64,000 bases of DNA, taken from positions 39,867 through 103,866 of the forward strand of contig MU619353.1 in the NCBI GenBank assembly GCA_025201805.1, read 5' to 3'. The first letter of the stretch is position 1. The number at the start of each line of letters is the position of its first letter. The stretch is from Parasitella parasitica NRRL 2501 (taxonomy: Eukaryota > Fungi > Mucoromycota). This document shows positions 1-64,000 of this stretch, one piece after another. The position numbers and the translations under genes are program-made. Under the pieces are notes generated by a model that saw only the letters and a program-made list of their open reading frames with translations, was not told the origin of the DNA and did not search any database.

Positions 1-4194
<4,194 letters not shown>

Positions 4195-5401
4195 GTTGTT
4201 TTTGATTTTTTTAGAGATTTTTCAATGAAAATTTTTTCTGTTGTTTTTTTTGAGGTTTTTTTTTTTGTAAGTAAATCTACTAGTAGATGGTGCTTCACGA
4301 AATAAAAAGGCTGCTGGCTACTTTCAGTTGTTTAATGAAAAGAGTCGATGCCTTTGTGTGTTTCTTTCTCTGCTGATGTCTTGTTATCCAAGTATACAAC
4401 GAAAAAAGGGAGGCTACTGAACAAGCAAAAAGGTGATATGTTCTCTGCTCTCTGTGTCTTGTTTCTTTCGACACTAGATACAATAAATGAAATGTCGTTA
4501 CTGTATCCAAGAGCTTTTGAGGGGAATCTTGTTGTTCGATACACAAATCAGAGAAATAAGAAAAATTTGGTTCGAACAAAAGGCTAATTCGCAGCAAGAT
4601 GCGGAAAAAAAGAACATTTATACGTTTTTTTTCTAGTTGTCAATGACGTCCTCTCCCTAGCTAACCAATAAAGTACTCGATGGTTTAGTGGCTTCCAAGC
4701 AAAGACGATGCATCTCTCGTATTTAGCAAGCTTGCTGAAAACTTCTTTGTCATTCATCGATACAAAAGACCATAGATACGTGAAAAAAAATCCCCAATTT
4801 TCAACCTGTATTTCATCGAAAAGTAAACCTCAAGATGTCGAATCAAGAAAATTAACTTTCTTTTTATTCATTGAGTGGGATGTTAACGTCTTCTTTTCAT
4901 TGTTATTGGTTATAAGGGTGGCAAAAATAGTAATTCATACAAAACCTTACATCTTGACCTATTCTATATTGAAAACAGATGAAATCAAAAATTGTATCCA
5001 AGGCATTGGGTTTTCAATAATTTACAATGTTAGGTGTTGCTAATACATACATCATAGTAGTTTCTCACTGAATGCAGTTTGATAATGCGCTAGGATGCTA
5101 TTGAAATTAAAGTACTATGTATACGGTATATCAATTAGTTTTCTGTTGGGTGGAAGATTCACCGACATGTTTAAAAATGTATATTATTGCCTTGATTATA
5201 CCATGTGCTGTATCGCAAGTATATAACACCAGTATAAACCCCAATTTCTGGGTCTGCTCTACACACTTTGCAAGACCTGCATGTATGAAAATTTGCTACA
5301 GAGCGCATTTCTTTGAACATATATACATCTGTCTGTACTAACAAACCATTTTCATTCCTGATTGAAGAATTAGGTCTGGCTACTTTTTGCTTTTGTTCAT
5401 A

Positions 5402-5418
5402 CTAGGGTTAGGGTTAGG
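5402..5418 (+). repeat. Short telomere-like (TTAGGG)n stretch
   Basis: ctagggttagggttagg read directly; under 3 units. Confidence 0.35.
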
Positions 5419-6888
5419 CTTCGCTATTAAATCAAATAGTTTGGTTTCAGCTGATTGATGAAAATTATGTAAAGCGAGGCCATGTAAGATGCTCAAGCTT
5501 TATATGCACGACAGCGCCAATAGCTTGTCTTATTTTAAAAAAGAAAACAGTTGTTGGATAATTACATAATGATAAACAGTGAGATGAAAAATCTTATGTA
5601 CACCATCACCATGAAATAACCAGCATCCTTTTTCTGTGATGCTTTGTCATTACATAATCCCCAACGACTACTACTTGATCCAAGGCTCAAGTTACTTTGT
5701 CAAGGCATGGTAATACATTGCTAGTCTACCAGTGTCAATCAAAAAAGTTAGAATGTTGAAGGTTGACAAATGTAAATGCAATAACATGCTTTGAAAACCT
5801 ACTCTATTAGTGCTTATAACAGTGGAAAATTGTGTGGTATTTTATGAAAAAGTACCCAATGTGTCTACTGCGATCAGCCACAGCAAATAAATGTACAATT
5901 GGGTCAAACTCTAATAAAAGTAGACAGAATGCAAGAGTATCAAAAGAAATATGCACATACATATATATATATATATATACGAATTGAAGAAGAGGATTAG
6001 CCATTTTTCGATGCAAAATCTTAGCATTAAGATTAAATATTATACTATAGTTTTATCTCCTTTTTGCTTCGCCAGAAAAGCTGTTATAAATACATCAAAA
6101 CTCGGCATTAATCTTGCACAATTTCTTATATAAGGAAATTGCTAATCAAGTAGTGTCAAGTTTGTGGCCTTTGAGACACAACAAAAAGAAACTGCCGATA
6201 AAAGGGTGATCCACAAAAGAACCAAATACGCTTTGTGTGCCTGGATCATGTCAGGGGCATTATCCGGACCAACATCGAATCCCAAAGCTTTCCTATTTTG
6301 ATTTTGTTAATGCAGGCTGCAGGGAGCTGCTACTTGTTTTGTTGGTATTCTACAGAGATGCTAATCCCATATTTCAATGAAAATCATCAGTAGAAAATAG
6401 AAAATATCACCATATTTTTGATGTATGCCTATGAGGACACAAAGCCTTTCCATGAAGGGAGGGTAATACTTTTCTCAGCGAATGTTTATTAGCTTTAGCC
6501 TTTTTTAAACATGCCAGCCTGAGCGCGCAGATTTACAGAACGTATATCCGAGATGGCGTTTCTTTGTTTTATTTTAGCAGTGTTTTAAGGCAAAGCAAAA
6601 TTGAGTAATTCATTTTTCTAGACTTTTTTCTTGACTTATTGCATTGAGCCATCATTTCGACTCTGTTTTTTTTTATTACATGTATTCCATGTTTTTGCTT
6701 CATATTATTAGTTATTGAAACCGTATTACAAGGATGGGAACCTTGAATCATGATGTGTTACCACAGCTCCTTGTGCCACATGTCATAATTAATACAGTGC
6801 ACATGTTTGCAATCATATTTTTGTTATTATTTATTGACTTGGCTATCAATTGATTATATTACAAGAAGAAGAAAAAGTTATACAGCTA

Positions 6889-8514
6889 CTATAATCCGGT
6901 GAAAACAAGAGGCTCACGAGGGGGGAATCTAGTCATTCCCAAAAGTACATTATCCCGGGCTCGTTTCCCAGTTTTAGTTGTTACATTGTAACGTACAAGT
7001 ATTTCAGCAATTACATATTTGATTTCATTAGCGGCAAAATAGCGGCCGGGACAGGCGTGAGCACCAAATCCAAATGTCAGGTAGTCTAATCCCACAGCGG
7101 TTGATTTGATTTTCGTACCAACAAATCGATAGGCATCAAACTCGTCGAGTGGTGAATTTCCCAAGAATGATTCTCCAGTCTCTTCGTCTACAGGCAGGAA
7201 ATGCGAATCTTTGTGGACTTGATCAAGGGCACCAACCACTAAGCTGCCTTTAGGAATGACCTGTCCGGTGGACAGTGCTGTATCTTGAAGAGCCAAATGG
7301 TGCATTCCCAAGTAATCTGTATCGCATCTGAGCACTTCACGAAAGAAGGAGTCCATCAAGGGAAGCTTAGCAACAGACTCAGGAGTTCTGTTGGTCCCAA
7401 GGGTGGCAACTTCCTTTCTTAAATCGTGGACCAGAGAAGGACGACAGGCCAGCTCATGCAGCGCAAATGAAGTAAAATGAGAGGTTGTGTGGATACTTGC
7501 TAATGCGATATTGTTAAAGTAGTAAGCGGCATCTTGTACGCTTCTGGCAGATCCATCTTCCTTGGGTAAATTGAGGGCCATTGAAGTGAAGGTTACTTCA
7601 TAATTATCACCGGCTTGTCCATTCCTGATCTTTTCCAGCTCAGGCACCAGGAGTGTCATGATGAGATCCATTTCACGTTCAACTGAAAAGAATCGACGCA
7701 CTACAAAGTTGCCCAGCCACGTAGGAAGTACAGACATAAAGATGCCAGCTTTGATAATCTTTTGAGTGAATTGTGCCATGCCGGCTATAAGTTCCTTATC
7801 GTTTCCGACTTTGCTGCCCGCGAAACAGGGACATGATATGTGGGAGATGAGAATGGTCAAAACATCCCACACATTGACAATGCGCTCTTCTCCCTTGTCC
7901 AGATCGAGTTCTTTGTCGAGGGCAAATTTCAGTGCCGTTTGAATGCGTTCCGAGAATACGTCAATTTGGTCTACCTTGAAATTATGCTTGATGGGATACA
8001 CAACTAGATGTGGAATGGTTGAATTGAATGTGTTTTACTGGGCTCTATTAAACTCACTCGGATGCTTCTCTCTTGGACTAATCTTTTCGGCAACAAATTT
8101 GTGTTTGTATGACGTCTGGACTACCTTTGCAGCGGGCACAATTGTTTCAATGCCTTTGGGGAAGCTAAAGCTTTTGGTTGCCTTCATGACTTCGGTAATG
8201 AGTGGGCCTGTGACAACAACCAACTTTCCTTGGCCAGGAATTGAGAGTCTGAAGCATGGACCGTAAGTGTTCTTTGCATCGTCTAGGTACTTTGAAGGGT
8301 TCTTTTGAAGGTCCAAAAGATTTCCTAGGATCGGGATTCCGCCCTTGACTTGAGGGGGTAACAGAGATTCATCAAGTTCCGATTTTTTGGCCTTGTTTTT
8401 ATAGAGCCTGTACACTAGAAAAGTGACAGTAGCTGCAATTGACAATGGAAGGCACTGTTTTTTGATAATTTCGTCATTTTTAAGGTAGAAAATCCTTGCT
8501 GTTTCTGCAATCAT
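6889..8514 (-). CDS. Cytochrome P450, two exons
   Basis: N-terminal anchor and PPQVKGGIPILGN hinge, I-helix ASIHTTS, K-helix EVLR, heme motif FGFGAHACPGRYFA. One intron at about 8005-8057 joins EKHP/IVYPIKH. Confidence 0.95.
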
Positions 8515-8751
8515 TTTTTTTTTTTCAATGAAAAAGAGAAAGAAAGAAGAAATGAGAAACAGGGCTTTTTTTTTTATTATTATTATTATTATTTTATGTG
8601 AGTAATCACAGGAGAAACAGGATCAGTAAAAGGTGGGGAAGGGGTGGTGTGTGGCCAACATCCCGATGGCAAATCCGTGTGAGTTGAGGATCGAAAATTG
8701 CAGTCGGATCAGCATGTCCGCGACACCATTGTTTTGGTATATAGTAGATTT

Positions 8752-9069
8752 TCATCTGCGCTTTCCACCGCCACTCTTTTTGCCACCAGCAGACTTTGAT
8801 TTGCTGCCTTGACGCTTAATTCTCTCAATATCCGACTTTTTGATGGTCAACGTCGCTCCCTTCATACGGCCAATGCCGTTAGTAATGCCAGGATCACGAT
8901 TACGCTTCTTTTCCTTTGTCTTTACGTACAAATGCTTCAGGGATTTATCGTAGATGCCCATATCTTTGGCTTCCTGTAGTTTTTGGATTCCCGTCTGCTT
9001 TCTGGATTCATCCAAACTCAATTTCACTGATAATGGCATCTTTTCTCCAGGCGAGCTCTGTTGTATATG

Positions 9070-9115
<46 letters not shown>

Positions 9116-9877
9116 GGTTGGATTAGCCCCTCCTGCGCACAAGCCGTAGATAGCCCGTTACTTACTTTAACACCCAAGCCCTCCAGCTTCTTCATAGTGT
9201 CCCGTCTTCTCTCCTTTGATGTCATTTCTTCTCGTTCTATGTACCAGCACATGTTAACAACCTGCAGCTGCTGAGATCGTCCTCTTTCTCTCTTTTACCT
9301 AGCTCCTCCAATAAATTGGATGTTGCCAAAAGCTGCTTCAATTCCATGTCATGCTTCTGATTTTCACTGCAACATGCAACACAATGTTAGTTGGTCGTCG
9401 TCACTATTCCACGTTGTCCAACGGAAAACCCTTACGCTTCATCCTCCATGTCTTTCACTGTCGCCTTGCTCTTTTTTTCTGTGCTGTCAAGAGGATCTAT
9501 TGTGGAAATTCGGGAATCCTACAGACTTTTTTCTAAGTGGTGATCTATGCAAGTCGATAAAATTCTACATACCAAAAACCTCTTTTTTGACGATTTGTCT
9601 TCTAATGTAGGCTTCTTTTGTAAAACAGATCCATCAAAAACAACAACACTAGGGCCGGTACTCTTGCCGACAGTTTGTTTCTTTTCAGCAGTAAGCCTTT
9701 TGTTTCGTTGCTTCGATTCTTCTCTGTCAATTCAAATCAGATGAGCACGAGATCCAGGTATTGTTTTAGCATTTCTTACTTGGAGGTGGTAGCTTTTCGC
9801 TTTAAACCTTTACTGATGTGAGCATTGCTGGCTGTGTTTGCTTTAACACTGCTAATCAAGCTTGCCAGAGACGACAT
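8752..9877 (-). CDS. Faf1/C1orf131 (DUF4602)-like 40S ribosome biogenesis factor, multi-exon
   Basis: Spliced product MSSLASLISSVKANT...VVVFDGS...HDMELKQLLATSNLLEEL...KLEGLGVK...GIGRMKGATLTIKKSDIERI. Basic protein whose motifs resemble the Faf1/C1orf131 family (recalled, not searched). Confidence 0.7.
9073..9113 (+). repeat. A41 homopolymer (poly-T on the coding strand) inside the last intron of the Faf1-like gene
   Basis: Read directly; other long A tracts at about 31217-31243 and 33063-33092. Confidence 0.9.
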
Positions 9878-10304
9878 GATGGTAATGGAACAGAAAAAAA
9901 AAAAAAAAAAAAAAATATACCGGTAAAACATATACAGAAAAGACAAAGCTGAATTGTCAAATAAGCCACTGCGTATACTACCATGCTTCAAATCAGTGAC
10001 AAATGGCCTGTGCAATAGTAGTAGACGTTTATTTCCATATGATGAATACGATATGAGTAGATTTACAGCCTAAACCTGAAGTCAAGACAATCACTTCCTT
10101 TGGATGTGGTCGCTTTCAAATAGTCTATCTTGTCATTATTCGACACGGCATTCCATTTACCGGCTCGGATTTTGTTTGTCAATCTTTATATCTAGTTCTT
10201 TGAAACATGACAAGGGCATGTAAAGCATAGTTATTGCAACGATCAGCACCCTTTGCAATGATAATTGAAATTACAGGCCCAATTAAGAAAGAAGGGACAG
10301 ACAG

Positions 10305-11060
10305 TCAGCAGGTTACTAGTGGTAACATCAAAGCCATAACCCTTGCATAACCCTTGATCAAGGTGGTTAGGCAAGTGCTGACTGGTGTTTGAGGCATAAT
10401 ACTATAGGTACAATAGTTTGTTATCAATGTGGTCATACTATAAACATAAGCATGTCCAACATACAAAAAAAAATGAGAACACGCTAGCTGTGTATCGCAA
10501 AACAAAATTGACGACTTTCAATGCAATTATACCAACAATACGAGTGAAGATGCCGTCAACGATGAATAACCATTTCCAACCTCCCAGTCCAGCAAAAGTT
10601 CTGCAAATGGACATGATTTAGCATGCTAATCAGCGACTATATCATATATTGCACATTTGCATGAATCAATGCATGAGTCCAGGTTACAATGGCTTAAGAG
10701 GTCATCAGAATGGGGATCCAGATATGAGCACCAATGCGTTTAACAACAGGATTCTTAAAGAGAGTGCCTACGGTAAAAACAATCGAGTCAACAAGAATCC
10801 CTCTGTTGACACCACTGAAACCAAAGCCAATGTCAGCCGAAAGGTTGTTAGATGTAGCATCAGCTGCAAAACGTTAGCAATGAGCTGTACTCGTGTATAT
10901 TGTATTATGAGTGTCTCAGAGATATTAGTGCGGTCCATGTTCAGTACAAATGTCATTAGCAGTACAAAAGACGTTAGGCGAATGGCGATCTTCTTCACTA
11001 CAGCTCACTCTTCTTCTTTTTCTATCTATTGCAGACCATGCACATAGCCTTCGGCATAAA
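10305..11060 (-). pseudogene. Degenerate MFS/ACS permease pseudogene, paralogue of 14116-16045
   Basis: Fragments EGYVHGLQ*IEKEE*AVVKKIAIRLTSFVLLMTFVLNMDRTNI, KRIGAHIWIPILMTS*AIVTWTH, GLGGWKWLFIVDGIFTRIVG and IMPQTPVSTCLTTLIKGY align with the intact permease. At least three in-frame stops, apparently damaged splice donors and large internal deletions. Confidence 0.9.
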
Positions 11061-11636
11061 TTTCACTGTTATCTGTACTGTAGATGGAGGTGCCGTCTTG
11101 TCAGCAATCTTGATGCCAATCACTTGCTTTGGGACTTGCTAGTTTAAGAATAACACGGAAGGAATATGCAATATAAAGTATTTCGTATATACTGTCAGAG
11201 TACCTTTTTTGGCTCGTAAACTTCTTGACATTCTCTATCCTCCTGACATTAAAGCAAAATCAGTCGAAACAAAGACACACTCTTTTTGTGCAACTGCACA
11301 TTCAGTAATAGATGCTGGAAAATACATCATATTTCCTCTTTTATGATCATCTAGAAAAGCCTTGTATACTTCCTGCTCTTCTATTCAGCATTTGATTCTG
11401 AAGAATACGATAATGGCAATTTTTCGGACCTGTGTTACACACACGGTTATTCCATATCACGTCTACACACACACGGTTAAATGGCTTTCAAGTACGGCAC
11501 ATTACATATGGTGAAATAACGCCATTGCACAGGCTCAGTTACACATAATTCCATTTTGATGCATGTCGCCATGTTGGTTAAAACACTGAATATTCTAGTA
11601 TAATCACGCAATTCAGTTTTATTTTTTACTTTTTTT

Positions 11637-12733
11637 TCAAACTGATAGCTTCTTTTTAATGGAGCTTAATTGACCCAAGACGGCCCTCTTCAAAAACATA
11701 GTGCTGGACTGGCAAATGTCTTCTATCAAACTGGTGCTGTCAAATTCAATGATAGCCTGTGCATATTTACTGGTAAGCAGCAGCAGTAGTTGCATCGAGC
11801 CTTTATCTTTTGGATTGGACTGTACTATGGTTTGAAGTGGTTGAATGAGATCAAACAAAAGCGTCTTGTCGAAATGCACCAGTGGCTGTGTGCTTAGAAT
11901 GGTGCTCATTATTTGAAAAACAAGATCGCCCCATGGGCGTAGATAGTTGCGGTCATTACTAGATACCAAGCTTGTATTCAGGGCAAAGTAAGATTCGCCG
12001 TCAGACAAGACGGTTCTTAATGAGGATAAGTAGGAGCTCTCTACAGCGGATGTTAGACTTACTGCAGTAGCATTAGTCGCTGCGATGGTGTCAATTCATT
12101 GATTGACTTATTAATAACTTCACATTGAGGCTTGCCGAGTTCTGATTGAAATAACAAGGGTACAAGCAAGCCATCGATGATACATTTTCCTTGTTCCTTG
12201 GCGAGTTGTTGTATGCTGCTCATTAAAATTCTCGGCACATTCGATTTCAATGCCACAATCTACAACGCCCCCTACTTTTTTAGTGAAAAGCGCACACTGT
12301 TGTATTGAGTCATACCTTTGGATATGTGGCAGAGTAGGCAAGATAGGCTGCATTTGGACCTGGCACATTTTCTGCTTTTGATATCAAGTTTAGCAGATCG
12401 GCAGTGATTTCATCTTCCCAAGATTGCATATCAATAGACGCAACAGCGGCTTTTAGCTGGCCAATGTGAGCGTCATTTGTTAATACATCAGCTGTGTATG
12501 TGTGTATGTGTGTGTTTTTTTTCTTTTTTGCTTACTTGTGTTCGAGGTAAATTAACAAGGTTTTCCAGTGATTCTAATTTCACTTGTGTCTGGATTTGTG
12601 AACTCGAGTTGGCGAATATAGACATGGATTCTATCAGACGTGCTAGATCAGGCGAATCTTCCTGCATAGGATCGTCCTGTTTTTGAGCACTGATGTTTTG
12701 CATTGGTTCAGTTTCCTTGCTGCGTTTAGACAT
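11637..12733 (-). CDS. FANCE: Fanconi anaemia group E (FANCE) C-terminal-domain protein, three exons
   Basis: ALKSNVPRILMSSIQQLAKEQGKCIIDGLLVPLLFQSELGKPQCEVI...PWGDLVFQIMSTIL...MQLLLLLTSKYAQAI...STMFLKRAVLGQL parallels the helical C-terminal repeat of human FANCE as recalled (SRLLTTAL...LLDPVLQ...PWKEETF...LMLTVMTKYQANI...TTFLRKSL). Confidence 0.75.
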
Positions 12734-14115
12734 GATGGGTTTTATCGTAGGATTATCGATGTATATACATGAAACGATGAGTTAACGATATTATATTGCA
12801 TATATAGACGACAAGCATTCGGTTGGTCAATTGAAAAAAAAAAAAGGATATTATTATAGGCTCAAGGGGTTTTACTCCACTTGATTGCAACCAAACAGGG
12901 TCTACTACAACACAACACAAATAGGAAAGCTAGTCTCATAGCATAAACATGAGCATTATTTACCTGCTTGTCTCTGCCCTTTGGGATCAAATGTGGATTT
13001 TAAACTATCAGAAAACTGGAATCCTTGATGTTCAGTAAGCTTATTACGAATAGCATTCAGTTTTTCTTTATTGATATCAGCAACAGACATTAGTGTAATG
13101 AACTTTTTTTTTTTTTTTTTTTCGCGCGGGTTCTTATTACTTTTACAGCTAAACACGGTGTCACATATTATTTGGTTTTACCGCATAATCCGTCCACACT
13201 CCCTGGAGACATGTACGCAGCTCAAATTTATCGTCGCACCGTTTAGCTAGGCAGTGTCTGCTATGTCAATTTAGATGCCTTAATGCCCAATTACATGCAC
13301 TACTCTACTGTGCAATTGCTTTGCCAGCACGAATCTCTCTATGGTTCCCGCTGGTGTTAATCGGGGCTCAGGGTATTGTTCTACTGCTTGTATCTATTGC
13401 ATATGCTCGACATTAAATAGTAAAATATATTACGTGATAATTACTAAAGTTCCATTGAGATGTTATCCCCTTGATATAATAAAGAAGCAATCTTGCGTAT
13501 ATAATAGAATCTTATGGTAGAAAAAAGTCCACATCTAACAGTGATTGGCAATCTTGAAATGCAATTGCATCTTTTTGTGAACATTACCATAAACGACTTG
13601 TGTGTGTAATGTGTTACGTTGATCCGAGATGTGTTTGTTTGTTATTTCACCGAGTTTTTTTTTTTTTGCAAGTAATATTTGCCATCAAGATTTGTTTATT
13701 CATCAATATTGTTCATAGTAACTGCTCGTTTTCGATATTAATACATGAACTTTTAGAAAGTCGGTTCTACCAGATACTCATAAAAACTACGAAATCAATA
13801 ATAGGCACAACCATACCAAACAATAACGAAAAAGCCAGAGATTATTATCCATGTCCAACTTAAGTGATTCATCAATAATTTTAGAGGCAATTATCATACT
13901 GAGTGGGAATAACCCATTTATAGTAAAATCAAGTACCACTGACAATTCTATTCAGTGCAAGTATTATTGATGAACACCTAATTGCACAATCATTTGACAG
14001 TATGATTAATGTCTTCAATCTATAATATTATACAATGTTGATTGTATATAAATACAGAATTTTTAACTAGTTTTTTTTTCTTCTTCTGTATACCTTACTT
14101 TCTGAATAATTCATA

Positions 14116-16045
14116 ATGGGCTTTCTTGAAGAAAAGGCTGATGCTACTTTAGATACTCACGCATTAGATATACCCAATGAAAAGGTCCAGGTAATTGATC
14201 TAGTGGGCGAAAAGCAAAAGCAATCGCCACCATCCGATTCTTCCTTTAGCAGTGCTTCTTCTGCCACAAGCGTGACATTAGGAGTCGAAGGCTATGTTTC
14301 TGACCTCCAATGGACTGACGAAGAAGAGAGAAAGGTCTTGTTCATCATAGATACGAGGCTTATGCCGTTCGTACTATTGATGACGTTTGTGCTGAACATG
14401 GATAGAACCAATATTTGTATGTCATTGCTATAGAGATTTGAAATGTCACTACTAATAATCAATTGTGTATATAGCTAATGCTATTTCGGATAACTTGCCC
14501 GCTAATTTGGGATTTGGCATCACTGGTGTGAATACGGCTACTCTTCTTTATTCGATTGTCTTTACAGTAGTTACTCTTATTACTAGTCCAATTGTCAAGC
14601 GAATCGGCCCACATAAATGGATTCCTATTTTGATGTCTTCCTGGGCTATTGTTACGTGGGCTCATGCTCTACTTCAGGTAAATGACCATAAATAGCCATG
14701 CTTTTCAAGTACTAAGCATTTCTTTGTTGCCCATAGAACTATCGCGGTTTCCTTGCTGTTAGATTCTTTATTGCACTTACTGAGGCTGGTTTCATTCCGT
14801 CTAGTCTAATCTACTTGACGGGCTGGTACAAGACAAATGAATTAGCTACTCGTCTGTCCTGGTTTTGGGGCATCCAAGCGTTTGCGTCTGCCTTCTCTGG
14901 GTTGATTTCGTTTGGTATCTTCAATATGTCTGGCATTGGCGGCCTTTATGGGTGGAAATGGCTCTTTATTATTGACGGTATCATTACTCACATTATTGGC
15001 TTTATCGCAATGTAAGTACTATTTCTGCGTGTGATACATTCTACCATGTTATCAAGCTAATCCTTTTGACAAGCTTTTACGTTCCCGCTAGTCCATTTCA
15101 TACTGCAGGCTCGATTCGAGGCAAGCAGGGCTGGTTCACTGACCGCCAAAAACAAATTGCTGTTACCAGAGTCATTCGGGATGATCAGTCTAAAATTGCT
15201 CAAGAGGAAAGGGTGACATGGCACGACGTCAAGATTTGTGTACTTGACACGAAACTATGGACACATCTGGTTATTACATTTCTAAGGTTTGTATATATTT
15301 AATATGATAATGAATGAATATAGCCTAAATCAAATCACTAGCATCATGCCTCATACTCCTATTTCTACCTACCTGCCTACACTTATCAGGGGCTATGGAT
15401 TTACCGTAACCATCAGCAACCTGTTAACCGTTCCTGCAGCAATCATCAATCTAGTCGTTTCAATATTAGTAGCTCGCAGTGCTGATAAGCGAGGCAATTA
15501 TGCCTTTCATGCCATCTTTGGGGTCTTTTGGTCGTTAGCTGGATTCTTGGCCTTGGAGCTTTTACCTGGAGGCGCTGGACGCTGGAACTTTTATGCCGCT
15601 GCTTTGTTTCTGGCCTCATCTCCTACGTGGCATGGTATGCACATTGCTTGGATGTCATCTAACCTGGCACCGCTAGGAAAACGTAACATCGCTTTAGGCG
15701 CTGTTATTGGTGCTGCCAATATCTGTGGGGTGCCCGGCTCCCAAATATACCGTTAGTATAAATTGCATCGTTGCTGTGTGTGTAATTTGACATAAAATTG
15801 ACACTTTTTGCAATGATTTAATAGAGGCCGATGATGCTCCTCGCTTCTTTAGAGGCAACTGGATCAACTTTAGTATTACAACTGTTGCTGGTATCTTTCT
15901 GTTGGTCCAACATATTCGATACACATTGACAAACAAACTTCGCGAGAAAAAATGGAGTTCTTTCTCTGATGAGGAAAAGAAAAAGTATCTTGACAGTACC
16001 AAAGATGAAGGCTCAAATCGCTTAGATTACAGATTCAGGATTTAG
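14116..16045 (+). CDS. MFS transporter, anion:cation symporter (allantoate/nicotinate permease-like), about six exons
   Basis: IDTRLMPF...MDRTNI, RFFIALTEAGFIP, WYKTNELATRL, GLYGWKWLFIIDG; C-terminal RLDYRFRI* with stop at 16043-16045; multiple TM segments. Confidence 0.93.
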
Positions 16046-17072
16046 AGACTCCTCTATGTAAAAAAAAAAAAAAAATAATTAATAAACAATACTACTACAT
16101 CACCAAATCAACTTTTACATTTGGAGTAAAATGCACGCCTATTTGCTTATTAGATCCAAACACATTCATTTTTGGTTCAACAATCGACATCTTTTTAAAT
16201 GAAAACTTCAAATAATATTGGTGTATTAATATTGAAATAGGTAATTAGATTATGTTTATTAACACGCAGTTATCTAGTAGTAAAATAGTAGAACGATGCA
16301 CTATGTTAATGTCAAGCTGGGATTTCAAAATGCTAACATGGACCATTACTCATATATGATATGCGTGGATATTACTGGACAAATAGTAGTAATTTGACAG
16401 CAATTTGTGGTAATAAACTCCTTCCTTTTTATGCCAAATAGTGATTAGTAGTGACAGATCAATTGTAGCAGCAGCAGTAAAAATAACATTAGTAGGATTT
16501 TCAATCATAGTGGTGGTAATCAAGATAAGAATCAATAATACGTATCAGAAAAACTGAAGCCTACTTATATTAACCTGAATGTTTCATATAAAATGAGTGA
16601 AGACATTATGTGCAATGTAAATCATTACAGTCTATGTCGATGGTAATAAACCGCACAAAAATTATTAGCAAGGGCTTTACGATCTGCTGTATTTGTAGAT
16701 CTGAACATTCTGGATAGAGACTTTATCTTTGCACAAAACTATACGACGGAATAGAGGTAATGCAGACGGATACAGTAAAAGATTTTGGTGAGATATGCAT
16801 TTGACTACATATAAGTTATTATGGAGGATAATGTCATATTTGATACTCAAAATCACTGCTATTATTTGCTATTTATAGTATCGTATTGTATATATAGGTA
16901 AATTGGTAGGATCACTTCACATTTGAAGATGGGTCTTGTGGTACATATTCCAAAAATGTGTCAACTCTTTCAAGTGTATACAGAATTCCTTTAATATTTA
17001 GTCATGTACACAAGAACTTAAAAAATAAATAAATAATTTTTTACTATAAAATGCTATTTAAATGCATCTAAA

Positions 17073-18902
17073 CTACTTTCGCCATGAAAACTTTGTGTTG
17101 CCGTCATAGCGAAGTGAAAACGCTTCAATGCTACGCAAGTCTATCGATAAATCGAAAATATCCGACTTGGTCGTAGTTTTTGGATCCCATTCTTCGACCA
17201 TTTCTATAAATGAATTGCATGCATGGTGATGATATCTAATATAAAGGTTCTTTTTTGCCGTTCGGAGTGAAATATTGTATGTCAAATGTCTTGTCTCTTG
17301 GTTATTGAATGTGGTTATACCCGGCAGAAGTTCTTCAGTCTGATCAATGATTTCGATGCATACTTCTCTTATATCAGTACCAGGCATATAGATCAACTTA
17401 CGATTAGGCATAGAGGCGCAATGTATATTGAATTGCAAGGACAATTTTTCCAGGCCAGAAAAGTTGCTGCAAATATCCTGGGCTGCAAATCCAGCAGAAA
17501 AGTCAAAGTTCTTCAAACACAATTCACGAACGCTGGGAATAGAAAATTGGCCCTGGATAGGGACATTGTACTGACCACCAACGATAGTCAGTTTTTTTAC
17601 AATCTTGAATGCTTGTAATAAAGGAATGATACAGCCAACATAGTGCGTACGAGCTAAATCGGTTTGGAAATCAATGTACAATGAGGTTGCGACGGCAGCA
17701 AACTTGTGTAGATAGCGATTAATTTGATGTTCTCTTGCAGGTGTTGGAAGAGCGCGTATTTGAACATGATGTTGCTTGGATTTTCTTGAAAATGAATAGG
17801 TTATCGCATCCCGTAAGTCACTATGTCCTTGTAAGCTGTTACTGTCTACCAAGAAGCTGACGTCTGTTGTCCAGTCAGCCGTCGAGCCAGGCTTTGGCTT
17901 TGACATCCAGTTGGAAATGCAGCTGAGATATACAAGGTCAATAGATTCAGCAATAGCTTCCTGATGCATATTGCCGCAGCGAGAAATAATCTTGGCTTCC
18001 TTCAAACTACATAAAAGTTTGATTGTTGATGATAAAGCTTCCATATTGCCTGCACCAGTCAGTAATCTTGAGGTTGCGTTGTTGATATTGATAGTCAAGG
18101 ATTCTAGACAAGGAACATGGTGTAGGAATCTGTTCAAATCACTGAAGAAGAAAGCATAGTCGGTGGGAATGGTGATGGTAAGCGACTTCAAAGTGTGGTA
18201 TTTTGGCATTTTGACGGGATCCTCAGTTTGTAAGTCTTTTAATGTCAACAGTTCTAGCGACAGATGTTTAAGACCAGTATACAAACTAAAGACTGACATG
18301 ATACTGTTCATTGATGTGATCCTTTCCTTCAAAATGAGAGTCTCAAGGTGAGGAAGCTCTATTGGATATCTAATGTCTCCAGTCATATGGTTCAGAAAGG
18401 ATGCCGTACGAAATTCGGTTATTGATTGATGGTACGTCTTGATGCACTCTCGGTAGAAATGGGTGGCTTCTGTGGTGTTTGCTGGTATTGTTGCAAGTTT
18501 CTTGAATTCAAGTACATGGCGTAAAATGAAAAGAGCTTTCAAAACAACAGCTGCCGTGTCGCTATTGCTTGAAATGTGCTCTAAATTCGCACAACGTCTA
18601 AGAATTCGATACATGGATTTTTGTTTGGCGACAATGTCGGCAGCGTTGATCATCCGAGGCAGATCAAAGTGAATGTGCTGTACCAAGTGACCAAACAAGT
18701 TTAGGGCCTCCAACAGGAAATTCAAGTCTGTATGTTCTCTGATTGTGATTTTGTTGTAAAACCGTATAGTTGCTGGATAGTACCAAGCTTTGCAAACGCG
18801 CTTGCATTCTTTCATGTCGTCTGTCTCCAATAAAATACATATGCCGGTCAATATTTCTGCTGGGAGTTTTTGATTATTATAAAAAGTTCTCGTCGTGTTC
18901 AT
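17073..18902 (-). CDS. F-box protein with a degenerate LRR/RNI-like C-terminus, intronless
   Basis: N-terminal LPAEILTGICILL...CKRVCKAWY F-box signature; repeated LxxLxL units (LETLIL, LKHLSL, LKSLTI, LESLTI, LEKLSL); 609-aa ORF. Confidence 0.85.
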   Translation of the reverse strand: MNTTRTFYNNQKLPAEILTGICILLETDDMKECKRVCKAWYYPATIRFYNKITIREHTDLNFLLEALNLFGHLVQHIHFDLPRMINAADIVAKQKSMYRILRRCANLEHISSNSDTAAVVLKALFILRHVLEFKKLATIPANTTEATHFYRECIKTYHQSITEFRTASFLNHMTGDIRYPIELPHLETLILKERITSMNSIMSVFSLYTGLKHLSLELLTLKDLQTEDPVKMPKYHTLKSLTITIPTDYAFFFSDLNRFLHHVPCLESLTININNATSRLLTGAGNMEALSSTIKLLCSLKEAKIISRCGNMHQEAIAESIDLVYLSCISNWMSKPKPGSTADWTTDVSFLVDSNSLQGHSDLRDAITYSFSRKSKQHHVQIRALPTPAREHQINRYLHKFAAVATSLYIDFQTDLARTHYVGCIIPLLQAFKIVKKLTIVGGQYNVPIQGQFSIPSVRELCLKNFDFSAGFAAQDICSNFSGLEKLSLQFNIHCASMPNRKLIYMPGTDIREVCIEIIDQTEELLPGITTFNNQETRHLTYNISLRTAKKNLYIRYHHHACNSFIEMVEEWDPKTTTKSDIFDLSIDLRSIEAFSLRYDGNTKFSWRK

Positions 18903-19898
18903 TGCTTCCTTTTATCTGTAGTCAGGTACGTTCATATTGAAATTTAGACGGCCTTATATACATATTTACAGGATTGTCTCATGACAATGAGCAAAAGACC
19001 GATGATAAAGACCATGTCGTTTCCAATTGGCAACAACTATCATACCATCTTTTGAAATGAAGCAATAGCAGGCAATATATTTTATATAAATGTTATATTG
19101 TGTATAGCGTTCAATTTGGTAGATATTTTTATGAATATTTATAGTATATGAACGAGGATGTTAAGTTAAGAGGGCACCTGTATAAATTTCCTTGGGGATT
19201 TACGTATTACCGTATAAAACTAAATACGGTTGGCCCTAAGGACATTCAAAAAAGGAAGACATGTCATGGGAATAGAGCCATTGTTGTATGACACTGCTTT
19301 TCGACACATGGCGTATATACTGATTTTGCAATGCCTATTGTTTCAAATGCTCTGGATCACCAATTTGTAGACTTGTATAAGCTATTGTCACTCTATTCCG
19401 CTATGCAAGTAGATAAATACAATAAATCTCTAGAGCACGTGAATTAGTATCATACAGGAGCGCTCAATGTATTGAAACTCTGATCATGAGACATCCTTTA
19501 TAAGGCCACGCCAAATATCGTTTGAATTCGTCATTATGGTACAACACACATTTAATGGATCGACATTGAACATGTGCGCAGTGTACCCTAGTAATTAATC
19601 TGGTTTCTGTCGATAAAGCTATTGATGAAAAGCAGAGATACATACACTACGGCATCATGTTCAAAGAACAGTGTTTACAAATCAGCGTATGTTGTAGTTA
19701 ATAGTTGTAGCTTTTATCACAGAGCTAATTTTGAATGAGCGTAATTTTTTTTATTATTATTAAGGAATGAATAAAAATGAAAGGCATGAGTCACTGAAGG
19801 TCATAAACGAGAGTTCAAAGTTCATATAAAAAGAGGACATAATATTTTGTGTGCATAGTGGGAGCGATTATCCCAACTTGATTAATTCATAGAGTTGC

Positions 19899-21599
19899 TC
19901 AAAAAGCTAAAAAATAGACAGCAGTAATAGCTGCTATCATCAAATTTATGATGATCGCAGCGCTCATTGATGCAAATGACGAGAGACCGCCATCGTTAGC
20001 TAATGCATTCATAACGTCCACATCCAAAAATCCAAAGCCTGAAAATGACGCATTCATGGTAGCAGCTACGTTATAGCCGGTAGTGTTAACAGGAAAGGTG
20101 ATTAACAAGAGCTTTTTCTCTCGTGCAGAAGGTGCAATTGTTCCCCAAATCCAGTCGTCTGGACTGTAAGCGCCATCGACAGCGACTACTGTAGCGTTGA
20201 CGCCAATTGAAACGGAAAGAGACACATCCGTAATGTTGACAGAAGACTGATACTCTGAGCGGGCTTCCGTGTAATCACCGATAGATGCGCCGTAAGTAGT
20301 GTTGGTTTTGACTCGGTTCGCGACATCGAGGCTAGTTGTTGCGTTAACGTCAAAGCCGATTGGGGTCTCAGTTATGGCTGTTACTAGCTGAGTAACACCG
20401 AGACGGGCATTGGGGTGTGCGCGTGCTACGGCTGTAGGAAATCCCTCGACACTGAAATCATACTGGAGAGAATTTGGTTGCATAGGGATGGGTGCCGAGT
20501 TGTTCAGCTGCGAATTGCTGGTTCGATAGGTAATGCGAACCTTAAAGTTGGGATTATCAATGATGTTGTTATAGGCCACATTTGCACTGGTGCTAGTGTG
20601 AAGATAGGATTGAGTAGTGTTGCTAGGAATAGTGATATTCTGGACCTGGAATTGCTCCCACTGCAAATTCTTCAAGGAGGTCAAGGAATAAACAGACTCA
20701 AACTCGTCATATAAACCGTTTTGATTTGCATCATCAAATTCAATGATATGAGAGAATTGCAAGCGATAGACGAAATCAGCATTGCGAGCATTCAAGTCTG
20801 AAGAAGAAAAGAAAGCATGGTCAGCCATGGGATACTGATTGTTAGTGCTGATGTTGAAGGAATAGTGATAATTATCTCCGTCTCCAGAGTTCACTGTGCC
20901 ATTGATGACAACATTGCTACTGTAACTACCCTGCACAGTAAGCTGGGGTGCATAATAATAGCCATTATCTTGCTGGTAGCGATGATAAGTTGAGTCATAT
21001 CCATAATGCCAGTACGGTGGCAATATCCAAAAATAGGTTACGGATGGATTATAGTGTCCATTATAGCCATATCGTGAGCTTGAGCTATATCTGCCGGAAT
21101 AAGCAGGAGCATAATTTTGGTAATTACCTAAATAGAGACGGTCTGGTTAGATGGCACAGAACAAATGTACTCTATGTTGCTATGAATGAAATATACCTCT
21201 TGTGCTAGCATAATAGGTTGGAGGTGGTATACCAAAGCCTCCATTTCCGCCTTTTGATGATACACTTTTGGGGGTTGATCCAGAGCCTTTATAGTAAGTG
21301 TCAATGGGTGTGCTGAATTCGTTGCTTTTGTTAATCTACATACCTGCTACCATTCCGCCTTTTTTTCCACCAGACGACCCTCTTACAGAGGACCCTTTTC
21401 CACCGGATAAACTTTTTCCAGATGAACCACGTGTACTTCCTCCTCTGCCTCCTCCAACTCCTTTAGCAACAACAACTACACATAGAATACTCAGTAGATG
21501 CACAATATAATCATTTTGTGGTTTAAATATCATGTAAGAAAAAAACTTACAAAGAGTGCAGTACGTTAACACGATGGATGTTGACAGAATAAATTTCAT
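19899..21599 (-). CDS. Secreted, probably GPI-anchored or C-terminally anchored surface protein of unknown function, four exons
   Basis: ATG at 21599 with a hydrophobic leader (MKFILSTSIVLTYCTL/VVVAKG). G/S/K/R-rich then Y/G/P-rich exons splice in frame into ORF 19899-21023. Many N-x-S/T sites; hydrophobic C-terminus AAIIINLMIAAITAVYFLAF*. Confidence 0.8.
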
Positions 21600-22742
21600 T
21601 TGACAAGCTTTCAATAAATATCTTGGACAGACAGCAATCAGGAAAAAAAGTTCGCACATTTATATACCATTTTGTCTAGCCAAATAGCAAGCTGATTTGT
21701 GTTCCTGAGCGTGTAGGTCCCAAGTCTTGTAAAGCCATCTCTTGTGATCAACATTGTGAATGCTTTTTGACAGGTGGGTACTACAGCGCCACAACCCTAA
21801 TACATTATTTTAGCTTCAGCTTAGTAAGGGTTACAGTATTTGGCTTAGCAAATGACGGTATTGTCCATGGTAAGAAACCCCAAGTTTGTGGTCATTGTGA
21901 TCTACTGATTGTGGGTGTGTGGCTGGATTCATGGATAAGGACGCACGAGACTCTCATCATTTTCCAAAAGTGGACAGTTGGAATGACTTGATTGTTCAGA
22001 GAAATACCTCTGAGCGCTAACAACGCATGTACATTGGTTTGGCATGGATACTGTGTCATATGCCAGTGAATTGCTGCATCTTTCTTTTTGTTGTGATCAT
22101 TACTGCTGCCAAGTACTCGGATTCTATTATTACAAATGGTCTGACTCTTACACCACAGAAAAGTGTAAAAATGAGAATGTTCCATACATGTGTCTGGCTG
22201 ATGGATGGAACGACATTCACTGCAAAGTGGACAGAATGGCATGAAATTAGACTGTACACTGTAGGGCAGTGTAAGAGAAGAAAGATTGGCGGAAGCTGGT
22301 CGTTTAAGTCTTTTTTTTTTTCAACCAAGTGAAATGATCAGAGGATATTTTGTAATATGGATTCTTTCAAACAAAGTTGGTTCAATTTTGACAGAGATGT
22401 AGCATGATTTAACCCTTTATTGGATCTGAATAGACGAGTATTTACATGTGTTGGTAAGGTAAACGAAGACGGTGCTCCTGTAGCTTTTGTGATTATGCAA
22501 AGTATGATATTTGATTGTTGCAAATTGGAAAGGCTATCATCTATGACTATAATACCTTGATATCTTCACAAGAGCATTCCACATTCATTTTGACAACTGT
22601 CACTGGCCAATTGAAGCTTCCTGGCTGGTGAAACCTTTTATGGAAATTTTTTGTCTAGTTATACCTACAACGCTAGGCTGCTCTCTTTTTTCCTTTTCTT
22701 TTTTCTTTCTTTACGCTTTGCAAGTTAATGAACACTAACAGA

Positions 22743-24114
<1,372 letters not shown>

Positions 24115-24399
24115 AATACCCATTCTTGATTAAAGTATTACTTGAAAATTCATTGCGGAAATGGACGCTTATTTTGAATGTTGTTGTTGTTGTTGGGGGG
24201 GGGGGTTTTGCAGAACCTACAATATAGCACTAGATTGCTCACCATTTTGAGCATTGATTGCTATCCTTTGAGAGGCTACTTCAGTCACGAATTACACAAG
24301 TAGTGGTGTTCCACGTCATGTTGGGAATGTTTTTTTTTGAAAAAAAAAAAAAAAAAAAAAAAGTTTCATAGAGTGCTGCTTCTCTTGGTTAATTTCAAT

Positions 24400-25151
24400 A
24401 TGGCTGTCGATTCACAAAAGCAACCAGTTCAACCTCGTGATGCACGCATTGTGTCTCTTATCCTGCAATCATTGGGCGTGGAAGACTACGACCCGAAAGT
24501 TGTACATCAATTGCTCGAATTTGCACATCGTAAAGTGATTATTTCGACATTTGCATGCGCAAACATTAACTAAAAATGTCTCGACCAACAGGATATACAT
24601 CAGACGTATTCCAAGACTCGCTCATCTATGCTGAGCATGCGGGTAAAACAGACTTGGATCTAGATGATATTCAGTTGGCAATACAGGGACGCGTAAATCA
24701 TTCCTTCACCACACCGCCGCCGAAAGAGGTATGATATCTCTACGACTGCTGCTTTGCAACGTTTTATTAACGAATGCCCAGTTTTTGTTGGAGCTGGCAC
24801 AAGAGAAAAACAAGCAGCCATTACCGCTAATTCCAGAGAAATACGGCATTCGGTTACCAGCAGACAAGCATTGCTTGACAGGAATTAACTTTTCGATTGT
24901 GCCTGATGTTAGTATCTTTGGTTAGCGTTAAAGTAGAGTTGCTTTTTTCTCAGCCCATTATATAGGCACCACCACCACCCAGGCCCGCATTAGATACGTC
25001 TAGCTCCATGATGGTAGACACGCAGGAAACATTAGCGGATTTTGAGCCAGTAGCAATATCTTCATCACAGCCAACAGCAGCAACATCGACTCTGAACGAA
25101 CCAAATAAGCGTGGACGGGACGTCATGGAAGACGATGATTATGATTTTTAG
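24400..25151 (+). CDS. TAF9: TFIID/SAGA subunit TAF9, four exons
   Basis: PRDARIVSLILQSLGVEDYDPKVVHQLLEFAHRYTSDVFQD...PPPKEFLLELAQEKNKQPLP...GIRLP histone fold; acidic tail EDDDYDF*. Confidence 0.95.
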
Positions 25152-25204
25152 CACGGGTTATTATATGTAAATAAAAAAAAAAAACGCATTTATTACAGAA
25201 ACAT

Positions 25205-26300
25205 CTATTTTTTGGGATAATATACAGCACCTCTACAGTTACCCGAACGAAGGACATCAGTAATTATGTAATCGCTACGACCTTTGACATAGAAATTGAG
25301 CGACACTTCCGAAAGAGCGCCATTGCGACAATCCAGCTTGACATTGGCGCCGTAGGCAGTTTTCAATGCATCGCGAATAGTTTCAACATTATATGTGTTT
25401 CCAGGAGAGACACCTTTTAAACTATACAAACAAAAAAAGGTCAGATGTCGCCCGTCATGACAGGATCCTGCAGCATTATTACTTGAGAGCACCAAAGAGA
25501 TCAAACTTGTCGCGCAGATCAAGCACTTGCTACACATGGATGGAAAAAAAAAAGAAAAAGGAAAAAACACCATAAGCACACAATCCCATTGCATTTCAGT
25601 TCTGATTGCTGCATCTTACCACAAAATAGTCAATCACATCTTGGTATTTTTCATAGGTCGAGCCGTAACAAGTTGGACGCAAGGTACTGACACACGTGCC
25701 GTGTTTTGTCCATTCATGTGACCAAAACCTGATAAACAAGCGTTAGCGACACTAGGATAAAGTTAACGGTATGTCCGTTGATCTATACGTGCCAGTTGTT
25801 GTCTCCTTTGTTACTAGGCCAGAATGTAGACATTCTATTATAAACAGTTTGATTCATGTTTCGAACAATAGAAGCAATCTGGTTGGAGTTTCGGCTGGAG
25901 TCGCAACCGCGGCCGGGAGCCATGCGACCAGTACTGCAAAGATGTGAATACATTTACAACGGTATATTCTCATACGACTTACCACGTATCAGGCCATAGG
26001 CCTATTTCAAATCAAAACACTGTTAGTATGCTTTTATCTATGAAAAAAAAAAAAAAAATCATGCTCTTGTATACCGTGAATAGTAAACTCGTCATTAGGA
26101 CCCCATCCGGGAGCCCACTGAAGAGCAAGAACTACCAAGCCAAACTTGGGCGAGCAGCATGCATCGACAGCACCAGACCAATGGCATGAAACTGTCGACG
26201 CATTGCAGTAACTGGGCGCATTCAATTCATCTAGTTGATTAGCAGTGATTTGCGCACTGCTAACTCCTAACAGTGTGATAAAGGGTAAAAGAAATTTCAT
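25205..26300 (-). CDS. Secreted ribonuclease T2 (RNase Rh-like), six exons
   Basis: Signal peptide [16 protein letters not shown]; after splicing, CAS I FTIHGLWPD and [17 protein letters not shown]. Confidence 0.95.
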
Positions 26301-26603
26301 TTTTGTTTATATGAAATACAAAGAAGAAGAAGAAACGAATAAGAAATGATAAGGAAATTTACCATTTTGTTTCATAATATTTAGAATGGAGATTTCTTTC
26401 TTTTGAATTGTGATACACACTTCATGCGCTATTATGGGTACTCATTAAATAAAGCACATACAAATGACAGGCTACTTTTTTTTTTTTTTTACATTTCTAC
26501 ATTTTATATCACATTTTTTGGTCGTATACTGATCTGGCCAAGTGCTCTAGTTTTGTCAGTTCCATCAGTCCGTTGATGTTTGTATTTATTAATTCAGGCT
26601 GAT

Positions 26604-29600
26604 TTAACCAGAAGGCTTTTGCCGTGTTGTATCGTACATTCGGATAATCCTTGACTGATCGCTTTCATTTTGCGCAAAAGCAAAGCCTCTGGATTGTTTG
26701 AGTCTCTGAATTTTGCGCACTTTGTTGACTGCACGACGGAATCTATCCATGCGAGGTCTATAATCTGGGAAATTATATTTTTGAATCTCTTGAATGTAAT
26801 GATAACTCTGAGGGCGATACATGCGTTTCGTACTTTTTCAAAACGATTAGTCTTTGCGGGTAACTCAAATTCACACACTGTAGTGTGAAAAAAAAAAAAA
26901 ACTTACTATTTCCAGACGTAATCACGCAAGACACATGCAAAAGGCACGACGACGAAAAACAACCAGAAATTGACGTTACCAAATAACAATGGCACAATTC
27001 CATAGTATTCTTCAAAGATATCCCAGGGCAACAATGGTCCTACATAAGCAACCAAAGGTAAAAAGATGAACCAGATTACCAAGGATCCAGGTATAGCGAT
27101 AAAGGTGTATTTTGTCCAGATACTGCAGCGCAATTTAGTATGTTTATATTTTACTACGATTGCATCTATACGGTACTTACTCTGTAATCAATGCTGCTTT
27201 CCACAATATAGTGGCAAGCGTAGCAGTAAATATAGTTGTACCGACCCACCATTGACCTCCCATATAACCTGCCTCAAAGACGGTGTCGTCTACAAAAGCC
27301 GCCATACCGACAAAGTAAAGTAATGCAGAGTGATACACTGCGTTGGCAATCCAGCCCCAAAATCTCTTTTGATTAAAAAACTCATTTTTTTGCCCAAGGA
27401 TGTACATTTGAGGATATTTATCCAGTAAACGTGCAGATGCAAACTGATCAAACACGCCAATGGCCATGGGAGGTAAGAGCGTGAAAAAGACATTGAAGCA
27501 AGACATTGTCCATGATTCGTACAAGGTTTGGCCCGAGAAACCGTTAAAGATAGCATACTACGTATGTTATATGCATGCGCTGGTGTCAGTCTTTTTTTTT
27601 TGTATATGGTAGAATACAATTAACTTACCCAGAACTGTGTCAAGTACATGGCCACATTCTTGTAAAAGTAGAAAAAGATCATCTTGCTCAATCGCTGGTA
27701 CGCCCAAGAGCCATGGACAAGCAATAGCTTCTTCAAGAACCTGAATTGTGATATAGCAAAATCAGCGCTGCGAGCAGCTTGCAAACCTTCAACGCCGCTG
27801 ATGCCAATGCCAACATGGGCTGCTTGGATCATGGATACATCGTTGGCTCCATCGCCGATAGCCAAAAGAATAGATTTGGAAAACTTCTTGACCATTTTGA
27901 CGACCAGTGCCTTTTGCAGTGGGGACACACGGCAGCAAATAACAGCTTTACAGCGAGTAGCCAAGTCGTAAAATGTTTTTTCCAAGTCTTTTTCCAGAGC
28001 AAATGTCAAAGCTTTGCCTTCAATAATAAAAGCAAAGGGCTATATATATATATATACATATATAGATTAGAGATGCATATTGTAGATACAAGTCAACTGC
28101 TTACATCGTGTGTCATATGCTCAGACAGACTGACGACATGAGCGAGCTTGTCTTGTAGAAATGCCTGTGTAGATGCATGGTCCTCTTGATCACAAATAAT
28201 AAGGTCCATCTCCTCTGTTAATAACTTGCAACTGTATCCGATATTAACAGCGGTTTCTTGTCGATCCCCAGTCAGCACCCATATCTTGATGTTGGCTTCG
28301 TGCAGGGTATGAATAGTATCTGGAACTCCATCTTGTAGTTTATCCTCAATAGCGGTTGCCCCCAGCAAAGACATATCCTTTTCAATCAACTCTGCAGCGT
28401 TATCTAATCCCTGGGCACGGTCTACCAGTGTTGTTGCCGCTTTGTCGTAAATTGCAGCCCATTTTGCGTATTCGTCATCAGAGATTTCGCGCATAGCAAA
28501 GCACAAGGTACGTAAACCTTCACAAGCGTAGCCCTCTAAATGTTGCAAAGTCGACTCAACAAAAGGATTATCGTTGGACAAGCGCTCCAAGATCACAGTG
28601 TCGGCGCCTTTGCAGTACAATTTCACTCTACCATCCGGACCTCGTAAAACTACAGACATGCGCTTACGAGTTGAATTAAACTCGCAGACATTTAGGATTT
28701 GATATTCCTCCTCAACGTCTTTGCGCAAACATGTGATGGAATGGGGCTTACGAGCTGTAAATTTGTATCCAAAAACATCACTGGCACCGTTAACCAATGC
28801 AGCCTCGTCCGGCGATGATGCTTGGTATATGACTTTTCCATCTTTTTCGCTGAATTCAGGGATTACAGTGTGACATACCATGAGCGAAGTCAAAAATTCG
28901 TTGATTACATGCTGATCTGGCGATGTTTCCAAGTGTGTTTCTAATTGTTGAAAGGAGTACTGTCCATTTGAATCGTTGTCAGAAATAGGTCGTTTATCTG
29001 GGTCGGGCGTAGTTGCATAGGATAATCCGCTTATTGAGCACTGGCGAAATTCCATTTCATTGCACGTAAGAGTGCCTGTTTTATCAGAAAACACATACTC
29101 AACTTGGCCCAATTCTTCAATCAAACTACTGCTCCTGGCTACTGCTGGTGTGTCGGTTTTTTCGTAATAAATATCGAGATCGTTATCGATCATAGTTGCT
29201 TGAATGTACTTTACAATCTCCATAGTAACCATCAAACTGCAGATAACTGTTAGCAATGAAAAAGGTACTACAACTTGGTTTATTGTTACCTGATGGGGAT
29301 GAAACTGTTGAATAGGATCATGAATGTCAAGATATTCAGGCCAAATTCTTTACCCAGTTCAGCATCAGGAATCATCATATAATCTCTGTAACCACCGTCC
29401 TTTTTCTATCGAAAAGATGTCAGTATACATCATGCGAGAGTGCAAACACATGTATATAAAAAAAAACTTACAGATATGAAATAATTACCCACAGAGCATA
29501 ACACACTCATGGTGACCAACATTGCAAACAGATATAAAATGTTTCTGTTTGTAATTCGAGTAACATTGGAAGCTTTTGTTGGTTTTTTGCTTGAATTTAG

Positions 29601-31030
29601 CATCAGTTTGGTTTCATGTCCAGTGAATACAACCAAACCGTAGATCCAACTTGTGTTCCTCAACTGCGCACCCCTTAGCAATAACATGCTAGGATCCAAC
29701 GGATAATCCTTGGGCTTACCACTTCCCGTTGAATGATTTGCTATGGTTAACGTGCCGTCGTAGTTGTAAAGCCGATTGTTGGGTTGCTCTGATTTTATGA
29801 TGCCAGACATGGTGGATATTTGTGCTGGTGAAGTATGCACAGCTGTCTCTGGTAAAGCTTGTTTGATCTTAAGATTGACTTCGCCGTCCAAATTGCTGGT
29901 TTCAATGTAGCAAAGGCCCTCAGGTTCGGAGCTGCTCAAAAGTATTAAATCTGCAGGAAAGAATTGAGAGTTTTCTACACGGCAAATATCGCCTACTCTG
30001 AGATCTCGCCATGGTTTGTCGATAAATTGTGATCCATCATATATTTTGCAATTGCTTGAATTTAATTCTCGGTCAGATTTGTGAACCCCCTATTATAAAA
30101 CTTTGTTTAGTCGATTTCCATCTCCATGTATATTATATAACTTTACAAAGTCCTCGATAATTTCTTTGATAGCAGTGATGAGCAATACGATGACCAGAGG
30201 CACTAGAGTGGTGTATTTTGATGTAGGTGATATATTCGGAATTTGCTAAACAAGGAAAGGATATCAATACGAGACACTAATTTGCTTAAATTACAACTCT
30301 AAAAGCTCACTTGAATCCCGGAAATGAACAAAAAGAACACATTTGCAGATTTGCTAAATTCCTCGTACAAAAATTTGGGTAGAAATGTGAATAGATTATA
30401 TTTCGCCGTCGACACTGAATTCGACATGAATTTTTGCTGTCTGTTTAGCTCTTTGTTGTTTATGTGGATGATTCGTGGTAGCCCATCTGTCATGCCATTC
30501 CCTCGGCGGAATAGGCCGTTTATTGTGTCTTTCAGACTCTTTCGAGGTGGTTTATTTTGTCTTTCCTTCATGGCTGAGCGTCGAAAATCTAATTGATGTG
30601 AATTCTTTGCTGCATACGTCTCTTTTGCGTCGTTTGCGACAATTGGCTGCTCCAACATTTCAGTCAATTCATCTGCAGGGTACACATGATTGTTGAGCGA
30701 CGAGAATGAGTAATCAGGTATGAAAATTTTGGTGCCATCATGTCCAGGTCGAGTTCCAGCTTCGTTGTTGAGTAGCCCTAAACCTTCCTCAAAATCTTCT
30801 GGCATGGTCCGGCCACCGTCTGAAGAATCTGCTTTCTATACATGTAAGCCTTCGGATTCATGGGCAGCACACATTTCGAATATCGTACCTGTGTCAAAAG
30901 ATCGCATTGTTGTAATGGGCGGTTTTGATTGAAATTGGGTATCCTGGTCTCCTTGAAGTTGTCGCTGTTGATAATAAAACGAAGTGGAAGTGGAGGAAGA
31001 CGGATGCGGATGGTTTGGATCAGCACTCAT
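26604..31030 (-). CDS. DRS2: P4-ATPase phospholipid flippase, Drs2/ATP8A type, multi-exon
   Basis: [32 protein letters not shown], phosphorylation site [38 protein letters not shown]-terminal RGFAFAQ autoinhibitory-type motif. Start codon at 31030 is tentative. Confidence 0.93.
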
Positions 31031-31216
31031 ATGTAAAAAGTATTAGTAGTTTGATAAAATATACAGTACAGTACTTCAAGAAGGTAAAAGAATACTGTTT
31101 ATCGGTTGAAATTTCAAGAATATCAATGTAAGGAAGAAAAAAGGCTTTAATTATGATTTATCGAATCCAGGCCCTTAAAAAGTATAGTGATTATATTTAT
31201 ATCTACTGGATACACC

Positions 31217-31247
<31 letters not shown>

Positions 31248-31855
31248 CTGAAGCCTGATTGAGTTGCAATGTCCAGAATCATCTAAATATGTCAATTAAT
31301 ACAAAAAGGCCGGTGCTCGCTTAAAAATGTGTCTTTGGTGCATTGGATGCTCATTGTAATCCACGAATCCTGGTTTTATTCTTCTCATCGTGTCAATGGA
31401 ACCATCATAACGAGATGTTTCTGGCTTTTAATTCTAGAGGAATCCAGAAGCTTTCACAGCTCAGTGAGAGGTATGTCTCCAATGATATTGCCTAAAGTAT
31501 GGAGTTTAACAGCCGTCTAAAGGTAATGAGTTAGTTCATAATCTAGCCTAAAATTTGAGTTTGATGAGCTATACAGGAACTTTTAATACTCCCCAGGAAC
31601 CGCATTTATCAAGATTATATACAGGCCACCAGCATTAATGGAATACCGGAAACTTGTGAAGTCAACTTTATTAAGAATAGGTTATTAGATGAAGCCAGAA
31701 TCTTGGTATATAAGCATGAAAAGCCAAGCTCATCATACGCCTGCTCTGTCAGATCAACATGAAATTCACACAGAAATAAATTTTTTGATTAATTATACTA
31801 ACCAATGATGCAGTAGCTAATTAACAGAATCTTGGCATGGGAGCAGCTTCTCCAG

Positions 31856-32859
31856 TTACATTATTATCACCAACACTAGTAAAATGATGAGTACAATAAT
31901 AAGACAGCATATACAGTAGCCGGATTTTGATTCTATTTTCCACAGTTTATTCAGTACATGATATGTCACATTTTTCCACAACAATACCTTCTTCCTTCTT
32001 CAAAATCGTTGTAACCCTGCGCATTGCATTTTTCAATCTTCCTTCTGAACGATCTACATGATCACCCAAATCGTCCAACAGACTAAATATGGCTTAGTGT
32101 GAACTCTTTTGGACGCTGCTGCTCAAGCTTTTCTATACGTTACATGACTTGGTCGTCGATTTCTCTGTTCATTGTACCTGCAATTTCCTTTAAATTCACC
32201 AGAGTTCCTCCCATTGCTTCTAAATGTTGGTCTTGATTTTGCATAAGCATCTAGCCAAATATTAAATTTCCATGTCAATCTGATCAGACTGGGTAGTACT
32301 CTTACCATTTGCTGTTGCTGTTCATTTTCAATAAATATACTATTATCGTTTTGCCGTGCTGTGTGATATGAACTTGCACCATTTGGTGACTAATGTCGAG
32401 TTAGTATAGCATTCAATTCGTCCATTCATTCCATTCATACCTGACTACTAGACGGTGAGTATTGTTTTTTACTAGGGGGGTTCGCTAACGTATTACGAAT
32501 AGCTTGGATATTGTTGCGAGACGTGGTCAAGAACTTTTTCCGAGCATTCAAATCTTTTGCAGTCAGGTTAAACTGCTGAGGATTTTGCTGCACAGCTTGT
32601 AAAGCCTCCTCCAAGTCTTCTATGTCTTGCTCTATGGCTTCTAAAGTCGAGTTGAGTTCATCGGCTGTCCATAATAGCTCTTGGTTTTGTGGTGAGGAAA
32701 CTGTTTGTTGGATACGCTTCCAAGATTCAAACAAATTTTTTGCATTTACAAGAGCTTCTTCAACTTGACTAGCGCAATGCTTCGTTAGTTGTTTTCATTC
32801 CATGTTTTTTAGTCATCTAAGAAATACCTTTTAACAATAAGAAAAGGGTCTTGGTCCAT
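31856..32859 (-). CDS. TLG1: Qc-SNARE, syntaxin-6/Tlg1-like, multi-exon
   Basis: MDQDPFLIVK...QVEEALVNAKNLFESW (syntaxin-6 N domain); SNARE motif ...LLDDLGDHVDRSEGRLKNAMRRV; C-terminal TM YCICCLIIVLIILLVLVIIM*. Confidence 0.88.
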
Positions 32860-33062
32860 TTTTATTGTACAGTATTTGCATTACACGCGAGAAACATGCT
32901 TGGGTTTTAGCGAATTTGCTCAAATTATAAGTGTGCACTCGAAAACCCCGCTTTAAGAATGTCATGGGAGACCTACAACCCTCTAAATAAAGTTATTGGG
33001 ATGAACATAGGTATTGCTTTGGAGAAATGGATTTTTGATAGATTGGCCTGCTTTGTCCTCTG

Positions 33063-33095
<33 letters not shown>

Positions 33096-33788
33096 TAGTT
33101 GATTTTATACATTCATAAAAAAAAACTCTAGTACAAAGAAGTGTTTGTATAGCGTTATAATCTCAAAGCAAGAACTGCATATGTTTACCAATTGTGTTGA
33201 AAATCGTTTTGACAAAAGAATTGCGCTTCGCTTTGTGAGTAAAGATCCTCGACATAGAATTTTATATTTCACATCAAGTGGCAGCCAGCGACATTAAACT
33301 AACTACAACATAATGTAGGTCAAATGGAAATAAAGTTATTTGATTTATATTTCAAAGCAAAGGATAGTAATTTTATCGTGTCTACCTTTTATGATTTGAA
33401 CTGTCAATACGTGATCACTCTTACAAGTGTAAATGTAATCCCAAGCATTAGTGGCTACACATATACCGTCTAAAATCATGAGTATGTTAAAGGTTTTTTT
33501 TAAAAATTATGTACATGATTGGTATAGGTGACAATATTTGTAACAAACGTTAGAAAATCCTTACGTTAGATCATAGAATATGCTTCCTAGTCGACCATAA
33601 GAGATGGTACAATATGACCTACCTCCAACTACTGTTTTGTGCGGCGACATTCAAAGGTAGTTGCCATGATGATCCGGCAAAAAGGGTGCCGGGTCCTTAT
33701 CGAACCATGCGTCACACAGACAAGACACTCAATACGCCAACAAACCCAAACTTCATTGGAAACTGTACGATTCTATACATCTTATACA

Positions 33789-36700
33789 ATGGCACCCTTC
33801 TACGCCGTAAAGTCAGATAACGTTCTCAAAAGAGTCGAAGGTTAGATTAAATTAGATGGATGAACTGAAAATACTAGAATTTAGATGGATTAACATTTCA
33901 AGAATAGAACTTCAATCTGTTGGACAAGATGAAGCGGCTTTACAAGCTCTTCACGATGTAGTGCTCTCCAAACGCTCTCGTAGCAACCCTATCACTGTCA
34001 TGGAGCCTATTATGCTCAAGTACGTTGAGCTCTGCGTGGAGCTCAAGAAGGGCAAGATGGTTAAGGAAGGTCTACACCAATACCGAAATATTGCACAAAA
34101 TACCAGCGTCAACTCTATCGAAATTATTATCAACAAGATGCTTTCTCTTGCTGAAGAAAAAGTTGCTGAAGCTCGTGCCAAAGCTGATAAAATTGCAGTT
34201 GACGTTGATGATTTAGAAGCATCCGAAACTCCCGAATCCATCATGTTAAGCACTGTTTCTGGCGACCAGAGCAAGGACAGAACTGATCGAGCCGTTGTGA
34301 CCCCATGGCTCAAGTTTTTGTGGGAAGCTTATCGCACCGTTCTCGACATTATGAGAAACAATTCTCGTTTAGAAACCCTCTATAACGCTGTTACTCTCAA
34401 AGCATTCCAATTCTGTTTGACCTACGACCGCAAGACTGAATTCCGTCGACTTTGTGAAATTCTTCGTAACCATTTCTTGAACGTTGCAAAATATTCTCAC
34501 CAGCCTCATGCCGTCAACTTGAATGATCCCGAGACTCTCCAAGCTTACTTGGAATCTCGTTTTGCTCAGTTAAATGCTGCTGCTGAATTGGAACTATGGC
34601 AAGAAGCTTTCAAGTCTGTTGAAGACATTCACACCTTATTGACCACTTCCAAGCGTCCTCCCAAGCCTGTTATGATGGCCAACTACTATGAAAAACTTAC
34701 CAAGATCTTCATGGTTTCTGACGACTATTTGTTCCACTCTGCTGCTTGGAACAGATTCTCTGCAATTGAGCGTGTCGTGAACAAGAACTTGACCGATGAC
34801 CAACAATCTCGCATGGCATCTATTGTTTTGTTATCTGCTCTAGCCATTCCTATAATCACCACAACCAAAACTCGCCCTGGATACGTTGAAGCTGATGAAT
34901 ACCGTGTTCAAAAGCTGAACCGCCTGTCTCTGCTTATGGGCCTGAGTGCTCATCCCACGCGCACCGGTCTGTTAAAGGAAGCTCTCAACAAGAACATCTT
35001 GTCCCGTGTTCGCCCTGAGATCCGTGATCTTTACAACATCCTCGAAGTCCAATTCCACCCCTTATCCATTTGCAAAAAGATCAACCCTATCGTCACCAAG
35101 ATTTCTGAAGATCGTGATTTAGCAAAGTATGTTCGTCCTCTTCATCAAGTCATCTTGACCCGTCTTTTGCAACAACTTTCTCAAGTCTACACCACTGTCA
35201 AGCTCGACTTTGTGTTGAACCTTGCTTCTTTCCCTGCCCCTTTCAATTACGATGCTGCTACCATTGAAAAGTTCATCATGAACGGCTGTAAGCGTGGAGA
35301 ACTCAGTATTCGCATTGATCATGCTTCTCAAAGTCTCATTTTCGAGACGGATCTTTTTGCTCCTCCCAAGGATACTGTTACTGAAGGTATCCAGTTGCAA
35401 TCTTCCCCTGCTGACTTGATGCGCACACAATTGTCTCGTCTTGGTGTCAGCTTGCATGCAGTTGTTCAAATGATCGATCCATCCGTCAAGGAAAGTGCCG
35501 TCAAGGCCAAACAAGAAGTTGTCCAACGTGCTTTAGCTGGTGCAGAACAAGAACACAAGCAAGCTTTGGCTCGTAAGGTGATCATTGAACGTCGCAAGGA
35601 AGTTATTGAAACTGAAAATGCTCGCAAAGAGAAGCAAGCTGCACAAGAAAAGGCTGCCATTGCTGCCAAGAAAGCTGAAATCGAGAAGAAGCGTGTTGAA
35701 GAAGAAGTCAAGCGCCGTGAAGAAGAGCGTCTTAAGCGCATCCAAGATGAAATTCAGCGTGATCAAGCTAAGCGTATTGCTGAGGAAATCAGTAGCAAGA
35801 CTGGTTTGCAATTGAAGCCTGAGGAAATTGAACAATCTGATGTGAAGACCTTATTAGACCTGAAGGTATCTCGACTTCAAACTGAGCAAAAGGAATTAAG
35901 TGATCGTCTTAAGCAAATCAGCAAACGTATTGACCATACTGAACGTGCCTACCGAAAGGAAGAAATTCCTCTTTTGGAGAAGGATTATGAACAACAACAA
36001 AAGACTGATAAAGCATTCTATGAAGCATCTCGTAAGGCTGAATTAGCGGCTTCCAGGGCCAAGTTTGAGGAGAGCATGAAGCTCAAGAAACGTTTCTCTC
36101 GAATTATTGTTGATTTTAGAACCTACAAGTCTAGGGTTGAAGCTGCCCGTAAAGAAGCGACTGATGCCAAGCGCAAGATTGCCAATGAAGCTATCGAAAA
36201 GATGAAACAAGAAAGAATTGCTGCTTGGCGCGAAAAGAAGGCTGAAGCGGATGAACTTTGTAGACAAGAAGAAGCTGAGAAAGCTCGTCGTGAACAAGAA
36301 GAACGCGAAGCTGCTGAAGCTGCCGAACGTGCGCGTATCGAAAAAGAAGCTAAGCTTGCCAAGGAGAAGGAGGCCTATGCCAAAGAGAAAGAGAAACTTG
36401 ATGCAATTGCCAGGAAGCAGCGTGAACGTGAAGAGGAAATCGAGCGCAAGGCTTCTCTAGCAAAGTCTAATCCTTCTCCTGCGAAGGGTGTCTATGTTCC
36501 CCCAGCTGCTCGTAATGCGGAAACTGGTGGATGGAGATCTCGTGAGGCTGGTCGTTCAGCTTCGTCTTCATCCTTTGACCGTTCTGATAACGGTGAATGG
36601 CGTAACGTCACCCGTGGCAGTAACAATGATCGTTACTCTCGTGATTCTGATCGTCGTGAAGGTAGTTTTGGTCGTAATTTCGGTGATCGCAGTTCTGGTG

Positions 36701-36828
36701 GAGATCGTGAACGTCATGAAGGCAGTGGCTTCGGTGGTAACCGTCGTGAAGGTAACCGTGATGAACGCCCTCGTGGTGGTTATAAAGGTGCTTCTGCTGG
36801 ATCTCGCGATGTTGAGAGATCATGGTAA
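33789..36828 (+). CDS. TIF32: Translation initiation factor eIF3 subunit a, one short 5' intron
   Basis: MAPFYAVKSDNVLKRVE/ELQSVGQ...RTDRAVVTPWLKFLWEAYR...RKTEFRRLCE; PCI domain, long coiled coil, RDG-rich tail. Confidence 0.97.
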
Positions 36829-38000
36829 TTTATATCTTATGTCTTTGAAAAGAAGATACATTCTATTTTGCTCTTTTCTGTTATAATTTGGTGAATCTTG
36901 CTTTTTAATAAATCGACTCTATTGCGTTTTCTACTAATTCTCACATGAAAATCTCAATGTCTCTCAGTTGATATGATTTTATGCGTACAAAGTATTGGCA
37001 ATGCATATTAATGGCACTATTTTTAATTTACGAACCCTTTTAAGGGTCAAATGTTGATGCGGCGTTTTAGTCCTGCGCTGATTGATTCCGAGAGAGCTCT
37101 ACGGACCCAAGAATTGAAATCTCGAGCAACGTTACGTCAATGTACAGAGGCTTTAGCTTTGAGTGAATAATCCTCAAGATCGATACAAACATAACGAGTT
37201 AATGGAAGGTGATTAAAGCTTCTACGGAAAGTGTTTCTAGTGACGGATTTATACCATAATTGTAAGCATGAATATGTAAATACACAACAATGAAATGAAG
37301 GCACTGTATAAAGATATCAAAATTTGTCATACATGCAACAATGATATGTTTATCACTTCAATTTCCCCACCCCCTTCAAAGTATATTTTCACTTTAACAA
37401 TCATACACAGGTGTATTCCAGTGTCAATTATTATAAATATAAAAAGAAGGTATTACCAAATAATTGTTCCTTTCGCTATCACAGTTTGTTTGTATACGTA
37501 TATTGCTGTCTAGTTCAGAAACCAATTCACAACAAGAAGAAATATTGACCTAGCCCCTTGAAAAACCCATAATTTTAAAAAAGTTTCTTGACATTGGTCC
37601 CTCCTTTGCAGTTGATTCACCCCTGAAAGAAAACCATCCGGTACTGATTCTAGATTGTATCAAACACATTTACTGGACTAATCACATGTAACAAGCACTT
37701 TTCGAATAGCTTAGATTCAGAATTGCAATCTGATGTTCTTTCATGATTCGATTAGGATTGACCATCTAAAGTTCTCCTAAAATGAATTCCCCTTTCGTCC
37801 AATCTTTTCAATGGCTTTGTGATTTGAACCCCCCCCCACCTCCTCAACATTCCCAATTCAATCAAACCGAATAATTCGTATTATAGATCGCTTAAAAATC
37901 TTTATTTAAAGCAATATCATTCTTTTCCTTCCTTCCTTCCTCCCTTTCTCTCTCTCTATCTTTCTCTTTACCATCAAAAAATTGACACTTATACATCAGC

Positions 38001-39139
38001 ATGTTTTACAATGAGCCGTTAACTGATTGGAATCCTACGGAAACGAATCCGAATCAAGATCAAGACAACAGCAGTAGAGACAACAGCAGCAGAGACAACG
38101 TAAACAACAACAGCAACAATTTTACAGCAAATTTTTACAATCCTTTTGAGGTTAAACACAGAAAACGTACTTCTCGTGCACAATTCAAAGTACTTGAAAA
38201 GCATTTCAATAAAGATCCAAAACCGAAGGGCAGTGTCAGACAAGCATTAGCCAAAAATTTAGGAATGACACCTAGAGGTATTCAAATATGGTTCCAAAAC
38301 CGAAGAGCCAAACAAAAGAATGTAGTGAAGGCTGAGAAGGATTTAGGTCTGTCTATTCCACAACAGCAACAACGAGAACAACGTCAGCCAAATTCGCAAG
38401 ACATACTATTCGAGCTACCTACTTTCAATATGCTTCATAGCAGATCACAATCTTCATCAACGTCATCTACAAACAAGCCATGGATGAGCGATAACTCGAC
38501 GGTGAATGACGAAGAAGAAGAGTTTTCCACACTCAATACACCACCAAACAATCAATCCTCGCAATTTCTTTTGGAGCTTGCTTACGAACAACAAGAAAAT
38601 TGTGATGGCACTATGGTGCCCTTCATTAATCACCAGACAGTTGCTGCAGAGATAAAACCTGAATGTAATACTACCTCTAATTCTGGTTCCATTGCTGCTT
38701 TAAATGGTGTTACTGCTGATGGCCCTTATGGTGGTGATGCTGGTGTTAATTTGAATGCATGGCCCGAAAATTACGATGCTCAGCCATGTTTGCCAATGAC
38801 AAGCACTAATGGTATGATAAGTCATGAATTCGCCATGAGATCCTTGCCTATCAACGGGGTCACTTGTTGGGTCCAGTCCAGGCAGCCATCTAACGACTAT
38901 TTATTAGATAGTTTGTTTCATGCCAATTGTAGTGAATGTATCAATAAAAGAAGCTTTTGTTCAGCTAGCCAAGATGAGACCTACAGGGTAGGACAACAGG
39001 TAATATAATCTTTTACTGTCATATTACACATTGACTAAAAATCGTTTTTTGAAAATAGTTTGTGCGTCTTTTTTCGGATCCATTATCCGAGCTTCAACTG
39101 ATGAACTCCTTTAACAATTACTCAGCAATGAGAATGTAA
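38001..39139 (+). CDS. Homeodomain transcription factor
   Basis: FYNPFEVKHRKRTSRAQFKVLEKHF...LGMTPRGIQIWFQNRRAK. A probable 3' intron at about 38988-39058 gives a last exon ending AMRM* at 39139. Confidence 0.92.
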
Positions 39140-39816
39140 AAGACCACACTATGAATTATATGCCCCCTTTCTGCTACTTTCTGACAATATGCCACTTCCT
39201 ATGAATCTCCTTATGTTCGAAGCTTTCTTTATATGCCCTTTCAAATAACCCGGCCGGGTCACTTCTTTGGTATCGTCTTCGAGATTCTCAATTTTACTGA
39301 GTTTTCTGTTAGTTACTTCTTTCGTTCTCCTTTATCTATTTATTCCAATCTCTAGTTATTTTCAAGATTTTATATGTACATATTGTGCAAGTATATATAT
39401 ATGCATATACTTTATATCCCCATTTTATTTGATTCTCTTAATATATTTTACTGGGTAAAGCCACAGTGTTGTAATGAATTGTAACATGACGTATTGAAAT
39501 GTCAAAAGAAGGGTGCAGATGCATTTACAGCTTGTAAACTAAGAAAACTATACTGCCGAGAAATATTCTCCTCTTACCTCTTACCCCTTTTCCTTGCCTT
39601 CTTACATCTAAATGAAACCAAGTTTAAATTAATACGTATCTACGAGTTTCTGTTTAATATTGAACTGACTTCAATTTTCATGCGATTGATCGTTGGTGGC
39701 ACAACACCAAATTTCGATTCACTCACTAAAATCAAGAGCTGCTTACGGGGCTCAAGCAAACATCTCTCTCATTTTTGTTTTTCTTTCCTTCAAACGTTTT
39801 TACAAAGAAAGAAATC

Positions 39817-40815
39817 AGATGGATACCGCTTGAATCTAATCCTGATGTAAGTGATAAAAGCAGTACTCGACTTGTTTAACACGTTTCAATAAAGATATTG
39901 AACAAGGTAAATGCCGTACATCATGTGCCATGATACCTCTCTAGACTTTTGCTCTATAAGACTATCCATGATCATGGTGTTAGTCGCGAGTGGCAATTTG
40001 TAGAATTACATGGGAGCAATAAATAATTGTATAAGAATTTTATCCATTAACACAATATAGGCTTTGACGAAGATGCATCGGCCTTGATCCCAAGGCCTAC
40101 CGCAGCAATCATATTCCTGTTTCCAGGCACTCCAACATATGATAATTTCCGGAAGAAAGATGAAGCTTTCCTCGAACTTCATAAACAGAAAATGAGCGAA
40201 AAGGTTGTTCATTTCAAGCAAATAATTAGAAATGCATGTGATATGATGGCATTATTGCATTGCCTGTCAAATAATAGCCATCTCAATGGTTTTGAGTTAT
40301 CTTTAAAAATACATTGTTGCCAATGTTACTGATTACAAATATAGGAGATGGATTGTTCAAACGTATTTTTGATGCAACTCGCGAAATGACTTCTGATGAC
40401 CGAGGAGAATACTTTTAGTCATGCGCTGAGCTGGCAAGTGTACATCATGTTAGTGCTTGCTCAGGCCAAAGCCATGTGAGATTTAATTTGAAATTCATAC
40501 CAATGTTCTAGAACTAAAATTTTCGTATTGTTATGTCAAATAGACGCCTGATATTGCTGATCCTTGTACAAATCATTAAATCAGTTTTTTTGAGGTAGAT
40601 GGTGATATTTACGAATTGGATGGTGGTAGACCTTCTCCCATTAGCCATGGAAAATGCCAGGATTTTGTACAAGTATGAATATTGTAATAGCTCTGAATGA
40701 CAATGAGCTCATCTTATGAGAATAGGGTACTGTTACAATTATGAGAAAATTCGTCGCAAGGGACTTCAACAATAACCAGTTTAGTGCGATTGCGCCTGTC
40801 AAACCTAAGAAATAA
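39817..40815 (+). pseudogene. Ubiquitin C-terminal hydrolase (UCH-L3/Yuh1, peptidase C12) pseudogene
   Basis: Exons read RWIPLESNPD, IPRPTAAIIFLFP, KQIIRNACDMMALLHCLSN, RGEYF*SCAELASVH and TNH*ISFFEVDGDIYELDG. In-frame TAG at 40416-40418 and TAA at 40577-40579; no in-frame ATG seen before RWIPLE. Confidence 0.88.
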
Positions 40816-41713
40816 ATTTCCTAATATGATAGCGTCCGTAGACATTTCAAAGATGCTTCAGTTTCAGTAAATTTCGATCTTTTATCATGTATACTTCAAG
40901 AATTGAGGGCCGAGACACATACGATGCTTATTTTGACTTTTACGTTTTACTAACAATAAAATTTGTCATATCCATTATATACCTTACCTATAACCAAAAG
41001 CTATTTAATAGTTTTAATATGTTTATTATCTCGTAAGGAGATGCTAAGTTATTCAAGCAAGTCCACTTGTCATTTCGTCTAATTTTGCTTTCGCCAACGC
41101 TCCTCATATCCACTATTTGTGTGCCTGCATCCCAAAATATATGAGCAAGCTTGCTTGATTGAATTCCACGAGTTTAGCCATTTTTATGATTTGCAAAAAA
41201 AAAAAATGCTTTGGAGGACATTTAAACCATGCGATCTAACACTTTAAAAAACTTGATGTCAATCCAGCCCTTGGTAATTGATATGTTTGAAAACACGTTT
41301 CCTTGACATTAGATATGATAGATTAAATAAAATAAGAGCAGCATAAGCGAATAATCTCAGTGATGTGTCAATTTCCGAACCGGAAGACAAACTCAAGTAA
41401 ATTCAATCCTGAATACAATCCACGATCATACCCCAATGGATCATATTCCCCTATCAAAAGTTGTGCAAAAACAGTTTTATTTTTCATTATTTATCATAAA
41501 TATCAGATATTTGCTCATAGCTTTTGCTAAAATGACCGTAGAACCGCGATCTAAGTTGGAAAACTTAGCGTTGACTTGGCCCTATCTGGCAAAAATTAGA
41601 TGTTGCTTTGATCTGAGATGCGCAAGATGCCACTAAAAATGAAGTTTTAGTTGTAATAGCAATCGCAGGTGTGTATACAGTCATGTGAAAAGGAAAACAA
41701 ATACAATATTTTA

Positions 41714-43289
41714 TTATGAAGCAAATTGTTTGCTTCCTGTGCTTTCTTTGCCGCTCTCATTTGGATAAGAAAGATATGAGACTGAAGAAGAAGGTACATT
41801 CTGGACCGTCGTAAACATCTGGTTGAGCCTAGATAATTCTGAATTCACAGCACCAGTATCTGATGTTAAAGATGCTTCGTCGGGTGCCCTCTTTACTGGT
41901 AACTGTACCTGTATTGGAACAGGAGGTGGCTCTTTGCTGTAGACATGTTCGTCATATGCAAGCTGAGACAGCTCCCTTTCAATGTCATCATCATTAATAC
42001 CCGAAATGCCATTATTCCCCATCATCAATGCATCCTCTATTTCCTTCTGATCATCAAGCGCATCCTGCATCTTTTGCATAACATCGTCTACGGTCTCAAT
42101 AGAGAGTCCATCTTGTCCCAAAAGGCCTCGCAATGCGTCTGCACCCATGTTGAATGCTTGCACAACCTGGAAATCATCCTGCGCGGATTCAATCTTTATT
42201 AAAACATTGTCCATTGTCTCCATTGATCGCAATCTTTTCTTGAGAATATCTTGTAGGTTTTTTTTTCGTTTCAAGCAATACATGGCTTTTGCTGTATGCC
42301 CATTTTTCTTCTCTTCTATCGCTTGTTTTCCTAGCCTTACGTAAAAAGAAATGTTAGGCTTCTTTTGTTCATCGTTTTATGTATTCAATAGGACCATCTT
42401 ACTCTTCCGACTTCTTTTGTAGAGCATCAACTTGGACAGATAGTGCATAGCATGTTGTGCGAATGCTTACAACAGCCTCGTCGTGCTGCGTAATAGCAGT
42501 AATCTCATCTTCTCTTTGAGGGAATTTGATGACCATGTAGCTTGTGCCGTAACCTTTCACATTATCAGCCAATGCAACGCCATGCTGCGAATGCAGATAT
42601 CTCAGTACTAATGTCATGTCTGATTCTGTCAAACTAATTTTATTGACAAAGTGGTGAGCATATGCCGTTTTGAATTGTGCAAGTGTCATGATGTGTGTGT
42701 CTGTCGGATTATGGTAGTGCTGCGCAAGAATTGCCTTTGCAATTGCTTTGACAGTAGGTAAAACGACGTATTGTATAGGAGGGTGGCCCAATGATTCTGG
42801 CAGGGCCTTCCAGCGCCGTTGCCATGTATTTTTGACCACTGTATCTACTATCCAACCAAACCATGTTGCAGGTGGCGTAAACTTTTTACTAAAGTCACTT
42901 AATGGTATTAATTCCTCTTGTTTCTCCATGGTTTCCTTATCGTCAAATATCAATGTCGAGTCAACGAGAGGTAAATCACGCAAAAATCTTACCATGACAC
43001 AATCAAGTGAAAGTGGTTTTCCAATGATAGGCCGCTGAAACTTTTCAGTTAGAGTATCCCTGTCGATAACAAGAGAATATTCGGCTGTTTCCAGGTAGCC
43101 TTGCTGGCTGCAATCCAAGATCACTCGACGCCAGTACCCAATATTGGTGTCATATGCATATTTATTCAATAGCCAAAGTTTAGAAAAATCTGAGTATAGA
43201 GCCTTTAATCGCTCTGAATCTCGCTGACTAAATTCTGTGAAGTTTGATTCTAAAAATGTCTTCAGCTTAGAGTGTTTTCTATTTGCCAT
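41714..43289 (-). CDS. CHMP7: ESCRT-II/III hybrid CHMP7/Cmp7 (N-terminal winged helix plus Snf7 domain)
   Basis: RLKALYSDFSKL...YDTNIGYWRRVI N-terminus; Snf7-type AMYCLKRKKNL...IESAQDDFQVVQAFNMGADALR...VDDVMQKMQDALDDQKEIEDAL...DIERELSQL. Confidence 0.88.
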
Positions 43290-43458
43290 GATGGTATATA
43301 TGTTTTGTCGAAAGGGAAAAAAGAGGATATGAAAATAATTTTTCTGCTTTCTCTCGCTGCCTTTTGTAGGAGATCAAAATCCTGCGGAAGTAACCATTTA
43401 CCATTATTAATGCAATACTTTACGTTGGTTGTATACCATTAACTCAATTTTTATTGCA

Positions 43459-45292
43459 TTAGATAATAAAAAGTAAATTCATGTCCATCGGATGCGATGA
43501 TGATAACTGAGGTCTTTGCTGGTACCTTTGCCGTAATAGCTGTCGAATGTTATTTAATAATTGCAGATAGGACTGATTTTTGTTATGGCGTAATGCTGTT
43601 GTTATTGCCCAACTCATTGCACCTGTAGCTCTGCCCGCCTCGGAAGCATCTGCTGATGTTTGGTCGTCTTTACAGCCAGAAAACATAATAACATCTGCCG
43701 GCGAACCCTTTTGCTGTCGAAGATAAGCCTTTTTTCCTTCATTCTGTCCAAAACCACCATTCAAAATCCTTGATCCCAAAGACATGACGCTTGATATGGC
43801 TCTTGAGGGATCACCGCTTACGTATGCCAAACCTGCCTGCTTTAAATTACTGCCAGCGTCTTTTAAAAAGCTAGATTCTTTGATGGCGCCCTGAGTTGAG
43901 TATACCTATTCCAAGTAAATGGCTATCAATAACTGAATAGTGTTTATTACCTGCATTGGCAAATACTCACGTATGGCAGGTCCAAAGCAGTTCCTGAATG
44001 ACAAGAATCAAAAATAGCCGTTAATCTGCTACCGGGTGCAAGTGGCCTTACCATAATATCGTTCATCATCTAGTTATTATTCAGCAGACGAATAAAAATA
44101 GTATATTAAATAGAGAAACTTACATCATCCACAATTTGTCCATATAATGAATGATCTACTGGATAGATGGTCTCGTCGTAACCATCATCTTCGTCGCCGT
44201 CATAGTCTCTCATCTGAAGGGATATAATAAATTCATTAATAAAGTTGCAACCAAGCGCTTGGATTGACTTACTCTTCCACCATGGCCACTGAAGTGGAAA
44301 AAGAATCTATAAAATGACATGAGTATATGTGTGATTGTATTTATAATTGCGATCTAGAGTGAAAAGAAAAAAAGAGGACTTACGAATCATTCGGTCTAGA
44401 ATCCCTCACTAGCCATTGCATTGCCTCTATGATATTTCTTTTCGTTGGCACATGTCTAAGATCTCTTTGATCATCGGTCAAAATAACCATGTCTGCCTCG
44501 CGAAAATTGTACAATTGAATCAAGAACGTCTTGATATTATTGACATCGTTAATACAGCCTTTCAATTCATTTGAAGTTCCAAAATAATTGATTCCAATTA
44601 ATAATGCTCTTTTCCTCCCTTGGCCTTATATCCATAAAATTAGTTATAGTGTATACACTACGATATGAAGACAACTTACAATTAGACAATTGAAAGTTCG
44701 GCGGCGGCAAATTCCTAACTTTAGGATTGACATGCATGACAAACTCATTTGCATTAATGTTGTTTCGTTGTTGTCCATATGGCACTGAGCAAATATTAGA
44801 AAATTGCCATATTCACTTCACTTTGCCGTTTTACCTGGATTGGGTGATTGGTTATGGCTAGAATAGGGCGGTTGCGGGTAATTAGCTTGCGCTAACGTCG
44901 GGTCATGAGGAGAAAACATTGGATCTTGACGTGGTGGAGGAGGATAATGCTGTGGTACCTAAGAAAATAGTCTGTTGAGTATCTGATTTGATGGAGGGAC
45001 TTTTATTTGGGCTTACATTGCGTGAAAGAGGAGGGGGAGGGTAACTACGTCTATCTGGTAATAGGGGCGGTGGCGGATAACCTTGTTGAGGGATGGAAGG
45101 GTGACCTTGATGAACAGACGGCGGTGGATAACCTTGCATTGTGGAAGGGTAGACAATAGGCTGCTGCTGCGGATGTGGGGGAGGGAAATTATAAGGGGAG
45201 GGTGTAAACTGTTGATGCTGAGAAGGAGGGTATCCGCCAGGTTGTGGAGGAGGATATCCACCTGTGGTATATCCTGTACCAGGAAAATTCAT
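43459..45292 (-). CDS. MCA1: Type I metacaspase, multi-exon
   Basis: P/Q/Y-rich prodomain; [18 protein letters not shown], catalytic FHFSGHG and [41 protein letters not shown]. Confidence 0.96.
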
Positions 45293-47114
45293 TTTGTTGT
45301 TTGTACTGTACGTAGTCAATAAAGAAAAACAAAAAGAAAACAAAAACGCTCCAGCGGCTTATTTAATAGGTCATGTAAATCGTGTGAAACCAGACGAAAC
45401 TGGTTTTTGCTCAGCTTTCAATTGTGGAAATGAGGAACATCTTTGGCCTGTAGCGGAAACTATATAGAATCCACAGCTGTAGGACGAAGAAGATAACTGA
45501 AGTGTTGCCATTGACGCCTTAACCACAACTTCCACAGAATTTACTTTGAAGTTGCAAGGCTATATGCCACTAGTGCCTTCTTGAATGTCTATAAATTTAA
45601 CAAAATGATGAAACAGACTACAAGTTCGTTTCGGATCCCTTTAAAAAATGGCATGATGGTGCCCAGTGTGTTTTCGTGTAATCCAAAAGACCCTCAAGAC
45701 GCCTCCCCTTCACTTGAATATCTATGTCTACAACCAATTTTCAACCACCATGTTATCCAAGCCAACTCTCGAACATACCTTTTGAACCCACTTCATCTAT
45801 TGACTTTGCTCCTTTTACACTACAGCTGGGATTCCCTAATGAGGCCGATATTTTTCTCAAAAATTCCTTTGAAAACCTTTTAATAGGAGTGTTCTTTTAC
45901 TTTTGTGCCATCTCCTTAACATCAAGCGTATCCCATAAGTATCTTTTACAAGGGCTCATTCTTAGTAGTAGTATTTGAGGTAAACCATGGGTATCTCGGA
46001 TTTACACTCCACGAATCCTGATAGTGAAATCCGTTGCTATAGTTCACATTTTGCTAACCGTAACGTATTAATATTGTGTACAAATGCACCCATAGAATGT
46101 ATTTGTAATAAAGAATATTTCCTTGACTTGACGCAATAATCACATTAAAGTTCAACTGATGCTATCTCTTGAAAGTCGATTCGGGTAAAATACTAATTCA
46201 TCACTGATACAATTCTGCATAATCACACCTTAACTCAAATATTTCCAGTGTTATTTACATCCTTCTTTTCTTTGTGCTACTTCTTGTTCCCTCGCTAGTA
46301 TACTATTTTGACCACAGGGCAGTTTTTTGCTTTGATTTATTCTTGCCAAAAAGATGCAATGCATGCACACATATATATGTATAATTGACTAAAGGTATAT
46401 AGCATTCTTGTTTTGAGCTTATCGTTAACTAAATAAACAAAACCAATTAAATGTTTAGCCAGGATATCTTTTGAGAAGAATCTCATGAGATGCTCGTAAG
46501 CTAGACCCTTATTTTAATACAGCTCAAACCTTTTTTGTGCACAAATGAATACAAAGATAGAGTACATGGCTACTATTCAGGGCACCTGTTTGCATGCAGA
46601 ATAAAAATGTAATTAGCAGCATAATCTGCTATCGAATAATAAATGCACGCATGCGTGTTGTTTGCCGATAAAACTGAATCTAGAAGTATTCACTCTTAAG
46701 CAGATCTGATTATTACTTCAGTTTGGATGCTCAGATTACGTGTATGGTTTTTAAGCAGGGCGAATATCTTCCCTATAGTGTTTACCATTCTTCTTAGGAG
46801 CATTATTGATACCAGTTTGGTTCTGGATCTCTACATAATCATTTCCTATATATCTATATTTTATTTTGCACTTTGACTGTAAACCATTACTTATACACAA
46901 ACTATTCCCCTTCTCTTTCCTTCTTTGTTTTTATTTTGACTCTGGCTTCTAAATAAATAAGAGATACAACGATAAAGGAAGAAATGGGGAGTATGAAATG
47001 AAACCGTTTTCTGCCAGGACCACCGTAAAAAAATCCCTAAATTTCTGCTATCAAAATTAAAAGTTGTCCAAAGATGCATACTTCACTGTCTTTTTCTCTC
47101 TTTTCTTAATACAC

Positions 47115-48166
47115 ATGGTGGTTTCCCTTCTCAACAGTATAAGCGCTGAAAAGCCTTTCGGCATTTATCTATTTGACTATTTTGACAAGGCATATTCATC
47201 CGTTGTCGGTAAATCAGCCACAGAATTTGCATTTAGGCAAGGCTATACCCCTCTGTCCACTTTATCCGAAGGTAAGTTTTTGAGTAAAATACTGATACAT
47301 GCTGAATGCCGACTCAATTAAATCAGTATGTGTTGGATGTGTCGCATACATTGCGATCATCTTTGGTGGACGGTGCTTGATGGAAAATTACAAGCCAGTG
47401 TCTTGCAAACCCTTATTCCAGCTTCATAATGTGCTTTTGACAGTTGTGTCAGGTGCGTTGTGGGCACTCTTGTTTGAACAACTCTTTCCTCAGTTGTACC
47501 GCAAAGGAATCTATTTTACCATTTGTTCTGAAAATGCTTGGACACCACAATTGGAGTTGATCTATTATTTGAACTATCTGGTAAAATGGTGGGAGCTGGC
47601 AGATACTGGATTCTTGGTAATTAAAAAAAAGAAGCTTGGTGAGAATCTCTTTAATTGCAGTGGTTTTGACCTTCTCTGATTTACATACTCGATGTAGAAT
47701 TTTTGCACTACTTCCATCACAGTATGACAATGGCATTGTGTTATACACAATTGGTTGGTAAAACTACCGTGGTAAGTCATCAGTAGAATTAAGGGAGTGT
47801 TGTGTATTAGTCGAATAACCGCTGCTATAGTCTTGGGTGCCTATCATTTTGAATCTAACAGTGCATGTATTGATGTATTACTACTACTTCCGTACTGCTA
47901 CTGGGGCCAAGATTTGGTGGAAGCGCTACCTTACTACATTGCAAATCATCCAATTTGTCATTGATCTGGTTGTGATTTACACTGTAACCTTTAGCTATTT
48001 TGCATTCACTTATATGGATAGCCTACCCAATTTCGGCACCTGTGCAGGAACGGAAAGTGCCGCTGCATTTGGCTGTGCCATCCTGACGTCTTACTTATTC
48101 CTGTTCATCAATTTTTATAGAATCACTTATAAACAAAAGCAACAACACAAGCAAAAAGCAACATAA
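47115..48166 (+). CDS. Fatty-acid elongase (ELO/GNS1/SUR4 family), four exons
   Basis: YYLNYLVKWWELADT, histidine box FLHYFHH, NLTVHVLMYYYY, TTLQIIQF, SYLFLFINFY. Confidence 0.95.
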
Positions 48167-48168
48167 TC

Positions 48169-48927
48169 TCAATAAATTTTATTCTTCATTATAAAATCGA
48201 CGATGGATGGGTCAAGGGTTTTGTGGATTAGATCTGTGTTGTTTTGATGGATAGCTTCGCGAGCCATTGTGCTAGAAAATTGACTTGTGATGGGGTCCAA
48301 CTGAATGCGTGTAATGAGTGCCCTGTCAAAGGTTTTGTATGTATTAGCCCAGAAGTCCACATCCTCTTTGCCTCTATCGGCACAAATTAAATGGCATGAC
48401 TCAAAGAAAGGAGCCAGCGCCTCTTTTACAGACATGCCACTATAGTATTTGGGATCCAAGAGTCTGATCATAGTATCAAAGCCAACAATAAAGTATAGTT
48501 TTAATCGGTTAAAATAGCCGTTGTAACTCTCAGCAAACCAGGAATGTATGTATTTAGCCTTGTCCAAGAATCTTCCATGAGGTGTAAATCCAACCGCTGT
48601 GTCTGGGAAATGTTGCACCATGATTTCCATCATTTGAGCACGCTGTAGAACACTAGCTCCTGTCAATGACTTGTCAACGTTATTGGTGGAGAATAATAAT
48701 AAAGACCCCTTGAAAAAATTAGAAGGGTAGGATTCTAGCGAAGTCTGTAGTAGTTTAGCGTGTGCTTTTGTGGGCGGATTAAAGGAAGAATCCAAGACTA
48801 GTATACGGCATATCTGGTTCTCTGAAGTCTCAACGGGCCACTGGTTGGAAGGCGTAAATGTCATATAAAAATCTTTGGTGTCATTCTCTCTCAAGATGGT
48901 TTGTATAATCTCTATGCGTTCAGTCAT
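48169..48927 (-). CDS. POF1: Pof1-like nucleotidyltransferase (NMN adenylyltransferase type), intronless
   Basis: RILVLDSSFNPPTKAH (HxGH-like site), LLFSTNNVDK, FIVGFDTMIRLLDPKYY, SSTMARE. Confidence 0.85.
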   Translation of the reverse strand: MTERIEIIQTILRENDTKDFYMTFTPSNQWPVETSENQICRILVLDSSFNPPTKAHAKLLQTSLESYPSNFFKGSLLLFSTNNVDKSLTGASVLQRAQMMEIMVQHFPDTAVGFTPHGRFLDKAKYIHSWFAESYNGYFNRLKLYFIVGFDTMIRLLDPKYYSGMSVKEALAPFFESCHLICADRGKEDVDFWANTYKTFDRALITRIQLDPITSQFSSTMAREAIHQNNTDLIHKTLDPSIVDFIMKNKIY

Positions 48928-49128
48928 TGTATTACAGGAAAAGATGCCCGCAAAAGGGTGGTGTTTACACCACTAGCTCTTTTTATGTTTCTGCTGACGA
49001 GCTCTTTGGCGGGGATAGTCGCAATTAAGAAAAAGTAAATGAGTTTGCCTGTGTACGCACAGATAATTTCCAAGTTATTTATTATTCTCAAAATTAAACG
49101 TTTGATAGATTTATTTATAATAAAAGGT

Positions 49129-52100
49129 TTATCGCATATCACGTAAATGGACATCCTGGGTTGCTTGTAAGTGGACTTGAGAATTAGCATCGCTGCTGAC
49201 ACTTCCGCGGCTTTGTCTTTCACTAAACATGTGAGAAAAGCCGTTTTGATCTTCTTTCTGTTGCTGGTAGGGGCTCAACTTCTCAGAAGAAGAGAAAAAG
49301 GGATTAGCTCCTGTTTGAGTGCCCGGTGTGGCAATGCCATATTGTTGCTGATGTTGCTGTTGTTGTTGTTGCTGCAGGCCGTTCTTAGTTTGTGTTCCAG
49401 CAGCGGCATTGTCCAAGGAGCGGAAGACTTCATCATCGACATAATAGGCCTTGAACAGCAACTCTAAAATTTGCATACGCTCTTCCACACGAGACACTCG
49501 TTGAGCCTCGGTTTCTTGGCCCAAGTTCTGGAACTCATTGACGCTGAAACGGTGATGAACAGGGTGGACCAATGGAATGCCAGAATCGGTAGTTTTGAAC
49601 TTCTGTTGCAAGCCTTGGAGCAAAGATTGTTTGCGGCTACCAGTGGACCAACGATGGACAACACCCCAAGGAGATCTGGGACGGTAGCCAAAGAGCCATG
49701 CTTGAGCAGCAATCAACAAGCCAAAGATACCACCAACGAAACCAAGGGCATTGACAAGAGTGTACATCTTGACTTCACGGTCAACCAAAGTGGCAAAGGT
49801 CTCAGGGAATACAGCCAAGACACCAAGGTCAATATGGCCACTGGTGTAGGTAGGGTTGGGTGCCTCAGAACGGAAGTTGGACTCAATCTCGGGGGTGCTG
49901 TTGGAAACAGGCAAGAAGCCGACATAGTTCCAGCCAACAGGTTGCAAATAGCGGTGATCAACAATATCGTAGCTGAGGGCGCTATAGGTAAAAGGCTCAA
50001 TTGTATAGACATTAGTAGCTTGCAAGTCATTTCGCTCGGTAGTTTGCCAATTGAGGACGTCGAATTCAGACAGGTAATTGGCCATGCCATCATCGTAGCC
50101 GTAGACTTTCACGTTGGGATCCATTTCCTTTGCAAAGACAGATACATGAACACGAGCATAAGTGGCTGTTTGATCTCCAAACATGGTGAACAGCAAACGA
50201 GAGCCGTTGTTAGCACCAGAAGTTGAGGTCAATTTGAAGCTGTCGGGGGCACGGAAGAGGAAGCAGTTTACAGCGCCCAAATTGTCAGAGAAGGTGGGTT
50301 GGAAGACTGACATGTTGAGTGGCTTGATGTAAGAAGTGCAAGAGTAGCCGTTATCGGTTTGGCATGACACGCCAGGAGGGCCGTAAACGGCGCTTTCGGT
50401 GGGATAGCCATCATAACAGAAACGAACATCAGGCACATCTACCTCGGCAGCAGCATACTCGATTCTTTGTGTTACATTAGGGCTATCGACAGCTTGGCGA
50501 ATAACAAAATACAAGAACATGGCAAAGATAAACAGGAAAAATACCTGCGCAGCGAGACGGGAGGTCTCAGCCCACACAGGCTCACCGGTACGAGGTTTCC
50601 AGATATCGTTATGGATACGGACAACTAACCAGCGAATGTAGGATTGGAACTTCCAGACCAGGAACAGGATAATTACGAGTAATACAACAGCTCCGACAGT
50701 AACGCCTGCAATGAGGCCCTTCGAGACAGAGCCATCACCGCTGGACGATGATCCGCTGAATGTTTGCAGCCAAGTGCTAGTGGTCAAATCAAATGTATTG
50801 ATATCGTTATAATAAATGTTGGACGAAGAACCTATAGTCAAGAAACAAGGAGGGGGGGATAAGCAAATAAGGGATGAAAAAGGGAGGCAAAATATGTTAA
50901 TACAATAATCTTGAATTTGGCATCGATGCTATAATTACCAAACGCAACTGTAAGGTGTTTACCACCGTCCAAAATACCACCAACAGCAAAGGAACGACGA
51001 GAGGGAGGGATGCCGCCGATGCTAGGAATAGTCCAGGACCAAGTGTTGGTGTCGAGAATGGCCATGGTGTTCAAATACTGTCTGGTTCTTTGGCCATCCG
51101 CGCTGTCGCCTGCATGCATCATAATGAAAGTTAGTGATGATTAGATTGCACATGTACATCCGTACATACCTCCAAAAATGACAATCTTGTCATCAGAAGC
51201 TGTTAAAATAAAAGGGCATTATATGATCAGTACGCTGCTATATACAATGTTCAACAGTGCCAAAATGTACTTACTAACGACGGCTGTAAGGTCAGATGCA
51301 GTAGATGGGAAGCGAGAGGAAGTAGTAGAGAGTTTTCGCTCAACCCAGCCTTTGTTTGCTGGATCATAAACCCAAGCAGACTGGAGACTAGCGAGTGTAG
51401 AAGTGCCATTTAGCACAACACCGCCAATAACAACAAGCTGGCCGTTACTATAATTATTGGATGTAGCACAAAATAAATAACTTGAAATAATAATGTTCTT
51501 CCTTGTTATAGTTACCTTAAAATAGACGTAGTATGGCCGTATCTACCAAAAGGTGCAGACATTAGTGCCGTAGACTTGAAATTGGCGTCCAAGACATGAA
51601 AATCACTAAACACTTGGTTTGCACCCGAGATGGCGCCTCCCAAGACGTAGGTAAGTTGGTTTTTGCTGTCGTAGGTAGCAGTAAAGAACTCTCTGTTGTA
51701 AATGAACTCGGCAGGTGGAGGCGAGGAGACGTTGGCATTATTTCCAGCAAATGCGGTCCATGTTTGAGAAGCAAAGTTGTAGGTATAAATTTGAAGAGGC
51801 AATCCTCTGCCGTTGGTGACGTTAGACATGCCACCCATCAAAACCATGTTCTGGCCGTCAGCAGTAACGTAGGATTGACTGTATATGGTGCCATTAGGTG
51901 CGTTTGTTTGAGGGACAACCTCCCAATTATAACTGGTGGATGTCTGTGTCAATTTGTAAAGGTCGTTTGTATATCGTACAGTTGCATTTTCGCCACCAAA
52001 AAGATACAATGAGTCATTCTTTTGAGCAGATGCCATGCCGCCCTTGAACGGAAGCGTGTTCATGAAGCTAGGCACATAAAAGAAGGCTTGTGTTGTGCCA

Positions 52101-52147
52101 ACATAGGCTAATAACGCTGTCGTTAAAAAAAGTATCGAACTTTTCAT
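49129..52147 (-). CDS. Signal peptide, Kelch beta-propeller, TM helix and DEG/ENaC-like two-TM module, five exons
   Basis: Signal peptide MKSSILFLTTALLAYVGTTQA. Kelch blades (LYLFGG, MVLMGG, TYVLGG, RYGHT..LVVIGG, IVIFGG, PSRRSF). Four GT-AG introns keep the frame into ORF 49129-50841, which has three hydrophobic helices. Confidence 0.88.
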
Positions 52148-53301
52148 GTTGCTGGTCTATGGGTTGTTTTCTCTTTTTCTTTTTTCTCTCTCAATGTGTC
52201 CAACTAATTGCAAAAATCCAAGTTATTTTAGTTGAAAGAAAGAAAAAGGTATTAATGACTGTAAGTAAGAAGAAAAAGAGAGGAAGAGGGAAAGAAAGAG
52301 GGAAAGAAAGAGGAAGAAATGAAATCTAAATGTGAAGTGAAGCGATAATACATTTATATAAATAAAAATCAGGGGAAGACAAGCCAAAATGATTAGGGGA
52401 ATGCCATTTTAATAAGCTGGGTACCCATAATGAAGCTAGTTTGGTTGTATTTTGGGCACAAGAAAAATTGATTTAGGAGGTAGGACATATATGATGCTTA
52501 ATTACCACAGATTCAAAGTGGAGATCGAATGAGAACACTTTAGTAGAGATTAATTACATTTGGTATTCCGTTCTGTTTTAATATACGTATTATGATAGCC
52601 TGTCTTGTGCAATGGTTTGACTATCATCACTTGCAAACAGACTCAAAGCATGTTAATGGCTATTGAATTTATATAAATAAATGCAATAAATCTAAATGTT
52701 TATTTATATAAATCGTCCTTGTGCAGGTCACCCTGCCTCAGATTAATGCTAAACCACGTGTAGCATTAGTTTATTTAGAAACTGAAAGGAGGTGAGGATT
52801 TCTGTTGAGCTTTTGAGAATTTCAATATAAAAGCTAGCATTTTTTGCACATATTTATACCTCATTAATTCATTTCTCTATTGAAATCAATTTACTCCAGT
52901 ATTAACGAGAAAAGTTTGCCAAGTAAGCTTGTATAACAAAAACTTGATGAAAAATGGAACTGTTACCCAAAATCTTTCAACCGTGATACAGACATACTCT
53001 AAATCACATTCTACACTACCAATTTTCGGCTACTTTATACTATACATGATGTCGCACTCGAAGCAAGAAAATTGAATCAACATTTTTTTTTTTTTTTACT
53101 ATGCTTCTTAATGACTAATTTATGCACCCATCGTATAGAATGCGTTGCTGCAAATATCCTATATTTCTACTTCAGAAAAGTGACAGAAATTCACCATACA
53201 AAATTTAAAATTCTTGAGGGTCTAGACAATCTATCCTATTACAAAAAATAACGTTTTTTTATTCATTCTATTTACAAAAAAAGAAAGGATTTATATATAT
53301 T

Positions 53302-53763
53302 TTAGTGGTCGTTTTTGTGTCCAGAAATCTTGTTGGCCAGCTTTTCCAACATGTTTTCCACCTTATCAGCCAAAGTGCCATCTCCAGTATTGTTGTTGAC
53401 GTGTTGATTATTATTATCATTATGACCCGAATTTAAACCAATTGAGTTGTCGTTGCTGCTATGAGCTGGTTGTTGAGACTGACCATAGCCTTGTTGAGGT
53501 TGACCATAAGTTTGGGATTGCTCATTATTTTGGGATTGGCCATAATCTTGGGATTGGCCATAATCTTGGGATTGGCCATAATCCTGGCCTTGGCTATAAC
53601 CTTGAGGCTGCGTTTGACCACCAGCCAGAGCTTGATCAAAGGATTGGCCTCCAGACAACTGGCCTTGGCCGGTAAATTGACCTTGTTGGTCTTGTTGGCC
53701 TTGTTGACCATCGAGCTGGCCACCAAGGTCACCACTGACTCTACTGCGAGTATTGTAAGGCAT
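53302..53763 (-). CDS. Small hydrophilic Q/G/S/Y/N-rich low-complexity protein
   Basis: 153-aa intronless ORF with SQDYGQ repeats and a short amphipathic C-terminus (TLADKVENMLEKLANKISG). A TATA-like tataaa lies about 80 nt upstream on the minus strand. Confidence 0.75.
   Translation of the reverse strand: MPYNTRSRVSGDLGGQLDGQQGQQDQQGQFTGQGQLSGGQSFDQALAGGQTQPQGYSQGQDYGQSQDYGQSQDYGQSQNNEQSQTYGQPQQGYGQSQQPAHSSNDNSIGLNSGHNDNNNQHVNNNTGDGTLADKVENMLEKLANKISGHKNDH
53529..53584 (-). repeat. 18-bp tandem repeat, about three copies, coding (QDYGQS)n
   Basis: ttgggattggccataatc repeated three times on the + strand, with degenerate flanking copies. Confidence 0.9.
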
Positions 53764-54117
53764 TTTGATTTAGTTAGCTTATATGTTAAGACGATAGATG
53801 TTGAAAGAGAATATGTAATTTCCGAGAACTGCGCTTTATAGCCTTCGAATTCATGCGAAACCTATGATGGTGTAAGGCATGTTTTATTTGTTTGACGTTT
53901 GAAACCTGGCTTGTTAATGGCACGTTGGCTGCATTAAGTTCATTAATGAGTGCTTTATGTGTGCCTCTAGTAGGCTGATGAACTGGAACTCCTTGTCGCT
54001 TCCACGGACTGCTTTCATCAAAGATTTGATTGTTGTTGATGGGTCGATTGTTCGGACTACTTGCTATATTGTCTGGCAGAACGCGTTTACCCAACAACTC
54101 TTTATATCTATTAGATT

Positions 54118-55076
54118 ATGTCTGAAAAATACAAGAGTTTAAAAGTCAAGGAACTGCAAGGTATTTAGTCTTATCCCTGAGTCACCATGACAACTAAGCA
54201 ACTTTGTATAGAGCTGTTGACCAAGCACGGCCTGTCCCATACAGGGAAAAAGGAAGAACTGATTGAACGTCTTGTAAAGCATGACAATGAACTTGCGTCT
54301 TTAGATGATGAGTTTGCAGACCTTGATGAATTTGATGAGTCCAGAGTTAATCTAGAGTAAGTATCATTTTTGCTTCAAGCTGAATACGACTTATTTATTT
54401 GTTTATCAGTGACATTTCAGACTCTGTTAAGCCTATTGAAGACTTGACTGAAATAGAAGAGATTGCAGATGATGATGAGGTACTGAGACCCAAAGCCGCC
54501 ACCAGCACCACTGCAGAAGCCAAAAAACCGGAAGATGCTTCTCCTGCTGAAGTTCCTGTTACTGCCGTAAAACCATCTAGTGCACCTATCGCTAAACCCG
54601 ACTCAAACTTCAAATACACTCCCATTACGTTCGATAAACCAGCATCTGCTGTCAAAACTACCACTACTGCTACTAAACCAGCCACAATTGCAAAGGCATC
54701 AGCAATCGCTGCATCTCCTAGCCAACCTATCTCTGCTGCAGTGGATGCCAAGGAAAAATCAATAGGTGATGCCGAAAAAGCGTTAGAGCGTGCAAAGAGA
54801 TTTGGGATCCAATTGAATGAAAAGGCCAAACAGGACATTCGTGCCCAAAGATTTGGCATTGCAAATAAGGCACCATCGTCACCAGCGAAGAAAACAAGTA
54901 TTGACCCTGAGACACTTAAAAAGCGTGCAGAGAGATTTGGTATCTCGACACCTGCAGCAGCTGTGGCATCTTCGAAGGGTAAGGTACCAGTGACATTCGA
55001 CGCTGCTGAACAAGAAAAGAAGAGGAAGAGAGCTGAAAGATTCAGCGCCTCGAACAAGAAGCAAAAGGCGGAGTAG
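54118..55076 (+). CDS. THO1: SAP-domain mRNA export factor Tho1/SARNP, three exons
   Basis: SAP domain YKSLKVKELQELLTKHGLSHTGKKEELIERL; four RAxRF(G) motifs (RAKRFG, RAQRFG, RAERFG, RAERF). Confidence 0.9.
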
Positions 55077-55174
55077 TCGTCATACACACATTATCTAAAA
55101 ACCAACATAATATATACACTTTTCTTTCGTATTTTTTTTTTTCTCTCCTTCTTCAACGTTGAATAAAATAAAAT

Positions 55175-56312
55175 ATGAAAATAGGTAGAAATAAAGCAAA
55201 TCCGTTTACATTTAAACTTCTAAAATGCAACAAGCTTGTTGTCAGTTTGATACAATATGGTGTCAAGTTGAAAAAAATATGGAAACTGCTTCAAAACTAC
55301 TGGAAACGTACTGTGGCATTTAATTTATTTATTTGTTTTTACATAAACTTGTATGTTAATGGTCTCGTATAGGTACAAGAAAGGAGACATGGATATTTTG
55401 GTACTGCCAGAAATGGCCTTTACAGGTAAGTAAAATACAATCGAAGAGCAAAGAACCCTCAGCAAACCCTTGTTTGATACTCTAAAAAGGATATGTATTC
55501 AAAAATTTGCAAGAAATTATGCCATTTCTCGAAGATTCTGAAACTGGACCAAGTGTATTATGGGCCAAAAGACAAGGTATATAAACAGCACCTCTTGCAG
55601 CATGTTGATTTTAAATCAACGAGTTCATTTAGCTATTCGGCTAGCGTGTTTTGTCATTGTTGGATACCCTCAAAAGACAGGTAAAATCGCAGTAGATGGC
55701 GCTAGCAAACAAATAAATCAAACAGTATACAGATCGACAGAACTATAACAGTATCTGCTGTGTGAATCCAGAAGGAAAGCTTATCTACACATATCAAAAA
55801 GCCTTTTTGTATGAAACAGATGAAAATTGGGCGACAGAAGGACCAGGATTCGTGTCCACTCATATCAACGGCTTAGGAAAAGTAAGATTGACAAACAACA
55901 CATCACCCATACGCACCTTTCCTGACAAAATACAATTCATGGTTGATAGGTTGGGTTTGGCATATGCATGGATTTGAATCCATACCAATTCAAATCCGAT
56001 TTTTATGCTTGTGAATTTGCAAATTTCCACTTGAATGAGAAATCAGAAGTCATACTATGCAGTATGGCGTGGTTGAAAAGCAAGAATGGTCAAGTTAGCA
56101 GCACAATACAGTACTGGACCACAAGGCTATTACCGTTGTATTATGGGGCAGAACCAGGCCAACACACTATATTTGTAGCTTGCAATAGGATTGGATCAGA
56201 ACGAGGCAATGAGTTTGCTGGCGGAAGCTGTGTATTACATATAACCGATGACCGTATCGCAATCTTAGATAACTTGAAATGCAACAGTGGCGTTCTTTTA
56301 GTAGAAGTATAA
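55175..56312 (+). CDS. NTA1: Protein N-terminal Asn/Gln amidase (nitrilase superfamily), multi-exon
   Basis: Catalytic triad motifs DILVLPEMAFTGY, YQKAFLYETDENWA and GICMDLNPYQF; FVACNRIGSE..FAGGS. Confidence 0.9.
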
Positions 56313-56932
56313 TCAATAAAAAGTGAGCACCTTCTTCTACCAGGAAGATATCGGTGTTTGAATAATAATCCGTTCTGAGAGATCCAGATATTGATTTTTT
56401 TCCCAAAAAACTGTTATTTTGAAAATGGAGGACAGTTTTGTATAGTAACTAATGTAGATGGCTAATAAAAACAGATAGACAATTCAATTTTGCATCGAAT
56501 GGTATAATTAAATCAACTTCTCTTCTGCAAAATTGCCCCAAAAAATCTAAAAAACTAAAATCCCGTATTTCTTTAAAAGCAAATTATTTTAAAACTGAAT
56601 TTACTCAGTATCTGTTCTCTACATGTTTACCGGATGTTTAGAATCATTTTTATCGTATTTTTGTCGCAATATCTGTATTTTGGGGGGAGAAATGTTGATT
56701 TGTTTGATTTCATAAATTTTCCTCGACCAGTAGCAAAGCTGAAAGGCCACCTTCGTCAAGCATTGAAAAATATAATTTTAACCAGCGCAGATCTTAAAAT
56801 TAAGGGATTTTTGACATCCTTTCTTGTGCCTGTCCCTCAATACTATAGAACTACATTACTCAATTACAATAAACATCTTGCATCGTTAACCTGGGTTCTT
56901 TTAACAGCATCATAAATTTTTTTTGGCCTGCT

Positions 56933-58390
56933 TTATTGATAAAAATCAGAATCTTTCACGGCATTTTCATCCTCTTTATAAATTTTGATAGTTTTATCAG
57001 CCTCGCCAGTGATAAGACGAGAGCCTGTTTTATCAAAGGCACTACAAAAGACGCCAGCTTCAGCATCTAATGAACCAGGCTGAACAGTGGTATCCATAGA
57101 TTGGAAATTATGACCTGATCTCCAATCATTGAAGCTTAGAGAACCATCATCACCACCAGAAAAGATGACACCGTCCTGATTGAGAGCCAGTGTGTTGATA
57201 ATTGCCTTTTTTCTGTCAAAGCTCTGCATAAAGGTACCCTCAGGACACTTCCAACCCTTGACAGAATCTGCACTACCGCTCACAAAGCCAAATTCTGTAG
57301 GATGCAGAGCAAGCGCACGAACACTCTTTTTATGGTGAGTCAAGACGCCCATTGTTTTACCAGCTGCCAAATCCCATAATCTGATTGTATTATCCATGGA
57401 ACCCGTAATGACCTGTGGATCTGCCTCTTGACATTTGACAGCAGAAACGGTACTTGTGTGGCCAGTTAACACATGGATAGCTTGTTTTGTTCTCATGTCC
57501 CAAACACGAGCTGTAGCGTCACGGCCAGAAGTGACGAGAACATCCAATGTAGGATGCAAACTAAGCGAATAAACACCTGAAAGATGGCCATGATAATGAC
57601 GAATGACTTTGTTCTGTTCTAAATCCCAACATTTTACCATTTTATCTTCGCCACAAGAGAACAGATAAGGGTGCCTTGACGATACTTCTAAACCACGCAC
57701 TGTAGCAATATGGCCTGTAAGCGATAACTTTAATGTTCCTGATGCCATATCCCAAATCTTGATTGTACGATCACCAGCACCAGTAGCAAACCACTTGTTT
57801 CCAGGCTCAACAGTGACAGCACGAACCCAACCCAAATGACCACTAATAACACGCATCAGCTTCCAAGGTGCATGCCAGACAGGTCGAATAGTCTTTGCTC
57901 TAGCACGACGAACAAGTGATCCGCTGCCTGCTAATGTATCCCCAAATATATCGTTTGCAAACTGATCTTTACTGCGAAGAGCAACCACACCATTTGCCGC
58001 TGCTGCTCCTCCTTCTGCTGCAGATTTTTCAGGTATAGAATCTATTAATTGAGACACGGATGTCTTTTCATCTGCATCATCTTGGTCGTTGGAGACTTCC
58101 TCCACTGTCGTTGATTTAGCTTTCATACGAGCTTTGGCAGCTTCCTTTTGCTGCTTGATCAAGGCTTCTGGGAGTGTACGAAGATCCTTGTATTCGTCGT
58201 AGATCTTGCTAGTTAATTTAACACGTTGGCTTTCTTGTTCGTCCATGGCTGCTTGGCCGTAGGCTGAAGAAAACAGAACTCTGGTTTTTTTGGCAGAACT
58301 GGATAGCATTTCTTCAAGTTGATCATTTAATTTTGGTGTTTCTATCTCGGACTCTTGTTCTGCGGGTGCTGGACGTTTTGCGGCTACCAT
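56933..58390 (-). CDS. PRP46: WD40 spliceosomal NTC protein Prp46/PLRG1, intronless ORF
   Basis: [61 protein letters not shown]. Confidence 0.97.
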
Positions 58391-59173
58391 TTTGTAGAGT
58401 TATAATATAAAATGTTTATATGGATGCCAGGAAAAACTAGCGAAATACTTTTTTTTTTCTCTGGCTGGTATTAGATTCCTAGTATCGTTGCGTTGCTGTG
58501 TTGTTCAGACAGCGTCACGTCATCTTGGGTGTCAAAGCATCACTACTCGATGTACCAAGGCATGAACAGACTCCTCTTGGTGGTAATCATCCAACAGATG
58601 TAATTTAATGTTATAGCATTCACTACTAGTAAATTTTATGATAGATTGTATTCGTCATGGCTGATCCAAATGTAGATGATCTACTGACTACACAATATAC
58701 TCTCTTGGGTAGGGCGACTAAATGAAAACCATATTAACCAATTGCTTATGGGAAGCATCTGATTTAACGTTGTTTTCATTGTATTCAGTCAAATAAGCCT
58801 GAAAGCGACATGTCTAGTTTTTCTTGTCCTACAGCCAAGGTTTATATTTTGTTCCATACCTGAACTCATTTTAAGCGAAATACACATGCCAAAATTCTTA
58901 CAAGGCACAAAAATTCCTACGGCCCAGAGCGAGAATTTATTGTAAGGAAACTCATGCAACCATGCTGAACTGAATACAGAAAAACGTGCAACAATACATG
59001 AAAAAACGAGATCGCTACCAAAAAACACGGAGAAATTATATAAATACCAAGTATTTTATTCAAAACATGATGAAAGATAAAAAGTATAGATTTTCTTGGA
59101 AGAAGTAATTAAAATTTGATAATACACAAAAGAAGGAGAGAAGGGGAGAAAGAATACGGAAGTAAGGGGACAC

Positions 59174-59881
59174 CTAGAGGATAATACAACAAGAATCTTT
59201 GTCTGGGCTGTTCTGTAGATTTTGTTGGACTTTTCTAGCTTTAATTTTCCTTAACAATTCTAAATAAGTAGCATCTACGTTGCTTCTGGTTTTCGCAGAG
59301 GTTTCAATATAAGGACATTTCCACTCGTCTGCTAGATCTTGAGCATCCTTTTCGTCCACTTTACGCAAATGTGCTAAATCCGACTTATTGCCAACTAAGA
59401 TAAAGGGAATCGTCTCATCATCCAAAACTCTCAAGATTTGGTCACGGATCTCTCTGGTTAGCTCAAGCGTCCCCTCCTCACAAAGAGAGAAAACACACAG
59501 GAAGCCCTCCCCAGATCTATAGTAGTTATCACGAATCTAGTAATAGCATAAATAACATGGATAGGATAAACATAATGATAATCAAAAACTTTACTGCTGC
59601 ATATTCCTCCTGGCCTGCTGTATCCAAGATATCGATTTGGCATTCTTCGTTGTCGAATTGAATCTTCTTGCGGTAAGCTGTATGTCAAGGTTAGCCTTAT
59701 ATCTGCCTATTTTCTCAGCGAGAAATTTTCAATTCTTACAGTCAGCTTTGGTTGGGTCGTACTCTTCAACAAAATCACCATACATGTATTGTAATGTAAG
59801 AGCTGATTTCCCTACGCCGCCAGAACCCACCATAATAACTTTGTGTAGTGGGAGAGATTGCTTAACTTTGCTTTTACCCAT
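59174..59881 (-). CDS. RAL: Ral-subfamily small GTPase, three exons
   Basis: [23 protein letters not shown]...[14 protein letters not shown]...[30 protein letters not shown]...NKSD...[11 protein letters not shown]...CCIIL. Near-diagnostic for RalA/B rather than Ras or Rap. Confidence 0.93.
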
Positions 59882-59994
59882 TTTTTATTTCGCTTTTAGT
59901 TTTGAAGAAAAAAGAAAAAAGAGAAAACAAAAAGAAATCCTTTGTTTTTAATATGGCATGTTCATATTCCGAAGTTACAGACTCCTGTTGATTG

Positions 59995-62087
59995 CTACAT
60001 TATGTTGCATTGCTCTTCTTTTGCTCCTAATTTTAAAAGTTTCTTTGTGGGGCTGTTATTCATTGATTCCAGCAATGAAGGGTTTTCGTATAGGGCTATT
60101 TGCTCTTGTCTGCTTAGATTGAGCGCACGAGCATACTTGTTTATAATCTCTGATTGGGGATGGTTTCGTAAAGATAGCGGCAATGATGCACTACCACTGA
60201 ATCGTTGCTTGTCTTGTTTTCTATTGTATACTTTGGTGCAAGATGCCCACTATATTAATAGAATTAGTGTTGCATCCAATTTTTCCAAGCAAATTCCTCC
60301 TACATCTTGATATGTGGGTTGCTGGTCATTATTCAATTTGGGTGGACATGAAAATGCAATCAGTTTACATTCTTTATGGCATGCAAGTGAACAAACTAGG
60401 TATATTCTCGTTAGCCGCTGGTTTTCGCATTCTGCTTCTCGTAGCATGTTACCTTGACAAAATATTGAACCCTGGGTCATTATTTCATGGCACACGTTAC
60501 ATTTGCTTTTATCAAAAGGCGTTTCGATAAACTGATGACTGTTTTCATCAATTGTTGCCACACTTGATTCGTCACCAAGGTATTGATGTTGCTGAATTGT
60601 TGTCGCATTCAGGGAATGGTACTTCATAGGAGTTGTTGCTCTATTTCTTGTTGGCACCAATGCCGATGCGGATACCGATGATTCCCTCTTTTTTTGCTGC
60701 TGCTGCTTTTGCTGGAGGTTGGTAATTATCCATTGATGGCTTTGCAGTTCCTGGCTTGATTTTCTTTTGCTGGGGTCTTTCTGGAAGCAGCTAGTCAAGA
60801 AATCCTTCATGTCTTGGGTTATACCTTCTGGAAATGGCGGGTATTCATCTTCTACAATACGAAACATGGCTGACATGGCTAATAGATCGCTGTAAGGCGG
60901 TTTACCACTGACTAATTCGATGCAAGTGCAACCCAACGACCAAATATCTGATTTGGTCGTCGCTCCTTTTAGCTCAATGACTTCAGGTGCCACTATTTCA
61001 TGACATAAGTAAACAAACATGTACGCACAGATGCAAACTTACTCCAATTTGGGGTGCCAGATATGGTATCTGCATCTACAGTTTTCTTGAGATTAAGTGA
61101 GACACCAAAGTCGGTCAGTTTGACATCGCCTGTTTTTGTTGTCAAAATATTGGCCGCTTTGAGATCACAATGTACCACTTGATTCTCATGTAAATAGCCA
61201 AGACCATCCAGTATTTTATCACAGAACGAAGCTACCAGTTTTTCAGGGAATGCGCCAAATGCTTTCAATGTAGACATCAATGATCCATTTTCTGCGTATT
61301 CTAATACAATATTCAAATTGTACTGATTTGGGATAAACCCAATATATTTTACAATATTTTGATGTGATAATGTTTTGAGAATATTCACTTCTTTCATCAT
61401 GTCTTTATATAAATTTTCGTCTTCTACCTTTACTTGCTTAACTGCAACTACTTCACCTGTAGTTAAATCTAACGCTCTATACACTGACCCGAACTGTCCT
61501 TTTCCAATGCAATTACCCAATTGATAATTTGCAATTACATTTCCTCCTTCATCCTGTAATTCAAGTTTCCTGCCGCTTCCCTCATCTTCATGATGTGTCT
61601 GCTGTTGTTGTTGCTGGCCTTTTCTTGTTGATTCTGCGGCTGTAGTAGCAGATATTGACTTCCTTGCCATAAGTGGTGCTTCCGATGTGGATTCATTGTA
61701 GCGTTTTCGAAGACTAGATTTTTCAGAAAATATAGGCGTGGGTGGACTCATGGGCGTTTTAACCGTGGAGGAAGAAGAAGATACTGAGAGTAACGATGAT
61801 GTTGTGGATGATACCGAGCTTGATCTCTGCTGTCGAGTTGATATAGAGTATTTTACAATAGCTGTTCGAGGTCTTAAAGGTGATCTAGGCGGCCTCGATG
61901 TTTGATGCTGTTGTGATTGCACTGTATTCACCTTGAGTGGTTGGGAGCCTTCAAAAAAGATGTCTCGAATATGATGCCGATCGCTTTTGTCATCAATGTT
62001 GCTTTTGCTGTCTTCTTTGATTATGGATTCTCTTAATAGATTTTTTTCAGCTCGTTCTGGTAATTTTTCATGAAGACTTGGCTCCAT
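59995..62087 (-). CDS. STE-group Ser/Thr kinase (Cdc15/SepH-like kinase domain) with a C1 zinc finger and C-terminal CaaX motif
   Basis: [61 protein letters not shown]; then a C1-type Cys/His pattern; last exon ends KEEQCNIM*. Confidence 0.9.
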
Positions 62088-63660
62088 TGTACGACAGTTA
62101 AGAAAAGGCTCGCATCCCTTTGATTTAATAATAATTTTGAATGTTTTATAATATGAGTTTCCCTCCCTAAAATTAAGGGTTTGGAAAGGTTTTTATCAGT
62201 AGTGGATGTTGCATATTCGTTTCAGCGTAGATCAAGTGATTTGTCTTTTAAAATTAGTGAATAGATTTACCCTTTTTAAAATATGCTCTTATTGGGCTGC
62301 CTGGATGCAAAGTTTAAGCAAGTGTATTCAAACAATGTATACACACTAGAGAGAATAATCTCACTATTTACAATAAGGCACTTTAAAGAGTATATTTCCC
62401 CTTTCATAATAATTTACGAATAAACTGCTCAATTCTCCTATTCTCTGCACACTACCCAAATAGTTGTTGGTTTCATATGTAGTATATCTGTGTTTTTTCG
62501 TCAAAGGCCAATTTCTTCCCCTCTAACTCTCTCTTTTATCCCTAGAGCATCCATAGCTATTATTAAACATATTGCTTTATTGCAAACTAATTTACTTTTT
62601 TCCTTCAAATAAAGACTGGCTACCAGATCCACAAAGATGCAAAATTGCATAAACAGAGGAGCCAAGTCCCGAAGCCCTTGAATCAAAATTTCGTGCTTCA
62701 AGGATAAGAGTGCTTTAGTATAGTATTGTGCATACATAGACACTGTCATGTTTTTGTGTTTTCAAAGAGGAGATCATTAATATTGGTGTTCAAATTATTA
62801 TGCACGAGTATTTTCGAACGAAAGGAGTTGTGTCTTATAACTAACAAAATTTAAAGTTAGTAATGAATAATCCAAAAAAAAAATGGTAAGCTCTCGTTTA
62901 CATTTCTAACTACTTGAAAATTACTTGAGAAATCAATTATATCGAAATTCATGCGTTGTTTACTACTTTGTGTGTTGAAAGACACATTGAGCATTGAATT
63001 GATAACTGTTTACTGCCTGAAATTGTAAATTTTACTACAGCATGTCTGGAATAATAATCACTTAATACAGTCATACAGTCTACTCAGGACTTTTTTTTTG
63101 GTTACAGCGTGCTCTTGAAGGAGCCAGATTAGAGTTCGTTTCAACAACGAGCTGATCTTTGTATCTCAGTTAGCAACGTTTATATAGTAAAATGAATCTA
63201 CCAAAGAGCTATACTTCATTACAAATGTAACTTTTGATGCATGTACTGCTATAAAAATTAAGAAAATACACTTGTAACCCTTATTGGTAATTAGAAATTA
63301 AAAATGGAAGTGAAATCCTGTCAAGTTCATTGAACTTCACCATATTTACATTAAAGTAAAATATAGTTAATTCAAATTACCAATGTAATAACTTGATCTT
63401 TAAGCTGCATGGGAAAGCAGTAAGAATTGATTGATTAATGTGTTGTACAAGCTCTACAGTCATTTCGATATATAATATGTTAATGGTATAATTTTTATTA
63501 TTAACGCTTTATTCTCAGGATCTTAGTCAAGAACAAAGATTTGCTTTAGTAGTTTAATATGATGTTTGAAGGACTGCCAGTAGTTCATACTACAAACGAG
63601 TGTAAGACAAGCTATCACGTAACAGGAGGACTAAAAGACTTTTACGAGGTAGTTTATCGG

Positions 63661-63720
63661 CACGCAAAGCACAGGGTGTGGCCAGGTCATGGTATAAGGG
63701 TGCTTTGATACTACCGGGAA
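63661..63720 (+). mobile_element. Possible tiny Tc1/mariner (IS630-like) transposase remnant
   Basis: Translates as TQSTGCGQVMV*GCFDTTG, resembling the Tc1 GGGSVMVWGCF motif. No intact ORF or terminal repeats seen. Confidence 0.2.
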
Positions 63721-64000
63721 TACAAGTAATATGTATTGAAACATTAGCCCAGATACTAACAAAAAGACAATTCTGTAAAGTATCCATATTTTTAAAATCA
63801 CAAAACAAAAGATGTGAGATAGAAAGTCTGGGACGGATAAAAATCTTTTATAAACGACTGTTATGTCAAAAGTCTGATAAAATAAATCTGCCAAAGAATT
63901 ACACTTTTATTCATAATACATCTCTCGATGTATTATATACACATTCATTACACTAGGGTTCTACTGTCTAGCTGCATAATGTAAATCATGACTACCCATG

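Follow-up and report, generated by a model that had tools for sequence, protein, structure and literature searches.

A Kelch-Fused Membrane Protein of Mucoromycota, a Probable Trimeric Ion Channel Subunit with the DEG/ENaC-PAC Fold

Introduction

DEG/ENaC channels are regarded as belonging to animals, apart from a few protist outliers. A gene of the mucoralean fungus Parasitella parasitica NRRL 2501 raises the question of whether fungi own a branch of this channel fold, and whether that branch has been turned into a receptor. The gene occupies positions 49129..52147 on the reverse strand of a 64,000-nucleotide stretch of genomic DNA (hereafter, the window), and a preliminary description, made from the DNA letters and their open reading frames, had read it as an extracellular Kelch propeller joined to a DEG/ENaC/ASIC-like channel module. 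When Elkhatib et al. (2023) queried Fungi with DEG/ENaC sequences, the candidates that they obtained came only from holozoans, one alveolate and one stramenopile (PMC10507113). Prole and Taylor (2012) applied an ASIC1 query to pathogenic fungi and name ASICs in a passage that apparently lists absent channel types (PMC3410928). In the literature that we searched, outside of which most subscription journals lie, the family considered here is not described in any paper found, no paper combines ENaC with Mucoromycota or brings together ENaC, Kelch, fungi and a trimeric channel, and neither Kelch nor ENaC comes up in a survey that treats the expanded families of early-diverging fungi. The protein described below belongs to an undescribed fungal branch of the DEG/ENaC-PAC fold; its core is folded like the acid-sensing and epithelial sodium channels of animals, a family that has not been reported from fungi.

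One Gene Encodes the Propeller and the Two-TM Module

The gene consists of five exons (52147-51516, 51447-51275, 51199-51170, 51109-50939 and 50831-49129). As had been proposed, it is interrupted by four canonical GT-AG introns (51515-51448, 51274-51200, 51169-51110 and 50938-50832, of 68, 75, 60 and 107 nt), and their removal yields a single stop-free ORF of 902 codons. The encoded protein matches the annotated P. parasitica protein P0001 over its full length with 95% identity and Mucor lusitanicus P0002 with 89% identity; the searches for homologues were carried out exon by exon, and the full-length fold was modelled on P0001. At all four exon junctions, the alignment to Logan contigs from relatives, which lack the introns, is free of gaps, and two such contigs of ~3 kb from two runs, one of them terminating in sequencing adapter, hold a relative's entire 909-aa ORF.

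An erroneous joining of two adjacent genes, one for the Kelch part and one for the two-TM module, is extremely improbable. Merged gene models are known in the clade (P0121), but exon 5 holds the last Kelch blade, TM0 and the complete two-TM module, and the architecture is common to more than 100 homologues. We therefore reject the two-gene artefact, since a single exon spans the region from the last blade to the module and since the intron-free contigs align at the junctions.

Downstream, at 48169-48927 on the reverse strand, lies a cytidylyltransferase-like gene. In Pilobolus (P0121), the annotation joins a similar domain to the channel gene, which suggests that the gene order is conserved and that the Pilobolus model is a merged one. 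The other neighbors are ordinary genes coding for a fatty-acid elongase (ELO; 47299-48166, forward strand), a small Gln/Gly-rich repeat protein with no Pfam match (53302-53763, reverse), a Tho1/MOS11-like protein (54399-55076, forward) and a WD40 protein (56933-58390, reverse).

A Putatively Exported Propeller and an Additional Membrane Helix

The N-terminal part of the protein follows the layout that had been anticipated. Residues 1-21 (52085..52147) form a putative signal peptide, recognized by eye from its basic start, hydrophobic core and small residues at positions -3 and -1. They are followed by a Kelch β-propeller (residues 22-358; 50764..52084) that is predicted to be extracellular, is matched by Pfam PF24681, above the Pfam cut-off, and PF24981, and has six blades of four strands each in the predicted structure of the orthologue P0001. 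In structural comparisons with VIA the propeller reaches Z-scores of 34.8 with KLHDC3 and 34.4 with LZTR1, and KLHDC10 falls within 34-35. The propeller fold, including the GG and W motifs of Kelch repeats, is thus held in common with the Kelch domains of KLHDC2/3/10, LZTR1 and plant specifier proteins (Z 32-35), whereas the fungal domain differs from them in being predicted to be extracellular and tethered to the membrane.

A Ser/Gly linker of variable sequence and low pLDDT leads from the propeller to TM0 (residues 374-395; 50653..50718; KD 3.09), an extra helix that was found in 111 of the 113 long homologues. The basic TM0-TM1 linker of 32 aa (50557..50652), predicted to be cytosolic, bears a conserved WxPRxGEPxW motif, and TM1 (residues 428-447; 50497..50556; KD 2.53) is a helix in both models. 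The positions of TM0, the linker and the start of TM1 are those given in the preliminary description, and its layout of a signal peptide and three TM helices is supported; the hydrophobic peaks of the window protein lie at residues 376-394, 428-446 and 693-716. Lys and Arg together account for 19.9% of the TM0-TM1 linker and 12.4% of the tail, versus 5-6% in the Kelch domain and the loop between TM1 and TM2, as expected if the propeller and the loop face outside. N-glycosylation sequons are no commoner than composition predicts, and their density did not discriminate between topologies.

Databases label such proteins as galactose oxidases. The active site of galactose oxidase needs the cysteine of a Tyr-Cys cofactor in the propeller. 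The first cysteine of the window protein is residue 474, beyond the propeller; the cofactor cannot form, and we therefore reject a galactose oxidase (AA5) assignment and regard the label as a mis-transfer.

The Two-TM Module Has the Fold of ASIC and PAC Channels

The ectodomain between TM1 and TM2 (residues 448-691; 49765..50496) is modelled as a β-domain of the ASIC/PAC type. An AlphaFold2 model of the module, based on an alignment of 136 rows, has a pLDDT of 93 and a pTM of 0.83, and it bears out the expectation of an ASIC-like β-sandwich ectodomain, here without a thumb. The best 50 Foldseek matches to this model in the PDB are all ASIC or PAC, with the best E-value being 1.6e-10. When the model was compared by VIA with 48,161 PDB representatives, ranks 1-11 were all occupied by DEG/ENaC or PAC proteins (Z 10.2-12.3), with identities of 19% for ASIC1 and 9% for PAC and with the next row at 7.9. 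Every solved full-length protein among these eleven is a trimeric ion channel. No channel was found by a single-sequence phmmer search of the PDB, so that profiles and structure were needed, and among viral structures the best E-value was 6e-3, with no relatives. On the strength of the model, the module almost certainly has the DEG/ENaC-PAC fold.

Within this fold, two solved families have to be considered. The module aligns with ASIC1 over 236-250 residues at Z 12.3-12.9 and, with the same two-TM arrangement and β-domain, resembles the DEG/ENaC/ASIC channels in general (PF00858; ASIC1a 6AVE, ENaC 6BQN, FaNaC, centipede BRTNaC1 and PDPNaC1), to which the fungal protein adds a signal peptide, a Kelch propeller, TM0 and a cytosolic trimer coil. 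The Z-scores with PAC (TMEM206/ASOR; PF15122) are level with those of ASIC (11-12.4), the best Foldseek E-values are to PAC, and PAC is the nearest solved family in searches of the ESM Atlas; the compact, thumbless ectodomain of similar size is a PAC-like feature too. By structure, then, ASIC and the PAC chloride channel are equally near to the model. The identity over the superposed residues, however, is only 5-10% for PAC and 17-20% for ASIC1 chains, there is no profile match to PAC, and the PAC clusters in the Atlas searches are chordate. The Atlas also holds unnamed Mucoromycota clusters of similar shape. Separately, its ciliate-rich PF27811 (Y80K_N) clusters resemble the module (TM 0.61, features 0.87), and these ciliate proteins are possibly another unrecognized branch of the fold.

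Sequence Motifs Place the Family on a Branch of Its Own

The likeness to ASIC can be followed in the sequence. The preliminary description had matched, by eye, four motifs of the loop and TM2 to DEG/ENaC/ASIC ones in the right order, and HMMER profile alignments to ASIC chains reproduce all four in that order, each below significance: the post-TM1 PxxxxC strand, the CyxF strand, the NG hairpin and the glycine pattern of pre-TM2 and TM2. The best PDB match of the family profile is ASIC2, with a non-significant E-value of 0.045. Once the Glomeromycota members were included in the profile, 13 of the 14 PDB sequences retrieved at E<10 were DEG/ENaC chains and none was PAC or Erv41. The sequence signal to DEG/ENaC is weak but specific. 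The Pfam ASC profile (PF00858), proposed earlier as a check, does match the window protein (E=0.0015), but the score of 18.1 bits is below the gathering cut-off of 23.6 and the match is confined to the pre-TM2 and TM2 region; at E<=0.1, ASC matches 50 of the 136 family members, with the best E-value being 4.4e-5.

The loop has 244 aa and exactly four cysteines (474, 492, 500 and 525), which is also the family average, and there is no Cys-rich thumb; both properties, as well as the position of TM2 (residues 692-717; 49687..49764), agree with what had been read by eye (about 245 aa, four Cys and TM2 at about 49770-49690). P469 and C474, aligned to the post-TM1 motif of ASIC, are conserved at 99-100%. 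C474 and C525 align with the cysteines that ASIC has on its post-TM1 and CYTFN strands, and their joint loss in Funneliformis is what would be expected of a disulfide pair. The four loop cysteines are conserved and likely paired as 474-525 and 492-500.

TM2, the most conserved helix and likely the pore-lining one, as indicated by the HMMER alignment, conservation and Pfam ASC, carries four glycines (G699, G702, G703 and G706) that match those of ASIC. Other features of the known channels are missing. The G/S-x-S selectivity belt is present in none of the 136 sequences, the consensus being A-[LIV]-Q, and A710-A-Q712 stands in the window protein where ASIC has G-A-S. The HG motif was found in one of the 136 sequences within the ~18 aligned residues ahead of TM1, and the 32-aa linker of the window protein does not contain it. 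The position of the ASIC gate aspartate, which by the HMMER alignment is F700 in the window protein and Asp433 in ASIC numbering, is mostly occupied by Phe or another hydrophobic residue across the family. The TM2 lysine of the PAC type is missing from the family (Lys or Arg occurs in TM2 in seven of the 136 sequences), and no member is matched by the TMEM206 profile PF15122. Since the GAS belt, the HG motif and the gate aspartate are missing, the ASC match lies below the cut-off and PAC is equally close, the family is a separate branch of the fold and not a member of DEG/ENaC. Thus, the earlier assignment to a DEG/ENaC/ASIC-like module, which had overlooked that the belt, the HG motif and the gate aspartate are absent, is retained for the fold and given up for family membership. 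With the ASIC belt and the PAC lysine both absent, the sequence gives no reading of selectivity; our guess would be a poorly selective pore.

A Conserved Cytosolic Coil Predicts a Trimer

Across six homologues, identity is 88-100% in TM2, 55-95% in TM1 and 47-95% in the Kelch domain. The strongest constraint falls on TM2, the segment that follows it and the cytosolic coil, and the propeller is among the least conserved parts. The segment after TM2 (49543..49686), also cytosolic, comprises an RPxSPWG motif, an amphipathic helix and a PLVHP motif. Further on, a predicted coiled coil (residues 779-810; 49408..49503) contains two tandem RhxxhE motifs, R780-E785 and R787-E792, and the protein ends in a variable, low-complexity Gln/Ser-rich tail (49132..49407) in which identity falls fastest. 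RhxxhE mostly specifies parallel three-stranded coils, and some dimers carry it too (PMC3653964). The motif was found in 221 of 238 tails, those of Kelch-less members included, versus 3.8% of shuffles, and R787 and E792 are conserved at 97%; as the tails are related, these counts represent one conserved motif rather than 221 independent events. Taken from the sequence, assembly of the protein as a trimer is very probable.

Kelch-Fused and Kelch-Less Members of the Family

Kelch-fused members are found across Mucorales and in Umbelopsis, and Rhizopus, Mucor and Lichtheimia all have family members. No relative was found in Dikarya in our searches, and none in viral contigs. The genome of P. parasitica has five Kelch-fused copies. 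The four besides the window gene (G000:C122 61280-64004, C96 53940-56732, C40 ~178650-181450 and C7 103695-106450) have modules that are 35-71% identical, and in three of them the post-TM1 strand is split by an intron that is absent from the window gene. Stand-alone two-TM members of ~420 aa are found in the Glomeromycota Paraglomus, Ambispora and Funneliformis. In a quick, unrooted tree of fungal sequences only, a branch with 99% support parts the stand-alone forms from the fused ones, and the window gene is placed in a slowly evolving group that includes Umbelopsis.

A sixth member in P. parasitica lacks the propeller. This gene (L024:2591-4623, corresponding to G000:C91 ~18090-20122, reverse strand) encodes 556 aa and has six phase-0 introns, one of them GC-AG; a divergent gene lies so near on the upstream side that a propeller would not fit in between. 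The protein has two TM helices, the same four loop cysteines and the trimer motif, and it is closest to the stand-alone type of Glomeromycota (E 4e-42). The preliminary description had supposed that the propeller might replace the Cys-rich thumb as a sensor. The existence of members that are both Kelch-less and thumbless speaks against this and implies that the propeller is an addition to an already thumbless module and is not a required replacement for the thumb; judging from these sequences, the thumbless module would work without it.

Some members depart from the common pattern. A clade formed by P0223, P0234, P0208, P0213 and P0216 consists of fast-evolving Mucor and Helicostylum paralogues, some of which lie in local arrays, and at least one paralogue in it has a weak or missing TM0. 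P0259 of Funneliformis geosporum (727 aa) contains two tandem modules, which may reflect a merged gene model or else a natural concatemer; the C474/C525 pair is missing from its first repeat and from P0279.

Possible Mechanism and Alternative Explanations

The explanation that we prefer, and consider reasonably probable, is that the protein is a subunit of a trimeric membrane complex with the DEG/ENaC-PAC fold, which is most likely an ion channel from a Mucoromycota family not described before. In such a channel, the signal peptide would export the propeller from the cytosol and TM0 would bring the chain back, so that TM1, the ectodomain and TM2 would be placed as in ASIC. Three subunits would join through their β-domains and the three-stranded cytosolic coil, and three TM2 helices would surround a central pore closed by a hydrophobic ring at F700. 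Three propellers would sit beside the thumbless ectodomains, and either binding of a peptide, a glycan or a surface to a propeller or pulling on TM0 may shift the lower β-domain and open the pore. Mixed trimers with the Kelch-less paralogue are conceivable. The full-length model of P0001 has a pTM of 0.74 over 791 residues, which is a global score and not a contact map; the value is above expectation for two freely moving halves and hints at docking of the propeller on the module, that is, at a defined placement of one against the other.

Whether the trimer conducts ions should not be taken for granted, mainly because Erv41/ERGIC proteins show this fold outside of the known channels. It is possible that the protein is a non-conducting trimeric receptor, or a sorting receptor like Erv41/Erv46, whose propeller binds a lumenal cargo or ligand and whose conserved cytosolic segments recruit coats or signalling partners. 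Erv41/Erv46 (ERGIC2/3; PF07970, PF13850) likewise have two TM helices around a related β-sandwich, and Erv41p is the next structural match in VIA (Z 7.9) after the eleven DEG/ENaC and PAC rows, with an ERGIC cluster of the Atlas at TM 0.55; in addition, the fungal TM2 lacks both charged and GAS filter residues, its gate position is filled by a bulky hydrophobic side chain, and the cytosolic linker and tail are conserved as strongly as TM2. Nevertheless, the channels score far above Erv41p, the identity is 19% with ASIC versus 4% with Erv41p, and the TM2 glycines are in the ASIC register. P. parasitica moreover has three ordinary ERGIC loci, and when profiles were compared, a two-sequence profile of C-terminal ERGIC pieces from the same genome gave a probability of only 5.6%. 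We find such a non-conducting receptor unlikely, and consider ion conduction, on the evidence of the structural models, to be likely. Membership in ERGIC itself is rejected, as PF07970 and PF13850 match neither the window protein nor other family members, the profile probability is low, and so is the identity. As a separate observation, the lumenal domains of Erv41/ERGIC (PDB 3ZLC and the ESM Atlas cluster) share the ASIC/PAC-like fold with our model; no statement linking the two was found in the literature searched.

If the protein is a channel, the role of the propeller is the less certain part of the proposal. The module could be gated by protons or membrane tension, with the propeller serving only to anchor, localize or cluster the channel at the cell wall or at contact sites. 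PAC, which is thumbless and level with ASIC in our comparisons, is a proton-gated channel of the same fold in which the TM2 lysine K319 acts as the anion filter (PMC7904269). The Kelch-less members of Glomeromycota and P. parasitica show that the module can stand alone, and the variable, low-pLDDT Ser/Gly linker before TM0 would suit a mere anchor. However, 111 of the 113 long homologues retain the fusion, which has multiplied into diverging paralogues with the propeller as their fastest-changing part, and the pTM of the complete model speaks against a free tether. Gating by the module itself is rather improbable in our estimate, somewhat less so than the non-conducting receptor; it shares the channel premise with the preferred explanation and differs from it in the gating step, so that the two estimates overlap. 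Given a channel, control of gating by the propeller, as suggested by the models, has a little under an even chance. The complete proposal, in which trimeric channels of the DEG/ENaC-PAC fold form a branch specific to Mucoromycota and the Kelch fusion of Mucorales is an ionotropic receptor whose covalently tethered propellers open the pore upon binding a ligand or surface outside the cell, is accordingly put forward only tentatively. We found no counterpart of such a tethered-propeller, receptor-gated design among proteins of this fold that have been solved or published.

Concluding Remarks

With members across Mucorales, in Umbelopsis and in arbuscular mycorrhizal fungi, the family partly closes the gap in the distribution of this fold, and the combination of a PAC-sized ectodomain with ASIC-like motifs offers a handle on a possible common ancestor of ASIC and PAC. 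The Kelch fusion represents a testable route from outside contact to ion flux in fungi. Rhizopus, Mucor and Lichtheimia cause mucormycosis. The family members of these pathogens, mislabelled as galactose oxidases, may therefore amount to a sensory system that is still unexplored and could serve as a drug target.
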